Shown here piece after piece: positions 1 to 64,000 of a DNA stretch of 64,000 nucleotides (position 1 is its first letter; each line of letters starts with the position of its first letter). Source of the stretch: Treponema sp. (GTDB taxonomy: Bacteria; Spirochaetota; Spirochaetia; Treponematales; Treponemataceae). The stretch lies in contig JAFOCI010000041.1 in assembly GCA_017381365.1 (NCBI GenBank), positions 9,963 to 73,962 of the forward strand, in the 5' to 3' direction. A program made the position numbers and the translations under genes. The notes under the pieces are model-generated. The model was not told the DNA's origin. It ran no database searches and worked only from the letters and a program-made list of their open reading frames with translations.

Positions 1-63
1 GCATAAATAATTCCTATTTATTTAGATTTCTATAATAGAATATTGAAAATATATAAAACTTCT

Positions 64-636
64 CTACAAAAGCTGATACATAAAAACACAGCCTTCATCA
101 TACTTTGGTTTTATATGCTGATGTACAAACTGTTCATCTTCCGGATCAAGCCTATGAAATCCCATAGTCTTATAATGCTTTATAAGCTTGTCCTCCGGCA
201 AAGCATAAATGTAAATAGCCTGAATTCCTACTAAACTTCTAATAAAATTTACAAAAGGTAAAACAAACTCAGCAAAAACTGTTGATTCTAAATTCTTAGC
301 ATCTGGATGATTTTTTCTATATGAAGAATTAACAGCAAAATTAGCAAGTTCTATTCCAGAAATTGAATAGAAGAAGTCATTATCTGCATCAATAGTAAAA
401 AGCCCCGACTTTAAAGAAAAATAAGCAACAATCTCATGAGTAAACCTATCTTTTACCAGATAAGTTCTTGCAGAGCCATCTTTTTCATCCGACTCAGCAA
501 GTTCTTTTATATATCGTTCCAGTCCATAACCAGAAGTATTAGTTACACAAAAATCCTGAATAAGTTGCAGATTATCAGAAGAGTCTAAAAGATGTTCATA
601 ATAAAAAAGCTCTGTCTCTAAAGGCAGGAAAATCAT
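64..636 (-). CDS. GNAT-family N-acetyltransferase with toxin-like (TacT/KacT-type) gene architecture
   Basis: 190-aa ORF. The C-terminal half has a GNAT-like core (GIELANFAVN...IYIYALPEDKLIKHYKTMGFHRL). Its ATG overlaps the stop of a small upstream ORF (TAATG). Confidence 0.55.
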   Translation of the reverse strand: MIFLPLETELFYYEHLLDSSDNLQLIQDFCVTNTSGYGLERYIKELAESDEKDGSARTYLVKDRFTHEIVAYFSLKSGLFTIDADNDFFYSISGIELANFAVNSSYRKNHPDAKNLESTVFAEFVLPFVNFIRSLVGIQAIYIYALPEDKLIKHYKTMGFHRLDPEDEQFVHQHIKPKYDEGCVFMYQLL

Positions 637-815
637 TATTTATTCTCCTTCGATTCTGCTTTGATCATTTCAAGAGCCTTTCGTTCATATTCAACAGCAA
701 TTTTTTGTAACTTTGAAAAGTCTGCTTTTGGAGAATTTAAAATCTTCAAAAGCACATCTTTTCCCTTACTTGCAGGAATATCATTAATTGTCTGATAGCG
801 ATTAATTGAAGCCAT
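636..815 (-). CDS. 59-aa small protein, putative partner or antitoxin of the GNAT gene
   Basis: Below the 60-aa track cutoff; translated by hand as MASINRYQTINDIPASKGKDVLLKILNSPKADFSKLQKIAVEYERKALEMIKAESKENK. GGAGG lies 6 nt upstream of the ATG at 815. There is a 1-nt stop/start overlap with the GNAT ORF. Confidence 0.5.
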   Translation of the reverse strand: MASINRYQTINDIPASKGKDVLLKILNSPKADFSKLQKIAVEYERKALEMIKAESKENK

Positions 816-864
816 AAATTACCTCCATTAATAATAGTATAACACTTTTCTAAAAAAAAACATT

Positions 865-905
865 AAAAAAGGCTGCAACAACCTATGGTTAGCAGCCTTT
901 TTATA
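865..905. terminator. Hairpin with flanking A and T runs (bidirectional-looking intrinsic terminator)
   Basis: GGCTGC (871-876) pairs with GCAGCC (892-897), flanked by an A run and a T run. It lies just after the stop of the last operon gene (927). Confidence 0.45.
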
Positions 906-926
906 TTTTTCCATATTTGCCAATGA

Positions 927-1592
927 CTAGATATATTCTTCCAATTCTGCCGGCACAGGAGGCAACCCTTTGAATGCCTTTCTCCATGATTTTGAAGAAG
1001 GCTTTAATACAGCTAAAACAGTAAGCCAAATCAGTTTAAAATAAGTACATAGATTCCTATGATTTACAAAATAAACTTCTAAAGCTCCTTTATATGGGGC
1101 AATAATTGTATCGTGAAAAACATCACGATTTTCTACCGCATTAAGCATATCTTCTTCATCCCTGAATGCTACAGAACCAAGTCCACTAAGACCAGGTGCA
1201 ACTGTATCAACAGCTGCTTTTACTTCATCTGAATACAAATCGTAATGAGCCTTTGCCTGAGGGCGAGGTCCAATGACACTCATCTGGCCAATAAAGATAT
1301 TAAGCAATTGAGGAAGTTCATTAATTTTTGTTTTACGCAAAAACTTACCCATTGGCAAAATGCGAGGGTCATCTTTTTGAGTAAGAACGCCGCCTGCCAT
1401 ATTAGGACTATTTCTGAGCATTGTTGCAAACTTCATTACGCCAAAAGGTTTGCCGCCTTTTCCTATACGGGTCTGCTTGTAAAAAATATCATGCTCGCCA
1501 GTAAGTTTGAGACCTATCATAATTGGAATCATAAAAGGCAGCAGGATGATAATAGCAATACCCGAAAAAAGAATATCAAAAAAACGAATCAT
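927..1592 (-). CDS. Undecaprenyl-phosphate sugar phosphotransferase (small PglC/WbaP C-terminal type, initiating transferase)
   Basis: 221 aa with an N-terminal membrane helix and bacterial sugar transferase motifs (KFATM, DPRILPMGKFLRKTKINELPQL, IGPRPQ). Confidence 0.85.
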   Translation of the reverse strand: MIRFFDILFSGIAIIILLPFMIPIMIGLKLTGEHDIFYKQTRIGKGGKPFGVMKFATMLRNSPNMAGGVLTQKDDPRILPMGKFLRKTKINELPQLLNIFIGQMSVIGPRPQAKAHYDLYSDEVKAAVDTVAPGLSGLGSVAFRDEEDMLNAVENRDVFHDTIIAPYKGALEVYFVNHRNLCTYFKLIWLTVLAVLKPSSKSWRKAFKGLPPVPAELEEYI

Positions 1593-2732
1593 TTATTTAC
1601 TCTGTGCTTTAAGAGCTTTAATAAGAGCATCACAAACTAAATCAACCTGTTCCAAAGTCATAGTCGGAAACAATGGCAAAGTTAATTCATGCTCGCTTGC
1701 ATACTGTGCTTTTGGAGTTTCGTTCACAATTCCCTTATAACCTGTAAAGTTCTGGATTACAGGATAGTGAATACTTGTCTGAATCTCGTCGGCCTTCATG
1801 CTTTCTATTACAGCAATACGTTCAATTCCATCTTCGAGCATAATCGGCATAATGTGGAAATTTGGTTTACCGCGTGTAAAATGGCGAAAAGGAATTTTAA
1901 CTCCATTTACACCATCAAGGCGCTCATAATAATGATTTACAAGCTTTGTTCTAGCCTCGTTTGCCCCATCAAGTTTTTTAAGTTGTACAAGACCAAGAGC
2001 AGAACGCATTTCATCAATACGGTAGTTCAAACCAGCCATTGCAACATCATAAGTAATTGCACGTCCCTTAAAGCGGTCAAAACTAGGAACTGTCATACCA
2101 TGAGAACGGAGGCCTCTAAGTTTTTCAAGAAGTTCATCAGACTTAGTAACAACCATTCCGCCTTCGCCAACAGAAAGATTTTTGTTTGTAAAAAAGCTAA
2201 AGCAGGAAATATCACCAAAAGTTCCAAGAGCCTGACCTTTGTAATCTGCACCCGGAGTGTGGGCACAGTCTTCTATAAGGTATAAATTATGTTTTCTACA
2301 AATCTGGCAGATTGCATCCATATCACAGGCAAAGCCAGCATAGTGAACAATGAGCACTGCCTTTGTTTTTGGAGTAATTCGTTTTTCAATATCTGCAGGA
2401 TCCATACTCCAATCATCATTAGAAGTTATATCTGCAAGAACATTTTTTGCACCAGCCATTGTTACAACATTCTGGTCTGCAATAAAGGTCAAAGATGGAG
2501 TTATTACTTCATCTCCAGGTCCTATTCCGAGTGCCAAAACAGCCATATGCAAAGCTGCTGTACCATTAGAAACAGCAAGACCTTTTACCCCCTGTCCAAG
2601 ATAAGAAGTAAATGCAGCTTCAAAATCCAGAGTTTTCTGTCCCATTGTTATCCAGGCAGAATCAAGAACTTCCTTTACAGCTTCCTGTTCCTGACCGTCG
2701 AAATTTAATTTAAAAAGTTGAACTTTCCACAT
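1593..2732 (-). CDS. DegT/DnrJ/EryC1/StrS-family sugar aminotransferase
   Basis: 379 aa. PLP-lysine context SFFTNKNLSVGEGGMVVT. Abuts the downstream gene with no gap. Confidence 0.85.
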   Translation of the reverse strand: MWKVQLFKLNFDGQEQEAVKEVLDSAWITMGQKTLDFEAAFTSYLGQGVKGLAVSNGTAALHMAVLALGIGPGDEVITPSLTFIADQNVVTMAGAKNVLADITSNDDWSMDPADIEKRITPKTKAVLIVHYAGFACDMDAICQICRKHNLYLIEDCAHTPGADYKGQALGTFGDISCFSFFTNKNLSVGEGGMVVTKSDELLEKLRGLRSHGMTVPSFDRFKGRAITYDVAMAGLNYRIDEMRSALGLVQLKKLDGANEARTKLVNHYYERLDGVNGVKIPFRHFTRGKPNFHIMPIMLEDGIERIAVIESMKADEIQTSIHYPVIQNFTGYKGIVNETPKAQYASEHELTLPLFPTMTLEQVDLVCDALIKALKAQSK

Positions 2733-2764
2733 GATGTGGCCTCCAAATCCATTTTTAAGTTTAT

Positions 2765-3988
2765 TTAGTTATGTTCTATAGCTTCCAAAAATCTTTTTGC
2801 CAAAACTTCATAGGTATGATTTTGCATAACATAATCATGCCCCTTTTTACCCATTTCATCTCGTTCTGCTTGTGGCAAAGCAAGCATTTTCTTTAAGGCC
2901 GCAGCAATTTCTTCTGGTCTTGTATCACAGGTAATACCACAACCAGAATCACGCGGAATATCATTTCCGGCCCTAACTGATTGCAGAACAGGTTTACCTG
3001 CATACATATAATCAAAAATCTTGTTAGGAGAAATACCATATTTGTATAAATCAGAATCGCTCCAAATAATAATAATAATAATAATAGAAGATAGTTGTAA
3101 AAATGACTGAACCTGAGGTTTTGGAATTGCGTCATAAATTCTGATGTTATCTAAACCATATTTCTTAATTAGAGCATTAAGATTATCTTTTTCCGGTCCT
3201 TTTCCAACAATTGCAAAGAACAAATCAGGGTTACTATCTTTCACCATTCTTGCAACTTCAACCAGATTGTGAAGTGCATTTGCACGACCAAGGGTTCCAC
3301 AATAACCAATTATTTTTTTATCTTTTGGTAATTGATTTACAAATTCTTCTGATAACGGTTCTGCATTTTGAACTTCTGGCAAATATACACCATTTGGAAC
3401 ATGATAGAATTTGCCATCAGCAAGCCCATGTTCTTTCATATGTTCTTCTGCACAAGGCAAAATTGACACTACCTTATCTACATGCTTATAAGCAAAGTTT
3501 TCTGCAGCCTGCATAACTACAATAAAAGGATGCCATTTAGAATATCCACCCAGTTTCTGAGGACTTAGCGGCCATAAGTCGTGCACCTCATAAATAAACT
3601 GAGCCCCTGTTTTTTTAGAAAGTTTATAAGCCGGATAATTATCAAGAGGATAAGTAGAAGAAGCAATAACAACATCTGGTTTAAGAGCTGCAAGGCTTTT
3701 CATATTTTTGTAAAGCCCACGAATATAGTCCAACATGTTAAGCATGCGGCCTACTCCATTACCAGAATAAGACCTGCTCTTTAACCAAATATAGCGGATT
3801 CCTTCAACATTCTCTTCCCAGATATTCCCCTTTGGTTCAGGGTTTATACGACGAATATGGGAATTATTGGCAGCCACAATAGTTACCTGGTGTCCAAGTC
3901 TTATCCATTCCTGAGCAAGATAGTAGGGTCTGAATTCCATACCATAACTTGGAGAGCCTGCATAATGGTTAAGAATTAATATATGCAT
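2765..3988 (-). CDS. GT4 glycosyltransferase (WbuB-like)
   Basis: 407 aa, starts MHILILNHYAGSP, has YGISPNKIFDYMYAGKP. Contains an Ile7 run encoded by (ATT)7. Confidence 0.8.
   Translation of the reverse strand: MHILILNHYAGSPSYGMEFRPYYLAQEWIRLGHQVTIVAANNSHIRRINPEPKGNIWEENVEGIRYIWLKSRSYSGNGVGRMLNMLDYIRGLYKNMKSLAALKPDVVIASSTYPLDNYPAYKLSKKTGAQFIYEVHDLWPLSPQKLGGYSKWHPFIVVMQAAENFAYKHVDKVVSILPCAEEHMKEHGLADGKFYHVPNGVYLPEVQNAEPLSEEFVNQLPKDKKIIGYCGTLGRANALHNLVEVARMVKDSNPDLFFAIVGKGPEKDNLNALIKKYGLDNIRIYDAIPKPQVQSFLQLSSIIIIIIIWSDSDLYKYGISPNKIFDYMYAGKPVLQSVRAGNDIPRDSGCGITCDTRPEEIAAALKKMLALPQAERDEMGKKGHDYVMQNHTYEVLAKRFLEAIEHN
3065..3085. repeat. (AAT)7 trinucleotide microsatellite inside the GT4 gene
   Basis: Seven perfect AAT units on the plus strand, read as ATT x7 = IIIIIII in frame. 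Confidence 0.9.
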
Positions 3989-4004
3989 CTGTTATTATTC
4001 CTCT

Positions 4005-4676
4005 TTATAATGATTTCATCCAATCAATCCATTCTGAAAAATGTTTACAACTTTGGCACAAATTATTTATCCCAATTTTTTCCAAAACAGAAACCCCATC
4101 CGTCGCTTTATCATAATTTGGAATACAATTAATTATTCGTTTAGAAGGAGCTGTTTTTACACCATCATTTATCAATGCTTGATTTCTTTTTTTACAAAGA
4201 CAATCTCTTAATGGTTGTATATCATATTCGAAATATTGTTCTGCCAGAAGATTCAAATCAGAAAACAGCAATGCTTCAAATTCATGTAATTGTATATATG
4301 GATGGTAGACTGGTTTACTTAATTTTTCAGAATCAATCATTGCATTTTCAATACACGAAATCTTTTGATAAGGATCTAAAACTTTATCTGCTTCATTCTT
4401 TCCCGGAGTATCTTTTGGCAAGGCATATAAATCAAACATTGTAGTTACAAAAACATTCTCATCTTTTGTATAGGTCAAGTCTTTTTCAATTGTGTTTTTT
4501 GCTTTTGCATAATTTAAAAGACCACCCTTGTACATTTTCCCTTTGTTTTCATCTGCCTTTGTAAGTACTGTAGTAGGTATAAGAATTTTATTTAATGTTA
4601 AAAAAAATGGCGAAAGCACCCTGTTAACAAAATTTGTTTCAGATTGTCCCTCGGTTACAACATATATTCGTTTCAT
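4005..4676 (-). CDS. DUF4276-like protein (RloB/Toprim-like N-terminal EG..E motif)
   Basis: Start moved to MKRIYVVTEGQSETNFV, whose ATG (4676) forms an ATGA overlap with the ATPase stop. Has the TTMFDLYALPKDTPG motif recalled for DUF4276. Confidence 0.65.
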   Translation of the reverse strand: MKRIYVVTEGQSETNFVNRVLSPFFLTLNKILIPTTVLTKADENKGKMYKGGLLNYAKAKNTIEKDLTYTKDENVFVTTMFDLYALPKDTPGKNEADKVLDPYQKISCIENAMIDSEKLSKPVYHPYIQLHEFEALLFSDLNLLAEQYFEYDIQPLRDCLCKKRNQALINDGVKTAPSKRIINCIPNYDKATDGVSVLEKIGINNLCQSCKHFSEWIDWMKSL

Positions 4677-5800
4677 GGTTGTCCCCCAAGAACATTCTTT
4701 TCCCATAATTCAGAAATACTGTAATCCTCTAACCAAACTTTTAATTCATCCTCATCGAGATGCTTAAAAGTACTGCATTTTTCTTTTTTATCATATTCTG
4801 CAACAATAATAGTTGATGCTTCAAAACTATCAATTAATCGAGCTGATTGAGTTGCAACAATTACCTGAGAATGAAGAGAAGCCGTCTTTATCATAGAAGC
4901 AAGAATATCGATTGCCAAAGGATGAAGTCCAAGTTCAGGTTCATCAATAATAATTACAGATGGTAACAATTCAGGTGGCTGAAGAAACAAAGTTGCAAGA
5001 GCAATGAAACGAATAGAACCATCAGAGAATTGTTCTGGGCCAAAAGGATATTCAATTCCATCTGTAGATTTCCATTGGAGTTTAATATACTCTTCATTAA
5101 GAACCTGTGGCTCAAGAATAAAGTCAGAAAACTGAGGTATTACGAAATGAATTTTTTCAACAATACGATTATAGTACTTTTTATATTCTTCAGATTTATT
5201 CTTAAGCATATATAAATACGCAGCTATATTTCCACCATCACTCATTAAGAAACGATTGTTATCAACTCTTGTAGCTCCTCTAATATAGGCAGAAGTAGAG
5301 GTGTCGTGGAATTGAAAAGTTCTACAATTAGACAGGATAGACCTTACAATCTTTTCACTTGAATGTTTTAGTTCATTTGATAATAAATAGGTTTCTTTTT
5401 GCCCGCTTGCCAATTCAAAACGTCTTCCATTCCAAGTGACAGCTTCTGACATAAAAATCAAAGAATCCTGAACAGCTTTCCCAAGCACAATTTCATATAT
5501 ATCTGTATTCCTTTCATTTTTAAATTCAAGACTTGCATTTATTACAGGTGTATTTTTCGAACCAAAATATAATAAATTTTCCGCTGAACCATTTTTACCT
5601 ACATAAGTTTGAAAAGCACCTGTCATCATATTGTTTAACATTTTAAAAAATGAAACAATATTACTTTTCCCCGCGCCATTCGGCCCTATGATAATATTTA
5701 TATTTGAAAGATTTAAATCGATAGAGTTCTTTCCATTCCCTATAGATTTATAGCCAGACACCTTTATTCTATGGAGTTTAGACTTATTATTCATATTCAT
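4673..5800 (-). CDS. ABC/SMC-like AAA ATPase, partner of the DUF4276 protein
   Basis: 375 aa. Walker A GPNGAGKSN, Walker B IIIDEPELGLHP, then VATQS. Confidence 0.75.
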   Translation of the reverse strand: MNMNNKSKLHRIKVSGYKSIGNGKNSIDLNLSNINIIIGPNGAGKSNIVSFFKMLNNMMTGAFQTYVGKNGSAENLLYFGSKNTPVINASLEFKNERNTDIYEIVLGKAVQDSLIFMSEAVTWNGRRFELASGQKETYLLSNELKHSSEKIVRSILSNCRTFQFHDTSTSAYIRGATRVDNNRFLMSDGGNIAAYLYMLKNKSEEYKKYYNRIVEKIHFVIPQFSDFILEPQVLNEEYIKLQWKSTDGIEYPFGPEQFSDGSIRFIALATLFLQPPELLPSVIIIDEPELGLHPLAIDILASMIKTASLHSQVIVATQSARLIDSFEASTIIVAEYDKKEKCSTFKHLDEDELKVWLEDYSISELWEKNVLGGQP

Positions 5801-5806
5801 AAATAA

Positions 5807-5835
5807 ATTATACCCATTTTTTCTATTCTCAACAA
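5807..5835 (-). promoter_or_regulatory. Candidate sigma70-type promoter (TTGTTG-17-TATAAT) directly upstream of the ATPase ATG
   Basis: -35 at 5830-5835, -10 at 5807-5812, with only 6 nt to the ATG at 5800. No SD is present, so the transcript may be leaderless. Confidence 0.3.
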
Positions 5836-5857
5836 TAATATAAATATACTAAAGTCT

Positions 5858-6943
5858 TCACTTCAACAATTCTTCTACAATTAATTTTGCACATTCCCCT
5901 TTTCCGTAAAGGGCAGGTACTTTTGTTGGTTTATTAATATTTTTAACAGCAGAAATGATTTTCTTTGAATCAGCCCCAACAAGTGTATTCCAGCCATTCT
6001 CTACAAGTTCAACCCATTCGGTAGAATCTCGCATTGTAATACAAGGTTTTTCAAAGAAGAAAGCTTCCTTCTGAACTCCGCCACTATCTGTAAGGACACA
6101 TTTACAAGCTTCTTCATAGGCAATCATTTCAAAGTAACCAATCGGGTCAATCAGTTTTACATGCTCTGCAAAAGCAAGACTGTTCTGTGCAAGTATTTTT
6201 CTTGTTCTAGGATGTACAGGAAAAACAAAATGTTCATCTTTTAGTTCATTAATTGCATTAACTATTGAAGTCAAGCGTTCCACATTATCTGTATTTTCCT
6301 GTCTGTGAATTGTAAGAAGAATACAATTCTTATCTTCATCCTGTATTTTTACATTATTATGAGCGCGATAGTACAAACTTGCTTCATACATGATATCGCC
6401 AGTCATGCATACTCGTTTTTTATCAGCAGTAGGTTTTGTTCCAGTCCCGCAATCTGCGATTCCTTCTGCTATAAGGTTTTTAACAGCAGTTTGTGTCGGA
6501 CAAAATAGATAAGTAGAAAGATGGTCTGCACAACGCCTGTTCTGTTCTTCTGGCATAGCCATCATAAATGAACGCAATCCAGCCTCAACATGAATTACAG
6601 GAATCAGAAGTTTACTTGCTGCAAGAGCACCTGCAAGAGTTGAATTTGTATCACCATAAACAAGCAAGGCATCAGGCTTTTTCTCAAGTAAAAGTTCTTC
6701 AATACCGGCAAGCATGGCACCAGTCATTTTTCCATGAGTACCACTACCCAAATGAAGGTTTACATCCGGCTGGGGAATATCCATTTCTTTAAAAAACACA
6801 TCACTCATGTTCTGGTCATAATGCTGACCAGTATGAACAAGAGTTTCTTTAATACCAAGTGAGGAATTGTCACGAAGGTAACGCGATAAAACAGCCGCCT
6901 TAATGAATTGTGGACGAGCACCGATTACTGTCAGAATGTGCAT
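5858..6943 (-). CDS. wecB: UDP-N-acetylglucosamine 2-epimerase family (WecB/WbpI type)
   Basis: 361 aa with motifs RPQFIK, HTGQHYD, GDTNST, HVEAGLRS, DSGGVQKEA. Confidence 0.85.
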   Translation of the reverse strand: MHILTVIGARPQFIKAAVLSRYLRDNSSLGIKETLVHTGQHYDQNMSDVFFKEMDIPQPDVNLHLGSGTHGKMTGAMLAGIEELLLEKKPDALLVYGDTNSTLAGALAASKLLIPVIHVEAGLRSFMMAMPEEQNRRCADHLSTYLFCPTQTAVKNLIAEGIADCGTGTKPTADKKRVCMTGDIMYEASLYYRAHNNVKIQDEDKNCILLTIHRQENTDNVERLTSIVNAINELKDEHFVFPVHPRTRKILAQNSLAFAEHVKLIDPIGYFEMIAYEEACKCVLTDSGGVQKEAFFFEKPCITMRDSTEWVELVENGWNTLVGADSKKIISAVKNINKPTKVPALYGKGECAKLIVEELLK

Positions 6944-8032
6944 TTATATCTCCAGGTTTTTATAGAATTCCAGAAGTTTCTCTTCTTCTACATTCCAATT
7001 ATATTTTTTCATTACAAGTTCACGACCTTTACGTCCCATTTCTTGTCCTTTTTCAGGATTATCAAGTAAAAATCTACAAGCTTCACTTACGGCATTTGTA
7101 TCTCGTGGATTTACACATATCCCACAATTATTTTCTTCAACTATTTTTTCCCATAATGGAAAATCCGACGCAACGAAAGGTAGTCCTGCAGCCATATATT
7201 CAAACATTTTTATCGGCAAACTTTCAACATAATTATGAGCAGGCAAAAGAATAACAAGACCTAACCGAGCTTTACCATACAATTCATTCACTTCTTTTCT
7301 ATTTAATTTTCCGGTATATAATACTTTTCCAATTCCATTTTCAAGTGTAAATTTATCATGATCTCCTGCTAAAATTAGAGTGGCATCAACATTCTTCATA
7401 GAATCAAGCATTACTTTTTCTCCACGCAGTTCATTAATACCACCTGCATAGCATGCAATTCGCTCTCTTTGTTCAAAAGTTTTCTCATGGAAAACGATAT
7501 CATCTAATTTTGGATAATTATGTATTACAACAATTTTTCCAGTTCGACCTTCAAACTGTTCTGCAATATGTGGAGTTGCGACAACAACAGCATCTAACAT
7601 TCTAACAGCTTTTGACTCATATTTTTTATACAATTTTGAAACAATCTTTCTAAAAAGAGATGGAATCCATTCTTTATCAAGAATCTGAGCCGGAACATCT
7701 TCGTGACTGTCAAAGATTACTTTCTTTCCAAGTTTCTTTAATTTAATACCATAAGGAAGTAACTCAGGATCGTGAAAATGGTAAACATCACAATCAAGGC
7801 TTTTTGCAATTTTATAAACATGTTTTGCGAAAAAGAATAGACGCTGTAACTTATTTTTCGAAAAACCACATCCTTTAATCGTTACACCATCTCTTATAGA
7901 ATCATCACCCTTTGCAACAATATAAACATCATAGCCGGCTTTTCTAAGAGAAACACACTCTTTTAAAAATATTCTGTCATCTAAAGCTTCATGTGCACTT
8001 GTAAAATGGCAAATTTTCTTTATTTCACTCAT
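6944..8032 (-). CDS. GT4 glycosyltransferase
   Basis: 362 aa with a GT-B C-terminal motif (ESLPIKMFEYMAAGLPFVASD). Confidence 0.8.
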   Translation of the reverse strand: MSEIKKICHFTSAHEALDDRIFLKECVSLRKAGYDVYIVAKGDDSIRDGVTIKGCGFSKNKLQRLFFFAKHVYKIAKSLDCDVYHFHDPELLPYGIKLKKLGKKVIFDSHEDVPAQILDKEWIPSLFRKIVSKLYKKYESKAVRMLDAVVVATPHIAEQFEGRTGKIVVIHNYPKLDDIVFHEKTFEQRERIACYAGGINELRGEKVMLDSMKNVDATLILAGDHDKFTLENGIGKVLYTGKLNRKEVNELYGKARLGLVILLPAHNYVESLPIKMFEYMAAGLPFVASDFPLWEKIVEENNCGICVNPRDTNAVSEACRFLLDNPEKGQEMGRKGRELVMKKYNWNVEEEKLLEFYKNLEI

Positions 8033-8958
8033 ATCTTATATCCTATCAATTTTTTTATTCTAGGCTTTAAGCTTTCTTTTATATCATCCAGAAAACTTCC
8101 TTTGCGAACGACATAATATGGAACACATTTCCCTCCAAATTGTCTGAAAAAGTTTTCTATTCCTTCAACCATGGAACCTTCAAAATCAAACACCTTAGAA
8201 TGAGTAGAAGCAAACTGTATACCATCCCAAATAATAAGACTTTGTGCTCCACTGCTTCTAAATTTAGAATCAGTTGCACCTAATAAATAGTAACAAGTCG
8301 TTTCATCATATACAAAGTAAGCGCAGGAATGTATATTACCATCTTTGTCAACAGCTTCTGAATAATATCCATGTCCCTTAGATTCACAATAATCTATAAT
8401 CCTTTTTATCAGATCTTTATCCATTGGATTTTTTCTTTTTTGAACTGCAAAAGTTTTATCTAGCATTGTCAAAAGATGATCAACTTTTACTTCATTAGAA
8501 ATAATAACCTTATTTTTTGCAGATTTAATATTCTTCTTAGCAAGTTTATTAAAAGAATTATACAATTCATCCAAATTTTCAATATTTTCCAAGCGATATG
8601 TAAATGAAGGAGTAATTGTAAATCCCATCCATCTGAATGGAAGTACATAATCATTTTTTGGACTTAAAGCTATATCTGCTTTTTTATACTTCTTTAATTG
8701 TGCAAAAATATCATTTATAATCTTTTTTTTCTTTCCATAATCATTTTCAAATTCAGGTGAAATCCATATACCTATATTTTGAGTAAGCTGTGGTATATAA
8801 AGTTTATGACCGTTAAAAACGAAAGCCATTCGTCCAATAACATTTTCTTCATCATCCCTAACGATAACTTCACTCCAATGTCCTGGTGCTACAATATCAA
8901 GCCACCAAGGCTGTTCAAACAAGGAGTTCGCATACTCAGTTGTTTTCATTTTCTTCAA
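8029..8958 (-). CDS. FemAB/CelD-like GNAT-fold acyltransferase (Acetyltransf_6-like)
   Basis: 309 aa. N-terminal EQPWWLD and C-terminal FDFEGSMVEGIENFFRQFG. Paralog of 15646-16620. Confidence 0.6.
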   Translation of the reverse strand: MKKMKTTEYANSLFEQPWWLDIVAPGHWSEVIVRDDEENVIGRMAFVFNGHKLYIPQLTQNIGIWISPEFENDYGKKKKIINDIFAQLKKYKKADIALSPKNDYVLPFRWMGFTITPSFTYRLENIENLDELYNSFNKLAKKNIKSAKNKVIISNEVKVDHLLTMLDKTFAVQKRKNPMDKDLIKRIIDYCESKGHGYYSEAVDKDGNIHSCAYFVYDETTCYYLLGATDSKFRSSGAQSLIIWDGIQFASTHSKVFDFEGSMVEGIENFFRQFGGKCVPYYVVRKGSFLDDIKESLKPRIKKLIGYKI

Positions 8959-9748
8959 GCTCCTTTATAGCATCGTCATAGGAAATAAAACTGTATCCAT
9001 TATCTTCACAAAACTTTATAGTTTGTTCATACCAGATTTTTAATTCTGGATATTTTTTTTCATCAAACTGATAATCATGAAATAAAATCGTACAATATGG
9101 ACATCCGTTTGATTCTGCAAGCTTTATAGCTTTAAATGTATTCTCTAGTCCCTGCTTCAATTTTCCAGGAAAACATATATAACCATCCATAATATGAAGG
9201 GGAAATTCCCACATATTACCAACCTTGTATGGTTTTTTAACTTCCAATTTTTTTTTATTAAAATCTGTCGAATCGTATTTATAACCACAGTCATTCATTT
9301 TTTCAAAAGTTTTTTCATCAAAACGAACATAATGATTTCTAAGACCAAAAGAATCATTACCAGAAATCTATTTGAAACTGTCATATTCCTTTTGCATATT
9401 AACTTGATTCTGATAATCACATCCGTGTACACCTGTTACAAAACCATTATCCATAACCATCTTTATAACAGGCTTAGCTTTCTTTTCGGAATATGACATA
9501 CCAAGCACATTATCCATGCCAAAGAAAAATACAGAAGGAATTCCGTGAAGCTTATCAAATTCCATTACCTCTGGAATTCTATGCATTCTGTTTCCATAAA
9601 TTATACGATGTATGAATGTTGATACATTTATTTTTCTCTGTAATAAGTGAACAAAACTTCGAACCCATAATTTTTCAATTATTAGGTCTTTTAGTATATG
9701 GTCAGAGAAAAACAAATGATCAACATCATGACTGATTATTATTTTCAT
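8936..9748 (-). pseudogene. Polysaccharide-deacetylase-like gene interrupted by one in-frame TAG
   Basis: Track ORFs 9368-9748 and 8936-9298 are in the same frame. The 69 nt between them read ISGNDSFGLRNHYVRFDEKTFEK, which aligns with the paralog 14343-15644 (LKSRHHFLRW). The only interruption is TAG at 9368-9370. Confidence 0.7.
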
Positions 9749-9750
9749 AA

Positions 9751-10848
9751 TTACCCTTTAATGCGTAATTTATTTACTGATTTTGTAATCAGGTCAATTT
9801 TATAATCAGTATGCTGTTTAGGAGGTTGCTTTAAAATCTCTTCAAACTCTTTTTCCGAAATTCCAAGTTTAGGCAAAAGTCCTGCAATTTCTTCTTTCAT
9901 TTCATCCTCATTATAAGGAGGATTTTGAAGTTCTTTCAAAGCTTCGTCACGTGTCATTTGACCAGAAACAATCATACTAGAAAGATGCGAACGTCTCTTG
10001 TCTACACCATAACGATTATAAAACCACCACATCTGGATAAATTTTGTAAGAGTATTCTCTAAGTGTTTGCTTCCATAGTATTCAAAACCACAAAAATCAT
10101 TTAATTCTTTTAATGCTCGTTCTCTATTATAATCAATATAATTAAGAGGCCTTAAAGACTGAATATGCAAAACTTTCATGTCCCAGAATTTTCTATAATT
10201 AGAAAGCAATGGAAGTTTATTTATAGGTTTTGTTCCAAAACGTTTATGAATATCTTTAATATTAACAACATCATATGCTGTATAAGAGTTACCATGCTGC
10301 AATACACACTCAAGAGCAAAATTTCCACCGCTTAAAAAATAATTAATTTTATATTTTCGAGCATATTTATAAAGACAGGCAAATAAAACATTATCTTGAG
10401 GTATTGCTAAATCTGGTACATTTGCACGTATGTATGCAGCAGTCAAATCATTAAATTGCTCTGCATCTGGAGTTTCAATTTTTAATTCTATATGAGTTGC
10501 TTCTGCAAGTTTTTTGATATTTGATTTGGATATTTCGGTATCATATCCATCATCAATATGTACAGCTAAAATACGCAATCCCCATTTATAACCAAGATAA
10601 GCAAGATAAGAAGAATCTAACCCACCACTTATTCCCATAAGACAGTCATAAGGCTTACCTTTACCATCGTCTTTGATTTTTTTTAAGATAGACTCCCACT
10701 TTTGTTTTCCTTTTTCATTTGGAAAGTACACATTGTCTTTTCGATTTAATTCTGTTGTACAATAATTGCAATAACCGTTTTCATTGAATTTAATTGTCGG
10801 ATCAGATGAATTATCCATTACGCAACGTTTACAGATTTGATAGCTCAT
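9751..10848 (-). CDS. N-acetyl sugar amidotransferase (WbpG/WbuX type, PP-loop)
   Basis: The N-terminus has a cysteine cluster (CKRC...CNYC) and a PP-loop ISGGLDSS. Start moved from TTG to the ATG at 10848, with GGGGGA upstream. Confidence 0.8.
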   Translation of the reverse strand: MSYQICKRCVMDNSSDPTIKFNENGYCNYCTTELNRKDNVYFPNEKGKQKWESILKKIKDDGKGKPYDCLMGISGGLDSSYLAYLGYKWGLRILAVHIDDGYDTEISKSNIKKLAEATHIELKIETPDAEQFNDLTAAYIRANVPDLAIPQDNVLFACLYKYARKYKINYFLSGGNFALECVLQHGNSYTAYDVVNIKDIHKRFGTKPINKLPLLSNYRKFWDMKVLHIQSLRPLNYIDYNRERALKELNDFCGFEYYGSKHLENTLTKFIQMWWFYNRYGVDKRRSHLSSMIVSGQMTRDEALKELQNPPYNEDEMKEEIAGLLPKLGISEKEFEEILKQPPKQHTDYKIDLITKSVNKLRIKG

Positions 10849-10868
10849 TATTTCCCCCAAAACATTAG

Positions 10869-11999
10869 TTATATTAACTTAATTTTATTTAAAATGCTTT
10901 GTATTTGATTTCCAATTGTTTCCTGCGAATACAGTTTTATAGCATTTTCGGAAATCATTTTTTTATCATATTTTGTATATTTAACCATCATTTTTCTCAT
11001 AGCATTAGCGGTTTCATCTACATCATCAACATTAACTAAAATTCCATTTTCTGATGTAACAATATCTTCAGGCCCACCACATCTAGTTGCAATTACAGGA
11101 GTTCCTGTTGCCATAGCTTCAATGTAAACGATACCAAAAGTTTCATAACGACTTGTAAGAATAAAAACCTTGCTTTGCTGAATTAATGGTGATATTTCTT
11201 TTCTAGGCAATAACCCTTTAAAATCAACTTGATTGTGGATTCCTAATCTTTTAGCTAACAGTTCCAGATTTTCCCGTTCTGCACCATCTCCAACTATTAT
11301 TAGTCTTGATTTAGGTTCATTAAGTTTTGCAAATGCTTTTAAAACTATGTCAAATCCCTTCCCATATATAGCACTTCCCACTGCTATATATGGGAAAATT
11401 CCATCAGCCGAATTTGTTTTTTCTTTATATGAAAACTCATCAAGTGAAACTATATTAGGAACAACTATTGAATCAATTCCAAATCTTTCTTTTATATTTC
11501 TTTGTAAAGCAGTACCAACAGCAATCACCCGATTTGCTTTACTATATCCATATATAAAGTATTTTGTTCTGGATTCATCAAAATCATGTATTAATTCACT
11601 GGAATGTTCTGTAATTACAAGAGGTATATTATATTTCTCTTTAAGCTTTGCACCAAAATACCCTTGTAAGAAACAAAAGTGAGCATGAAGTATATCTGGT
11701 TTACCTTCATTTCTTAAGATTTTTTTATAAATTTTTTTAGCAAAAAACACACTTAAAAATGCAATAATAAAATTTGGAACATTACCTACTGGAAAGGCAT
11801 AGTTGTAAACTTTGACACCATTCTGTTCAAATACTTGTAAACCATATTTTCGCTTTCGTAAAATGGAACGTAAATCAAGAGAAAGCATTACTACCTTGTT
11901 TCCAATAGACGCTAAAGCTTTAGCCTGGTCAAATTCAAAACAACCAAGCATTGGGTATTCAGGGAATGGAAACCCGTTTGTTAGTTCAAGGATAAACAT
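10869..11999 (-). CDS. GT4 glycosyltransferase
   Basis: 376 aa, ETFGIVYIEAMATGTPVIATRCGG. Confidence 0.8.
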   Translation of the reverse strand: MFILELTNGFPFPEYPMLGCFEFDQAKALASIGNKVVMLSLDLRSILRKRKYGLQVFEQNGVKVYNYAFPVGNVPNFIIAFLSVFFAKKIYKKILRNEGKPDILHAHFCFLQGYFGAKLKEKYNIPLVITEHSSELIHDFDESRTKYFIYGYSKANRVIAVGTALQRNIKERFGIDSIVVPNIVSLDEFSYKEKTNSADGIFPYIAVGSAIYGKGFDIVLKAFAKLNEPKSRLIIVGDGAERENLELLAKRLGIHNQVDFKGLLPRKEISPLIQQSKVFILTSRYETFGIVYIEAMATGTPVIATRCGGPEDIVTSENGILVNVDDVDETANAMRKMMVKYTKYDKKMISENAIKLYSQETIGNQIQSILNKIKLI

Positions 12000-12000
12000 T

Positions 12001-13068
12001 CTAACTCTCCGTTAAATCTCTTATTACTTGTTGAATTCTATGAATCCATAGATTTCGATATAGTAAAGATTCTTTTATATTATTTTGATAAGTTTTATAC
12101 AAAGAAGAATCCTCTGATAACTTTTTAATAGCAATAGCAAATTTTTTAATATCCGGTTCAACAGCAATACCAATTTTTTCATTATTTACAACATTAGTAA
12201 TTGCTTTATTATTTATCACAACCTGTGGTAATCCGTAACTCAAATATTCAAAAATTTTGACAGAAATTGCAAATTGGCTATATTCATATTTAGGGTTTCC
12301 AACATTAAAAGCAATTGAAGCTCTCCTGTATAAATCTACAAGTCCTGCACCACTGATATGATGCACTTCCAACCAACTAGCATTTTTACAAGAATGATTA
12401 AACTCATTCCATTCATTTTCTCGACAGACAAGAATCAATTTATACTCAGGATCACATGCGTTTAATTCATTGAATACATCAAGCAAAAATTTACCATCAT
12501 AATGCCCTGAAATTCCACCAACATAAATACCAGTCTGATTATTATCTCTTATGTGTAAATCTAGTTTGTTTTCACCTGCAGGTGGTAAAGCCCGTATATC
12601 ATGATATTTAAGCAAAGTTTTACATTCATCAGACGGAACATATATAATATTACAATATTTTAAAACTTTATTAGTTAATGATTGTAAGAACAATAAAACT
12701 TTATCTTTTATCTTTCCAGAAATTGAAGTTCTACGTGGAAATTCTTTTGGAAATTGCCAATAAAAATCTCTATAAAAATACCCTGTCGGAATACCAGCTT
12801 TACAAATATCTTTTATGAGTTTTCTGTCTGCATGGCGCATTATTGGATATGTCGGAGATTCTATATAACATAAATCAGGTCGTTTTCTTTTTATTTGTTT
12901 TCTTATTTTCTTTATATTAGATAACCGTTCTTTTGATACCTGTTCTCCTTGTAATACAATTACTTCATGACCTTCCTGTTTGAATGCATTTAACATTTTT
13001 GCAGGTCGGACTCCTGAACCAGAGAATATTTCGTCACTATTCACATAAGTTATATATAAAACTATCAT
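12001..13068 (-). CDS. Glycosyltransferase (GT-B fold, GT4-like)
   Basis: 355 aa. C-terminal FEYLSYGLPQVV motif, within the operon. Confidence 0.6.
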   Translation of the reverse strand: MIVLYITYVNSDEIFSGSGVRPAKMLNAFKQEGHEVIVLQGEQVSKERLSNIKKIRKQIKRKRPDLCYIESPTYPIMRHADRKLIKDICKAGIPTGYFYRDFYWQFPKEFPRRTSISGKIKDKVLLFLQSLTNKVLKYCNIIYVPSDECKTLLKYHDIRALPPAGENKLDLHIRDNNQTGIYVGGISGHYDGKFLLDVFNELNACDPEYKLILVCRENEWNEFNHSCKNASWLEVHHISGAGLVDLYRRASIAFNVGNPKYEYSQFAISVKIFEYLSYGLPQVVINNKAITNVVNNEKIGIAVEPDIKKFAIAIKKLSEDSSLYKTYQNNIKESLLYRNLWIHRIQQVIRDLTES

Positions 13069-13079
13069 AATTGTTTTTA

Positions 13080-14321
13080 TTAAACCAGTTCCCTTTGGAT
13101 TTTATTTATTTCATTTCTCTGGCGAGTATACCTAAAAAGAAAACCAACAAATAAACCAAAGGCGGGTGAAATTAAATATGAACTTGAAACAGATAACTGC
13201 CCTAGGAAAAACGAAAAAGAAATAATGAAGAAAGCTTTATTAGCCCAATCCATATCTTTTTTTAATATTTTTATTACTCGACATGTATTATAAAAAAAAT
13301 ATATTATAAAAGGAATAGCGAAAATACCAAATTGTAATAATATTTCTAGAATAAAATTATGTGCGTAAGAACCGTAAGGGAAACCTTTATTATGGTTTTG
13401 ATTTAGTAATAATCGATCAGAATAAAACCCAGAAAATCTTATCGGATTATCTAAAAAATAATTCCATGCTTTTGCATATATTTCATCACGCCCAGAAGAA
13501 TGAGAAACAAACTCTCCAGAAATAATTAAATTTACTGTTCTTGAATTATTAAAATGTGATTGTAGATAATTAGTAATTAATGGTGAAAAACAAAGAACAA
13601 TAAACAGTATTAAAGTAAAACTAAATATCCATTTTATAAATCTTGTTTTATTACTATAAAAAAACATACATAACAAAAAACAAATTAAATGGCACAGAAT
13701 ACTACCTCTACTTCCACAAATAAGATTAATTATTTCAAGAAATAAAAAAATAACCAAATAGAAATGTTTTGACTCATATATAGCAAAAATCAAACAAATC
13801 AACATTGGAATAAGTAAAGTATAAGAGAAAGTCATATCATATTGTTTTGTAACACTATATTTCAATAATTCAGACAATGCATAAAACACAGCTATAAAAC
13901 AATAAGGACGTAAATATTCTATAAATACATTAATATCTTTAATTCCATACAATAATAAAACGATGAGAATAAAATTTAATGAAAGAACTTGGAATAAATC
14001 TTTAATTGTTTCATTATCAATATTATTAACAGACACCGAATATTGAAAAAGCATATAACAAATAATTATTGTAATACATAGTTTTGCAGATTTTAAATAT
14101 TTTTTATAATTCTTGATAAAATACAATAAGAAACAAATAAAAACAATAAAATAGAGTCTGCCACTGATTATCTCTTTTATTGTTTCATCAATATTAAAAA
14201 AGATGAAGCAATTTGTGAGAATCCCTTTTATTACATTCCAATTCAGATATAAACATACAAAAGGAATGTATGATTTATCCAAAAAAATATCTAAATAAGT
14301 TTCTGTTTTGTTCATATTCAT
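13080..14321 (-). CDS. wzy: O-antigen polymerase/ligase-family membrane protein (Wzy-like)
   Basis: 413 aa, polytopic and highly hydrophobic. AHNFILEILLQFG resembles a Wzy_C motif. Confidence 0.65.
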   Translation of the reverse strand: MNMNKTETYLDIFLDKSYIPFVCLYLNWNVIKGILTNCFIFFNIDETIKEIISGRLYFIVFICFLLYFIKNYKKYLKSAKLCITIIICYMLFQYSVSVNNIDNETIKDLFQVLSLNFILIVLLLYGIKDINVFIEYLRPYCFIAVFYALSELLKYSVTKQYDMTFSYTLLIPMLICLIFAIYESKHFYLVIFLFLEIINLICGSRGSILCHLICFLLCMFFYSNKTRFIKWIFSFTLILFIVLCFSPLITNYLQSHFNNSRTVNLIISGEFVSHSSGRDEIYAKAWNYFLDNPIRFSGFYSDRLLLNQNHNKGFPYGSYAHNFILEILLQFGIFAIPFIIYFFYNTCRVIKILKKDMDWANKAFFIISFSFFLGQLSVSSSYLISPAFGLFVGFLFRYTRQRNEINKIQRELV

Positions 14322-14342
14322 TAAAAATTTAAAATTCTTATA

Positions 14343-15644
14343 TTATGTTTTTTTCATGCAATAATCTAATAATTGTTCATAAAGCGGACCATAATAATGA
14401 TTAGATGACCATATTGGATTATGAAATAGTAAAACTAATTCACCATTATTGTTATAAGTTACATCTATCAAAAACATGCAAAGTTCTAACGATTTTTCAA
14501 ATGGGAGTCCCATGTAGTATTGTCGATCAAGACTACATTCCATTATCTGCATTGGATGAACTAAGACATCCGTTACTCTTTTTGTTTGGGGATTAATGAA
14601 ATAATATGGTCTACAAGTTCCCACTCTAAAGCCAACAGAATCTGGGTAACCAATAGTAAAATCCTCTTTTATGCCAGCTTCTTCCATAGCATCAATCATT
14701 CTTGGTTCTTGCCAACGTAAAAAATGATGTCGGCTTTTCAAATTTGCTTTATTTATACAGTCCGGTAATCGGGCTATCTCCTTTTTCAATAAAGAAGTAT
14801 TGGTTCCGCCTTCGTAACTAACATGAAGCCCTAATGTTGCCTCGCTATCTGTAAGTTGCTTTACCATTTTTTTGTACTTGGGAAGTTTAATATTACAATA
14901 TGTTTTATTTTGATTTGTAGGTGCAGTGATTAAAAAATAAATTGATTCAACAAAATCGTTTCCTACCTTTTCACGCAATTTATTATCATATTTAATAATC
15001 TTAGGGAATGTATAATACGGGTCATTTTTAGCAGTTAAATACATTCTCAATGGATTTGGAACTTTTGTTCCATAATGAATAATATTCTTGACCCATTGTT
15101 TTATAACCTGATCTTTTCGCCAAAAGAAAAAAGGAGTATCTACATCATGTGTTAGATAAATTTTCTTAAACCCTTTTTTTTCTTCAGGAACATCAACACC
15201 ACATTCACGGAGTAAACTTTTTAAATATCTCCCCCATTCATCTACCAGTGGACGCATTCCATAGCCTTGCTGAAATACGATTGAATCTTTTGCTAAAAAA
15301 CGACCATGCTGATCACGACATTCTGGTTTTATGATTTCTTCATAACGACTAAGGAGGAAATAAGCACTGGCAACAAGGTCTGCATATAATATAATTTTAC
15401 CATCGGTTGTTTTTTCTAAACGTGGTTCACCAAATAAAAACGGGATATCGGTATTTGGTAATAATGGGAATGGTATTTTTGGCAAAGTTCTTGGAGTGCC
15501 ATAAACACCATCTTCAAAAAAATCTGATGATACTATTACTATACTACAATTGTCTGGTACAGTTTTTAGAGAACCATACCAGACAGATTGGCATATAACT
15601 TCATCACTTATTAATAATTTTATAATATATTCTTGTGCTCTCAT
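14343..15644 (-). CDS. Polysaccharide deacetylase-family protein (long form with extra N-terminal domain)
   Basis: 433 aa, with LTHDVDTPF and SRHHFLRW motifs. Paralogous to the disrupted gene at 8936-9748. Confidence 0.6.
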   Translation of the reverse strand: MRAQEYIIKLLISDEVICQSVWYGSLKTVPDNCSIVIVSSDFFEDGVYGTPRTLPKIPFPLLPNTDIPFLFGEPRLEKTTDGKIILYADLVASAYFLLSRYEEIIKPECRDQHGRFLAKDSIVFQQGYGMRPLVDEWGRYLKSLLRECGVDVPEEKKGFKKIYLTHDVDTPFFFWRKDQVIKQWVKNIIHYGTKVPNPLRMYLTAKNDPYYTFPKIIKYDNKLREKVGNDFVESIYFLITAPTNQNKTYCNIKLPKYKKMVKQLTDSEATLGLHVSYEGGTNTSLLKKEIARLPDCINKANLKSRHHFLRWQEPRMIDAMEEAGIKEDFTIGYPDSVGFRVGTCRPYYFINPQTKRVTDVLVHPMQIMECSLDRQYYMGLPFEKSLELCMFLIDVTYNNNGELVLLFHNPIWSSNHYYGPLYEQLLDYCMKKT

Positions 15645-15645
15645 A

Positions 15646-16620
15646 TTATTTTTTTAGTAAATTTTTAATGTCCCTAAATAATGGTCTGATTTTGCTATTC
15701 TCTTTGTAAACTGAATAATATTCTGTCTGATTGGCTCCATAATAACGAAAAGATTCTTCTACACCTTTTATCATACTACCTTCAAAATCAAAAATATCTA
15801 CAAACTGAGAAACATATTTTATTGTCTCATCTACCAAAAATTCTGTTCCTCCTGAAGTCTTATAATCAGATTTTCTCATTGCCACCAGATAATATGCTGC
15901 TTCATTATCCCAAACGGTAAGATTTACTGCATGAATATTACCAGTTTCATCTTCACAGTAAAAAATACGCCCCTGGTCATGTTCATAAACTGCTTTACAT
16001 AAATTCACAAACAATTCACGTGAATAACTAACTTTTTCTCCTCTTTCCTTTATTGTTTCTTCAAAATAATCATAGAACTTATTAAAATCCAAATCATATT
16101 TTAAACACAGATTTTTAGCTTTTTGGATTTTTTGCTTTTTGGATTTTGCGTATCCATTAAACACAACAGCATGTTCTTTAATATTTAAGATTCTATATGA
16201 ATATCTTGTTGTCTGTCTAAAGCCAGCCCAATAGAATGGTAACCAGTTTTTATATTTCTGATCAAAATTAATTGAAAAAATATTAAACTTTGGGAGTTGT
16301 TCAATAATCTTAGTGTAAACTTCATGCTCATAACCGATGCGTTTCATTTCAGAAATTTTATTAGGGTCATATACAATATAAGGTCCTAATTTTTGGGTAA
16401 GCGTAGGTAAAGAAATTCCTTTTGCTCCAAATCGTCCTCTACTGTTTGCATAAGGAAAACTAGCAATAATATTTAAATTCTTATCCTCTACCAGAATTAC
16501 ATCCCAATTCTTTTCTCCTGCAGTTGCATCTAACCACCAAGGAGAACTATAAATGCAAATATCAGGATGTTGATTATAAAAATCAATGTATTTTTCTTTA
16601 TTCGTCATTATTCTTCTCAC
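15646..16620 (-). CDS. FemAB/CelD-like GNAT-fold acyltransferase (second paralog)
   Basis: 324 aa, with SSPWWLDA and FDFEGSMIKGVEESFRYYG. The track start is GTG; an ATG at 16608 is an alternative. Confidence 0.6.
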   Translation of the reverse strand: MRRIMTNKEKYIDFYNQHPDICIYSSPWWLDATAGEKNWDVILVEDKNLNIIASFPYANSRGRFGAKGISLPTLTQKLGPYIVYDPNKISEMKRIGYEHEVYTKIIEQLPKFNIFSINFDQKYKNWLPFYWAGFRQTTRYSYRILNIKEHAVVFNGYAKSKKQKIQKAKNLCLKYDLDFNKFYDYFEETIKERGEKVSYSRELFVNLCKAVYEHDQGRIFYCEDETGNIHAVNLTVWDNEAAYYLVAMRKSDYKTSGGTEFLVDETIKYVSQFVDIFDFEGSMIKGVEESFRYYGANQTEYYSVYKENSKIRPLFRDIKNLLKK

Positions 16621-17791
16621 TATTATACCACAAAGGCATATTTATTATATGCTTTGATAAATATTCAGAATTATTAAAACTCGTCATAAGGCAAAGATCA
16701 ATTGAATTATTTTTCCCTATTTGATGCAGGCATACAGGCCAATTAAAATGACCTGCTTGAATTCCCTTAGACTTAATAAAAGCTAAAGTCTGTTCATCAT
16801 TAGCTATAAAAGAATACCTATTCCATTTTATATGGCTACTATCATTTTCAAAAAAGGTCAAACCTTTTAAGTCATCTAAATAAGCAGGTTTGTCAAAACT
16901 CAAGTCATTAACTTCTGCTATATTCCTTTGTTTTTCAATAAAAGATATCTTTACAGGGTTTAATCTTTGTAATGTCAATTTCTTAGATTTGTGTACTCTA
17001 TTAATACATTTATAAATAAACAAAAACAATTTTCTATAGAAAGAATTCTTTCCAAGTAAAAAACAATAAAAATATCTTAGAAAAGATTTTGTAAAAAATA
17101 TAGAATAATCAATATCTTCATAATAGTTTTCGGGTGTTGTATAAGATAAAAGCCAATAAATTGTTTTAATATCTGATAGAGCTTTTCTCTTTTTTTCTAC
17201 ACTAATTTTCAAAAATTCGTTATTCAAGAAAGTCTTAAACTCTGGCTTAGTATTATTTATAACAAACGCACCTCCAGTTAGACTTGTGTATGGTTTATCC
17301 CATGCATATGATTCTATATATATATTTGAAAGAGAACCTATTTTTTTTCCATTTATCTTACTTTGAACCCCATGTGAACAATCCTCGATAAGGAAGATAT
17401 TATTTTCTTTACAAAAAATAGCAATTTTCTCATAAGACTTATTTGGGATTCCCTGATAATGTGTTATAATTAAAACATCTAATTCATGTTCTGGTTTTAT
17501 TGATTCAAAGTCAATGGAGCAATCATCTATTGATACATCATATAAGCAAGCTATATTGCCGCTATTTAATATAGCTTCTAAAACTGATACACATGTAAAC
17601 GATTGTACACCAACTCTTAGTTTTTTATTTAAATAGTTTTTATAGCAATCTAATATAAATTGTAATGAGTAAGAGCCTCTTGTAAAATAATATCTATTTT
17701 TATAAAACGAATTTTTAAAAATAGAATTATCTAACAATTCTTTTTTACTATATTTCCGTTCTATATATTGAGGTCTTGCACGACAAATCAT
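16598..17791 (-). CDS. Divergent DegT-like PLP aminotransferase
   Basis: 397 aa, with IFLIEDCSHG and SYAWDKPYTSLTGGAFVI (lysine context). Confidence 0.55.
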   Translation of the reverse strand: MICRARPQYIERKYSKKELLDNSIFKNSFYKNRYYFTRGSYSLQFILDCYKNYLNKKLRVGVQSFTCVSVLEAILNSGNIACLYDVSIDDCSIDFESIKPEHELDVLIITHYQGIPNKSYEKIAIFCKENNIFLIEDCSHGVQSKINGKKIGSLSNIYIESYAWDKPYTSLTGGAFVINNTKPEFKTFLNNEFLKISVEKKRKALSDIKTIYWLLSYTTPENYYEDIDYSIFFTKSFLRYFYCFLLGKNSFYRKLFLFIYKCINRVHKSKKLTLQRLNPVKISFIEKQRNIAEVNDLSFDKPAYLDDLKGLTFFENDSSHIKWNRYSFIANDEQTLAFIKSKGIQAGHFNWPVCLHQIGKNNSIDLCLMTSFNNSEYLSKHIINMPLWYNSEKNNDE

Positions 17792-18318
17792 AGTTCAATT
17801 TTCCTTACAATTTTTGCAGGGTTACCGTATGCTAATGAATAATCAGGAATATCTTTTGTAACATTACTCATCGAACCAATAATACAACATTTTCCTATTT
17901 TTACTCCTGGCTGAATAACACAATTTGCACCAATCCATGTATCATCCCCAATTTCAATAGTTCCTGTTTTTATATATCGTTTAGTTTTTTCAGAAGTTCT
18001 AATAATACTATCATTCGGAGCAGAGCATGTTATAAATGTTATCCCAGGAGCTGTTGCAACCCCATTTCCAAGAATAACATTTACCTCCAAATCAGGAGTA
18101 TCAATTAAATTAATACTATTATTTATATAAGCTCTTTCTCCAATTTTATTTCCTAGTTTTATCCATATTTTTTTTCTAATATCCTGATATGGAGTAACTT
18201 TTAGTATATTTTTTAAGTGCATACTATTTAAAGAAAAAGTAACAAAGAAAAGATGTTTTATATAGATGCATTTTTCTATAACACAGTTTATTATTCGACC
18301 TAGAAGAGTTATGCGCAT
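17788..18318 (-). CDS. Hexapeptide-repeat (LbH) O/N-acetyltransferase
   Basis: 176 aa, with GDDTWIGANCVIQPGVKIGKCCIIGSMSNVTKDIPDYSLAYGNPAKI. Confidence 0.8.
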   Translation of the reverse strand: MRITLLGRIINCVIEKCIYIKHLFFVTFSLNSMHLKNILKVTPYQDIRKKIWIKLGNKIGERAYINNSINLIDTPDLEVNVILGNGVATAPGITFITCSAPNDSIIRTSEKTKRYIKTGTIEIGDDTWIGANCVIQPGVKIGKCCIIGSMSNVTKDIPDYSLAYGNPAKIVRKIEL

Positions 18319-18920
18319 TTCAATTCTCCTAAGTCAAGAAGTTCTAATATACTACCCCCCCCCTTTTCACTATTGTATAGTTTTATTGCCTTTATTCCAA
18401 ATATAACTATCACTTTACATATTCCTTTAATTTTAAAGCCCACTTTTTCAATTCCCTTCTGAGATGCAATATTTTTCGAGTTAGCAACAATAAAAATCTC
18501 TTTGTCTGCATAATCTCTAACTATAGTAGAAAGCACTTGAGGATAAATCCCCTTACCACGCGTATTTTCTGCAGTTTCACACCAACCAATATAAACTTGA
18601 TTTTCTTTTAATGGTAAACTTTTATAAGAATTTATTGCCATCTGATTTGTAAAAACCCAAGATCGATGACAACAAATTCCATTTATATATGCATAATAGC
18701 CACGAACCCCATTTGTAAGATGTTTTTTAAATGCCTCTATATAATTATCACTTTGAAAGGATTTCGCATCATTTACATTATCATAACTAACAATTCTTAC
18801 ATCCGCAACCTTATTCAGATAATTTGAAATTCCTGTATACTCGTATAAATAATCAGTAGATACAAAGAATAGATGTTTCCAAAATTTATAAATAAGCGTT
18901 TTAATCTTTTTAATTTTCAT
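18309..18920 (-). CDS. GNAT-family N-acetyltransferase
   Basis: 203 aa, motif A-like RGKGIYPQVL. The 3' end carries a G9 tract. Confidence 0.65.
   Translation of the reverse strand: MKIKKIKTLIYKFWKHLFFVSTDYLYEYTGISNYLNKVADVRIVSYDNVNDAKSFQSDNYIEAFKKHLTNGVRGYYAYINGICCHRSWVFTNQMAINSYKSLPLKENQVYIGWCETAENTRGKGIYPQVLSTIVRDYADKEIFIVANSKNIASQKGIEKVGFKIKGICKVIVIFGIKAIKLYNSEKGGGSILELLDLGELKCA
18355..18363. repeat. Poly-G/C homopolymer (9 nt)
   Basis: C9 on the plus strand, equal to G9 in the GNAT coding strand. It lies 36 nt upstream of the next gene's ATG (18318). Confidence 0.95.
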
Positions 18921-20172
18921 TTTTGTTTCGTTTCATAATTATTATCGAGGAAATAAAGGTTATAAGATAAAAACCTACTAAAGAAATAGAATATGAAAAA
19001 ATAGTAAAGTCAAAAGAAAGACTTAATAACCTTGAAATAACGAAAGATGAGCCTATAAGAGCAACTCTAATTAATTGTAAAAGTAAATCAATATGAAGTT
19101 TTTTATTTATAATAAAAACAGCACCTGATACAGGAGTTATAGCAAATTGAAAGATAAAGAAAGGACTCATTAATCGCGCTAGATTTGCGCAAGGAATCCA
19201 TTTTTCTCCAAAAATAAACTCAAATAAGAATGGAGCAAAGATTACACAAATAACAGCTGGGATTAAAATTATAAAAAATAAAATAAATGAAGTTTTTATA
19301 AAAAACGATAATTGCTCATTTTTCTCACATTTTGAAAAACGCTGCAAAAAAACCTGAGTAACGCTGCTTCCAATAACCGACATAGGAATAGTTACTATCT
19401 TATGAACAAATGCATATAAACCCATTTCATACGATGAATAATAACCAGTTAATACCAGAATAGGTAAATTTCCTGTTAATGAGTTTAATAATTGTCCTGG
19501 CATCATTAAAGCTGGAAACTGCCAATATTTTGAAAATATTGGTTTTATTTTTCGTTTAGTCCAGTCAACTCTTTCATTTCCGAAAAACCTATAAAACAAA
19601 ACTAAAAATAAAAATAGGGCTATAATTTGAGCTATTGTTGTTGATGTTATTAAAACTTTATTACTATAAATAAAATAACCACAAAAAAGATTTAATACTA
19701 CGGTAGCAATTGAAGTAACTATTGTTCTGGAGCTAATTGCTCTAAACTTTTTATGTCTTAAAAAATATACTCTAAAAGATTCACATAAACTAGAACAGAA
19801 AACAAAAACTATAGAAACAAAAACAAGTTTGTTTACAACAACTTGATTAAATGCCTTATTAAAACGAGCAACTCCATTGATTATTATTGGCAATATCAAA
19901 CATACAACAGAACAAAGGATTATGGAAAATCGTAAAATATGTCTTGCTTCTTCATCTTCTTTAGGCAAAAGAATAGCTTGTTCAATTTTACCAGAACAAA
20001 AAACAAGACACAAAGAGGTTACAGACACAAAGGAAGCTTGTAAAGCGAAATCTTCTGGAGTAAAAATTCTCGAGAGAAGAGGCGAAGCCAAAATAGACAA
20101 TAATTGAGCAAAGGCTGTGCCACTCATTAATGTGAGAACATTTTTTATAAAGGGATGTTTAGTTTTATTCAT
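18910..20172 (-). CDS. wzx: Wzx-type polysaccharide flippase (MOP superfamily)
   Basis: Polytopic. Start moved to the ATG at 20172 (MNKTKHPFIKNVLTLMSGTAFAQLLSILASPLLSRIFTPEDFA), which avoids overlap with the HD gene. Confidence 0.75.
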   Translation of the reverse strand: MNKTKHPFIKNVLTLMSGTAFAQLLSILASPLLSRIFTPEDFALQASFVSVTSLCLVFCSGKIEQAILLPKEDEEARHILRFSIILCSVVCLILPIIINGVARFNKAFNQVVVNKLVFVSIVFVFCSSLCESFRVYFLRHKKFRAISSRTIVTSIATVVLNLFCGYFIYSNKVLITSTTIAQIIALFLFLVLFYRFFGNERVDWTKRKIKPIFSKYWQFPALMMPGQLLNSLTGNLPILVLTGYYSSYEMGLYAFVHKIVTIPMSVIGSSVTQVFLQRFSKCEKNEQLSFFIKTSFILFFIILIPAVICVIFAPFLFEFIFGEKWIPCANLARLMSPFFIFQFAITPVSGAVFIINKKLHIDLLLQLIRVALIGSSFVISRLLSLSFDFTIFSYSISLVGFYLITFISSIIIMKRNKNEN

Positions 20173-20239
20173 TATTTCACGACAAAAAACTGTTGAAAAG
20201 AATATATTATTAATTTTTTCTAAAAAATAGTAAGAAAAA

Positions 20240-21862
20240 TTATGCTCTTGGACTAACAGCAAATGTTTCTATAAATGATTTCAACATATCCTCTGTAAAC
20301 CTCTCTTTGGAATAAAAATAAAAATAATTATCAGGTTTTTCAGATTGAGTTTTTGGCTTTAATTCCGCATACGTTGTATTTTGACTTTTGCCCATTTTAT
20401 TAAATACTATATGAATGTTGTCAGCATTGATTTTTGGAGAAAAAGATGTATCAGATGATAGAATAACAAAAGAACACTCTATTTCTTGTTTATTTGAAAA
20501 CTCTATAATTTTTGTAGCAACACCTTTTACTTTTTCAGGATTGTTTTCGTCATCTATGATTTCCTGTAGAACTTTTTTATCTAACCTAAATAGATTTTTT
20601 GTGTTAACAATATCTATTAATGGTTTGAATTCAAGAAAAATACTTTCACCTTTTCCTTTATTATCACCTATATTGAGTAAATTTCTATATTCATAATAAG
20701 ACTTCCAAACAGGTTTATATCTAGAAGATCTGTCAAAAAACTCTGCAAAAATATTTATATTTTCAAAATCCGCTTCTTCAGAGAAACGATTTATAAAATA
20801 ACTATCGTTCAGAAGACATATATTTTTATCTTCAAAATGCAAACCTTTTTTAGTAAAAATATCACTATTAAAAAATGTTTTTAACCTTTCGTCTTTATCA
20901 CAATCAGTAACGGTATCTTCTTTTGTTGTTTTTAATAATTCACGAATACACGCTTGTAACAAAGCACTATCATATTTCACAACAGGATGACTTATAATCC
21001 AATTTCCTTGTTCTGACTTTGACCTAAAAACATTTTCTATAACACTTAATGCAGATTTTCTGAAAGCCGGATACAAACCATTAGATGTCTGAGCCGCTGT
21101 AACTGACATAGCAATTCTATCTATATCAACAGAGACATTATTATAACCTGACATCATAGTATCACGTCTTTGATAGTCAAGTTTATCAACATCAGCTGTA
21201 TCAGAATTCAATAAACGAATAAAACAATTTTTTATTCCATATTCACTTTTTTCTGTATCAGATAATCCGTTATAAGAATAAGTAACCCCTGTTATCATTC
21301 TTGCAGCAAGCTCAAAATCAATTTGTTTTTGCACTTCTTGTAATAGGATTTTTTTATACCTTATTGCAAACAAAGCACTTATTTTTTCATGCGAAGCTGG
21401 AGTACATTCTGAAAAATCTGATTCAAATATCGTAGAGCTATTATAATCTTTCACAGCATTAATTAAATCTGAATCAATTTTTATTGTTCCATCTTGTTCT
21501 ACACTTAGTTTAAAAAAATCTTCTGTTGTATGAGAAAATGGAGCATGTCCTATATCGTGCATTAAAGCTGCATAACGAAAAGTTATTTTACATTGTTCCA
21601 ATATAGTCTTATAATTATCGATATCAAAATTATTTAAATCCTCTTTTATATTCTGTTCAAAGGATTCAGCAAATCTTTTTGCAAGACAATATACTCCTAA
21701 AGAATGAATAAACCTATCATGTCTTGCCCCTGGATAAAGAACTCTGAAACTATCTTGTTCAATAAATCTTAAACGTTGAAATTCTGGACTATCAATAACA
21801 GGCAGAAATGCATCTTCAATTTCAATATAACCATGTACAGAATCTTTTATTATTTTAGACAT
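20240..21862 (-). CDS. SAMHD1/EF1143-like HD-domain phosphohydrolase (putative dNTP triphosphohydrolase) with an uncharacterised C-terminal half
   Basis: 540 aa, with VHGYIEI...FQRLRFIEQ, HDRFIHSLGV, ALMHDIGHAPFSH and DKLDYQRRD. Confidence 0.7.
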   Translation of the reverse strand: MSKIIKDSVHGYIEIEDAFLPVIDSPEFQRLRFIEQDSFRVLYPGARHDRFIHSLGVYCLAKRFAESFEQNIKEDLNNFDIDNYKTILEQCKITFRYAALMHDIGHAPFSHTTEDFFKLSVEQDGTIKIDSDLINAVKDYNSSTIFESDFSECTPASHEKISALFAIRYKKILLQEVQKQIDFELAARMITGVTYSYNGLSDTEKSEYGIKNCFIRLLNSDTADVDKLDYQRRDTMMSGYNNVSVDIDRIAMSVTAAQTSNGLYPAFRKSALSVIENVFRSKSEQGNWIISHPVVKYDSALLQACIRELLKTTKEDTVTDCDKDERLKTFFNSDIFTKKGLHFEDKNICLLNDSYFINRFSEEADFENINIFAEFFDRSSRYKPVWKSYYEYRNLLNIGDNKGKGESIFLEFKPLIDIVNTKNLFRLDKKVLQEIIDDENNPEKVKGVATKIIEFSNKQEIECSFVILSSDTSFSPKINADNIHIVFNKMGKSQNTTYAELKPKTQSEKPDNYFYFYSKERFTEDMLKSFIETFAVSPRA

Positions 21863-22190
21863 TTTGCCGAATAGTTTCCTGCATTACTTTTAAGATATCA
21901 GTGGGTATACCTGCATTAAAATAGTCAAAATATTTCTCTTTATTTGAACAAATAAAATTAATATCATTATTCTTGATTGAAAAGAAAGCTGGATAACTAT
22001 CCACAACAGCATTTATATTATAAGAACAAATATTAACAATAGCATTACAATTCTTTCGTAAAGCATTGTCAACTTTTGACACAATCTTAGAAAAATCTGA
22101 CAATGGTATTTGTTTAGAGCAAATCTTTCGCTCACAGAAAGAAAACCCCATAACTCCCAAAAACTGATCAGCATAAACGCTTCTACACAT
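21855..22190 (-). CDS. Hypothetical 111-aa protein, translationally coupled to the HD gene
   Basis: 8-nt overlap with the HD gene start, AGGGGA upstream of its ATG, promoter directly upstream. No recognisable motif. Confidence 0.4.
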   Translation of the reverse strand: MCRSVYADQFLGVMGFSFCERKICSKQIPLSDFSKIVSKVDNALRKNCNAIVNICSYNINAVVDSYPAFFSIKNNDINFICSNKEKYFDYFNAGIPTDILKVMQETIRQNV

Positions 22191-22255
22191 AATTCCCCTA
22201 CAAAAATATGTTTTATTCAGTAAAATGTAATATATTGTGTTTTTTAAACACCTAT

Positions 22256-22284
22256 ATTATATTACATGATACAAATATATTCAA
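22256..22284 (-). promoter_or_regulatory. Near-consensus sigma70-type promoter TTGAAT-17-TATAAT
   Basis: -35 at 22279-22284, -10 at 22256-22261, 17-nt spacer. It lies between the wbpA-like stop (22313) and the 111-aa ORF. Confidence 0.5.
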
Positions 22285-22312
22285 ATTTTATTTTCCACTA
22301 TTTAATTGTTTA

Positions 22313-23641
22313 TTACAATCTCCACCACTTCATTCCAGAAGCTTCAAGTTCATCACGACGGTAAAGGCTCTTTACATCAATCAAAACTTTTTCGGCATCT
22401 GGTAATTCAGAACGGAAAAGGCCTCTAAGCTGCATTGTACTCATAGAACGGAATTCATTGTGTCCTACAGCAACGATTACACAATCTGCTTTTGGAAGCT
22501 TATCAAAGTCTACAAGGTCTACCCCATATTCATGCTTTGCAACAGCAGCATCAGCCCAGGAGTCTGTAACGATTGGATTAATCTCATATTCTTTAAGACG
22601 ATCAATAATATCCACAACTTTACTATTGCGAGTATCTGGACAATTCTCTTTAAATGTAATTCCAAGAATAACTACTGTTGCTTTCTTAGGAGCCATGCCA
22701 GCTTCGATCATCTGTTTAATTGCGGCATCGGCAACAAAGGCACCCATGCTGTCGTTTACTTTACGACCATTTAATATAATCTGACTGTGGTAGCCAAGTT
22801 TTTCTGCAGCATTTGTGAGATAATATGGGTCTACACCAATACAGTGACCACCAACAAGACCAGGCTTGAAACCAAGCGCATTCCACTTTGTGTTCATACC
22901 GGCAATTACTTCATCGGTATCAATGCCCATCTTATCACAAATCATTGCAACTTCATTTACAAAGGCAATGTTTATATCTCGCTGACTGTTTTCTACAACT
23001 TTTACAGCTTCGGCAGTTTTGATTGTACTTACCGGGAAAGTTCCTGCCTTTATTACAATATCATAAACCTTTTTAACTTCTGCACAAGTTTCCTCATCCA
23101 TACCAGAAACAATTTTTTTAATGCTTGTAAGAGTGTGAACTCTGTCACCTGGATTAATGCGTTCCGGAGAATATGCAATTTTCCAGTCTACTCCACATTT
23201 CAATCCAGATTCTTTTTCGATGATAGGAACACAAATATCTTCTGTTACGCCCGGGTATACAGTTGATTCAAAACAAACGATTGTACCAGGCTTGATATTC
23301 TGACCAACAGTACGACTGGCTCCTTCTACAGGACGTAAGTCTGGAGTTGTATCATCATTTACTGGGGTTGGAACTGCAACTACAATAAAGCGGGCTTCGC
23401 TTAGTTTTTTAGGATCTGCTGTAAATTCTACGGTAGTGTTTTTAATGGCATCGCCTACTTCGTTTGTAGCATCAATACCATTTTTGTATTCGTTTACACG
23501 TTTTTCATTGATATCGAATCCGATAACAGAAATGTGTTTTGCAAATTCTACTGCAATTGGCATACCTACATAGCCAAGTCCAACAAGTGCAAGTTTTGAT
23601 TTACCTGCGATAAGTTCTGAATAAATATTATTGAATTCCAT
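22313..23641 (-). CDS. wbpA: UDP-N-acetyl-D-glucosamine 6-dehydrogenase family (WbpA/TviB-like nucleotide-sugar dehydrogenase)
   Basis: 442 aa, Rossmann GLGYVGMPIA, catalytic GGHCIGVDPYYL. Adjacent to WbpD/E-like genes. Confidence 0.8.
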   Translation of the reverse strand: MEFNNIYSELIAGKSKLALVGLGYVGMPIAVEFAKHISVIGFDINEKRVNEYKNGIDATNEVGDAIKNTTVEFTADPKKLSEARFIVVAVPTPVNDDTTPDLRPVEGASRTVGQNIKPGTIVCFESTVYPGVTEDICVPIIEKESGLKCGVDWKIAYSPERINPGDRVHTLTSIKKIVSGMDEETCAEVKKVYDIVIKAGTFPVSTIKTAEAVKVVENSQRDINIAFVNEVAMICDKMGIDTDEVIAGMNTKWNALGFKPGLVGGHCIGVDPYYLTNAAEKLGYHSQIILNGRKVNDSMGAFVADAAIKQMIEAGMAPKKATVVILGITFKENCPDTRNSKVVDIIDRLKEYEINPIVTDSWADAAVAKHEYGVDLVDFDKLPKADCVIVAVGHNEFRSMSTMQLRGLFRSELPDAEKVLIDVKSLYRRDELEASGMKWWRL

Positions 23642-23664
23642 AATCTATTTGACTCCTATTGTTT

Positions 23665-24156
23665 CTATTTTAGAATATTCCCTTCTTTATCTACTTTACC
23701 ATGTACTCTAGCAGGATTTCCATAAACAAGAGAATAAGGCGGAACATCTTTTGTAACAACAGAACCAGCTCCTACTAGAGCATACTCTCCTATTGTTACT
23801 CCGCAAACTACAGTTGCATTTGCTCCAATACTACAACCTTTTTTTAGAACTGTCTTTTTATATTCAGTTTTACGTTCTACAAAAGCACGTGGATTAATCA
23901 CATTTGTAAAGACCATACTCGGTCCACAAAAAACATCATCTTCAATTTCTACTCTATCATATATAGAAACGTTATTCTGGATTTTTACACCATTTCCAAT
24001 AACAGCTTTTCCACCAACATTAACGTTTTGTCCAATAGAACAATTTGAGCCGATTTTAGCTCCGCTCATAATATGACAAAAATGCCAGATTTTGGTTCCC
24101 TCACCAATTTCAGCACCTTCATCAACGTAGCTTGATTCATGTTTAAAATATGCCAT
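23665..24156 (-). CDS. wbpD: LbH N-acetyltransferase, WbpD/WlbB-like
   Basis: 163 aa, hexapeptide repeats, FTNVINPRA motif, C-terminal [19 protein letters not shown]. Confidence 0.8.
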
Positions 24157-25301
24157 TATGCCAAAGCCTCTTTGATTTTTTGTACTACAAATGAAACATC
24201 CTTAGCTTCCATATACGGATGCAAAGGAAGACTCAATACAGTTTTAGCAAGTCTTTCTGTTACAGGACAATCTGCAATTGCAGAATCTGTACCAGTATAA
24301 GCTCCCTGCAAATGCATTGGCTTAATATAATAAACCATAGAAGGAATTCCAGCTTCTTTAAGTTTTGCCTGAAGCTCTGAACGATTAACATCTAAAGGAA
24401 GCTGAATTGTGTACTGAGCCCAGCTGCTTAGATAACCATTTTTAATTTCTGGAAGAACTATTTTTCCTGCAAGACCAGCCTGCTTAAATTCTTCGTTGTA
24501 CCAGGAAGCGGCTCTGTTTATATCTTTGATTTCGTAGTCTTTAAATGCCTTGAATTTAACCTTCAAGATTGCAGCCTGAATTGTATCAAGACGGCTATTT
24601 AAACCGAGTCTTATGTTATTATATTTATCTTCTCCAGACTTTCCGTGAACAGCATAACTTCTTATAAGAGCTGCCCATTCATCATTATCTGTAAAAATAG
24701 CTCCACCATCACCATAACAACCAAGAGGTTTTGCAGGAAAGAAACTTGTTGTAGAAATATCCCCAAAAGAACAGGCTCTTTTACCGTTGATTTCTCCACC
24801 AAAGCCCTGTGCTCCATCTTCGAGAAGAAATAATCCGTATTTTTCGCAAATAGGTTTTATTGCATTGTAATCTGCAGGAAGACCAAATAAATCTACAGAA
24901 ACAACAACTTTTGGATTATACTTACCCTCTTTCTTAACTTTAAGAATTGCTTCTTCAAGTTTTACAGGATTAATATTATAAGTTCGCTCATCTACATCAA
25001 CAAAAACACAGGTAGCTCCTTCTGCAGCCGGACACTCACCACTTGAGAAAAATGTAAAGTCTGGAACAAATACTGCATCACCTTTACCAATTCCCCAAGC
25101 TTTTAATGCAAGAGTTAATGCATCTGTACCATTTGCACAGGTAATACAGTGTTTTACTCCAACATATTCTGCAAGTTCTTTTTCAAGTTCTGCAACTTCC
25201 GGACCAGAGATGTAATGTGCGCTGGCACATACACTCTGAACCTTTTCATCAATCTGAGCTTTTAATACCTGATATTGTTTTTTTAAGTCTCTGAATTCCA
25301 T
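24156..25301 (-). CDS. wbpE: DegT-family aminotransferase, WbpE-like
   Basis: 381 aa, [19 protein letters not shown]. Has a 1-nt overlap with the wbpD-like gene. Confidence 0.8.
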
Positions 25302-25405
25302 ATTCTATTCCTTGATTTCTGCAAACTCGTCTGATGAGTTTGCTTTATATTTCTTCCACATAAACATTTTAATGTTTCACCAAGCACATTTTCACACTCA
25401 CATGC

Positions 25406-25471
25406 TCAGCCAATCCCTTTTGCCGGGATTCCAGCCATTAAAGCATGAGCAGGAACATTTTTGGTAACAAC
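25406..25471 (-). pseudogene. 3'-terminal relic of an LbH acetyltransferase gene
   Basis: The spacer reads VVTKNVPAHALMAGIPAKGIG-stop. This matches the C-terminus of the intact gene at 23665 ([21 protein letters not shown]). No corresponding N-terminal coding sequence is present. Confidence 0.6.
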
Positions 25472-25484
25472 TAAACAAAAATAT

Positions 25485-25949
25485 TCATATTTTTTCTTCC
25501 AATTTTTTTGATTTACAAATCAATTTATTTTTACAATTATTCAAGTTCTTTAATAAAATTTTATACGAAGTTGGATAATTATTTGGAGAAGGCATACTTG
25601 TAACAACAGCCCTACAATAATAATCATAATTATTAACTTTAAGCAATTTCTTCTTAAAAATATCTAATGTTGAATTTAACTGTATGCATGCTTTTGAAAC
25701 ATCGCACCCTTTTAATTCAACTAAAATGCATTTATCATCATCTAAGACAATTAATCCTTTATCACATTTGTTTATTTCTTCATCATCAATAATACCTTTA
25801 TCAATTTGTAATTCAAGACAAGATTTATTATTGTCATTTATTGCCCTATATTCTTTACCATTCTCTTTTAAAACGAATAAATTTTTATTAGATGGACCAT
25901 TTACAAAATTCTTAAATTCAAGAAGAGGCAAGTCATTATCTTTATTCAT
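25485..25949 (-). CDS. Small protein with a PD-(D/E)xK-like signature (candidate nuclease effector)
   Basis: 154 aa. CDKGLIVL then 14 residues to ILVELKG, followed by ACIQL. 8-nt overlap with the upstream ATPase. Confidence 0.45.
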   Translation of the reverse strand: MNKDNDLPLLEFKNFVNGPSNKNLFVLKENGKEYRAINDNNKSCLELQIDKGIIDDEEINKCDKGLIVLDDDKCILVELKGCDVSKACIQLNSTLDIFKKKLLKVNNYDYYCRAVVTSMPSPNNYPTSYKILLKNLNNCKNKLICKSKKLEEKI

Positions 25950-27183
25950 TATCTACCTCAACTAATTTATCATATAAAGAATTTATAACAGAAGAACAAT
26001 CATCTATTTCTGTAGTATCTATCAACTCATAATCTTTATTTATAATATTATGAACTATTCCATTTTGAATTCTATAGGCACTTGTATCATTTATATCTAC
26101 AAACAAATTTTTAGATATTTCTGATATTTCTTTACCTGTTCTTTTATTCACAGCACATGCATAAATATAGTTATTTAATGCACTCAGTATATAAGGACTA
26201 TGAGTTGTAATAAGCAGTTTATTTTCTTTAATAGAGTTATTGATTGAAATCAATTCTTCTAAGACATTAACCTGAGAAACTGGGAAAAGATTCTGTTCCG
26301 GTTCTTCAACAATATTAACAAAACAGGTATTCACATAATCAAATATTACTTCTTTTATCATATTGTAATCAGTTTCATTTACATGATTTATAGTACCGTA
26401 TGTAAAATCGTGTTCAAAAACATTAATCAAATGATCAGAAATAATAACATCGTCCCATTTTTTTTCTATAAGCTCTTTTATTTTTTCTATATCAAAACTA
26501 CTTAACTCTTGTATTATCTCAACAAGAGTCTTATTAACATCCTGTAGTAAGTAATTTGAAACTATAGAAATTGGAACAAGAGATTGTAACCCACTGGATG
26601 ATTCTTGAATACGCACAGAACTCTCTTCATTTTTTATTGTTGTAATTTGAGTTTCTTTATTAAACTGTAACTTGAAATCTCCTACAGGTAACTTAAAAAT
26701 ACCTGTTTCTGAAGCAGAAAGAGCATTCTTGTATTCGGTTTGCAACAATCTTAACATCAAAGGAAGTTTTTTTACATTCTCAGCTTTGTCAACAACAGTT
26801 AATAGATTTCTTTCTGACGGAATATACATAATCTTAGGTTTATTATATCTTCCACTAATAGGACTGGAGGTAAATTTATCTTTTGAATAATGGAATTCAT
26901 AAGCTCCCCCAATATAATCTATTCTCGTTGAGTCAATAAAATAATCACTGAGTTTTTGGTTTGCACAATATTGAATAAATTCTTTTCTTCCAAAATTACT
27001 TGCATTCTGTGGTGTTCTAAAAAAATCCTTTTCCAACCATGAAAGAGTAGAAAATAATTTTGCTATTGTACTTTTACCAGAACCTTGTTCTCCAATAAAA
27101 ACAGATACCTTATTAATGATTAAATACTCATCTTTGTAGATTTCTTTTATTGGACCAAAGTTCTTTATTCTTAATTTAACCAT
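25942..27183 (-). CDS. ABC/OLD-type AAA ATPase (AAA_15/21-like)
   Basis: 413 aa, N-terminal MVKLRIKNFGPIKE, Walker A GEQGSGKST, signature-like SSGLQS, Walker B NIVEEPEQNLFP, then ITTHSPY. Confidence 0.75.
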   Translation of the reverse strand: MVKLRIKNFGPIKEIYKDEYLIINKVSVFIGEQGSGKSTIAKLFSTLSWLEKDFFRTPQNASNFGRKEFIQYCANQKLSDYFIDSTRIDYIGGAYEFHYSKDKFTSSPISGRYNKPKIMYIPSERNLLTVVDKAENVKKLPLMLRLLQTEYKNALSASETGIFKLPVGDFKLQFNKETQITTIKNEESSVRIQESSSGLQSLVPISIVSNYLLQDVNKTLVEIIQELSSFDIEKIKELIEKKWDDVIISDHLINVFEHDFTYGTINHVNETDYNMIKEVIFDYVNTCFVNIVEEPEQNLFPVSQVNVLEELISINNSIKENKLLITTHSPYILSALNNYIYACAVNKRTGKEISEISKNLFVDINDTSAYRIQNGIVHNIINKDYELIDTTEIDDCSSVINSLYDKLVEVDNE

Positions 27184-27186
27184 TAC

Positions 27187-28263
27187 TTAAAAAGTTCCTT
27201 TCATATCTGTGCTTGCAAAATCTGTAAGCGGAAGTTTTACTGGAACTCCAGTTTTCATACTCTTATAAATAGAAAGAATCATTTCCAATGCGTTTCGTCC
27301 AGCAACTGCATCTACATAAGGTTTTCGGTTATTTTTTATTGCATCAATCATATCTGCATAAAGACTCGTGTGGCCGTTACCGTAAACATTACTTGTTGCT
27401 TCTTCAAGACCTTTATTTGCCTGGTCAGCTTCTGTTTCATCTGCAAAATCCCATACATCAATATTGTTTGTAGATTTTCCGCCAAGTTTTACAGTTCCAT
27501 TTTCACCAAACAGGAAAAGTGTTTCTTCAAGATTTTTAGGATAAACGTTTGTTGTACCTTCAATTGTTGCTACAGCTCCGTTTTTAAAAGTTACAACTGC
27601 CATACCAACATCTTCTGCTTCAAGATAATGATGCTGCTGCTGACGTGTAACTCCGTAAACAGTATCGACCTCATTACCCATCATCCATCTTAAAAGGTCA
27701 ATTCCATGAATACACTGATTCATAAGACATCCGCCATCTTCTGCCCAAGTACCACGCCATGGTGCCTGAGTGTAGTAATCTTTATTACGATTCCAGCGAA
27801 CATGAATTGAACCGTGAGAAAGTTTTCCAAAACGCCCATCATCAAGAGCCTTACGCATTTTCTGAACAGCAATATTAAAACGGTTCTGGTGACAGGCACT
27901 AACTTTTACACCTTTTTCTGTGCTTCGCTTAATAATTTCTTCTGCATCAGCCATGTTCATTGCCATTGGTTTCTCAATAATAACGTTAATTCCATGGTCA
28001 ATACAGTAAAGTGCAATCTCTGCATGAAGTCCACTTGATGTTGCAATTGCAACCAGTTCAAGTTCCGGATGTTCGGTAATCATCTGTTTATAATCAGCGT
28101 AGCGAGCAATAGATTTATCATCCTGCAAATTATGCTTAGCTAAAAGAGTCTGGATATTATCAAGTTCAATATCACAGGCAGCAACAAATTCAAGACCATT
28201 GTTCAAAACAGCCTTAACATGATTGGTCGCAATTCGACCACATCCAATTAGTGCGTATTTCAT
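27187..28263 (-). CDS. wbpB: Gfo/Idh/MocA oxidoreductase, WbpB-like
   Basis: 358 aa, MKYALIGCGRIA, IIEKPMA. First biosynthetic gene after the leader. Confidence 0.8.
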   Translation of the reverse strand: MKYALIGCGRIATNHVKAVLNNGLEFVAACDIELDNIQTLLAKHNLQDDKSIARYADYKQMITEHPELELVAIATSSGLHAEIALYCIDHGINVIIEKPMAMNMADAEEIIKRSTEKGVKVSACHQNRFNIAVQKMRKALDDGRFGKLSHGSIHVRWNRNKDYYTQAPWRGTWAEDGGCLMNQCIHGIDLLRWMMGNEVDTVYGVTRQQQHHYLEAEDVGMAVVTFKNGAVATIEGTTNVYPKNLEETLFLFGENGTVKLGGKSTNNIDVWDFADETEADQANKGLEEATSNVYGNGHTSLYADMIDAIKNNRKPYVDAVAGRNALEMILSIYKSMKTGVPVKLPLTDFASTDMKGTF

Positions 28264-28435
28264 TATTATATCCTATATTAGTTATTATTTTTATGTAGGG
28301 AAAAATTTTAAAGACACCTTCTCCATTGGCAACCAGTCGTTATTTCCGCCGTCACCCACAATAGATTTATTCACCACTTGACTTACGTGCTTCAACCAAA
28401 CTCCGTGTCATTCAATGGCTGCCTTTAATTTTACT

Positions 28436-28465
28436 ATAATACAATTTATTATTTATGGGTGTCAA
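28436..28465 (-). promoter_or_regulatory. Candidate sigma70 promoter TTGACA-18-TATTAT for the glycan operon
   Basis: -35 at 28460-28465, -10 at 28436-28441. It is followed by an untranslated leader of about 170 nt before the wbpB-like ATG (28263). Confidence 0.45.
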
Positions 28466-28493
28466 TAAATTCAATTCGTGAACAATCGGAATT

Positions 28494-29006
28494 TTACTTT
28501 TTCTGAATTTCCTGATACGACAGGCTTAAAATCCGTTTTCCGTCCATAAGCGTAACTGCAAAATTTATGCGCTTATTAGACCTGTTCACATCCGAAATAA
28601 AGCCTTCCATTCCTTTGAACAATCCGTCTACAATTACAATCCTGTCGTTTACATCAAACTGAACATTTACAACAGGAATAACGCTTCCATATTTTAAAAA
28701 TGAAGTTACAAGGTCGGTATCTTTTGCAGAAAGCGGTTTCATTCCATTATCATGGGGAAGAAAATCAATAAAACCTTCTTCATCTTTTATATCCTGAATT
28801 CTTGAAATATTATCCGTTTCCCAGAAAACATAACCTGGAAACAACGGATCAATATACTCCTTGCCGCTTTTTAACCTCATCTGCTTTCCAACACAATGTA
28901 GTTTGCCATTCTCCTCCTCTGGAAAAGAATCAAAGACAGCTTGTACTTTTTCTATAAATTGTTTTTCAAAACCGGTTCTAACCCAAATGCAGTAAAAATT
29001 GCTCAT
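28494..29006 (-). CDS. Specialised NusG paralog (RfaH/UpxY/LoaP-class operon antiterminator)
   Basis: 170 aa. NGN motif LFPGYVFW, C-terminal KOW-like IVIVDGLFKGMEGFISDV. Sits at the head of the glycan operon. Confidence 0.75.
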   Translation of the reverse strand: MSNFYCIWVRTGFEKQFIEKVQAVFDSFPEEENGKLHCVGKQMRLKSGKEYIDPLFPGYVFWETDNISRIQDIKDEEGFIDFLPHDNGMKPLSAKDTDLVTSFLKYGSVIPVVNVQFDVNDRIVIVDGLFKGMEGFISDVNRSNKRINFAVTLMDGKRILSLSYQEIQKK

Positions 29007-29038
29007 TATCCAACTCTTCTCTTTTTCAATTCAATAAG

Positions 29039-29067
29039 AATAATAGCATATTTTTTTGATTAAGTCA
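29039..29067 (-). promoter_or_regulatory. Candidate promoter with extended -10 (CTGACT-17-TATTAT, with a TG dinucleotide one base upstream of the -10)
   Basis: -35 at 29062-29067, -10 at 29039-29044 with TG at 29046-29047. It lies about 30 nt upstream of the NusG-paralog ATG. Confidence 0.35.
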
Positions 29068-29178
29068 GCTAGACAAATTGAATCTCCCAGAACAGCAAAT
29101 GTCCAAGAGAATATTTGTTTTAATATCTTTATTGTCTTTGTCTTGTTTCTCTTGAGTTGAAGCCTTAAACAATTCCTT

Positions 29179-29913
29179 TTACTTCTGAATCCAGACATAA
29201 GCCGTTGCCGAACTAGCACCAACCTTTTCAATAAGTCCTTCTTTAACTAAATCGGCTAAAGTTCTTTCTACCGTCTTTTTACTGATATCAGGACATTTTT
29301 CCAGAATTTCTTTTTTGTTTATCTTGCCTACAGTATTTTGTATCAAGCGTTTTACTCTTTCAGGCTTTGAAATCTTATTGTCAGATAAGTATTCAACACG
29401 ACTTTCAAATTCATTTGACGCCTTAATCAGAATACCTAGATAATACTTAACGAAAGGTTCGTATAGATTATTGCTCTCATGCCATTCTGCAGAACAATCC
29501 TGCAGGGCTTCATAACAAGTTTCTTTTGACTCTTCACTAAGCATCTCAATACTTATGTATTTTCCAACAATAAATCCAGCCCGATAAAGTAAAAGAAGAG
29601 TAAGAAGTCTGCTCATTCGTCCGTTTCCATCTTCAAATGGGTGAATACATAGAAAATCCAAAATGAACATAGGGATTAACAGTAATTTATCTGTTTTGCC
29701 GCTATTCCATTCCTCCAGAAAATGTTCTGTCATAAGTCTCATAGCTTCTTCCGTTTCAAAGGCTGATACTGGTGCAAATCTTACTTTCTGAATTCCATTT
29801 CCATCTGTTTCGGCAATAATGTTATCGCTGGATTTATATTTTCCACCAAAACCATTTTGATTGTATGAATATAAATATCCTCTGTAATAATCTCTACCCC
29901 AAAGAAATATTCT
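29179..29913 (-). pseudogene. Fic-family protein, 5'-truncated
   Basis: Fic motif HPFEDGNGRMSR and a C-terminal wHTH-like tail. The frame stays open for 57 codons upstream of the first ATG (29742) and still reads Fic-like (GGKYKSSDNII...VRFAPVSAFETEEAM) with no start codon. It ends at a stop inside an inverted repeat. Confidence 0.5.
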
Positions 29914-29950
29914 CTATGTCATAATAACATAAAATGACATAGAGAATATT
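29906..29950. repeat. Perfect 17-bp inverted repeat with an 11-nt spacer
   Basis: AATATTCTCTATGTCAT (29906-29922) and ATGACATAGAGAATATT (29934-29950). A third partial half-site TGACATAGAGAA follows at 29955-29966. Confidence 0.9.
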
Positions 29951-30309
29951 GCTTTGACATAGAGAAATTAAGTTTTACATAATTTCAAATAGAAACTTCT
30001 CTTCTGATATTCGTTTAAGTATACACGCAAATCCCAAGTTTCAATCTGATTAAACGTTTTTTGAAGATTTTTAATCAGATTTATCAAGTGTTGAACCATA
30101 ACAGATTGAACGAAGTGAACAACCATCACAAAGACGTTTGTTTCTTTTATGACTTTTTTAAGGTATTTCAAAGCATATTTTTTCAAGTTCAACATATTTG
30201 TCTCGTGTATTGATGAATTCCTGCAATATTTCTTTGTCATCCATAAAAAAAAACTCAAAAAAGATGAATGAAATTACCAAAATGTATAAAATATTATACA
30301 TTACAAGAA

Positions 30310-31293
30310 CTATTCTTTAGATTTTACGATTACCAATATTATTACACCTATAAGCAAGACACAGGCGCCTGCTATTATAGCAATAAGCTTAAAATCAAAG
30401 AATGGATCTGATTTTTGAATACTGCTGGTATATTTGTTTTTTGCAGAATTACCAGTATCTGTATTTGAATCATCCCGATTGTAACTGTTATAATCGTTTG
30501 AATAAGCAAAACTTTCAGATTCTTCTTCATATTCATAAGAATCGGACTCGGCATCAGTTTCAACATCTGCTTCCGGTTCATCTTCTGCAGAAGCAATTTC
30601 TGACTCATCAATTTTTGTTTCAACAACAGATTCTGTTTCAACAACAGATTCTGTTTCCGTTTCTTCTATCGCAGCGGCAGTTTCTACAAAAGCATGAGGA
30701 ATAATCAAAATAGATTCCTTCCAGTCTGTATACGATTCGGAAAGCCCTATATTCTTGTAATATCCGTCAAAAACTGTCATCAAGGCATTTTCAAATTTCG
30801 TACTAAACATTTCTGTGTTATTGTAATTGTTTGAATTCCAGTAACAGATGTTTTCTGCAACTGCTCTGGCATCCATATCTGAATAACCAAAAGCCGCTTC
30901 AAGATAACCTCTAAGAATCATCTTAAGACATTTGATTGTATCTACAGTAGCAGTGCTGCCAATCAGAATAACATCTGCACCACGTTTATCTTTCCCGTAA
31001 ATGCGGGCAGAACTGTATTTGTAAGCCGGATTTCCCTTGTTATAAGGATTTGGATCATTCTGAACAGATTCCTGATATTTAATACCACGTCCAAGACGGC
31101 GACCAATATCCTTAATTTGTTCAGCCGTATTGATTTCATGAGGTGCATAACCGCCGGTCCATTCTTTGTATGATGCAGCCTTACTGCTATTAATGTAATC
31201 AGTGTCAATATTTATGCTTTCCTGACCAAAAGCAAAGGAAGTCATAATCAAAGCGGTAAAAACAAATCCAAAAAACAAAAATGATTTTTTCAT
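30310..31293 (-). CDS. Secreted, C-terminally membrane-anchored protein with an acidic low-complexity region
   Basis: 327 aa. Signal peptide MKKSFLFFGFVFTALIMTSFAFG, D/E/S-rich region, C-terminal TM helix LIAIIAGACVLLIGVIILVIV. Confidence 0.6.
   Translation of the reverse strand: MKKSFLFFGFVFTALIMTSFAFGQESINIDTDYINSSKAASYKEWTGGYAPHEINTAEQIKDIGRRLGRGIKYQESVQNDPNPYNKGNPAYKYSSARIYGKDKRGADVILIGSTATVDTIKCLKMILRGYLEAAFGYSDMDARAVAENICYWNSNNYNNTEMFSTKFENALMTVFDGYYKNIGLSESYTDWKESILIIPHAFVETAAAIEETETESVVETESVVETKIDESEIASAEDEPEADVETDAESDSYEYEEESESFAYSNDYNSYNRDDSNTDTGNSAKNKYTSSIQKSDPFFDFKLIAIIAGACVLLIGVIILVIVKSKE
30617..30657. repeat. 18-bp tandem repeat (2.3 copies) in the acidic region
   Basis: GTTTCAACAACAGATTCT x2 plus a partial copy, encoding ETESVV ETESVV. 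Confidence 0.85.
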
Positions 31294-31419
31294 AAAAAAA
31301 CCTCTCTAATTCGTTTTTCGGACAACAAAGAAAAATGTTTAGCAAAAAAATCACATAAAAAAGTTAGAAAATTTATTATATTGTCTAAAAATATAGACAG
31401 TACAACCAGCTTTTTATTT

Positions 31420-32448
31420 TCATTTTGATTTTATTATTTTTTCGAAAATTTTCATCACTTTTTCTGGAGAGTATCGCTTAGTATAAAAATCCATATTTTT
31501 ACCTGCATATTTTTCTTTTGAAAAATTCAGCAAGATTTTTTTAAGTTTCTTTGAATTTCTATAAGTAATTGCGTGTTTTCCAAGAATCATCAGATGGGCT
31601 TTAGAATATGATAATTTCTTTTTTAATTGATTATCTTTAAAATATCTCCACATTTTTCTTGGGCCAGGCTTATAAGTAATAATTGGTTTATTCATAGATG
31701 AAAATTCTGCAATGGATAAGCCAAAAGTTTCACCATCATCCCTTGCATGAATCATGGCATCACAAGTATTAATGAACTTTGCCTTTACTTCAGGATCTGT
31801 TGAACCTTCAAGAAAAATCACATTTTCAAGCTCACAACCATAATTATCCATTAAGAAATTGTTTATATTCATAAAGATGAAATAAATATCTTTTCTTTTT
31901 TCTGCAATTTCTTTAATAGCATCATGTACAAACCTGAAGTTAAACCTGTCTTTTCCTGCATACGAGCCATAAACAATCGCATCTTTTGGAATATTTAATT
32001 CACTGCGCATATCATCTTTGCAATCAGAAAGCTTCTTAACAATATGAGGAAGAACCGGATATCCTGTAAAAAAATACTTATTCAAGTAGTTGTGGATAGC
32101 ACAATAATATGTGCCATGTTTTCTAGTTGTATCAAATACAGCATGGACAAAAGTTTTTACACCAACAATCTCATCTGCAATGTCCTTTGACTTTCCATCT
32201 ACAATCAAATAAAGCAAATCCACAGACCGTTCTATCAATATCTGATTAAATTTTTTAATATCATCAAAAAGAATTATTTCAAAATCTTTTTTTAGCATTT
32301 CATATCTGTTATTGTCAAAAATCCGATCCTTTGGAAAAGCTAAAATAGATTCATTTCTCAAAACATCCTTGTTTGCAAATGCATAATCTATTAAAGCTGT
32401 TTCTGTACCACGTTCACACAATTGATTTGAATAGAATACAATTTTCAT
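31420..32448 (-). CDS. Putative GT-B fold glycosyltransferase
   Basis: 342 aa, DGETFGLSIAEFSSMNKPIITY resembles the GT1/GT4 E-x7-E region. Confidence 0.5.
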   Translation of the reverse strand: MKIVFYSNQLCERGTETALIDYAFANKDVLRNESILAFPKDRIFDNNRYEMLKKDFEIILFDDIKKFNQILIERSVDLLYLIVDGKSKDIADEIVGVKTFVHAVFDTTRKHGTYYCAIHNYLNKYFFTGYPVLPHIVKKLSDCKDDMRSELNIPKDAIVYGSYAGKDRFNFRFVHDAIKEIAEKRKDIYFIFMNINNFLMDNYGCELENVIFLEGSTDPEVKAKFINTCDAMIHARDDGETFGLSIAEFSSMNKPIITYKPGPRKMWRYFKDNQLKKKLSYSKAHLMILGKHAITYRNSKKLKKILLNFSKEKYAGKNMDFYTKRYSPEKVMKIFEKIIKSK

Positions 32449-32477
32449 AAAAAAACACCTGTATAATTAAGTTTTGT

Positions 32478-33455
32478 TTAATACTTCCACTCTAATCCTA
32501 TCGGACGATATTTATAAGCTACATACAAATTGAAATATAAGTATTCATACAAACTGAATTTATTTGTTGAAGCAGAACAATCCTTAATATCTTTTGAAGT
32601 CTGTTCTAGTATTTGTTCCAATGAATAAGTCAGATTAAATTTTTCCCTTAATAAATTCCAATATTTCTTAAAAAAAATCTCATTACATTCCAAAGCTGAC
32701 TTTAACCAGGCTTCTTGTCCTCCTGTTCTAGCCCCTGTGAACTTTACATATTTTGGTGCAAGATTTATCTGACATGCATCTGGCACATAAGCTATTTTCT
32801 TATCATTAAGCAGGCAGCGAATAATAAAATCTGTTTCTTCTCTCAAAGCGCAGCCTGTATAAAAGGTATTAAATAAAATATTGCTGGCAATACTTCTATC
32901 TGTCAAAAAACAGGCATGAACATATGGAACTTCAATATAATCTGACTTACAATATCCACAAAAAAAAGAGCGAAAAGGTTCAAGATTCGCAATACGAGAA
33001 CCATCAACTGTCCATAATTTCCTTTTCCACACTTCATAAGCAGCAATTTTACTAATTTTGTCGCTGCAATAATCTTCACAGGTAAGATATCTGGCACCAA
33101 CCAAATCAAAATTATATTTTTCTTTTACTTCTATTAACCTTTTAATCGTACCAGGCTTGATTATAGAATCATCATCTCCAAAATAAATGTAGTCACAAGT
33201 TGCATTTTTAATACCAACATTTTTACTAAATGTTTGTTTTGAATTAACTTCATTTCTAAAATATTTGATAATTGGATATTTTTTTTGTAATTTTTTTACA
33301 ACTTGTTCTGTATTATCAGATGAACAATCATCTATAATAATTAACTCATTTACATCTGGCTGAAGATAAGTTGGAATTGTTTTAGGCAAAATCTTAGCCC
33401 GATTGTAAGAAGGAATCACAACTGTAACTGTTTTCATATTATGCTCTCTATTCAT
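32478..33455 (-). CDS. GT2 glycosyltransferase
   Basis: VTVVIPSYNRAKIL...IIIDDCSSDNT, and GDDD further on. Confidence 0.8.
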   Translation of the reverse strand: MNREHNMKTVTVVIPSYNRAKILPKTIPTYLQPDVNELIIIDDCSSDNTEQVVKKLQKKYPIIKYFRNEVNSKQTFSKNVGIKNATCDYIYFGDDDSIIKPGTIKRLIEVKEKYNFDLVGARYLTCEDYCSDKISKIAAYEVWKRKLWTVDGSRIANLEPFRSFFCGYCKSDYIEVPYVHACFLTDRSIASNILFNTFYTGCALREETDFIIRCLLNDKKIAYVPDACQINLAPKYVKFTGARTGGQEAWLKSALECNEIFFKKYWNLLREKFNLTYSLEQILEQTSKDIKDCSASTNKFSLYEYLYFNLYVAYKYRPIGLEWKY

Positions 33456-33596
33456 CCCAATACTTTATCGAATACAATAAGGAATGTATTAAATTTAAAA
33501 ATCATACTCAATGCACTAAATTCGGATATTAGAGTACGTAAATCCATTGATTTCTCCATATATTTTTATAAAAAATTATACTATAATAGAAATGTT

Positions 33597-33920
33597 ATGA
33601 AAACTATTGAATTTGAAAAAATCGTTCAGGAAGCAAAGGCTGAATTTTCAGAGAAACCAAATCTGCCTGACTTTAACGCTATAAAACTTACAGAAACCCA
33701 GCAGAATGGATACAAAATCATTTTTGACAAAATTAGCAACGGTTCTGGTATAAAGAAATTCATCAACAAAGTTGGAATGAAGTTTACCCGCAATTCACTT
33801 TTGCAGATTATAAAAATGCAGAATGACATAAACCTTGAGCTTCTTAAAAAAATTGAAACTCTAAAAAATACTGTTGAGCAGCTGGAAACTGAAGTAGAAC
33901 TTTTGAAAAAATCTGAATAG
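33597..33920 (+). CDS. Small coiled-coil protein (107 aa), hypothetical
   Basis: Trimmed from track ORF 33441-33920 to MKTIEFEKIV. The C-terminus has heptad-like LELLKKIETLKNTVEQLETEVELLKK. It lies 8 nt upstream of the GT4 gene. Confidence 0.4.
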   Translation: MKTIEFEKIVQEAKAEFSEKPNLPDFNAIKLTETQQNGYKIIFDKISNGSGIKKFINKVGMKFTRNSLLQIIKMQNDINLELLKKIETLKNTVEQLETEVELLKKSE

Positions 33921-33928
33921 GAAAAAAT

Positions 33929-34996
33929 ATGCGCATTATTCAACTTTATTCGTCCCTTTCTTATGGCGACGCAATCGGAAACGACATTCTTGCCCTTGAT
34001 GCTGTAATCAAGGCAAAAGGTTTTGACGCAAAAATTTACGCTGAATACATAGACAAGCGTATTTCGCCAGAGCTTGCATCCCCCTTCAGTCAATATGAAC
34101 CGCAAAAAACAGATGTTATCATCCTTCATGTTGGCGGAGCGTCTAAAATCAACGAATGGATTAAAACTGTTGACTGCAAAAAAATTATGGTTTACCACAA
34201 CATTACTACACCAGACTTTTTTGAGGAATACAATCAGAAAAGCGCAGGATACTGCCAGCGCGGTCTTCAGCAGGTTCAGGCATTGAATGATACTTTTGAC
34301 ATGGTACTTGCTGTATCTGAGTTCAACAAACAGAATCTTATTGATATGGGCTATAAATGCAAAATCAACATTCTGCCAATTCTTATTCCTTTTGATGATT
34401 ACAAAAAGCAAGCTGATTCTGTATTGCTGGAAAAATATGATGACGATTACACAAACATCATTTTTTTGGGCCGGATTGTTCCAAACAAAAAGCAGCAGGA
34501 CGTAATTGCGGCATTTGCTTCTTATCAAAAAAATTACAATCCAAAATCACGGCTTTTCCTTGTAGGAAATCCAAATGATTTTGAAAAATACAATGAACAG
34601 TTAAAAATATTTACTCAAAAAATTGGCGCAAAAAATGTAATCTTTACTGGCCACACCCGTTTTGATGAAATTCTCGCTTACTACAAACTATCTGACCTGT
34701 TCCTGTGCATGAGCGAGCACGAAGGTTTCTGCGTTCCTCTGGTAGAAGCTATGTTCTTTAATATTCCTATTGTTGCCTACGCAAGTTCTGCAATTCCAGG
34801 CACGTTAAATGGAAGCGGATTTCTGTTAAACGAAAAAAATCCTGACTTAACGGCAGCCGTCATGAACAGGATTCTTACTTCGGAAGAACTTAAAACTAAT
34901 ATTCTGAAAAATCAGCAGGAACGTCTTTCTGACTTTAGTCATTCTAAAGTTGAAGAACTTTTCTGGAAATTCACGGAAGAATTACTTGCCAAGTAA
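33929..34996 (+). CDS. GT4 glycosyltransferase
   Basis: 355 aa, EHEGFCVPLVEAMFFNIPIVAYASSAIPGTL. Confidence 0.8.
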   Translation: MRIIQLYSSLSYGDAIGNDILALDAVIKAKGFDAKIYAEYIDKRISPELASPFSQYEPQKTDVIILHVGGASKINEWIKTVDCKKIMVYHNITTPDFFEEYNQKSAGYCQRGLQQVQALNDTFDMVLAVSEFNKQNLIDMGYKCKINILPILIPFDDYKKQADSVLLEKYDDDYTNIIFLGRIVPNKKQQDVIAAFASYQKNYNPKSRLFLVGNPNDFEKYNEQLKIFTQKIGAKNVIFTGHTRFDEILAYYKLSDLFLCMSEHEGFCVPLVEAMFFNIPIVAYASSAIPGTLNGSGFLLNEKNPDLTAAVMNRILTSEELKTNILKNQQERLSDFSHSKVEELFWKFTEELLAK

Positions 34997-36010
34997 TTTT
35001 TTTGCGATTTTCTTTCCTGTCTGCACAAAATTACGAACTGGTTTTGTAATTTTCCATGAAGTTGAACTTTCGTAATATGTGCGGACTTTATTTTCTTTAG
35101 CCTTAATTGTTTCTAATTCTTTCAGATGTATTTCGTAGAACACATTCTGTTCAAGGCTTGCAAGAACTTCTTCAGATTTGCGGATACATTCATCCCGCAG
35201 AATTGATAACTCGCCTGTTACTTCCGCATTTCTAAACATAGGAAGATAAACATCTGCTTTCATTAAGATAAGATAATCATAAAAAACTTTTAATCTTGGC
35301 GCACAAAGTTCTGATTGTTTGCGCAATGTATCAAGAAGCACAGGAAATGTTTCAAAATGTTTTTCTGAAATAACAGCATGGCAAAAGCTTTCCTTGCGTT
35401 CAAACCAGGCATAAAGGGGTTGTTCAATTTTAATTATTCTATTTGTTTTTGAATACAAATTGAAAGTTATACTTGTGTCTTCCCCAAAAATATTCGGAAA
35501 GAATAAATCGTTTTTTCTTAAAAATTCTGTCTTATATATTTTAGACCAGGGAGCATCTTCATAAAAATACATTGCACAATCCTGGTTCATTTTCTTTACA
35601 GTCAATGTTCCATCAAAATTCTTTTTAAAAGGATTTTCCGTAAAATATCCTTTAAGATGTACAACATTTGTAATATCAGCATCAAATTTCTCTATTACTT
35701 CAAACACAGATTTAAGACAGTTTGGTTGAATACAGTCATCGTTATCAATAAACCAGGTATATTCGCCAGTTACAGTTTTAAATGCGTTATTTCTGGCAGG
35801 ACCAATTCCCTGATTTTCCTGAGAAATGATATTGAATTTGCCGGCATATTTCTTTTCATATTCCCTAAGAATATCCATTGAATTATCTTTTGAGCCATCA
35901 TTGATGCAGATAATTTCAAAATCGTCTATATCCTGCGCCAATAAAGAATCAAGACAGCGACCAATATATTCAGCTGCGTTATAAACTGGAATCACAAAAG
36001 AAAGTTTCAT
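34982..36010 (-). CDS. GT2 glycosyltransferase
   Basis: MKLSFVIPVYNAAEYIGRCLDSLLAQ...INDGSKDNS. Its 3' end overlaps the convergent GT4 gene by 15 nt. Confidence 0.8.
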   Translation of the reverse strand: MKLSFVIPVYNAAEYIGRCLDSLLAQDIDDFEIICINDGSKDNSMDILREYEKKYAGKFNIISQENQGIGPARNNAFKTVTGEYTWFIDNDDCIQPNCLKSVFEVIEKFDADITNVVHLKGYFTENPFKKNFDGTLTVKKMNQDCAMYFYEDAPWSKIYKTEFLRKNDLFFPNIFGEDTSITFNLYSKTNRIIKIEQPLYAWFERKESFCHAVISEKHFETFPVLLDTLRKQSELCAPRLKVFYDYLILMKADVYLPMFRNAEVTGELSILRDECIRKSEEVLASLEQNVFYEIHLKELETIKAKENKVRTYYESSTSWKITKPVRNFVQTGKKIAKKLLGK

Positions 36011-36034
36011 TATTTACCTCCCATAGTTAAATAA

Positions 36035-36152
36035 TGGGCTGTCCAATAAGTTTGCATTACGGTGGTTGAGTTTATCGAAACCACCACATTTAGTGTAGCA
36101 GTCATTTCGACGAGCTCAATGAGCGCTACACTCATTACTTTTGGGTCAGCCC
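36035..36152. repeat. Nested-palindrome intergenic repeat, copy A
   Basis: Terminal inverted GGGCTGTCC / GGTCAGCCCC ends and an internal GGTGGTT-N11-AACCACC hairpin. About 60 nt are near-identical to copies B (reverse complement) and D. Confidence 0.8.
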
Positions 36153-36299
36153 CTAGGGAAGATAAAGCCGCGCTATTTTAGCGGTTTTATCTTACACTCC
36201 TGTAGAAATATCACACATTCCATGAACGACTTTGCCTAAAAAGTGTGTTTACATAATAGAAGATTTTTGCAAATGATTCAATTTTGCATGAACAGACAA

Positions 36300-39200
36300 T
36301 TATTCGTGGTACTTGTAATCCTTATCGTTGTCTATGATTTCCAGCATCTTATCTGCCACAACCCCATCAAACTGAGTGCCGCGCCCCTGAACAATCTGCT
36401 CCCTTACAACATCCTGCGCAAGATATTTTCGGTAACTACGGTTAGAAGTCATTGCATCATAAGCGTCAGCAACACAAATAATGCGGGCAATTTCAGGAAT
36501 TGCTTCGCCCTTCAAACCATCAGGATATCCCTTGCCGTCATAACGTTCGTGATGCCAGCGGGCGCCAACACTTACTTCCGGCATAGATTCAATAGATTTT
36601 AAAATTTCAGAACCAATCACAGGATGCTGCTTGATTATGGCAAATTCCTCGTCTGTCAGTTTTCCAGGCTTATTAATGATTGTATCAGGAATACCGATTT
36701 TACCAATATCATGAAGCAAAGCCGCATAATAGATTGATTCTGCTCTTTCCTCTGATTTTCCCAAAGCCAATGCCAGCATTCTTGAATATTCTGCTACACG
36801 ATTTGAATGACCATTTGTATACGTATCTTTGGCATCAATTGTTCCTGTAAGCGCCTTTGTAACTTCAAAAGAAAGCTTCTGCATTTTTTCTTTCTGCTCA
36901 ACAACTTCCTTTGTACGTTCCTTTACCTGAATTTCAAGATTTTCCTTTAAATCACTTAATTCTTTAGTACGCTTATTAACCAGAATTTCCAGTTTTGAAC
37001 TTTCTATCTTTAAATATGCAATTCGTTTTTTTATGATAAAATGAACAACAATCCCAAAAAGAATTACCATTAAAATCCAGAACCAGATTGTCTGATAGAA
37101 TGCAGCCTTTACAACTAAAGTAACAATATTTTCAGACTTTCCTTCTACTTCATCGGCATTTCTTGTCATAACAGAGAATTTATAAGTCCCTGGGAAAAGG
37201 TTTGTATAGGAAACTTCCCTGTCAAAAGACCAGTCGGAATAATCTTTATCAAAGCCTTCTAGTCTGGTCTTAAATTTAACAAGACTAGATGAAACAAAAG
37301 AAATTCCTGTGTATTTAATTCTGACACGCTTAGCGTTTGAAGGAACAACAATAGTTTCTAAATTTCGCTTATAAACCTGATTGTCAACATCAACCTGTTC
37401 AACATGAATAACAGGAGGAATTTTTGACTTTTTTTCAAGAGTCGAATCATACACACAGAATCCATCAATCAAAGTAAACCAGATTTTTTCCTTATTATCT
37501 TTGTATGAGCGAGAAGTAGATGTAACACCGCCAGAAACAATTCCATCATACATTCCATAATATCTTGGGTTAATAACAGTTTCTTTACCGTTAATTATAT
37601 TCTCAATATCACTCATGTTAAGAGAAAAAATTCCACTGTTACTTGTACACCACACATGTCCACTTTTGTCACAGATAGTCTGGAAAACGCTATCAGTAGA
37701 AAGTCCAAGTTTTGAATCAATAGTTGTGAATTTATTATCTTTGTAGATAGAAATACCAGCCCCTGTACAAATCCACATTTCGCCTTTATTAAAATTATTA
37801 ATCTTAAAAATTACATTGCCGGCAAGACCATCTGCGGTCGTAATCTTCCTTACTATTTTTTTATCACGTAAGATAAAAATTCCGCCGCCATCAGTTCCAA
37901 CCCAGACAGAACCATCAGAAGCTTCAAAAATGCACATTATATAGTCATTATCAACGCCGTCTTTTTTTGTGATATTTGTAATTGCGCCAGAAATTCCATC
38001 AATTATGGAAAGACCGTTTGTTGTTCCAACATAAATATCATTGTTAGATAGCTCCAGTGCAACTCTTACTTTATTTCCAGCAAGTCCATTGTCTTTTGTC
38101 CAGGAAGAAAGGGTTCCATCTATCGTATATTTAAGCTGCCCCAGAATCTCATAAGTACTAACAAAGAGAGTTCCTTCGTCACACACATCTACATGACGAA
38201 TTCGAATGTTTTTGCATTTTTGTGTCATTTCATTTTCAATAAAATGATCATTTTTCAGGCACAAAAGTCCATCATCACAGCCAATCCAGACAACATCCCT
38301 ATATTTGTCCTGAACAATTGAATTTACAGTCTTGTTCAAAGTAGTTGTCTTGAATTTAGGATGAATTAATCTTTGAAGCCCATTTCGATCAGTTCCAAGC
38401 CAGATGTTTTCTTGATTATCTTCTATAATTTTGACAATTTTATCATCAGCAAGCCCATTTGTAAAATCAAAATTTACAAGCTTATCTTCATGTAAAATTG
38501 CAACACCACTGTCCATTGCAAACCAGATATTTCCATCACTATCTTCAAAAATACAGTTCATGGAAGAACCTTTCTGCTGACCAAAACTTAAATCGTAATA
38601 TTGCTTTTTTTCGCCTACAACTTTTACAGCCATGCGGGATTCAAGACCAAACCAGAAAGCACCGCTTGAATCTTGATTTACAACATTTATCTTGCGGGAA
38701 TTACCATCTCCAAGCTGAAAACGATAAAAGGAACCATTTTCATAAAAAAAATGTTCCGTCTTCATCAGATGTAGAAATCCATATTTTACCAAATGTATCG
38801 CAATAAAGATAAGTAATAAGATAGTGATTTTCTTTTGGAAGCAGCATTACCCCTTCCGGAATAAAAATCTCATAATCTGGTGAAATACAAGCAATACCAG
38901 AAGAAGTTCCAATCCAAATATTACCATTTAAATCTTCACAAATAGCTCGGATAGAATTATTAGGCAGCCCACTATCCACATCAAATTGCTTTATAGTTGA
39001 ATCCTTGCAGAAAACTGTTACTCCCTCATCGTTACCGCCAACCCATAAATTTTTCCTGCTGTCTTCAAAAATAGTCCTGGCACTTGTAAAATTCACCAGA
39101 GAGTCATTAGCCTTATTTATAGTAGTAAATTTTAATCCATCAAAGCGAACCAGACCTTCATAAGTTCCTATCATCAGATAACCGTCAGAAGATTGCAGAA

Positions 39201-39375
39201 TGTCAGTTATTGTATTTCCTGGCAATCCTTCTGATGTTGTCCAGATTCGACTTCCAAAATTTGATATAAACTCATTGGAATATATATCACTGACAAAACC
39301 ATTAATCACTAGATTAAAAATAGTTATGAGAAAAATTATTCTTTTATTCCTAAGTAATGCCATAAATCTCCACAC
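36300..39375 (-). pseudogene. Periplasmic beta-propeller (two-component regulator propeller/Y_Y_Y) sensor with a C-terminal HD-GYP c-di-GMP phosphodiesterase domain, split by a frameshift
   Basis: ORF 38740-39375 has a signal anchor plus propeller repeats. ORF 36300-38792 has more repeats, a TM helix, a coiled coil, HDIGKIGIP and HHERYDGKGYP. Removing one T from the T8 run joins them (DGTFFYENGSFYRF). Confidence 0.75.
38744..38751. repeat. A8/T8 homopolymer at the frameshift site
   Basis: Eight consecutive A on the plus strand, located exactly where the two reading frames switch. Confidence 0.95.
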
Positions 39376-39529
39376 TTACAAGTATTAATTATAACACTTG
39401 TATATGAAATCATCAAAAAAATATTTTGCATTTTCTTTATTTTTTTCTTCGCTTTTTTCTGATTTGTAGCGTATACTTTAAGTAGAGATATTTAAGAATA
39501 TTTCAATTTTACAACTTTGGAGGCGCGTT

Positions 39530-39718
39530 ATGCATACAAAATTCGGCTTAAATAAACCTGATTTCGAAAAACTTTATGATAATCAGGAATATGCAAAACT
39601 TGCAGAACACTTGAAAGCAGCTCTCAACAATGGAAAGATTCGCTCAGGTGACTATGAATCTTGTCTTGAGTGGCTTGAAAAATCAGCACAGATGGTTGGT
39701 AAAACAATTAAAAATTAA
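39530..39718 (+). CDS. Hypothetical 62-aa protein
   Basis: GGAGG lies 8 nt upstream of the ATG, and repeat copy B follows as a terminator-like structure. Confidence 0.45.
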   Translation: MHTKFGLNKPDFEKLYDNQEYAKLAEHLKAALNNGKIRSGDYESCLEWLEKSAQMVGKTIKN

Positions 39719-39741
39719 TGCTAACTGATTTATAAAAAACA

Positions 39742-39862
39742 GGGGGCTGTCCCAAAAGTATAAATTGCAGTGGTCATTGAGCCTGTCGAAATGACCATCA
39801 CACTAAATGTGGTGGTTTCGATAAACTCAACCACCGTAATGCAAACTTATTGGACAGCCCCC
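39742..39862. repeat. Nested-palindrome intergenic repeat, copy B (opposite orientation to A and D)
   Basis: GGGGGCTGTCCC...GGACAGCCCCC termini flanked by A6 and T7 runs. Its reverse complement is almost identical to copy D apart from D's internal insert. Confidence 0.85.
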
Positions 39863-39903
39863 TGTTTTTTTATAACCCATTTAACGTTATATGAAATTCA
39901 ATA

Positions 39904-40872
39904 TTACTTTGCGCTTTCGCTCAAAGCCTGATGTTTCTTCAAAAGTTCTGTAGTAAGAGGTTCTTCAAAAATCATTGTCTTTGCTGCACGGTTTTCTTCA
40001 TCAACAGATTCACCTTCATAAAGGACTACAGGATAATCCTTGATGATGTCGGCACGGCCTTTTTCAATGATACATTTTGCCATTTCCATTGCAAGTGGAT
40101 TACATTTTTTGCCTTTATCAATGACGGCAACAGATTCTGTTAAAGTGTAGTTTCCTTCTACAGGGTCAACAAAATCAACAGGAAGACCAGCTTTTCTGTC
40201 GCGAACAGCCTGATGGCGCAATCCAAATCCTACTGCAACTTCGCCGGCACGAATCTTTTTGATAGGACCAGAACCGCTGAGTTCAAGATGTGGACCAGCA
40301 TTTTTGTAAATGGCAGCAAGAGCATCTTTTGCACCGTCTTCACCATAAGATTCAATAAGAGCCTGAACCATAAGCCATGCAGTTGTACTTCCCAAAGGAT
40401 CAACTACACTAACCCAGTCTTTGTAAAGTGGATTTCCAATATCTTTGATGCATGTTGGAACCGGAAGGTTTTTGTCTGCGATTACCATTTTGTTGTAAAT
40501 AACAACACCCTGCAATGCAAGCAAAGGAGTATAGAATGAAGGAGTCTTGATAACCTGTTTTGTTTCAAATTCAAGATCCTTGAACATGTTATTAGCCTGC
40601 TGTGCACTTTCAATGTAGAAAGAGCTCATTGTAATCAGGTCAGCTTCAATTGCAGTACCTTCTGCAAAAAGTTTTCCGCCAAGTTCGCTTGTACCAAAAG
40701 ACTGAAAAATATATTTTCCAGCAAAACCATTTTCATCAAGAGCTTTTTTTGCACTTACAGCAGCTTCATCATCAGCATTTGAATAGATGACAACCTGCTT
40801 TTCGCCTGATTTTTTGCTGCATCCGGCAAACAACGCTGTTACAGCAAGAACCAAAAGAACAATCTTCTTCAT
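39904..40872 (-). CDS. ABC importer substrate-binding lipoprotein (Fbp/ThiB-type family)
   Basis: 322 aa, lipobox LFAGC, periplasmic-binding-protein-like sequence. Operon with a fused permease and an ATPase. Confidence 0.7.
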   Translation of the reverse strand: MKKIVLLVLAVTALFAGCSKKSGEKQVVIYSNADDEAAVSAKKALDENGFAGKYIFQSFGTSELGGKLFAEGTAIEADLITMSSFYIESAQQANNMFKDLEFETKQVIKTPSFYTPLLALQGVVIYNKMVIADKNLPVPTCIKDIGNPLYKDWVSVVDPLGSTTAWLMVQALIESYGEDGAKDALAAIYKNAGPHLELSGSGPIKKIRAGEVAVGFGLRHQAVRDRKAGLPVDFVDPVEGNYTLTESVAVIDKGKKCNPLAMEMAKCIIEKGRADIIKDYPVVLYEGESVDEENRAAKTMIFEEPLTTELLKKHQALSESAK

Positions 40873-42489
40873 TTAGTTTACCTCTTTATGTTTAATAATA
40901 ATTCCTTTCACAGATTTAATCACAAGATTAGTTATCAAAATCAATATAGAAAGGATAAAGATTTCATTGAATTTAGCAAAATGCTGCAGTTCCTGAATTT
41001 TTGTAGTAATTACCATCGTTTTTGCTCCGGCAATAAATACAACAGCACTTACAGTTACCATTCCGTTTATAAAAAGATAACAGAAGACTTCCAGAAGAGT
41101 GCCAACCGCATTTGGAGTAATTACGCGAACTACAGTTTTTATCCAGTTATCCCCAAGAATTGTCGCAGTTGTTTCCCAGCTGGAATTCATCTTGTCTAAA
41201 GTACCCTTCATCATAAGATATGGAGTCGCAAAGAAGTGAACAAGATTACATGCAATAATGATTATAATCGTGTTGTGCAATGGCGTTCTGCGGAAAGCCA
41301 GAAGAAAGGCAATACCAAGCACCATGCCAGGAATTGTATTTGTAATCTGCGCCATAGATTCAATTACAAGATTTCCGTGAGGATGAATTTTACTGCGGGC
41401 AGTTACAAGAGCAGCAGCATAAACAAGAGCAGTTCCAAAAACAGCAGAAAGCAAACTTACCCACAAAGAATTTGTAAATACATGAACAAGTGCCTTATCA
41501 GCAAAAACTGACTGCAGATGCCTGAACGTAAACGCCTTGTTGTATGGCCATTCAGAAACGAAAGGCGAAACAATAACAACAAGAAAAATCGAAAGAACGC
41601 AGAAAAGAATAGCAAAGGAAAGCACAGCGCAGGCTGCATCTCGCACAACATTCTTTTTTAGTTCAATCTGAGAAATTTTATTGTAGCGAACATTAAAACG
41701 CTGCAAATAATTCAGAATAAGAATACTAACAATAGAAGGAAGCAGCATCATTATAGCGATTACAGCACCCTGATGGAAATTTGGAATTGAACCAAGCATC
41801 GTATTGTAAAGCAGTTCCGCAACAACAATGTAGCGGCCGCCAATAGAACTTGGAATACCAAAATCTGTAAAGCTTAAGAAAAAACTTTGAACCAGCGAAA
41901 CAGCAATAGTACCCCATAAAGGCTGAAGAATTGCCGTATTAAAAGATTTTACGCAGTTATCACCCATGATGCGGCTTACAATAAGATAACGCTTATCAAT
42001 ATAGCTCATTGTATTTTTTATGAGCGTAAAAGAAATTGGAAGAGTATAAATCACATATCCAAAAATCAGTCCTTTAAATCCATAAAAATCAAAGAACTGA
42101 CGGTGAAATACCTGAGTAAGCAGACCGTTGCGACCAAAAGAATAAATGATTGCAAAACCATAAGTAATTGTTGGCAAAAGCATTGGAAAAACAGCCATCG
42201 TTCGGATACATTTTTTTAGCCCTTGCGGAAGATTTGTAAAATTTTCTGTATAGGCAAGAACAAACGCCAGGACAGTAGTTATAAACGCACTTATGGAACT
42301 AACCTTTACGCTATTAAAAAAGGCTTTTGCCAGCTGCCCCTGCTCAAAAACATCAGAAAAATTTTTAAACGAAAATCCACCACCTGAAGTAAAGGCATTC
42401 TTAAAAAGAAGAAAGGCCGGAATGACAATAAAAAGTGCAAAAAATATCAGGATTCCAGAAAAAATGGTATTAATCTGTTTGTTTCTCAT
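40873..42489 (-). CDS. ABC importer permease with a duplicated (two-domain) membrane component
   Basis: 538 aa and polytopic. The size and duplication match FbpB/ThiP-type permeases. Confidence 0.75.
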   Translation of the reverse strand: MRNKQINTIFSGILIFFALFIVIPAFLLFKNAFTSGGGFSFKNFSDVFEQGQLAKAFFNSVKVSSISAFITTVLAFVLAYTENFTNLPQGLKKCIRTMAVFPMLLPTITYGFAIIYSFGRNGLLTQVFHRQFFDFYGFKGLIFGYVIYTLPISFTLIKNTMSYIDKRYLIVSRIMGDNCVKSFNTAILQPLWGTIAVSLVQSFFLSFTDFGIPSSIGGRYIVVAELLYNTMLGSIPNFHQGAVIAIMMLLPSIVSILILNYLQRFNVRYNKISQIELKKNVVRDAACAVLSFAILFCVLSIFLVVIVSPFVSEWPYNKAFTFRHLQSVFADKALVHVFTNSLWVSLLSAVFGTALVYAAALVTARSKIHPHGNLVIESMAQITNTIPGMVLGIAFLLAFRRTPLHNTIIIIIACNLVHFFATPYLMMKGTLDKMNSSWETTATILGDNWIKTVVRVITPNAVGTLLEVFCYLFINGMVTVSAVVFIAGAKTMVITTKIQELQHFAKFNEIFILSILILITNLVIKSVKGIIIKHKEVN

Positions 42490-42492
42490 AAA

Positions 42493-43272
42493 CTAATCCT
42501 TTTTTTCTGAAAACAATTTGAAAATATTGTCTTTTTTGATTGTAAGCTGCTTGATGATAAAATCCTTTACAAAATCACTGGCAGGGCGTTCAATAATATC
42601 TTCTGGAGTACCAAACTGTTCAATGTTTCCTTTATTGATGATAAGAACCTTGTCACTGATTGTAAGAGCTTCTTCTGGATCGTGAGTTACGATAATTGTA
42701 GTAAGATTGAAATCTTTGGCAATGCGCACAATCGTTTCCTTAATAGACTCTTTGATTACACCGTCCAATGCAGAGAGGGGTTCATCAAGAAGAAGGATTT
42801 TTGGCTTCATCACCATTGTTCTGGCAAGAGCAACCCGCTGTTTCTGACCACCAGAAAGCTTGTCAATTTTCTTATCAAGATGCTGGCGTAAATCCAGCAA
42901 ATCAATCAAAGAATCTACTTCCTGCTGAGTGGAACGACATGGATAATTGCGCAAGCCGTAAGTTATATTTTTGTAAGCATTAAGATTAGGAAAAAGTGCA
43001 TAGTCCTGAAAAACAATATTAAACCCGCGAAGTTCCATCGGTACATTTGTTAAATCTTTCCCATCAAAAATAACGTTTCCAGAATCCGGTTTAATGATTC
43101 CAAGAATCAGATTTAAAAGAGTAGTTTTACCGCTGCCAGATGACCCAAGAATTGATACGATTTCTGAATTTTCAATGGAAATCGAAATATCCTTTAGAAT
43201 TGTAACGCCATCATAGGACTTTTTAATGTTTTTCAGTTCTAACAATTTTTTCCCCAAATCACTACTATTCAA
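42493..43272 (-). CDS. ABC transporter ATP-binding protein
   Basis: GSSGSGKTT, LSGGQKQRVALAR, LLLDEPLSALD. Confidence 0.9.
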   Translation of the reverse strand: MNSSDLGKKLLELKNIKKSYDGVTILKDISISIENSEIVSILGSSGSGKTTLLNLILGIIKPDSGNVIFDGKDLTNVPMELRGFNIVFQDYALFPNLNAYKNITYGLRNYPCRSTQQEVDSLIDLLDLRQHLDKKIDKLSGGQKQRVALARTMVMKPKILLLDEPLSALDGVIKESIKETIVRIAKDFNLTTIIVTHDPEEALTISDKVLIINKGNIEQFGTPEDIIERPASDFVKDFIIKQLTIKKDNIFKLFSEKKD

Positions 43273-44152
43273 TACGAGTTTTATCGAAAAGCGGTGAACT
43301 TAAATATTTGTTCAAGCTGTCTTTCCAGTCTGGCAAAGCAATTCCCAGAGTCTTCTGAATTTTGTCTTTACTCAAAACTGAATATGCAGGACGTTTTGCA
43401 GGCGTTGGGTATTCTTCTGTTGCACATGGATTTACAACACAGTCTTTGTTTGTTACCCAGCCCTTTTCTATTCCCTGCCGCTTAATTTCATTTGTAAAAT
43501 CCCACCATGTAATTTCACCAAGATCTGTACAATGGTAAATTCCATAAGGAACGTCATTTTTTTGAATTATCTTAATGATTACGCCAGCCAGATCTCCTGC
43601 AAAAGTTGGTGTACCTTTCTGGTCATTTACAACCTTTACGGCATCGTGAGTATTCATTGCGCGAATCATAGTATATACGAAATTTTTACCTGCCCAGCCA
43701 TAAAGCCATGCAGTTCGCAAAATATAATATTCTTTTGTAGTTGCGGCAACAGCTTTTTCGCCATCAGCTTTTGTAACGCCGTAAACACCGATTGGAGCAA
43801 CTGGCATATCTTCTGTGCGAGGAGTATTTCCTGTGCCGTCAAAAACATAATCTGTGGAAATGTGAATCATCTTTGCGCCATATTTTTTTGCAACGGCAGC
43901 AATATTTTCAGGACCATTTACGTTAAGTTTTGTGGCAAGTTCAATATCACTTTCTGCCTTATCAACAGCAGTATACGCAGAACAGTTGATTATATATTGA
44001 AGATTATTTAATGAAGATGCGAATTTATCCAAAGCTTCTGGATTTGTGATGTCAACATCAATATCTGTGCCAGTATATTCAATGTTGTTTTCCTTAAACT
44101 GACGGGCAATTTCCGTACCAAGCATTCCTTTGCATCCGATTAACCAAATCAT
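43265..44152 (-). CDS. rfbD: dTDP-4-dehydrorhamnose reductase
   Basis: 295 aa, GCKGMLG, STDYVFDG, YGVTKADGE (YxxxK). Confidence 0.85.
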   Translation of the reverse strand: MIWLIGCKGMLGTEIARQFKENNIEYTGTDIDVDITNPEALDKFASSLNNLQYIINCSAYTAVDKAESDIELATKLNVNGPENIAAVAKKYGAKMIHISTDYVFDGTGNTPRTEDMPVAPIGVYGVTKADGEKAVAATTKEYYILRTAWLYGWAGKNFVYTMIRAMNTHDAVKVVNDQKGTPTFAGDLAGVIIKIIQKNDVPYGIYHCTDLGEITWWDFTNEIKRQGIEKGWVTNKDCVVNPCATEEYPTPAKRPAYSVLSKDKIQKTLGIALPDWKDSLNKYLSSPLFDKTRIE

Positions 44153-44242
44153 AAAACCTTCCTAAATTATATTGAATATTTTTTACGCAATTTTTTCAAG
44201 TGGTGCGCAGATTTTTTACATAAATTATACAGTATGAGTCCG

Positions 44243-45532
44243 CTAAAGCTTTCCGCAGATTTTACTGGAATAAAATGTCTCAATTGCCTTTACCAGAAAC
44301 TCAACATCTTTTGCCCCGGCAGACTCATAAGGCGAATGCATTGCCCACTGTGCAAGTCCTATATCTACACTGCAGAAAGGAACCTGAGAAGTACTTATAT
44401 TTCCTAAAGTAGAACCACCGGCAACATTTGAATTGTTTGTAAAAATCTGAAACGGGACCTGTGCTTTTCGGCAGATTTCCTTGAAAATGCCACCGCTGAT
44501 TCCGTCAGTTGTGTATTTCTGGGCAGCATTGTATTTAATAACAACGCCACCGTTTACAACCGGCTGATTTACAGGATCTGCAGAACTTTTAAAGTTGGGA
44601 TGAACCCCGTGCGCATTGTCTGCACTAACCAAAAAACTGGACGCAACTGCCGCCATATATTCCTGTTCTGTACGGTCAAAACAGCAGTTTATTCGCCGCA
44701 AAGTATCTTTTAAAAACGTAGAACCTGCCCCCTGGCGGCTTCCACTTCCAACCTCTTCATTATCATAAACACAGAAAACTTTCGCAAAATCTGAATTTTC
44801 AGAATTCAAAAATCCCTGCAAAGTTGAAAACACACATTCCAAATCATCAAGTTTTGGCGCAGAAATAAATTCATCCTCTGCACCCCAGACAGAAGGTTCA
44901 TCTCTGTTATAAAGATACAAATCGTGGCCGGCAATAGAATCTTTAGCAATGCCTGTCTGAACAGAAAGATAATCCAGCAGATTAAAAGATTCATTTCCAG
45001 AAATAAGAGGAAGCATTTCGTTTTGTACGTCGATTTTATGCCCTTCGTTGGCTGTTCTGTTCATGTGAATTGCAAGACTGGGAATCATTACAAGATTTTT
45101 ACCAAAATCAACAAGCCGCTGACTTACACTGATATTTTCACCGCTACTTTCAGAAACAATGACCCTGCCAGCAATACCTAAAGGTCTATCAAACCAGGGA
45201 TTCATTAACATTCCGCCATATTTTTCAACATTAAGACGGACAACCCCTGCACTTTTCATTTCCGGGTTTTCCTTGATTTTAAAACATGGCGAATCACTGT
45301 GGCTTGCAGTTACCAGAAAACCAGAAAAATCTTTTTTAGGAACAGAGAAGCCGATTATTGCAGAACCATTTTTTTCTACAAAATAATTTCTTCCAGCCGC
45401 CAGCTGCCAAAGCTTGTTTTCCTTTAATTCTGTAAAGCCATTCTTCAGTAAAACATCTCTAATATTAGCCACCACATGAAAGCAGCTTGGACTAGTGCTT
45501 ATAAAATCAAAAAGTGCTTTTGTATATTCCAT
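44243..45532 (-). CDS. M18-family aminopeptidase
   Basis: 429 aa, ASHSDSPCFKIK, with metal-ligand-like regions near the C-terminus. Confidence 0.8.
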   Translation of the reverse strand: MEYTKALFDFISTSPSCFHVVANIRDVLLKNGFTELKENKLWQLAAGRNYFVEKNGSAIIGFSVPKKDFSGFLVTASHSDSPCFKIKENPEMKSAGVVRLNVEKYGGMLMNPWFDRPLGIAGRVIVSESSGENISVSQRLVDFGKNLVMIPSLAIHMNRTANEGHKIDVQNEMLPLISGNESFNLLDYLSVQTGIAKDSIAGHDLYLYNRDEPSVWGAEDEFISAPKLDDLECVFSTLQGFLNSENSDFAKVFCVYDNEEVGSGSRQGAGSTFLKDTLRRINCCFDRTEQEYMAAVASSFLVSADNAHGVHPNFKSSADPVNQPVVNGGVVIKYNAAQKYTTDGISGGIFKEICRKAQVPFQIFTNNSNVAGGSTLGNISTSQVPFCSVDIGLAQWAMHSPYESAGAKDVEFLVKAIETFYSSKICGKL

Positions 45533-45558
45533 ATCATATTCCTAAATAAACATACTAT

Positions 45559-45605
45559 GAAAAAAAGGACCCCTTCTGCACAAATGAATTTGCAGATGAA
45601 GTCCT
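45559..45605 (-). terminator. Rho-independent terminator after the FecR-like gene
   Basis: On the minus strand there is a 15-bp stem (AGGACUUCAUCUGCA / UGCAGAAGGGGUCCU, one mismatch and two G-U pairs) followed by U7. Confidence 0.7.
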
Positions 45606-45660
45606 CTCTTAGTATTGCAATATTCAACATTATAAATTAATGTCGTTTTTCATAAACAAA

Positions 45661-46515
45661 TTAGTCTTCAAATTTAGCAGTAATGCTCAATGAACCAGTA
45701 GCTGCAGCAGAATTTGAAGAGCTGCTCATAGTCGCACCAGAATTTCCTGATGATGCAACTGATTCAGAAAATGCAACACTATTAGTAGAAGAGCTTTCAA
45801 CAGTAGTGTTTGAATAAGCATTAACCTGCGCAGATGTTACATTACCAGAAGAACTAAAACCTGAAGTTTGAGCTTTAGTTATTGTAACAGAATTTGCAGG
45901 AGCATTCTCAATAGACTGGGAAGATAAAGCACCGGTCGCAATTGAACCATCTGTTTCTGCAGTTTCATTAGTTTCTGCAGTTCCATTTGTTTCCTCAGAA
46001 GGCTGATCTTCTTCAACAACAGGTTCACTTACTGTTGTTGGCCATGCCAAAACTACCCCACGTTCAGTTTCAACTTTAGCACCACGATATTCATTTGAAA
46101 GTTTTACAATTGTACCGCGAACAGAAGCGGTTGCAACAGGCGAACGAACAGTAAAACCAACTTTTCTGTTCCCAGAACGATTTACTTCTGAACGAACAGA
46201 ACCTGTATCAATAAAAATTCGTGTATCATCTTTATCAGAACCAGCAGAAAGATTTTCAATAACCATACGTGTAAGCTGAGAAATCTTCATATTTGATTCT
46301 TTTACCTTAAGAACAAGCTCACTCTTAAAACCAGTTTGAACAACAGAACCCTTTTTAAGAACATCACCTTCTTTTACAGGAACCCACTGAGTTCCATTCT
46401 GAACTTCAACCTTTCCAGTAGATGAAACAACAACTGCGTCAAGAGCATCTGCAAAGGCAAAAGAACCTGCAAACATTAATGAAACAGCCATAATTTTTAA
46501 CAACGTTCTTCTCAT
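45661..46515 (-). CDS. FecR-domain secreted protein with a Ser/Thr-rich C-terminus
   Basis: Start set at the ATG at 46515, with GGAGGG 8 nt upstream. Signal peptide present. FecR-like GKVEVQ...W.PVKEGDVLKKGSVVQTG...FTVRSPVATASVRGT. Confidence 0.65.
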   Translation of the reverse strand: MRRTLLKIMAVSLMFAGSFAFADALDAVVVSSTGKVEVQNGTQWVPVKEGDVLKKGSVVQTGFKSELVLKVKESNMKISQLTRMVIENLSAGSDKDDTRIFIDTGSVRSEVNRSGNRKVGFTVRSPVATASVRGTIVKLSNEYRGAKVETERGVVLAWPTTVSEPVVEEDQPSEETNGTAETNETAETDGSIATGALSSQSIENAPANSVTITKAQTSGFSSSGNVTSAQVNAYSNTTVESSSTNSVAFSESVASSGNSGATMSSSSNSAAATGSLSITAKFED

Positions 46516-46533
46516 GACAAATCCCTCCATAAA

Positions 46534-47799
46534 TTAGAATGATATTACAGCTCTAATACCAAAAGTTGTTTTTTTGATATCTTCGTTATTTTTAGCAAAA
46601 AACTGGCTGACATTAGCAGAAAGCAAAATATCACTTAGCAGCTGCCAGTTTATGTTAGCTGTATACTGGAATCCTGTATTTGAATCATTAATTCCTGTCT
46701 GTTCATAAGCACCTTCTGGTCTTTCTGCATGTCCATTTGAAATATCATAAACCATATCGCAGGCACCAGCAAGTTGAAGATTGTGCAAAATCTTCATTGA
46801 AGAAGAAAGTCCAAACTTGAAAATACCAGAATATTCAATATCAGCAAGCGATAAAGTTGGATTTATGCTTGTAATTCCAGTAAATCCCATAAGGAAACCG
46901 CGGTCACCAGATGCATAAACAGCATTAGCACCAATACAAGAATCAAATTTGCTAAAATAGTAATCCAAATTAATTTTTGAAAGATTTGCAATTTCTGTAC
47001 CGTTTGTATGGAATTTTGTAAAGCCAAAGGTTGAACTTGCATTATAATAAAGAGAATCAACAACAGGACCATTAACACTAATAGTTGCGTACATTCTGTT
47101 GAAAAGTTCCTTTTCTAATCGGAAAGCACCAATAAACTGAGCAGCTACAGTCTGACGCGCAAAAAGATTAGGGAAAGAAACAGTCAAACCGCCAACCGCA
47201 TACTGTTCGGCAAAATCATAAAGCTTATCTTTATCACCTTCAACAGGCTTAAATCTGTAGAACGAATCATCATAAACATCGTCAATTCTATCTGTATCTC
47301 TTACATAAACTCCGCGTTCAGCAGTAATCATCTTTACATTCAACGCATTCAAAAGACCAGTATATGCTCCATAAACCGAAACATCAAAACGGTTTCCTTT
47401 ATAATTAAAAAGAATTCCATCTGCATTTTGAGCAAAAACCAAACCGCTTAAATCTGAATAGAAAAAACGACCTGAAGACAAACTTATTTTTCCATTAGCA
47501 AGCTTTTTTCCCAAATTCAGTTTAAAAAGATCAGAATCAATAATGTTTGTTGTCTTATCAGCATCAAAATCCCGTTCAAAATCGTAAATGAAGTCTGCAA
47601 TAAAATAATTCATTCCAGTTTCATCAAAGACAGTCTTAAACCATAAAGAAGCAGAATCCTTCTGATCGAGTTTAAAATTTTGATCTTTATTAGTTTTAAT
47701 TGTAGTTAAATTATTCAGCAGTCCGCCAAAATCAACAGCGAATACAGCATTTGAAATCAACATTGCTGCAAGTACAAAACAATATCGCAACTTTTTCAT
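46534..47799 (-). CDS. Putative outer-membrane beta-barrel protein
   Basis: 421 aa, signal peptide, alternating-hydrophobicity strands, C-terminal ...IRAVISF. Confidence 0.5.
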   Translation of the reverse strand: MKKLRYCFVLAAMLISNAVFAVDFGGLLNNLTTIKTNKDQNFKLDQKDSASLWFKTVFDETGMNYFIADFIYDFERDFDADKTTNIIDSDLFKLNLGKKLANGKISLSSGRFFYSDLSGLVFAQNADGILFNYKGNRFDVSVYGAYTGLLNALNVKMITAERGVYVRDTDRIDDVYDDSFYRFKPVEGDKDKLYDFAEQYAVGGLTVSFPNLFARQTVAAQFIGAFRLEKELFNRMYATISVNGPVVDSLYYNASSTFGFTKFHTNGTEIANLSKINLDYYFSKFDSCIGANAVYASGDRGFLMGFTGITSINPTLSLADIEYSGIFKFGLSSSMKILHNLQLAGACDMVYDISNGHAERPEGAYEQTGINDSNTGFQYTANINWQLLSDILLSANVSQFFAKNNEDIKKTTFGIRAVISF

Positions 47800-48251
47800 T
47801 ATTTTGTCCCTCCAGCAATTGATGATAAACCGTCAAGAATTACAATTGCATCACGACCCGAAACCTTAAAAGAAGGATCTGCTTCTGACGGAAGAATTCC
47901 TTTCGCTTTTAATTCTCTGTAGGAATAGCGGGAATTATGCGTAATGGAATAAAACAATCCGCCTTTAAGCTCTACTGCTTTTGCAAACAGGGCAGAAACT
48001 TTACCAAGAGTAATAAGCTCATCACAAGATTCTTTTTCTGAAAAATATTTATTTTCAGAAAGAATTTTGAATGCATCCTCTTCAGAAGCATCCTCCCCAA
48101 CAAGATTTTTAAATGTTGCAGCAAGATAAGCAGCCTGACCTTTTGTAATCTGCTTGGTTTTAAGCAGAGCGCTGATTTTCTCTGCACTCTGAGCATTTAC
48201 AACCATAACAGAAAATAGAGTTATTAATAAAAAAATTAAAAACTTTCTCAC
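47799..48251 (-). CDS. Small secreted protein, hypothetical
   Basis: 150 aa, signal peptide ending VNAQS. TAATG overlap with the OMP gene. Confidence 0.45.
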   Translation of the reverse strand: MRKFLIFLLITLFSVMVVNAQSAEKISALLKTKQITKGQAAYLAATFKNLVGEDASEEDAFKILSENKYFSEKESCDELITLGKVSALFAKAVELKGGLFYSITHNSRYSYRELKAKGILPSEADPSFKVSGRDAIVILDGLSSIAGGTK

Positions 48252-48308
48252 AATTTTGTCCTTATAAAAAGTTGTACTAACATTATATGAAATGTTATAA
48301 TTTTAGTC

Positions 48309-51155
48309 ATGAAAACTTCTAATAAAAATGAAAAAAAAGAATTAAAATTTAAAACAAAAATGCAGATTCCATTAATAATAACTGTAATTACAGTTTTCTG
48401 GAGTCTTCTTTGCGCTACTAATCTTTTGGATAAATTTGATTTCAGACTTTACGATTTGCTAGTCCTTCTAAAAAAAGCACCTGCAGAACAAAAAGAGCTG
48501 CTTTTTGTAGACATTGACGACTTCGCACTCAACGAATTAGGCGAATGGCCATGGAGCCGCGACAAGATTGCGGACTGCCTTTTAACAATGCGTGAAGTTG
48601 GCGCAAAAACAGCCGTATTCGATATTGAATACCTTTCGCCATCAAGCAAGTCAATTGACTATAATTTAATAGAAAAAATCAAACAAAATCCCGACGCGGC
48701 AGACCAGATAAGTCAGATTTTCATAGACAACGATGATTATTTTGCGCGGGCAGTTCAGTTTTTTGGAAACACATGGCTTACAATTAACGCCGGCGACCTT
48801 GCAATCAAATATACAGATGAAAATCTTGAATACGCAAAAAAACGCTTTCTTTATCAGATAGAAGACAAAAAAGATTTTTTGAAAAAAAGCAATGCAAATC
48901 TTTCTTACAAAGAATTTTCACCTGCGATGCATTCCATCATTTCCCGGGCAAAAGGCGCAGGCTTTACAAACGTTTCAATAGACAGCGACGGAACCCGCCG
49001 AAGAATCAGACTTATGTTCAGCTATAAAGACGGAGCACTTGGACAACTCTCCTTTGCCCCGCTTCTGAAAATCCTTAATCCAGAAAAAATTGAATTTCAA
49101 AACAGAAAGCTTATCTTAAAAAACTGCACAATGCCGGATTCTTCTGTAAAAACAATAAAAATTCCGCTGGATTCCACCGGCCACATGTACATCAACTGGA
49201 TAAAAAAAACATTCAACGCAACAAAAAAGGTTCAGAATGAAGACGGAACTTTCCGCGACGAAGTAGACAATGACAATTCGTCGTTCCAGCATAACTCAAT
49301 TTTCTACCTTTGGTATCTGCCACAGCTGGAAAAAAACGTAATAAACGGACTCCTTGCTTTTGACAATCTTAAAGCTCTGAACCTTAAAAACGAAAACGGT
49401 GCAGAACCAGCCTATGTTTCAGAAGTAAACACTCTCCTTTCCGATTACAATGACATTCTTGAATACAAAAGCTACATCCTGTCCTGCATGAACGGCTATG
49501 ATGCAGACGGAAATCCAATCGGCGGCGGTATTGACGATGCAACATTCAACGAATATTTTGCCCTCCGTGAAAATTTCTTTGCAAACGCAGGCCGGTTCCT
49601 GAACAGCGACAGCATCCAGGAGCTTCTGCGCTTTGATTCAGTAGCATCAGATGAAAATTTCCTTACTGACCTTACATATTTTTCTCAGGATCTGGAAGAC
49701 TATCTTACATATTATTACGACATGAAGAAAATCTATGCAGACAAATTCTGTATCATCGGCAACACAGGAAGCGGCACAACAGATTTAGGCTCAACACCAT
49801 TCCAGAAGTCATATCCAAACGTAGGAACCCACGCAAACGTTTACAACACAATAATGAACCAGGATTTTATTACGCCCCTTGAATGGTACTGGGGTTCAAT
49901 CCTTGCCTTTGCCCTTTCCATTACACTGCTGGCATTCCATGCAGAAAGGCGCACAGCCGTTCAGATTTTGTGCGGAATAACCCTGATTACCGCCGTAATC
50001 GCCCTGCCAATAATTCTTATGGTCTGTTTTTCAATCTATCTGCCAGCCCTTACCCCAATTATGATTGGCGTATCTTCATACCTTTCAGTTACAGTATTAA
50101 GATTCCTTTCCAGCGAAAAGAACCGCAAATTCATTCAGGGTGCGTTCAGCCAGTGTCTTTCAAAAGACGTTGTACAGGAAATCATCAACAACCCAAATTA
50201 CTTTGTACTTGGCGGAAAAAACTTTGAAATGACAGCACTCTTCACAGATATTCAGAAATTCTCAAGCTTCAGCGAACTTTTGACAGCCGCAGAACTCGTA
50301 TCGCTTTTGAACTATTATCTTACCAAAATGAGCGACATCATCATCAACGAACGCGGAACCGTAGATAAGTACGAAGGAGATGCCATCGTTGCCTTTGTTG
50401 GTGCGCCAATTCCAATGGAAGACCACGCAATCCGCGCCTGTTCCGCAGCAATCAAAATGAAGCAGGCAGAAAAAGTAATCAATGAAGAAATCAAAGTGAT
50501 TGCAGCCGGCGAAAAACCAGAAGGAATGGAAGACACATTGTTCTCTGCATTCCAGATAATGATTAAGAACAACAAGACAATCTTTACACGAATCGGTTTG
50601 AATTCCGGAACAATCGTTGCCGGCTTTATGGGGTCCGAAAACAAAAAGAACTACACCGTTATGGGAAACAACGTAAACCTTTCCAGTCGTCTTGAAGGCG
50701 TAAACAAACAGTATTCAACAGACGGAATTCTTATTAGCGAAGCCACAAAAAATCTTCTTGATGACAGTTTTGTTGTCCGCAGCCTGGACCGCGTTCAGGT
50801 TGTAAATGTAAAAACTCCAATCCGCCTTTACGAGCTGGTAACTTTTAAAGCCGATGCCGGCGAAAAACTTTTAAATTATATGGCCGCCTGGGAACAGACA
50901 ATGCGCATTTTTGAAAGCGGAAATTACAGCCAGGCGCTTTTGCAGTTCAACAAGCTGCTGCAAGTTCGCCCTAACGACAACGTCTGCAAATATTATATAA
51001 ATCTGATTTCTACTTTCTTTATCAATGGAAAATACCCAACCGCCCAGGACAATTTTGGTGTTGCCTACAATGCCGAAAACCCTGCCGACATGGACCCAAG
51101 CTGGATTGGAACTCCAAAAGAAATCAAAGGAACCTTTACTTTGTTACAGAAATAA
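48309..51155 (+). CDS. CHASE2-sensor class III adenylate/guanylate cyclase with a C-terminal TPR-like tail
   Basis: 948 aa. CHASE2 hallmark VDIDDFALNELGEWPWSRDKIA, a TM block, then a cyclase core (ALFTDIQKFSS, YEGDAIVAFVGAP, GLNSGTIVAGFMGS, MGNNVNLSSRLEG). Confidence 0.85.
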   Translation: MKTSNKNEKKELKFKTKMQIPLIITVITVFWSLLCATNLLDKFDFRLYDLLVLLKKAPAEQKELLFVDIDDFALNELGEWPWSRDKIADCLLTMREVGAKTAVFDIEYLSPSSKSIDYNLIEKIKQNPDAADQISQIFIDNDDYFARAVQFFGNTWLTINAGDLAIKYTDENLEYAKKRFLYQIEDKKDFLKKSNANLSYKEFSPAMHSIISRAKGAGFTNVSIDSDGTRRRIRLMFSYKDGALGQLSFAPLLKILNPEKIEFQNRKLILKNCTMPDSSVKTIKIPLDSTGHMYINWIKKTFNATKKVQNEDGTFRDEVDNDNSSFQHNSIFYLWYLPQLEKNVINGLLAFDNLKALNLKNENGAEPAYVSEVNTLLSDYNDILEYKSYILSCMNGYDADGNPIGGGIDDATFNEYFALRENFFANAGRFLNSDSIQELLRFDSVASDENFLTDLTYFSQDLEDYLTYYYDMKKIYADKFCIIGNTGSGTTDLGSTPFQKSYPNVGTHANVYNTIMNQDFITPLEWYWGSILAFALSITLLAFHAERRTAVQILCGITLITAVIALPIILMVCFSIYLPALTPIMIGVSSYLSVTVLRFLSSEKNRKFIQGAFSQCLSKDVVQEIINNPNYFVLGGKNFEMTALFTDIQKFSSFSELLTAAELVSLLNYYLTKMSDIIINERGTVDKYEGDAIVAFVGAPIPMEDHAIRACSAAIKMKQAEKVINEEIKVIAAGEKPEGMEDTLFSAFQIMIKNNKTIFTRIGLNSGTIVAGFMGSENKKNYTVMGNNVNLSSRLEGVNKQYSTDGILISEATKNLLDDSFVVRSLDRVQVVNVKTPIRLYELVTFKADAGEKLLNYMAAWEQTMRIFESGNYSQALLQFNKLLQVRPNDNVCKYYINLISTFFINGKYPTAQDNFGVAYNAENPADMDPSWIGTPKEIKGTFTLLQK

Positions 51156-51162
51156 AATTTAC

Positions 51163-51300
51163 TGGGGGCATTTTTGCCTCCGGCAAAAACCGGGGTGTTC
51201 CGCACTTCGCCTGTTCGGCTCATTGTGGGGTGGTTTCGACAAGTGGTTCCTGAGCCTGTCGAAGGGCTCAACCACCCCACAACTAAAGGTGCTACATACC
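51163..51300. repeat. Nested-palindrome intergenic repeat, divergent copy C
   Basis: GTGGGGTGGTTTCGAC-AAGTGGTTCCTGAGCCTGTCGAAGG-GCTCAACCACCCCAC shares the GTGGTTCCTGAG / CTGTCGAAGGGCTCAA modules with copy D. It lies between convergent genes. Confidence 0.6.
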
Positions 51301-52326
51301 CCTTGCCTCTTTTGCATCAACAAGTTTTTCTACGTCTTTTACAAAATCTTCGCCCCAGAATTCACAAAGAATCTGGTATGCCTGCTGCTGCAATTCAGGT
51401 ATTACTTTACTGCGCAAAGCTTTTATGTTGTTAGCAAGAAAAGCACGGCACAAACGCTTTACTTCTTTATGCTGAGCTTCGTTCAATTCAAGCTTTTCGC
51501 CGCGCTCATTAATTTCTTCAAATTCAGTAAACAATGCCGTAAATGCAGATGCAACAGAACATGTCTTTTCCCAGCGGTCTAAATCTTCAATCTTCTGTTT
51601 ACGGGTAATACCGTTCTGCATCCAGTAGTTGTAAACAGGCTGTTTTATTCCCAAGTATTTTCCGCCATTCTTACTGGCTTCGTAGCAGACCCAGAAATAA
51701 ATCAAAAAATCTTCTGCAAGAATACAGTAAATTGGCGGAATGTGGGAAATAGCATTTAAAATTGTTTCGCGTTCATAAATTTTAGCCCACAAAAAACCAC
51801 TATGATTGCTATTTTCAAGAAACCCCGCAATAAATTCAGAACCTTTCAGTTCACCTTCAAAAAGGCAGTTTACTTTTTTATCAACAATAGATTTTTCGTC
51901 TTCAGTTAAATCATCGCCAAAAACCTGGGCAATTCCCTGAACAACAGAACAGTTATTTTCTGTAATAGCTTTATAAAGAATTTCTACTGCATTTTCTTTT
52001 AAAGTGTCATCGCTGTCAAGAAAAATCAGATATTTACCTTTTGATGCATAAATCGCAGTTTTGCGGGATTCGGCAATCCCCTTATTTTCCTGATGCTTAA
52101 TATATGTAACAGGAAACTTTACAGATTTTTTAAAATCCTTAACAATTTTACTACAGTTACGGCCTTTTTCGTCTGTTCCATTGCTGCAGTCATCCACAAC
52201 AACCAGTTCAAACCCGCTAAAATTCTGCGCCGCCACAGAATTAAAACATCTGTCTAAAAGCATTTCCGTTCCATACACAGGAACGCAAATGCTAACCGCA
52301 ATATCCTTTTTTGAAAATAAAAGCAT
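51292..52326 (-). CDS. GT2 glycosyltransferase
   Basis: ICVPVYGTEMLLDRCFNSVAAQNFSGFELVVVDDCSNGTD, and LDSDD further on. Confidence 0.8.
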   Translation of the reverse strand: MLLFSKKDIAVSICVPVYGTEMLLDRCFNSVAAQNFSGFELVVVDDCSNGTDEKGRNCSKIVKDFKKSVKFPVTYIKHQENKGIAESRKTAIYASKGKYLIFLDSDDTLKENAVEILYKAITENNCSVVQGIAQVFGDDLTEDEKSIVDKKVNCLFEGELKGSEFIAGFLENSNHSGFLWAKIYERETILNAISHIPPIYCILAEDFLIYFWVCYEASKNGGKYLGIKQPVYNYWMQNGITRKQKIEDLDRWEKTCSVASAFTALFTEFEEINERGEKLELNEAQHKEVKRLCRAFLANNIKALRSKVIPELQQQAYQILCEFWGEDFVKDVEKLVDAKEARGM

Positions 52327-52368
52327 TTTAATTAATTAAACAACTGCTCTTGAATAGCAATATTAGTT

Positions 52369-54045
52369 TTATTTCAAATATAATAATTTATATCGTTTCG
52401 ACTTATCTGCATTAAATTGATTAGTAGTACCAATAGCTCTTTCAGAAGACTCTACATGATACCCTGTTTCAGAATCATATATAAAACATTTAGCGTTATC
52501 TAGTGTATAAGTAGTAGTATCATCAATGCTTATTTCCTGCCTTGCAAAACAATATGGACTACACTGTTCATAAGAAGTGAATTCTTCAGTACCTGTATAA
52601 ATACTATAACTATTATCCGTATTATCCGCATAAAGATTTATAGCATTAGGATTAAAGTCTGTATTTAATATATCTACTTTTGCGCCTTTTTCTAAAATAA
52701 AATCAAAGGATTCTGTAATGGTACCGGCACCAGAATAGTCTGGTTCTGATTTTGTTTGTAACTCCGCAGGCAGAAAAGGGTCTCCATCACCGGATTTTGT
52801 AACTGCAATTGATTCGTTTGCAACGGCAATCATTTTGCTTTCGCCTTCGTTAGATTTAATCACCATACTGGCATTAAGATCGGTAGACTTAATGTTTATA
52901 TATTTTTCAGTGCTACACGCAATATTATTTATACTCGTAGCATCGTACATACAAGCATCGTACAAATAAGAGCCACGATTATAATATATTTTAGTTGCAA
53001 TGTTAGAACAGTTAATGCTGTACAATTTGTATTTATCATCAGAAGCAATTGTGCTAAGCAATGAGCTTAACCTTGCTGGGGTAGCCATTGATTCGCCGTC
53101 ACCATCTGCTGTTCCATTTACAGCCCACAGTTTTTTTACCGGCATATAGAATTTTGGCTCGTAATAATCATTAATAGTAACAGAGCCGTAATCTGGAATA
53201 CAGAAAATATTATCGTTTGCAATAATCATGTCTACATCCTGCGTAATTTTAATGCCATTTACATTAACAGGACAATTCTTCCAGGTAACTTTAAGCTTGT
53301 AATAACCGCTTTTGTCCTCAATGCGAAATTTTAAGTGATCTAGGATTCCATCTATTATTTCTACATAGTATCCATTTTCTTCTGACAATGGATTAGTTGT
53401 TACTGCTAAAGGTTTATAATCAACTCCATTCAAAGGAGTATAAGAAACTTCAAAACTAGGATTGTCCCCAACATTAGATACATCAAAGCCATTGTTTTCC
53501 CAGTCAGATTGAGAATTATATCCAACGCTAAAAGTAATATTCCCGGAAGGACCTGCTTCACCTTCTGTAATAATATATTCCATTGGAACGTAAAGGGTTT
53601 TTCCAAGTGTTAAATCTACATCTTTTAAAGTGCCTTTTGTAAATTCCTGATGAGTACCATCTTCCGCTTTTGTATAGCCAGTAACAGTTACAGTTGCAGC
53701 TTTAAGATTATTAAAATTCACCTTATCAATATATAATGAAATTTTTCCAGTTTCTTGTACTTGTATGTCGATTTTTTCTTCACACAAAGGGGTTTCATCT
53801 TTATCTGTAATTTTAACTTTTATATATTTACCGCTGGAAGAATCATAACCCTCCGCTGTAGAAGCCCCAGGGTTTCCTGTTATCATTCTGGAATCATTAT
53901 TAACAAAAGCCAGGGTTACTTCTATTTTATCATTTGTGCTGCCATTAACAAATGGCAGCAATACAGAATAATCTTTGTTTGTGTCTGAACAGCCTGCAAG
54001 TACAAAAACTGCAGCTGCTAAAAATAATGCTATAATCTTTTTCAT
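52369..54045 (-). CDS. Large lipoprotein, hypothetical
   Basis: Start set at MKKIIALFLAAAVFVLAGCS (lipobox), with AGGAG 7 nt upstream. Confidence 0.6.
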   Translation of the reverse strand: MKKIIALFLAAAVFVLAGCSDTNKDYSVLLPFVNGSTNDKIEVTLAFVNNDSRMITGNPGASTAEGYDSSSGKYIKVKITDKDETPLCEEKIDIQVQETGKISLYIDKVNFNNLKAATVTVTGYTKAEDGTHQEFTKGTLKDVDLTLGKTLYVPMEYIITEGEAGPSGNITFSVGYNSQSDWENNGFDVSNVGDNPSFEVSYTPLNGVDYKPLAVTTNPLSEENGYYVEIIDGILDHLKFRIEDKSGYYKLKVTWKNCPVNVNGIKITQDVDMIIANDNIFCIPDYGSVTINDYYEPKFYMPVKKLWAVNGTADGDGESMATPARLSSLLSTIASDDKYKLYSINCSNIATKIYYNRGSYLYDACMYDATSINNIACSTEKYINIKSTDLNASMVIKSNEGESKMIAVANESIAVTKSGDGDPFLPAELQTKSEPDYSGAGTITESFDFILEKGAKVDILNTDFNPNAINLYADNTDNSYSIYTGTEEFTSYEQCSPYCFARQEISIDDTTTYTLDNAKCFIYDSETGYHVESSERAIGTTNQFNADKSKRYKLLYLK

Positions 54046-54055
54046 TGCTCTGCTC

Positions 54056-57000
54056 CTAGTTCCCGATATCTTCTTCCCACTCACCTATACTTCCAGAAAT
54101 ATTATTTATATCAAAACTGATATTTACATCAGATTCCAAATCATATAATGTCGTAAAGTCGTATCTTACCAGATGAGATTTTCTGCGTAAATTTTTATTG
54201 CCTGAACCATCATCCTGACTGTATACGCCAACATCAGAAAGTATTACTTCTTCTTCCTTAATGGCAAGAATTTTTGTTTTACCAAAAATTACCGGAATAT
54301 CACTAACTTTTTCAGAATCAGAAACAATAAAGTTAATTTTATAATTTATAGGAGGTTCGCTGTTATTATTTTGATAATCAATATAACCTGTCTCACTCTT
54401 ATTGTAGCCAAGATTTGACTTTAGATTAGAAATATTTCCAGATTCATCAAGGTCAAAGCTGGAAACACTTCCTAAGCTATACATTTTATGCGTACTACCC
54501 TCTGTAAAATCTTCGGGGGTAAACATATTATCAAAAATCTGGGAAATACAAACAACTGCCCGCACGCCGCCATTATAAGGCACTACGGCAAAATCCATTA
54601 CCTTTGGCGTTTCAAATAATAGAGGAATTCCTGTATTAACTGTAGTTTTTTCAGAAAATTTCAGTCCCTTTCTTGTATCTTTTTCTACAGAATAAATGTC
54701 AATTTTATTTGTAGTTCTGAATACATAAACCTTGTCATTATAAACGGCAATACATGCCCCCGAATCATTACTATCAAGTATTGCACCAGGCAAAAATTTA
54801 CAGTCTTCATCATTTGGATTTTCAATAACACTTAATTTTGTTACTTTTTCGTTATCGTCATAATAGTAAAGCCAGATTTTTCCAGTAGCAACATCTTTTG
54901 TAAGGGAATTTAAGCTATATTGCTTATTCAAAAAGGAAATTAATCCTTCTAAAGAATCATTGAATGGCGTTTCTACAAATTCGCCATTTAATGCCTGAGT
55001 GCGATATGTAACACTACCCACCGAATCGACCTCTTCATAGAAAAGTGAAGTTCCGTCCATAAAGAACCAGGTTGTATAATAATCTTTTACATCTTTTATT
55101 TTTATGTTTGTATTATATGTCATTCCAGAAACAGTATTATAATACTTTAGAATAGAATAATCTGAATCTTTTGCATAATACAATGCAGCTCTCTGCTCCA
55201 CTGGCATACTGAACTTAAAGGTTTTGTCTGCAGTTTTCATTATGCTGCCATCTGTTATGATACACTCTATATTGTTTTCGCCGTAAAGGTTCAAATCATC
55301 ATATTCTTCACTAAGCACTACAAAGGAATTATTTCCTGTTATGGCAGAAACATCTTTTCCGTTTAAATACCATGTGTAAGTTAATTTGTCATCATTAACT
55401 GGATTTTCGCAGTTAGAATCAGCATAAACCCGGAACGTATTTTCTGGAGCATAGATAATATAATCACCTTCTGTTTTTGAATCAGAGCCAATAAAATATT
55501 TCTGTTCAGGGTCAATAAATTGAACAGATGGTTTTACGCTAAGATAGAACTGCTTGTAATTTGCAGCAGCGTCAGGATCTGTTCCATAAAGTTTGTTGTA
55601 TCCGTCTGGCATTCGGTTGTCATCTGTAAACAAGTGCAATTTATAAGAAGGAGCGTACTGATATTCGCCATTGCGTTTAATATATACGAAAGTATCACCA
55701 TAATTTTGTTCAAAAGATATAGATTCAGGGTCAGAGTAGTAATAAACAAAAAATGGTGTATTATACAAAAATGTTTCTGTATCATTAATATAATAATTAA
55801 TTTTAGTATATCTAGGATTAATACCTGCAAAATCTGTAGACTTTAAAACTACAGCCACAAAATTTTCATAAGTAACACTAGTATAAAGATTCTTTGTATT
55901 ATGCTCATCAATTTCCAGTACAGGGAAAGGCTCTGCTTCTGTACCAACAAAATCCTTTGCAGAAACAGCAAAGCAGCGCTCTACAGAAAGTTTGTAATCT
56001 GTGTCATTATTATATTCAATTGTACATTTTCCATTGCTGTACAAAATATTAACTACACCATTTTTAGGAGATTTGGCTTTTAATGCTTTGTATTCAACAG
56101 CATCAATCACAAAAGCATCACAATAAACAGTATAAATCCCTGCTTCCTTTTCAGTATATTCAAAAATATTTTTTATAATGCCCCATGCATACCCCTTTGT
56201 CTGAGGGTACAAGCCGTTTCCCTGTGACTCTTTATCATTGCAGGCATAGTATGTATCTACAATTTGAGTAACAGGCTGACTGTAGCATGCTAAAAGCTCT
56301 GCGTGCGTTGTTAAGCCGTCACCAATTACAACAAGATTTCCTTTATCAAAAACAACCTCTTCAACAGGCTTTTTACCATTATATCCAGAAAAACTAACCT
56401 TAAGCTGGTAATAGTCACTTGGAATGTTGTTCTTGTTAAACGCAAATCCAGTAAAAACCCCACTTTCGTCAGTAATTGAATCATATTCTGGTGTGAGTTC
56501 AATAATTGTTTTATTATTCGTTCTGGAAACAAGAGAAATCTCAAACAAACCGTCTGGGACACCACCAGCTGAAAATTCCTTATTGGAAATCTTCCAATAT
56601 TCATCCAGTGTAACTTTTCCACTAAAATTGCCTTTTCCACCGGCCTTTGCAAGTCCTACTGGTGCGCTAAATTCTAAAGTCTTGCCAGGAGTGTTAGATA
56701 AGCCTGCAGATGGTATTAATCCATAGAAATTATATTTTGTGCCATCTATTTCTGTAGAACCAGCAATTTCAACTTTAAAATTTCCTGTTTTTTCTGTTTC
56801 TACAAGCAGAACTCCATTCTTAGCCTGTAACTGGCTGATAGAAAATTTATTAGATTCATCGTTTATATCTGTAAAAACTAAATCCCACTTTTCAACCTTA
56901 GAAACAGCATTTACATAAGCTTCATCAGAGTCAAAAGGTGTAATTGTTCTAGACTGCTCTGCAAAAAGATTAATTTTTAACGAATATTTTTCTGTATTAT

Positions 57001-57106
57001 TCTGTCTGCTGAACAACGCAAATTTTGCAGCATCATTATTGTCTACATTATTTGAACAACCCGCAAACAAAACAGCGGCAAAAATCAATGCAAATAACTT
57101 TTTCAT
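54056..57106 (-). CDS. Very large lipoprotein, hypothetical, with an Ig-like segment
   Basis: Start set at MKKLFALIFAAVLFAGCS with GGAGG upstream. The segment LTYTWYLNGKDV...ECIITDG resembles the repeat unit of the upstream paralog. Confidence 0.6.
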   Translation of the reverse strand: MKKLFALIFAAVLFAGCSNNVDNNDAAKFALFSRQNNTEKYSLKINLFAEQSRTITPFDSDEAYVNAVSKVEKWDLVFTDINDESNKFSISQLQAKNGVLLVETEKTGNFKVEIAGSTEIDGTKYNFYGLIPSAGLSNTPGKTLEFSAPVGLAKAGGKGNFSGKVTLDEYWKISNKEFSAGGVPDGLFEISLVSRTNNKTIIELTPEYDSITDESGVFTGFAFNKNNIPSDYYQLKVSFSGYNGKKPVEEVVFDKGNLVVIGDGLTTHAELLACYSQPVTQIVDTYYACNDKESQGNGLYPQTKGYAWGIIKNIFEYTEKEAGIYTVYCDAFVIDAVEYKALKAKSPKNGVVNILYSNGKCTIEYNNDTDYKLSVERCFAVSAKDFVGTEAEPFPVLEIDEHNTKNLYTSVTYENFVAVVLKSTDFAGINPRYTKINYYINDTETFLYNTPFFVYYYSDPESISFEQNYGDTFVYIKRNGEYQYAPSYKLHLFTDDNRMPDGYNKLYGTDPDAAANYKQFYLSVKPSVQFIDPEQKYFIGSDSKTEGDYIIYAPENTFRVYADSNCENPVNDDKLTYTWYLNGKDVSAITGNNSFVVLSEEYDDLNLYGENNIECIITDGSIMKTADKTFKFSMPVEQRAALYYAKDSDYSILKYYNTVSGMTYNTNIKIKDVKDYYTTWFFMDGTSLFYEEVDSVGSVTYRTQALNGEFVETPFNDSLEGLISFLNKQYSLNSLTKDVATGKIWLYYYDDNEKVTKLSVIENPNDEDCKFLPGAILDSNDSGACIAVYNDKVYVFRTTNKIDIYSVEKDTRKGLKFSEKTTVNTGIPLLFETPKVMDFAVVPYNGGVRAVVCISQIFDNMFTPEDFTEGSTHKMYSLGSVSSFDLDESGNISNLKSNLGYNKSETGYIDYQNNNSEPPINYKINFIVSDSEKVSDIPVIFGKTKILAIKEEEVILSDVGVYSQDDGSGNKNLRRKSHLVRYDFTTLYDLESDVNISFDINNISGSIGEWEEDIGN

Positions 57107-57118
57107 TTTTCCCTCCAA

Positions 57119-59458
57119 TTAGAATTCAAAAATATTTGGTACAGAACCGTTACCAGCCATCAATGAAATTCCATCTTTTTCAACAGAAACTGTTTTGTCT
57201 TTTAAAGAAACCTTCATAAGTCTATCCCGGTTTGCCAGAGCTCCAGTTTCTGAATCTTCTTTTTTGCGGAAGCCATCATCAATTACATAAAGATAATCAT
57301 CTTTGATTGCGGCAAAATATCGTGGACCAAAGAAACTGCAATCAGCATCTTCTTCTGTTGGACCGTAATAAGAAAAATACGTAGCCTCAGTAGAAGAAGT
57401 GCTACCTGAATAATACCCGTCGCTCATTTTTATTACAGTTTCTTGTGAAAAATTTGCTGTAAGCCCTACGTTACCAAAGCTATTGTCATACTCATAAGGC
57501 ACTGCTGCATCGTCACCTTTATAAGTAAGTCTTGCAACAAAACCATACGAATGATGACCATCTCCATAATAATAAGATATAGATGTGCCATAAAGCAAAT
57601 AAATATCAGAACCAACTGCCTGAATATCTGTTAATTTTATATCTAAAGAGCCGCAGATAGAAACATTATCTATATATGTTATGTATTCAAGCGCATTGCC
57701 TTCTTTTATCTTAAGAATATGCAATTTTGTCGAATAAGTATCATGCTTTACATAAAGAACAATGTAATTATTGTATACGGCAAAATCAACATTGCCATCC
57801 AATGACTCTATTTGCGCTGCATTAATCAATCCAGTCATATTATAATGCTGCAATTCTGCTTCTTCTGTAATGGAATCTGTAGAAAGCATATAATAATTAG
57901 GAGATTCCATACTTGGCCAATATGCCATGCCTAGCATCCAGTATTTTTTTGTTACACTATCGTAAGCGATTCTTTTACCAATAAGTTCTCCCTGACCTCC
58001 AGTATTTCCATCAGTAGTAAGCCAGTTTACAGCAGTTCCTTCTAAAGTATCATATTCAAGCTTAGAATTAGTTGCAAGTTCCATACCAGGTTTATTCTGG
58101 CTGCACATTATTTTGTAGTTTTCAGACTCCTTCTCTTGATAATACAAATAAGTTTTTCCCGCATCTGCAGTTACGTTAAATTTGTAACCTGAAATTTCAT
58201 TTTCTGTACCAGGAATTACAAACCTGCTGTCTACATTATATGCAGAAATATATCCTTTACTATTATTATAATCCTGATTTTCCACATAGAAAGCATAGCT
58301 GTTGTAATTTGCGCTTGCAGCTGGCTTCTCAACAGTAAATTTATAAACTGCCTGATACCATACTTCGGCAATTTTTACTGTACATGTAAGAACATTTGTT
58401 TTTTCGTATTCCAGTCCAGGTGTTGCAAGAGAAACAGAACATGGATTTACACTATCAACAACACCGTCAAGTTTCTTTCCATTTAATTCCCAACGCCATT
58501 CATCTGCTGGAACATACGAGAAATTTTCCGGGTCAAAACTTATTAAGTCAGTTTCATAAGGTACAAAAAAGAACTTGATTTCGTTATCATTTAAAGGAAG
58601 AGTACTAGTTTCAGTATAATTATAAAAATGCTGGAGTTCGCCGCCATTATATAAAGTTCCGCAAAGCTTGAATTTTGTATTCAAATTTACGATTACTGGC
58701 TGCTCAACAGTAAAATTATAAACAGCCTGATACGATACTTCGCCAATTTTTACTGTACATGTAAGAACATTTGTTTTTTCGGATTCCAGTCCAGATGTTT
58801 TAAGAGAAACAGAACATGGATTTACACTATTAACACCACCGTCAAGTTCATTTCCATTTAATTCCCAACGCCATTCATCTGCAGGAACAGACGAGAAATT
58901 TTCCGGGTCAAAATTTGTTAAGTCAGTTTCATAAGGCACAAAAAAGAACGTGATTTCGTTATCTTTTAAAGGAAGGATTCCAGCTTCACCCTCATCATAA
59001 TAACGATTAATTTTTTCGCCATCATTTAAAATTCCGCAAAGCTTGAATTTTTTATTCAATACAATTTCTACTGGGGTATTGCCTTCAAGAACGAAAACGT
59101 CTTTTGAACCTTCAAAATATACTGTGCCACTAGAACCAATTATCTGCATTTTAACAGTAACAACAGTTTTAACAGGCAATCCTGCAACAGAAAATGTCAG
59201 ATTATCGTTTTCTGAAACAGCTTTTGAAGTGCTGTGAATCTCCGATGAACCATTTGTTACGATTAATCTGGCTGTAAAGTTTTCCTGAACACTTGAGCTT
59301 ACATTTCCACGCGATGAACCAGAATTAAGTTTTGACAGAATTGTACCTGAATTCAGCTGTACAAAAATGCAACCTCTTTCTTCATCATGCTCTAACATTG
59401 AACATGACCAAAACAAAGCAATGAACAAAAAAAACAGAATTGTTTGTATTTTTTTCAT
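57119..59458 (-). CDS. Large putative lipoprotein with two tandem 125-aa domains
   Basis: Start set at MKKIQTILFFLFIALFWSCS (loose spirochaete-type lipobox). Has an internal duplication containing ADEWRWELNG. Confidence 0.55.
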   Translation of the reverse strand: MKKIQTILFFLFIALFWSCSMLEHDEERGCIFVQLNSGTILSKLNSGSSRGNVSSSVQENFTARLIVTNGSSEIHSTSKAVSENDNLTFSVAGLPVKTVVTVKMQIIGSSGTVYFEGSKDVFVLEGNTPVEIVLNKKFKLCGILNDGEKINRYYDEGEAGILPLKDNEITFFFVPYETDLTNFDPENFSSVPADEWRWELNGNELDGGVNSVNPCSVSLKTSGLESEKTNVLTCTVKIGEVSYQAVYNFTVEQPVIVNLNTKFKLCGTLYNGGELQHFYNYTETSTLPLNDNEIKFFFVPYETDLISFDPENFSYVPADEWRWELNGKKLDGVVDSVNPCSVSLATPGLEYEKTNVLTCTVKIAEVWYQAVYKFTVEKPAASANYNSYAFYVENQDYNNSKGYISAYNVDSRFVIPGTENEISGYKFNVTADAGKTYLYYQEKESENYKIMCSQNKPGMELATNSKLEYDTLEGTAVNWLTTDGNTGGQGELIGKRIAYDSVTKKYWMLGMAYWPSMESPNYYMLSTDSITEEAELQHYNMTGLINAAQIESLDGNVDFAVYNNYIVLYVKHDTYSTKLHILKIKEGNALEYITYIDNVSICGSLDIKLTDIQAVGSDIYLLYGTSISYYYGDGHHSYGFVARLTYKGDDAAVPYEYDNSFGNVGLTANFSQETVIKMSDGYYSGSTSSTEATYFSYYGPTEEDADCSFFGPRYFAAIKDDYLYVIDDGFRKKEDSETGALANRDRLMKVSLKDKTVSVEKDGISLMAGNGSVPNIFEF
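58328..59077. repeat. Tandem duplication, 2 x 375 bp, inside the lipoprotein gene
   Basis: CTCAACAGTAAA... starts at both 58328 and 58703. Long identical runs are present, e.g. ACTGTACATGTAAGAACATTTGTTTTTTCG in both copies. Confidence 0.9.
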
Positions 59459-59653
59459 GTGTATGCCTGCCCTTCTCCACAATATTTTTTCCATATATTA
59501 AATACACTTTATTTTAAAGAAAAAATTATGGTTTATCTAGACTTTTAAGGGTCGTCTGGATTTTTTTGTGATAATTTTTTTCATAAAACAGACACTTAGA
59601 CCAAATTTAACTATTACAATAAAAAAACAAACCATAAAAAATGCTCATTTTTA

Positions 59654-60019
59654 ATGCAAACTACAGATTTTAGTTGTATAATTTTAGGCATGATAATCAA
59701 CTTTAACGAAATCTCAGAAACAGAAATTCAGCATATGCACAACGGGGATAGTTTTATTTGTGCAAAAATGATGATGACTCCTGAAAGCAAAGTAATGTAT
59801 CAGCGCCTTCCTGCCGGCAGTTCTATTGGAAGACACAAAATGACTAACGGCAGCGAAACAAATTACATTATTTCTGGAAGTGGTTCTCAAATCTGTGATG
59901 GCGTTGAAGAAGTTTTTTCTGAAGGAATGTGCATTTACTGCCCAAAAGATTCTTCTCACAGCATTACAAATACAGGAAATTCAGATTTAATTCTTTTTAC
60001 TGTTATATCATTAAAATAA
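59654..60019 (+). CDS. Cupin-domain protein
   Basis: Cupin_2-like GSSIGRHKMTNGSETNYIISGSG...GMCIYCPKDSSHSITNTG. The start is uncertain (ATG at 59654 or 59690). Confidence 0.6.
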   Translation: MQTTDFSCIILGMIINFNEISETEIQHMHNGDSFICAKMMMTPESKVMYQRLPAGSSIGRHKMTNGSETNYIISGSGSQICDGVEEVFSEGMCIYCPKDSSHSITNTGNSDLILFTVISLK

Positions 60020-60215
60020 TCACTGATTCCAGGTGCATTCCGTGATTCTGGGCAAACCGTTTCATAATGGTTGTTTTTCCAAATCCAGGATTAGACATAA
60101 ACAAAACAGGAACTTTTGATTCAAGAGAAATGGAAACTGCATCTACATTATAAAAATGCTTCCAGTCAGAAAAAGGCTTACTGATGCTTTTACTTGATAA
60201 ACCTATGTACTTTGG
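60003..60215 (-). pseudogene. Fragment of a P-loop ATPase gene (Walker A only)
   Basis: Open frame with no start codon reads ...SDWKHFYNVDAVSISLESKVPVLFMSNPGFGKTTIMKRFAQNHGMHLESVIILMI-stop. Walker A lies at 60069-60086. Confidence 0.35.
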
Positions 60216-60229
60216 TTTATACTAATTAT

Positions 60230-60673
60230 ATGAACATGACACCTACATTGCGGGAAACTATTGAACTGATTAATCAAGTTTCTGGCGAAATTAAAGAAAT
60301 TGCGGAATCAATTACGCAAGTTTCCATGCTTGCAAAAAAAGACAGACTTCTGGAATGTGCGGAAGAATTGAAGAGTGCGGAAACAAAAATTCAGCAGTCT
60401 ATTGATTTTATGTACTTTGGACAGAAAAGCGGCGGGCAGCGCAGCACTATGCGCAAAACCAGAGCTGTGCAGGAAAACGGAAAAAAAGGCGGAAGACCCA
60501 GCAAAAAAATCGTTATGGCAGTGACCTTTGAAGAAAGCAAAAGTAGCTGTAGAGTAACCTTTGATGACGGCAGCCATAAAAACGTAAAGGGTGGAATTCA
60601 GGAAGCTGCAAAAGCTTTTCCACAGAGCCGTTACAAATGGGATGAAAAGGCTCTTTTGGATTTGAACCGCTAA
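60230..60673 (+). CDS. Hypothetical protein with a basic GKKGGRPSKK segment
   Basis: The track ORF starts at TTG 60194, and the first ATG is at 60230 (MNMTPTLRE...). TTGATA-18-TATACT ends 6 nt before this ATG. Confidence 0.45.
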   Translation: MNMTPTLRETIELINQVSGEIKEIAESITQVSMLAKKDRLLECAEELKSAETKIQQSIDFMYFGQKSGGQRSTMRKTRAVQENGKKGGRPSKKIVMAVTFEESKSSCRVTFDDGSHKNVKGGIQEAAKAFPQSRYKWDEKALLDLNR

Positions 60674-60696
60674 ATATAGCAAAAAAATTTTTTGGC

Positions 60697-60861
60697 GAGG
60701 TTGTCCAATAAGTTTGCATTACGGTGGTTGAGTTTATCGAAACCACCACATTTAGTGTGATGGTCATTTCGACAGGTGGTTCCTGAGTCCTTCGACAGGC
60801 TCAGGAACCACCTGTCGAAGGGCTCAATGACCACTGCAATTTATACTTTTGGGACAGCCTC
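60697..60861. repeat. Nested-palindrome intergenic repeat, copy D (longest, with an extra internal hairpin module)
   Basis: Equal to the reverse complement of copy B plus an extra palindromic block of about 45 bp, GTGGTTCCTGAGTCCTTCGACAGGCTCAGGAACCACCTGTCGAAG. Confidence 0.85.
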
Positions 60862-60895
60862 ATGCAATTTTTTTTAATTTTTTTTCAAAATTCAC

Positions 60896-60924
60896 TTGAA
60901 ATCTGAACAATAGTATCGTATACT
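60896..60924 (+). promoter_or_regulatory. Sigma70-type promoter TTGAAA-17-TATACT
   Basis: -35 at 60896-60901, -10 at 60919-60924, exact 17-nt spacer. Confidence 0.5.
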
Positions 60925-60930
60925 ATAAAT

Positions 60931-61025
60931 AGCTTGTAAATAAGCTGATAAACTCTCTCCGATGTCCGTGAAAATCGGACAACGAAGGCTCTGGATACGT
61001 TGTGTTCGGAGCCTTCGTTTTTTTT
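60931..61025 (+). ncRNA. Candidate short structured transcript: sRNA or terminator-type cis leader of the downstream YkgJ-like gene
   Basis: Follows the promoter above. Hairpins AGCTT-N6-AAGCT and TCCGAT-N10-ATCGGA, then terminator stem 60983-60992 / 61008-61017 followed by T8 (61018-61025). No plausible ORF. Confidence 0.35.
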
Positions 61026-61082
61026 AACTTGCCATTTAACCTTTCTGCAAGATACAATAGTCTGCAAACAACAGGAAAAATT

Positions 61083-61553
61083 ATGGAATCAGAAAAAGAA
61101 CCTTTTTATAAAGACGGATTAAATTTTGGCTGTCAGCGATGTTCCTTCTGCTGTGGTCATTCGCCAGGATTTGTATATCTTTCAAGGCGAGATTTAACTG
61201 CACTGTGCGATTTTTTCAAATTATCTGTAAAAGAATTTGTAGAAAAATACTGCCGATGGGCAGACTATTATTATGGAACAAAAGTTCTTGCATTGCAGGA
61301 ACAAAAAAATTACGACTGCATTTTATGGAACAGCGGCTGTACTGCTTATGAAGCGCGCCCAATTCAGTGTTCAACATACCCTTTCTGGAGCTGGATGCTG
61401 GAAGACCGAAAAACCTGGGACGAATGTGCCGCAGAATGCCCTGGCATGAACAAAGGCCGTGTATGGAGCTTTGAAGAAATCGAAGAAAACCGCAAAAAAT
61501 ACGATGAAAACAAACCGCTCCACAAAGAAGATCTGGAAGAGGAACTTAAATAG
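61083..61553 (+). CDS. YkgJ-family cysteine-cluster (Zn/Fe-S) protein
   Basis: Start moved to MESEKEPF (AGGAAA upstream). CQRCSFCCG and CTAYEARPIQCSTYPFW motifs. Confidence 0.7.
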   Translation: MESEKEPFYKDGLNFGCQRCSFCCGHSPGFVYLSRRDLTALCDFFKLSVKEFVEKYCRWADYYYGTKVLALQEQKNYDCILWNSGCTAYEARPIQCSTYPFWSWMLEDRKTWDECAAECPGMNKGRVWSFEEIEENRKKYDENKPLHKEDLEEELK

Positions 61554-61564
61554 ACGTAATGCAG

Positions 61565-61591
61565 CAGTGGTTAAGCTTGTTGAAACCACTG
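61565..61591. terminator. Single-hairpin element related to the repeat family, between convergent genes
   Basis: CAGTGGTT-N11-AACCACTG, preceded by CGTAATGCA as in the repeat family. Lies between stops at 61553 (+) and 61600 (-). Confidence 0.4.
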
Positions 61592-61599
61592 TAAACATT

Positions 61600-63153
61600 C
61601 TAGAACTGTGCGTACATAAATCCAGAGTCGCCAGAAGCAAAAGAAAAAGACAGAATTACAAGAATAAGAGGAATGTAATAAGCAAGCCAGCGCAGTGCGA
61701 TATTTTTTTTCTGTATTTCCTTGTAAACGTCAATTTTGTTTTCTTTATAAACGCTTACGACAAAAACAATTATGGTACTAACAGTCACAAGAATTATCTG
61801 AGATTCAAAATAGGAAATATGCCCAAAAATTGTTATCAGATAATCCCGGTTTAGTAAAAGCTTTAGCGAACCGAATTTTGTGAATGTATTTTTAAGAAAA
61901 ATAAACGATTTTGACACATCAGCAATGGAGTCGAAATACCAGCCAATATTCACAATAAAAAAAGTACGCAGAATTCTAAAAAGATGCATTCCTCTGCTCT
62001 TTTCATTTATATGAAGAATCTGATTTAGTTTTGCAAATGCAGGACTTAGAATATCGCTGAATGCAATTACAAGTCCGTTATACAAGCCCCAGATTAAAAA
62101 ATGCAGTTCAGGTCCATGCCACACACCAACCAGCACAAAAACTATTATGTTTGCAACACAAGCTGGCAGAACACGACCAAAATGTTTTCCAAAATGCACA
62201 TTACACCATTTTCCAAAATCCTGCATTTTTTTTGTTAGTGCGATTGGATAGAATACATAATCCCTCATCCATGCGCCAAGACTTATGTGCCAGCGCTGCC
62301 AGAATTTTGCAAGGCTTGTAGAAAAATACGGCTGCTTAAAATTCGGCTGCATTTCCAGACCGAACAGTTCTGCAATTCCAAGCACCATGTCTATTCCACC
62401 AGAAAAATCTGCATACTGATAAACTGCATACATTAAAATTCCCACAGCAATAATAACTCCAGGCATCTGAGTATTAGACGAATTCAAAACATCTGTAACG
62501 CGGGAACACAACAAATCTGCAATTGCATATTTTTTCATAGCACCAAACAGAATCAGCATCACCCCATGCTTGATTTTTTCAAAATCAAAACTGTGTGATT
62601 CCTGCATCTGTTTTCCAAGAAGATTGTAACGGTTTATTGGCCCCATAATAAGCTGGGGAAAAAACGAGATAAAAGCAAAATATTTTAAGAAATTCCGTTC
62701 ATGCTGATATTTTGAATTGTAAACATCCATAAAATAGGCAATTGACTGAAACGTGTAATAGGAAATTCCTAAAGGCAAAAGCAGCGTTTTAGAACCGATA
62801 AATACGTTTATATATTTAAGATATGCCAGAACTCCGACGTTTACAAAAAGCATTGCAACTAGAACCAGACGTTTCTGCACAAGTGTTTTCTGTTTTTCCG
62901 ATTTAAAATCTTCTTTTGAAAGCTCCTGTTTTTTTGCCTTAAGTCTGTCATTCAGAGTTCCTGCAATGCGGGCTGCAAAAAAAGTAACAATAGAACTTAA
63001 GAAAATAAATGCAAAATTTCCGATTCCCGTAAAAGCATAAAAAACTGCGTTTGCCGCTAAAAGACAGCACCATTGAATTTTCTTTGGACAAAGATAGTAA
63101 CAAGCAAGAGAAATAATTAAAAATGCGGCAAAAGTATTAGAAAGTAAATTCAT
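61600..63153 (-). CDS. MBOAT-family membrane O-acyltransferase (AlgI/DltB-like)
   Basis: 517 aa and polytopic, FWQRWHISLGAWMRDYVFYP, VGVWHG. Confidence 0.85.
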   Translation of the reverse strand: MNLLSNTFAAFLIISLACYYLCPKKIQWCCLLAANAVFYAFTGIGNFAFIFLSSIVTFFAARIAGTLNDRLKAKKQELSKEDFKSEKQKTLVQKRLVLVAMLFVNVGVLAYLKYINVFIGSKTLLLPLGISYYTFQSIAYFMDVYNSKYQHERNFLKYFAFISFFPQLIMGPINRYNLLGKQMQESHSFDFEKIKHGVMLILFGAMKKYAIADLLCSRVTDVLNSSNTQMPGVIIAVGILMYAVYQYADFSGGIDMVLGIAELFGLEMQPNFKQPYFSTSLAKFWQRWHISLGAWMRDYVFYPIALTKKMQDFGKWCNVHFGKHFGRVLPACVANIIVFVLVGVWHGPELHFLIWGLYNGLVIAFSDILSPAFAKLNQILHINEKSRGMHLFRILRTFFIVNIGWYFDSIADVSKSFIFLKNTFTKFGSLKLLLNRDYLITIFGHISYFESQIILVTVSTIIVFVVSVYKENKIDVYKEIQKKNIALRWLAYYIPLILVILSFSFASGDSGFMYAQF

Positions 63154-63163
63154 TTAAAATTCC

Positions 63164-64000
63164 TTAGAACGCAATGTAGCTTGAAACTACTTCATTATTC
63201 TGAACGCCGTTTACATAGCTTTTTATCATAAGTTGTCCAAAACCACTTTTTGGAAAAACAACTGTAGACTCCGAAGTTCTTTCGCCAAGAATTTCTGTAT
63301 TTCCGTCAAAAACAGCACAAACGTCGTAAGTAATTTCTTCTGGGCTAACATTATTTGAAAGCGGAATAATTTCAAGAGATTTGTGATCTTCCGCAGTTAT
63401 AAGCTGCAGTCCAAAAATGCGTTTTTTCTGGTTTTTCATTTTTTCTGAATACGACTGATAGAATGCATCTTCCCTGCTGATTTTGCCCGTAAAGAATTTG
63501 CAAAAGCTTTCTGTGAATTTCTGAACGCCAGACATATTCAAATGGTTGTCGTCGCTAAAATCCTTGTCTTCCAGATTAAGAAAATTCTCTTTACACAGAT
63601 TAAAATCAAAATAATCGTAGCCATACTGAGCGGCAAACTGACGAACAAAATCAAAATATTCGTCGTAATTTCCTTTTGCATTCAGATAAAAATCTGTTAC
63701 CGGCATGGAATACAAGACCAGCTCAATATCATTCTGTTGACAAATCCTAATAATTTCCGCTACAGAATTTTTCCATGTATCTGAAATTTCTGTCAGCTTA
63801 ATAGGATCTTCTTTTTCTGTGGTATAAATTGAACCATTTTCAAAAAAATCAGTATCAAGAACACAGCCTTTTCCTGCATAAAATGATTTCTTGTCGTTAT
63901 ATTCGTATTTAAAATATTTTCCAGAAACAACAGATTTAAATTTTGCCGCCACTTTTTTGGGATTCAAATCCATAAATTTATCTTTTCCAATAGGAAGCAA
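63164..64000 (-). CDS. SGNH-like accessory protein of the MBOAT acyltransferase (DltD/AlgJ/DHHW-type), 5'-partial
   Basis: The ORF runs off the window end. FSDDNHLNMSG resembles the SGNH block V D-x-x-H. It lies immediately upstream of the MBOAT gene. Confidence 0.45.
   Translation of the reverse strand: MLPIGKDKFMDLNPKKVAAKFKSVVSGKYFKYEYNDKKSFYAGKGCVLDTDFFENGSIYTTEKEDPIKLTEISDTWKNSVAEIIRICQQNDIELVLYSMPVTDFYLNAKGNYDEYFDFVRQFAAQYGYDYFDFNLCKENFLNLEDKDFSDDNHLNMSGVQKFTESFCKFFTGKISREDAFYQSYSEKMKNQKKRIFGLQLITAEDHKSLEIIPLSNNVSPEEITYDVCAVFDGNTEILGERTSESTVVFPKSGFGQLMIKSYVNGVQNNEVVSSYIAF

Follow-up and report, generated by a model that had tools for sequence, protein, structure and literature searches.

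A PDC-M29-type pair of an ABC ATPase gene and a putative PD-(D/E)xK nuclease gene in a Treponema glycan operon, adjoining an acetyltransferase pseudogene

Several described systems that resemble the gene pair reported here combine an ABC ATPase with a nuclease. In Septu (PtuA/PtuB), the nuclease is a protein of its own, the HNH enzyme PtuB, and is gated by an ATPase oligomer; PtuAB proteins are also the effectors of the retrons Ec78, Ec83 and Eco7. PARIS (AriA/AriB), Gabija (GajA/GajB) and OLD possess ABC ATPases of one broad clade together with a TOPRIM nuclease (AriB/DUF4435, or fused to the ATPase in GajA and OLD), and Gabija needs a UvrD-like helicase (GajB) in addition. HEC-02, which consists of an ABC ATPase and a NERD-domain PD-(D/E)xK protein, confers defence and needs both of its genes (Payne et al. 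2024, bioRxiv 10.1101/2024.01.29.577857). The same work lists PDC-M29 (PADLOC-DB v2, cassette CAS_00123, FAM_00005>>FAM_02872) as one of 145 "phage defence candidates"; its nomination was based solely on members that are embedded in R-M, BREX or DISARM loci (Payne et al. 2024, bioRxiv 10.1101/2024.01.29.577857). A full-text literature search for "PDC-M29" retrieved no paper, the name being listed only in the supplement of the PADLOC "embedding" preprint, and a search for a newer name of a pair of ABC ATPase and small PD-(D/E)xK protein gave nothing relevant.

Locus layout and family membership of the pair

In the window (the whole stretch of 64,000 nt that was analysed), two genes that overlap by 8 nt (25942-25949) interrupt a WbpB/E/D/A gene set between the WbpB-like and the WbpE-like gene, and gene 1 starts 3 nt past the WbpB-like stop codon (see Table 1); both observations of the original prediction were confirmed by the coordinates. 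WbpB, WbpE, WbpD and WbpA constitute the pathway to UDP-2,3-diacetamido-2,3-dideoxy-glucuronic acid in Pseudomonas aeruginosa. The flanks of the pair belong to the same families, i.e. a GFO/IDH/MocA oxidoreductase, a DegT aminotransferase, an LbH acetyltransferase and a UDP-GlcNAc 6-dehydrogenase; the gene order varies among the relatives, with the acetyltransferase gene located before or after wbpE. The nearest counterpart of the WbpE-like gene is that of the related locus L006, and the WbpD-like protein is 96% identical to the L006 protein. A comparison with Rfam gave no match in the window.

Table 1. Features of the glycan operon segment that carries the gene pair
Feature	Position	Strand	Basis or remark
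LoaP/NusG-like antiterminator gene, operon head	28494..29006	-	NCBIfam LoaP E 1e-21 (below curated cut-off); Pfam NusG
Best promoter-like site, TTGACA-18-TATTAT	28436..28465	-	11/12 matches; consensus scan only
WbpB-like GFO/IDH/MocA oxidoreductase	27187..28263	-	Pfam; upstream recombination flank of the cassette
Gene 1, 413-aa ABC-type (AAA_15/AAA_21) ATPase, PDC-M29A member	25942..27183	-	
Gene 2, 154-aa putative PD-(D/E)xK-type nuclease effector, divergent PDC-M29B	25485..25949	-	
LbH pseudogene 5' stub, reads MNIFV up to the deletion junction	25472..25488	-	Aligned to the start of the L003 LbH gene
LbH pseudogene 3' relic, last 55 codons	25305..25471	-	Compared with the intact 189-aa L003 LbH protein
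WbpE-like DegT aminotransferase, next intact gene downstream	24156..25301	-	Pfam DegT_DnrJ_EryC1 E 4e-100
WbpD-like hexapeptide acetyltransferase, 163 aa, intact	23665..24156	-	Pfam Hexapep
WbpA/TviB-like UDP-GlcNAc 6-dehydrogenase	22313..23641	-	NCBIfam TviB E 7e-130

Neither a promoter nor a terminator of its own was found for the cassette, and an internal or minus-strand terminator was absent as well. Since the genes are tightly coupled, no minus-strand terminator intervenes and the best promoter-like site is situated approximately 170 nt upstream of wbpB, the cassette is very likely part of the operon transcript, as had been supposed. The transcript of the LoaP-headed glycan operon would thus carry the pair, with the promoter-like site as its likely source, and translation would be coupled throughout: the wbpB stop codon is followed at the short distance given above by gene 1, the latter overlaps with gene 2, and the stop codon of gene 2 lies on the old LbH start codon.

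Gene 1 matched the PADLOC model PDC-M29A over nearly its entire length (E 4.7e-98, 327 bits, residues 1-412 versus positions 1-408 of the 410-position model), and gene 2 matched two PDC-M29B models (PDLC04563, E 6.6e-6; PDLC04564, E 0.0038), both matches being partial and possibly below the calling thresholds of PADLOC. The relationship of the second protein was corroborated by a canonical pair within an R-M island (locus L089), the B protein of which (PADLOC E 6e-46) aligned with the gene 2 family profile at 96.5% probability (hhalign, E 7e-10) and is homologous to this family. Indeed, the PADLOC B models under-detect the subfamily, as the partner protein of Treponema putidum CP038802 stayed unmatched at E 1e-3. 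The locus scan for relatives was run with a 14-sequence alignment; wherever the DNA preceding a gene 2 relative could be read (approximately 27 loci), a gene 1 relative was located directly upstream, and the order A then B, adjacent and on one strand, is common to the window and these loci. The pairing of the two families is obligate. Judged by these profile matches, the cassette is a divergent member of PDC-M29, a candidate family that is already catalogued; the view that its effector could not be assigned to any named system has to be revised, since the pair matches both the A and the B models of this PADLOC candidate. The window subfamily shares with canonical PDC-M29 the two-gene architecture and the protein families, including a CD...(V/I)ELK...Q core in gene 2 and the canonical B protein; it differs from the latter by a shorter B protein (144-160 aa versus 162-171 aa) and by its location within glycan operons instead of R-M, BREX or DISARM loci.

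In architecture, HEC-02 is the closest tested analogue, as it likewise comprises a stand-alone ABC ATPase and a separate small protein of the PD-(D/E)xK superfamily. However, no NERD domain appeared among the Pfam matches listed for the gene 2 family, and HEC-02A was outside the best 25 PADLOC matches of gene 1; the two pairs are different families in equivalent roles. With Septu and the retron PtuAB effectors the pair shares the proposed logic of an ATPase that gates a separate nuclease. In contrast to PtuB, gene 2 is PD-(D/E)xK-like and gave no HNH match (Pfam, PADLOC), the similarity of gene 1 to PtuA is limited to the ATPase core (TM approximately 0.4, approximately 11% identity), and no retron is present at the window locus. 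PARIS, Gabija and OLD resemble the pair in the combination of an ABC ATPase of the same broad clade with a nuclease (putative in the present case), but gene 2 is not a TOPRIM protein and no helicase gene is adjacent to the window pair; the PADLOC matches of gene 1 to AriA, PtuA and GajA comprised short stretches of the ATPase core only.

Conserved residues and predicted structures of the two proteins

The ATPase motifs recognized in gene 1 by the original prediction (GEQGSGKST, SSGLQS, NIVEEPEQNLFP and TTHSPY) are present, and their key residues are invariant among 52 relatives: G31, Q33, G36, K37, S38 and T39 of the Walker A motif, S196, S197, G198, Q200 and S201 of the signature-like SSGxQS motif, E293, E294, E296 and N298 of the Walker B/D-loop region, and T327, H328, S329 and P330 of the H-loop. 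Pfam AAA_15 and AAA_21 passed their cut-offs. The AF2 model (pLDDT 92.4) retrieved the retron-Eco8 ATPase, PtuA, GajA and Rad50 as top Foldseek matches (E approximately 1e-7, TM approximately 0.4, probability 1.0); a phmmer search of the PDB with the single sequence gave no match, a profile being required, and with the latter the PtuA proteins (Septu/retron-associated) were the nearest solved relatives (E 4e-8). By both profile and fold, the nearest solved relatives are thus defence ABC ATPases. The 413-aa protein contains neither a fused nuclease domain nor a TOPRIM domain (Pfam, AF2); gene 1 encodes a stand-alone ABC-type ATPase of the SMC/Rad50/OLD/PtuA kind.

The spacing D-(14 residues)-E-L-K...Q that had been noted in gene 2 was confirmed (D63, E78-L-K80, Q90). 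In an alignment of 102 relatives, down to 25% identity and with a mean column identity of 23%, the sole invariant columns were D63, E78, K80, G81 and Q90. According to the AF2 model (pLDDT 93.1; strands 44-48, 64-68 and 73-78, helix 84-102, strand 109-115), D63 is positioned just ahead of strand 64-68, E78 ends strand 73-78 and is followed two positions later by K80, while helix 84-102 contains Q90. The modeled protein matches the alpha-beta-beta-beta-alpha-beta order of PD-(D/E)xK enzymes, in which an Asp opens strand 2 and (D/E)xK is situated in strand 3, as judged by the order of secondary structures alone.

Searches with sequences and structures gave no significant match to a known nuclease. 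Pfam, NCBIfam and PHROGs contained no match of gene 2 above threshold; gene 2 and its 14- and 102-sequence profiles gave chance-level matches only against all PDB chains (PriX and a hypothetical protein, E 0.2-0.7); and Foldseek found nothing at E <0.01 in PDB and BFVD (best E 0.28 in PDB and 0.037 among the viral models of BFVD, TM <=0.37). The weak Foldseek list consisted mostly of PD-(D/E)xK nucleases (XPF/Mus81/FAAP24, Can2, MunI, NucC, EcoO109I, DdmD). The sub-threshold Pfam matches of the gene 2 relatives (HSDR_N_2 in 12, HSDR_N in 9, furthermore NucS_C, DUF2726, SduA_C and DpnII) belonged, among the matches listed, exclusively to PD-(D/E)xK families, and VRR_NUC was absent among the listed Pfam matches (25 of 80 families) of gene 2 and 101 relatives at E up to 1. 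Of the two assignments originally offered for gene 2, PD-(D/E)xK or VRR-NUC, the former is therefore retained as PD-(D/E)xK-like on account of the strand order and the invariant D/E-x-K/Q residues, whereas the latter is not supported by the Pfam matches listed. Gene 2 is thus predicted to encode a small metal-dependent nuclease of the PD-(D/E)xK type, its putative activity being deduced from these features. The proposed design, in which an ABC/OLD-type ATPase and a PD-(D/E)xK-like protein form a two-gene module in the manner of Septu, Gabija and PARIS, is supported by the PADLOC matches, the invariant residues and the Foldseek results. Both genes are under purifying selection (dN/dS 0.14-0.20 for gene 1 and 0.16-0.19 for gene 2).

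Acquisition of the cassette and decay of the LbH gene

The cassette is an accessory insertion, since the comparison with related Treponema genomes revealed empty sites in the loci L004, L008, L013 and L006. Identity to the cassette-bearing locus L003 amounts to 67-95% across most of wbpB and to 96-100% from about position 27290, so that the last approximately 100 nt of wbpB (27187-27290) are situated within a block that is near-identical to L003; in agreement with this, dS is 0.80 for wbpB versus 0.04 for gene 1. A recent recombination event has thus exchanged the cassette, one crossover being located in the 3' end of wbpB; the conserved wbp flanks served as the homologous sequence by which the pair entered this lineage.

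Other routes of acquisition were considered and rejected. A transposon or integrative element is not indicated: border repeats are absent, the cassette contains no transposase or integrase gene, and its junctions are seamless at the start and stop codons. An origin from a phage or plasmid was discarded as well, the searches having yielded one distant plasmid match and one lone phage ATPase without partner; phages and plasmids hardly ever carry members of the family. The higher AT content relative to the wbp genes, which had been estimated by eye, was borne out by the raw GC content (0.27 and 0.24 versus 0.35-0.39) but not by GC3 (0.17 versus 0.14-0.26 in the neighbours), and the remainder of the operon is as AT-rich as the cassette; in consequence, the composition is no evidence for a foreign origin.

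Downstream of gene 2, the minus strand of the spacer reads VVTKNVPAHALMAGIPAKGIG-stop from 25471 to 25406, in accordance with the acetyltransferase remnant originally described; the relic is, however, larger than first noted, as the entire 183-nt spacer (25302-25484) is a pseudogene. It is colinear with the LbH genes of L003, L004, L001 and L008, its frame being disrupted. Alignments by blastn started exactly at 25471 and extended over approximately 725 to 1,310 nt through the intact LbH 3' end into wbpE of these four loci; judged by their length and colinearity, the match is no chance match. The 5' stub retains the ATG and 5 further codons, the ATG overlapping with the gene 2 stop codon (ATGA), and is separated from the 3' relic by an internal deletion of approximately 383 nt; the 3' relic is further damaged by a frameshift of 1 nt near 25350 and, at 25408-25406, by a TGG-to-TGA nonsense mutation. 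L092, L094 and probably L095 share the 5' stub; L092 and L094 retain the TGG and an extra A in the relic.

According to the original prediction, the cassette appeared to have taken the place of most of an acetyltransferase gene. A one-step variant of this displacement would combine the crossover in wbpB with an illegitimate microhomology join in the resident LbH gene that deleted most of the latter simultaneously; it would be consistent with the end of the L003-like block beside the deletion (only approximately 77% identity past the junction) and with a short GTT microhomology at the junction. However, the stub of 17 nt on the upstream side of the junction differs from L003 by 4 mismatches and thus represents a diverged resident LbH gene rather than a part of the incoming block. 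Moreover, L003 (gene 1 99% identical) and L001 possess the cassette beside an intact LbH gene, and L006 has lost LbH wholly but never had the cassette. In every locus examined, LbH was lost exactly where a wbpD gene follows wbpE, and wbpD is restricted to these loci; each locus contains exactly one intact acetyltransferase copy, before or after wbpE. The replacement claim is not supported by these loci, and its one-step variant is unlikely. Of the two parts of an outcome that had been named as refuting the original prediction, one was not found, i.e. the presence of the pair in all related loci (empty sites exist), while the other, the failure of displacement to explain the relic, was. The formation of the LbH pseudogene would instead have been a separate event, an internal deletion followed by further decay, which was tolerated because the wbpD copy after wbpE made the upstream LbH gene redundant. 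The locus is also a clean natural illustration of the rule "one acetyltransferase per pathway", in which a gene became a pseudogene once recombination had made the locus a mosaic.

Proposed function and genomic setting

The preferred reading, to which we assign a probability of roughly 0.6, is that the cassette is a divergent PDC-M29 pair in which the ATPase gates a PD-(D/E)xK nuclease and which defends against phages, acquired by recombination and independent of the decay of LbH. By analogy with Septu, PARIS and HEC-02, an ATPase oligomer would hold or gate the nuclease and would sense an infection cue (for instance a phage protein, altered nucleotide levels or the ends of foreign DNA); the nuclease would then be released or activated and cut phage or host nucleic acid, with the result that phage production stops. 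The nuclease activity, the complex of both proteins, the trigger and the anti-phage role are all proposed. In favour of this reading are the family membership, the defence ABC ATPases as nearest solved relatives of gene 1, the strand order and invariant residues of gene 2, the pairing, the purifying selection, the empty sites, the recent exchange, the lack of transposon features, HEC-02 as a tested analogue and the presence of other defence-like genes in such glycan loci. Against it speak the nomination of PDC-M29 from genomic context only, the lack of a significant match of gene 2 to a known nuclease, the glycan setting of the subfamily and the near absence of the family from phages and plasmids. 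The PDC-M29 candidate thereby gains a concrete mechanism proposal: an ATPase of the PtuA/OLD/Rad50 clade would act with a small protein whose five invariant residues point to a PD-(D/E)xK site.

The setting of the subfamily, inside polysaccharide operons, is new: of the 13 distinct insertion sites, 11 had glycan genes as immediate neighbours, in each case closely packed and transcribed from the same strand. A literature search for defence genes inside glycan operons found nothing relevant. This near-exclusive setting, which is not that of classical defence islands, leaves room for a locus-stabilising or a glycan-linked role.

In the former case, a nuclease toxin would be restrained by the ATPase in the manner of a toxin-antitoxin system, the loss of the pair or of the carrying segment would be lethal, and the pair would persist mainly by stabilising the glycan locus instead of acting against phages. 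The lack of an own promoter and the complete dependence on the operon, the repeated embedding in recombining glycan loci, the presence of AbiEii toxin-antitoxin genes in the same type of locus and the naming of Pfam AAA_21 for an AbiEii-type toxin context would all fit. However, loss of the pair is evidently survivable, because close relatives often show empty sites or have gained or lost the pair cleanly, and related ATPase-nuclease pairs act in defence where tested. A module may serve both addiction and abortive-infection defence; addiction as the main function is regarded as quite improbable.

A role linked to the glycan locus itself, either by homing-like breaks that lead to recombination and serotype switching or by regulation of glycan expression, and not by immunity, would agree with the same-strand, tightly packed glycan neighbours, with the position of the cassette at a boundary between modules, at which sugar genes are exchanged in other taxa, and with the recent recombination crossover beside it. 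Yet the flanking genes differ at almost every insertion site, so that a conserved target sequence is absent; other clades of the PDC-M29 family occur in R-M islands and among housekeeping genes; and the structural relatives of gene 1 with known function all act in defence or DNA repair. We know of no precedent for an ATPase-nuclease pair that acts on its own glycan locus, and such a role is considered very unlikely. Finally, the reading as decaying or non-functional passenger genes, for which the adjacent pseudogene in a mosaic locus might speak, is opposed by intact frames and fully conserved catalytic motifs and by near-identical copies in several independent assemblies (90%-identity protein clusters of 177 and 299 member sequences), and is effectively refuted by dN/dS of approximately 0.14-0.20 over dS up to 1-2.7.

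In Treponema and other anaerobes, the subfamily recurs as an in-frame insertion in surface-polysaccharide operons, beside defence-like cargo (a SAMHD1-like dNTPase, AbiEii and a UvrD-family helicase gene). The use of glycans as phage receptors makes glycan loci evolve fast. It is a speculative and unlikely idea that the glycan-embedded PDC-M29 subfamily is functionally tied to the surface-glycan locus, by co-inheritance of immunity and receptor glycan or by recombination that is promoted or policed at module boundaries. In its milder version, immunity and the phage-receptor glycan would form a single unit of inheritance and, under LoaP-type antitermination, of expression, a serotype switch by recombination bringing the matching intracellular defence; in its stronger version, the ATPase-nuclease pair itself would promote or police the recombination at glycan module boundaries. 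If true, immune genes of spirochaetes and further anaerobes of the gut would have a hitherto unrecognised home in glycan operons, and if general, glycan loci of these little-studied organisms would be defence-gene sinks, recombination transferring variation of the receptor jointly with intracellular immunity.

The junction downstream of wbpB was rejected as a general hot spot for defence genes, as other taxa carry ordinary sugar genes there. Defence-like genes that share such glycan loci include one for a SAMHD1-like HD protein in the window and AbiEii in L086; the glycan locus L091 contains a UvrD-family helicase gene and an AAA_15/DUF3226 pair.

The gene pair and its family

The pair formed by gene 1 (ABC-type ATPase) and gene 2 (small putative nuclease) is a divergent addition to a known candidate family, PDC-M29, a "phage defence candidate" system of PADLOC with an ATPase (PDC-M29A) and a small partner (PDC-M29B), so that its molecular kind is already catalogued. 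It was read as a candidate defence module in which an ABC ATPase would gate a PD-(D/E)xK nuclease, a reading given a probability of roughly 60%; trigger, target (DNA or RNA, phage or self) and stoichiometry might be proposed by analogy with Septu, PARIS and HEC-02 only. Two rivals to this reading are an addiction module and a function in glycan-locus recombination.

The cassette region is a single long minus-strand Wzx/Wzy-type glycan operon, which also comprises genes for a flippase, Wzy, glycosyltransferases, acyl- and aminotransferases. The ORF list reproduced the two overlapping genes of the original prediction with their coordinates, the 8-nt overlap and the 3-nt gap between the wbpB-like stop and the gene 1 start. 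Co-transcription with the operon is very likely: the junctions are seamless (wbpB TAA-GTA-ATG gene 1; the gene 2 TGA overlaps the ATG of LbH, the hexapeptide acetyltransferase gene between wbpB and wbpE), the minus strand has no terminator from gene 2 to wbpE, and the sole strong promoter-like site lies upstream of wbpB. The pair would owe its expression to the glycan operon, as a passenger. The promoter-like site is near-consensus (TTGACA-18-TATTAT) with a leader of ~170 nt; the region between the LoaP-like gene and wbpB matched no Rfam family and could hold a LoaP-responsive element.

Features of the window and of related loci (L-handles, fetched from other assemblies and records)
Feature	Position	Strand	Remark
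Second non-sugar insert	20240-22190	minus	between wbpA and Wzx flippase genes
TviB/WbpA-like UDP-GlcNAc 6-dehydrogenase	22313-23641	minus	downstream of WbpD-like gene
WbpD-like hexapeptide acetyltransferase	23665-24156	minus	downstream of WbpE-like gene
WbpE-like DegT aminotransferase	24156-25301	minus	downstream of cassette
Hairpin	25321-25343		within LbH relic, just upstream of wbpE start
LbH relic peptide	25471-25406	minus	VVTKNVPAHALMAGIPAKGIG-stop
Gene 2	25485-25949	minus	154 aa
Gene 1	25942-27183	minus	413 aa
WbpB-like GFO/IDH/MocA oxidoreductase	27187-28263	minus	upstream neighbour of gene 1
LoaP-like gene to wbpB	28264-28493		leader region
Promoter-like site	28465-28436
LoaP/NusG-like gene	28494-29006	minus	head of glycan operon
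Fic-motif ORF	29179-29742	minus	187 aa; just upstream of LoaP-like gene
AbiEii gene	L086:3048-4000		99-aa ORF in front
PDC-M29 partner gene	L087:8259-8717		Treponema putidum CP038802
PDC-M29 partner gene	L111:6920-7450
Tandem pair	L099:4-1045
Tandem pair	L105:1-1742		second gene 2-like fragment
Lone ATPase relative	L114:16586-17824		Microcystis phage Mic1 MN013189
wbpB read-through	L006:9050-9100		...GAFGGVQE-stop
DUF3990 genes	L002:5607-9365
AAA_15/AAA_21 protein with DUF3226 partner; UvrD-family helicase gene	L091:1438-4448, 12088-14265

Gene 1 matched the PDC-M29A profile end to end (E 4.7e-98); the other PADLOC defence ATPase models (AriA, PtuA, HEC-01A, GajA, AbiLi) reached only 1.7e-12 at best and aligned mostly over short core stretches. 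Pfam assigned AAA_15 and AAA_21, and no fused nuclease domain was found. The ABC/OLD-type motifs first recognized in the sequence were borne out, since Walker A (G31, Q33, G36, K37, S38, T39), SSGxQS (196-201), Walker B/D-loop (E293, E294, E296, N298) and H-loop (T327, H328, S329, P330) are invariant among 52 relatives. The confident AlphaFold model (pLDDT 92.4) resembled defence ABC ATPases: its nearest solved structures in Foldseek were the retron-Eco8 ATPase, PtuA (of Septu and of retrons Ec78/Ec83/Eco7), GajA and Rad50 (E ~1e-7, probability 1.0, TM ~0.4), and a profile search of the PDB gave an agreeing ranking (PtuA/retron 4e-8, OLD 3e-4, AriA 0.01).

Gene 2 belongs to no curated family in Pfam, NCBIfam or PHROGs; it matched PDC-M29B at E 6.6e-6, and a profile search of 1.84 billion representatives returned 1,452 relatives at E up to 1e-3. 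Across 102 aligned relatives (mean column identity 23%), invariance is limited to D63, E78, K80, G81 and Q90. According to the confident AlphaFold model (pLDDT 93.1, pTM 0.89), D63 immediately precedes strand 64-68; strand 73-78, the next one, has E78-x-K80 at its end, and Q90 falls within helix 84-102, followed by strand 109-115; the predicted strand order and motif placement are those of the PD-(D/E)xK restriction-endonuclease fold. Foldseek yielded nothing significant (best E 0.28 in the PDB, 0.037 in BFVD; TM <=0.37), and its weak list consisted mostly of PD-(D/E)xK nucleases (FAAP24/XPF/Mus81, Can2, MunI, NucC, EcoO109I, DdmD, HindIII). A lax-threshold Pfam scan of the 102 relatives gave HSDR_N_2 (12 members), HSDR_N (9), NucS_C (3), DUF2726 (2), SduA_C (2) and DpnII (1), the recurrent families being PD-(D/E)xK in every case. 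As motif, fold and lax-Pfam evidence converge, albeit without any single significant match, gene 2 is best read as a putative PD-(D/E)xK-type nuclease; of the two classes originally proposed, this one agrees with the invariant residues and the predicted fold; VRR-NUC, absent among the Pfam families listed for gene 2 and its relatives, was unsupported.

In ~27 loci where the DNA ahead of gene 2 relatives can be read, the gene immediately before is a co-oriented gene 1 relative, which usually overlaps its partner or stands within a few tens of bases of it. Compared with cassette-bearing relatives, gene 1 has a dN/dS of 0.14-0.20 and gene 2 one of 0.16-0.19 (dS up to 1-2.7), so that both genes are functional by this measure; the pair is a unit under selection. 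The earlier view that the effector could not be assigned to a named system did not hold, given the matches to both PDC-M29 components. PDC-M29 (cassette CAS_00123, FAM_00005>>FAM_02872) is one of 145 candidate systems that were derived from genes nested within BREX, DISARM or Type I R-M loci and put into PADLOC, described by the authors as untested; FAM_00005 is also part of the cassettes HEC-01 and PDC-M31 (Payne et al., bioRxiv 10.1101/2024.01.29.577857) and is presumably an ABC-ATPase family common to all three. Canonical PDC-M29 (A 9e-121, B 6e-46) was found in R-M-type context in L089 and L090, adjoining an N6-methyltransferase/specificity-subunit pair and another AAA_15 ATPase; hhalign (96.5%, E 7e-10) shows the canonical B protein and the gene 2 family to be homologous, and the core CD...VELK...QL occurs in both. 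Among experimentally tested systems, the nearest in architecture is HEC-02, which pairs an ABC ATPase with a NERD protein (PD-(D/E)xK superfamily); it defends and requires both genes (Payne et al., bioRxiv 10.1101/2024.01.29.577857).

The partners of clear PDC-M29A-type ATPases in L087 and L111 matched neither PADLOC PDC-M29B model at E 1e-3; PDC-M29 is probably under-called by PADLOC in spirochaetes and other lineages. L099 and L105 carry tandem duplications of the pair, with a second ATPase gene immediately after a gene 2 relative. Useful, testable additions are the active-site assignment, the detection gap in the B models and the glycan-operon niche.

Arrival of the cassette and loss of the acetyltransferase gene

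Between the window and L003 (Treponema MAG176), dS was 0.04 for gene 1, 0.14 for gene 2 and 0.80 for wbpB. Sliding-window identity was 67-95% across most of wbpB; from ~27290, 100 nt ahead of the wbpB stop, it climbed to 96-100%, kept this level across the cassette and then fell to ~77% in the LbH remnants, a profile characteristic of a recent homologous exchange of the cassette by a crossover inside the wbpB 3' end. The pair would move between Treponema lineages through recombination in the conserved wbp flanks. Terminal repeats at the cassette borders and mobility genes within it were absent. The cassette had been described as more AT-rich than the wbp genes, which holds for raw GC but not for GC3 (0.17, as in the neighbours); with the remaining operon equally AT-rich, composition is therefore no mark of foreign origin. 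The family was found in one of 72,556 plasmid records and one of 50,697 phage records, the latter (L114) a lone ATPase with 36% identity over 84% of gene 1, flanked by RNA ligase and DNA adenine methylase genes. The WbpB-like protein is 77-95% identical across Treponema and many Clostridia, Bacteroides, Gastranaerophilales and Veillonellaceae MAGs (rumen/gut; L003-L082), which points to extensive horizontal transfer of the sugar pathway among gut anaerobes; by its best matches, the window belongs to a Treponema of the ruminant gut.

Window proteins were mapped onto 80 fetched loci with close WbpB relatives, in which wbpB-LbH-wbpE(-wbpA) is the usual arrangement. The suspected LbH C-terminal signature in the spacer is real, the 21-aa peptide being 71-95% identical to the LbH C-termini of these loci. 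Colinearity of the window with L003 extends from wbpB as far as the first five LbH codons; the alignment then jumps ~383 nt and picks up at the last 55 codons, which carry one TGG-to-TGA change and a 1-nt frameshift, so that the entire 183-nt spacer is an LbH pseudogene. The independent assemblies L092 and L094 have the identical scar with TGG retained; L095 (gene 2 73% identical) has only a probable 5' stub (MNDFVV-stop), with wbpE ~20 nt further on.

The "DISPLACEMENT" claim for the LbH gene was not supported by the comparison. The cassette stands beside intact LbH in L003 (wbpB, gene 1 at 99%, gene 2 at 94%, a 189-aa LbH gene, wbpE) and in L001 (cassette, extra sugar genes, LbH), and LbH is wholly deleted without any cassette in Treponema L006 (wbpB-wbpE-wbpD-wbpA). 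Empty sites, as anticipated, occur in Treponema L004, L008 and L013, where the LbH ATG immediately follows the wbpB stop. Exactly one intact acetyltransferase is retained in each compared locus: LbH without wbpD after wbpE in L003, L004, L008 and L013, and wbpD after wbpE with LbH lost in the window, L092, L094, L095 and L006. This tracking argues that LbH decayed through redundancy in a mosaic locus and that the cassette was not the cause. A one-step displacement (a homologous crossover at one end combined with an illegitimate join at the other) would be possible for the scar only, but is disfavoured, since the 17-nt stub has four mismatches to L003 and hence belongs to a diverged resident LbH gene; decay from redundancy is preferred. 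In L006 the usual wbpB stop is absent, and reading continues to a stop in the apparent old LbH stop context, which suggests a precise deletion of the entire gene, independent of that in the window lineage.

The relic also contains a 10-bp hairpin (GCAAACTCGTC...GATGAGTTTGC), kept in L092 and L094, that may affect wbpE translation or mRNA stability; it was rejected as an operon-strand terminator, as no T-run follows it on the minus strand.

Glycan-operon niche and other defence-like genes

The subfamily was defined by an ATPase aligning full-length with gene 1 and a partner of 144-160 aa. At 11 of its 13 distinct sites polysaccharide genes are immediately adjacent on the same strand (a raw count, uncorrected for the background of accessory genes), and the adjoining sugar genes vary from site to site: after wbpB (window, L001, L003, L092, L094, L095); Glyphos_transf / pair / GT8/NeuB (L083); TPP enzyme / pair / acyltransferase/pyruvyl transferase (L085); epimerase / pair / DegT (Treponema putidum L086, L087); MarR-like regulator / pair / flippase/Wzy (L088, L104); FdtA/hexapeptide / pair / DegT/flippase (L091); pair / GT1 (L097); pair / flippase (L100); GT8 / pair (L102); mannosyltransferase / pair / GT1/DegT (L103); and Wza/Wzc/CpsB / pair / Wzi (L117). 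The other two sites are L002 (after a MarR-like regulator among DUF3990 genes) and L105 (two pairs in tandem). Other clades of the family have different neighbours: those of an R-M island (L089, L090), housekeeping genes (T. denticola L115; L116, L109, L111-113) or SusC/D genes (L106). Other taxa carry ordinary sugar genes at the junction downstream of wbpB; that junction is a module boundary of the normal kind, at which the Treponema cassette stands out as unusual cargo. No report of this glycan-operon pattern was found in the searchable literature, which is absence of evidence only.

The second non-sugar insert of the window operon encodes a 540-aa protein with an HD domain and with homology to the dNTP triphosphohydrolases SAMHD1 and E. 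faecalis EF1143 (PDB 2o6i E 2.7e-21; SAMHD1 3e-16; PADLOC dGTPase 2.8e-8; PHROG 35128 4.7e-24), preceded by a 111-aa ORF of no known family; both are absent from all 80 related wbp loci, and the HD protein may be a nucleotide-depletion defence gene. The ORF with the Fic motif HPFEDGNGRMSR may lack part of its N-terminus; L089 has a full Fic/HTH gene, two genes upstream of its canonical pair. Further defence- or toxin-like genes are present in pair-bearing glycan loci: L086 has an AbiEii gene and L091 an ATPase with a DUF3226 partner and a helicase gene; DUF3990 genes occur in pair-bearing L002 and L091, the latter also having DUF3791.
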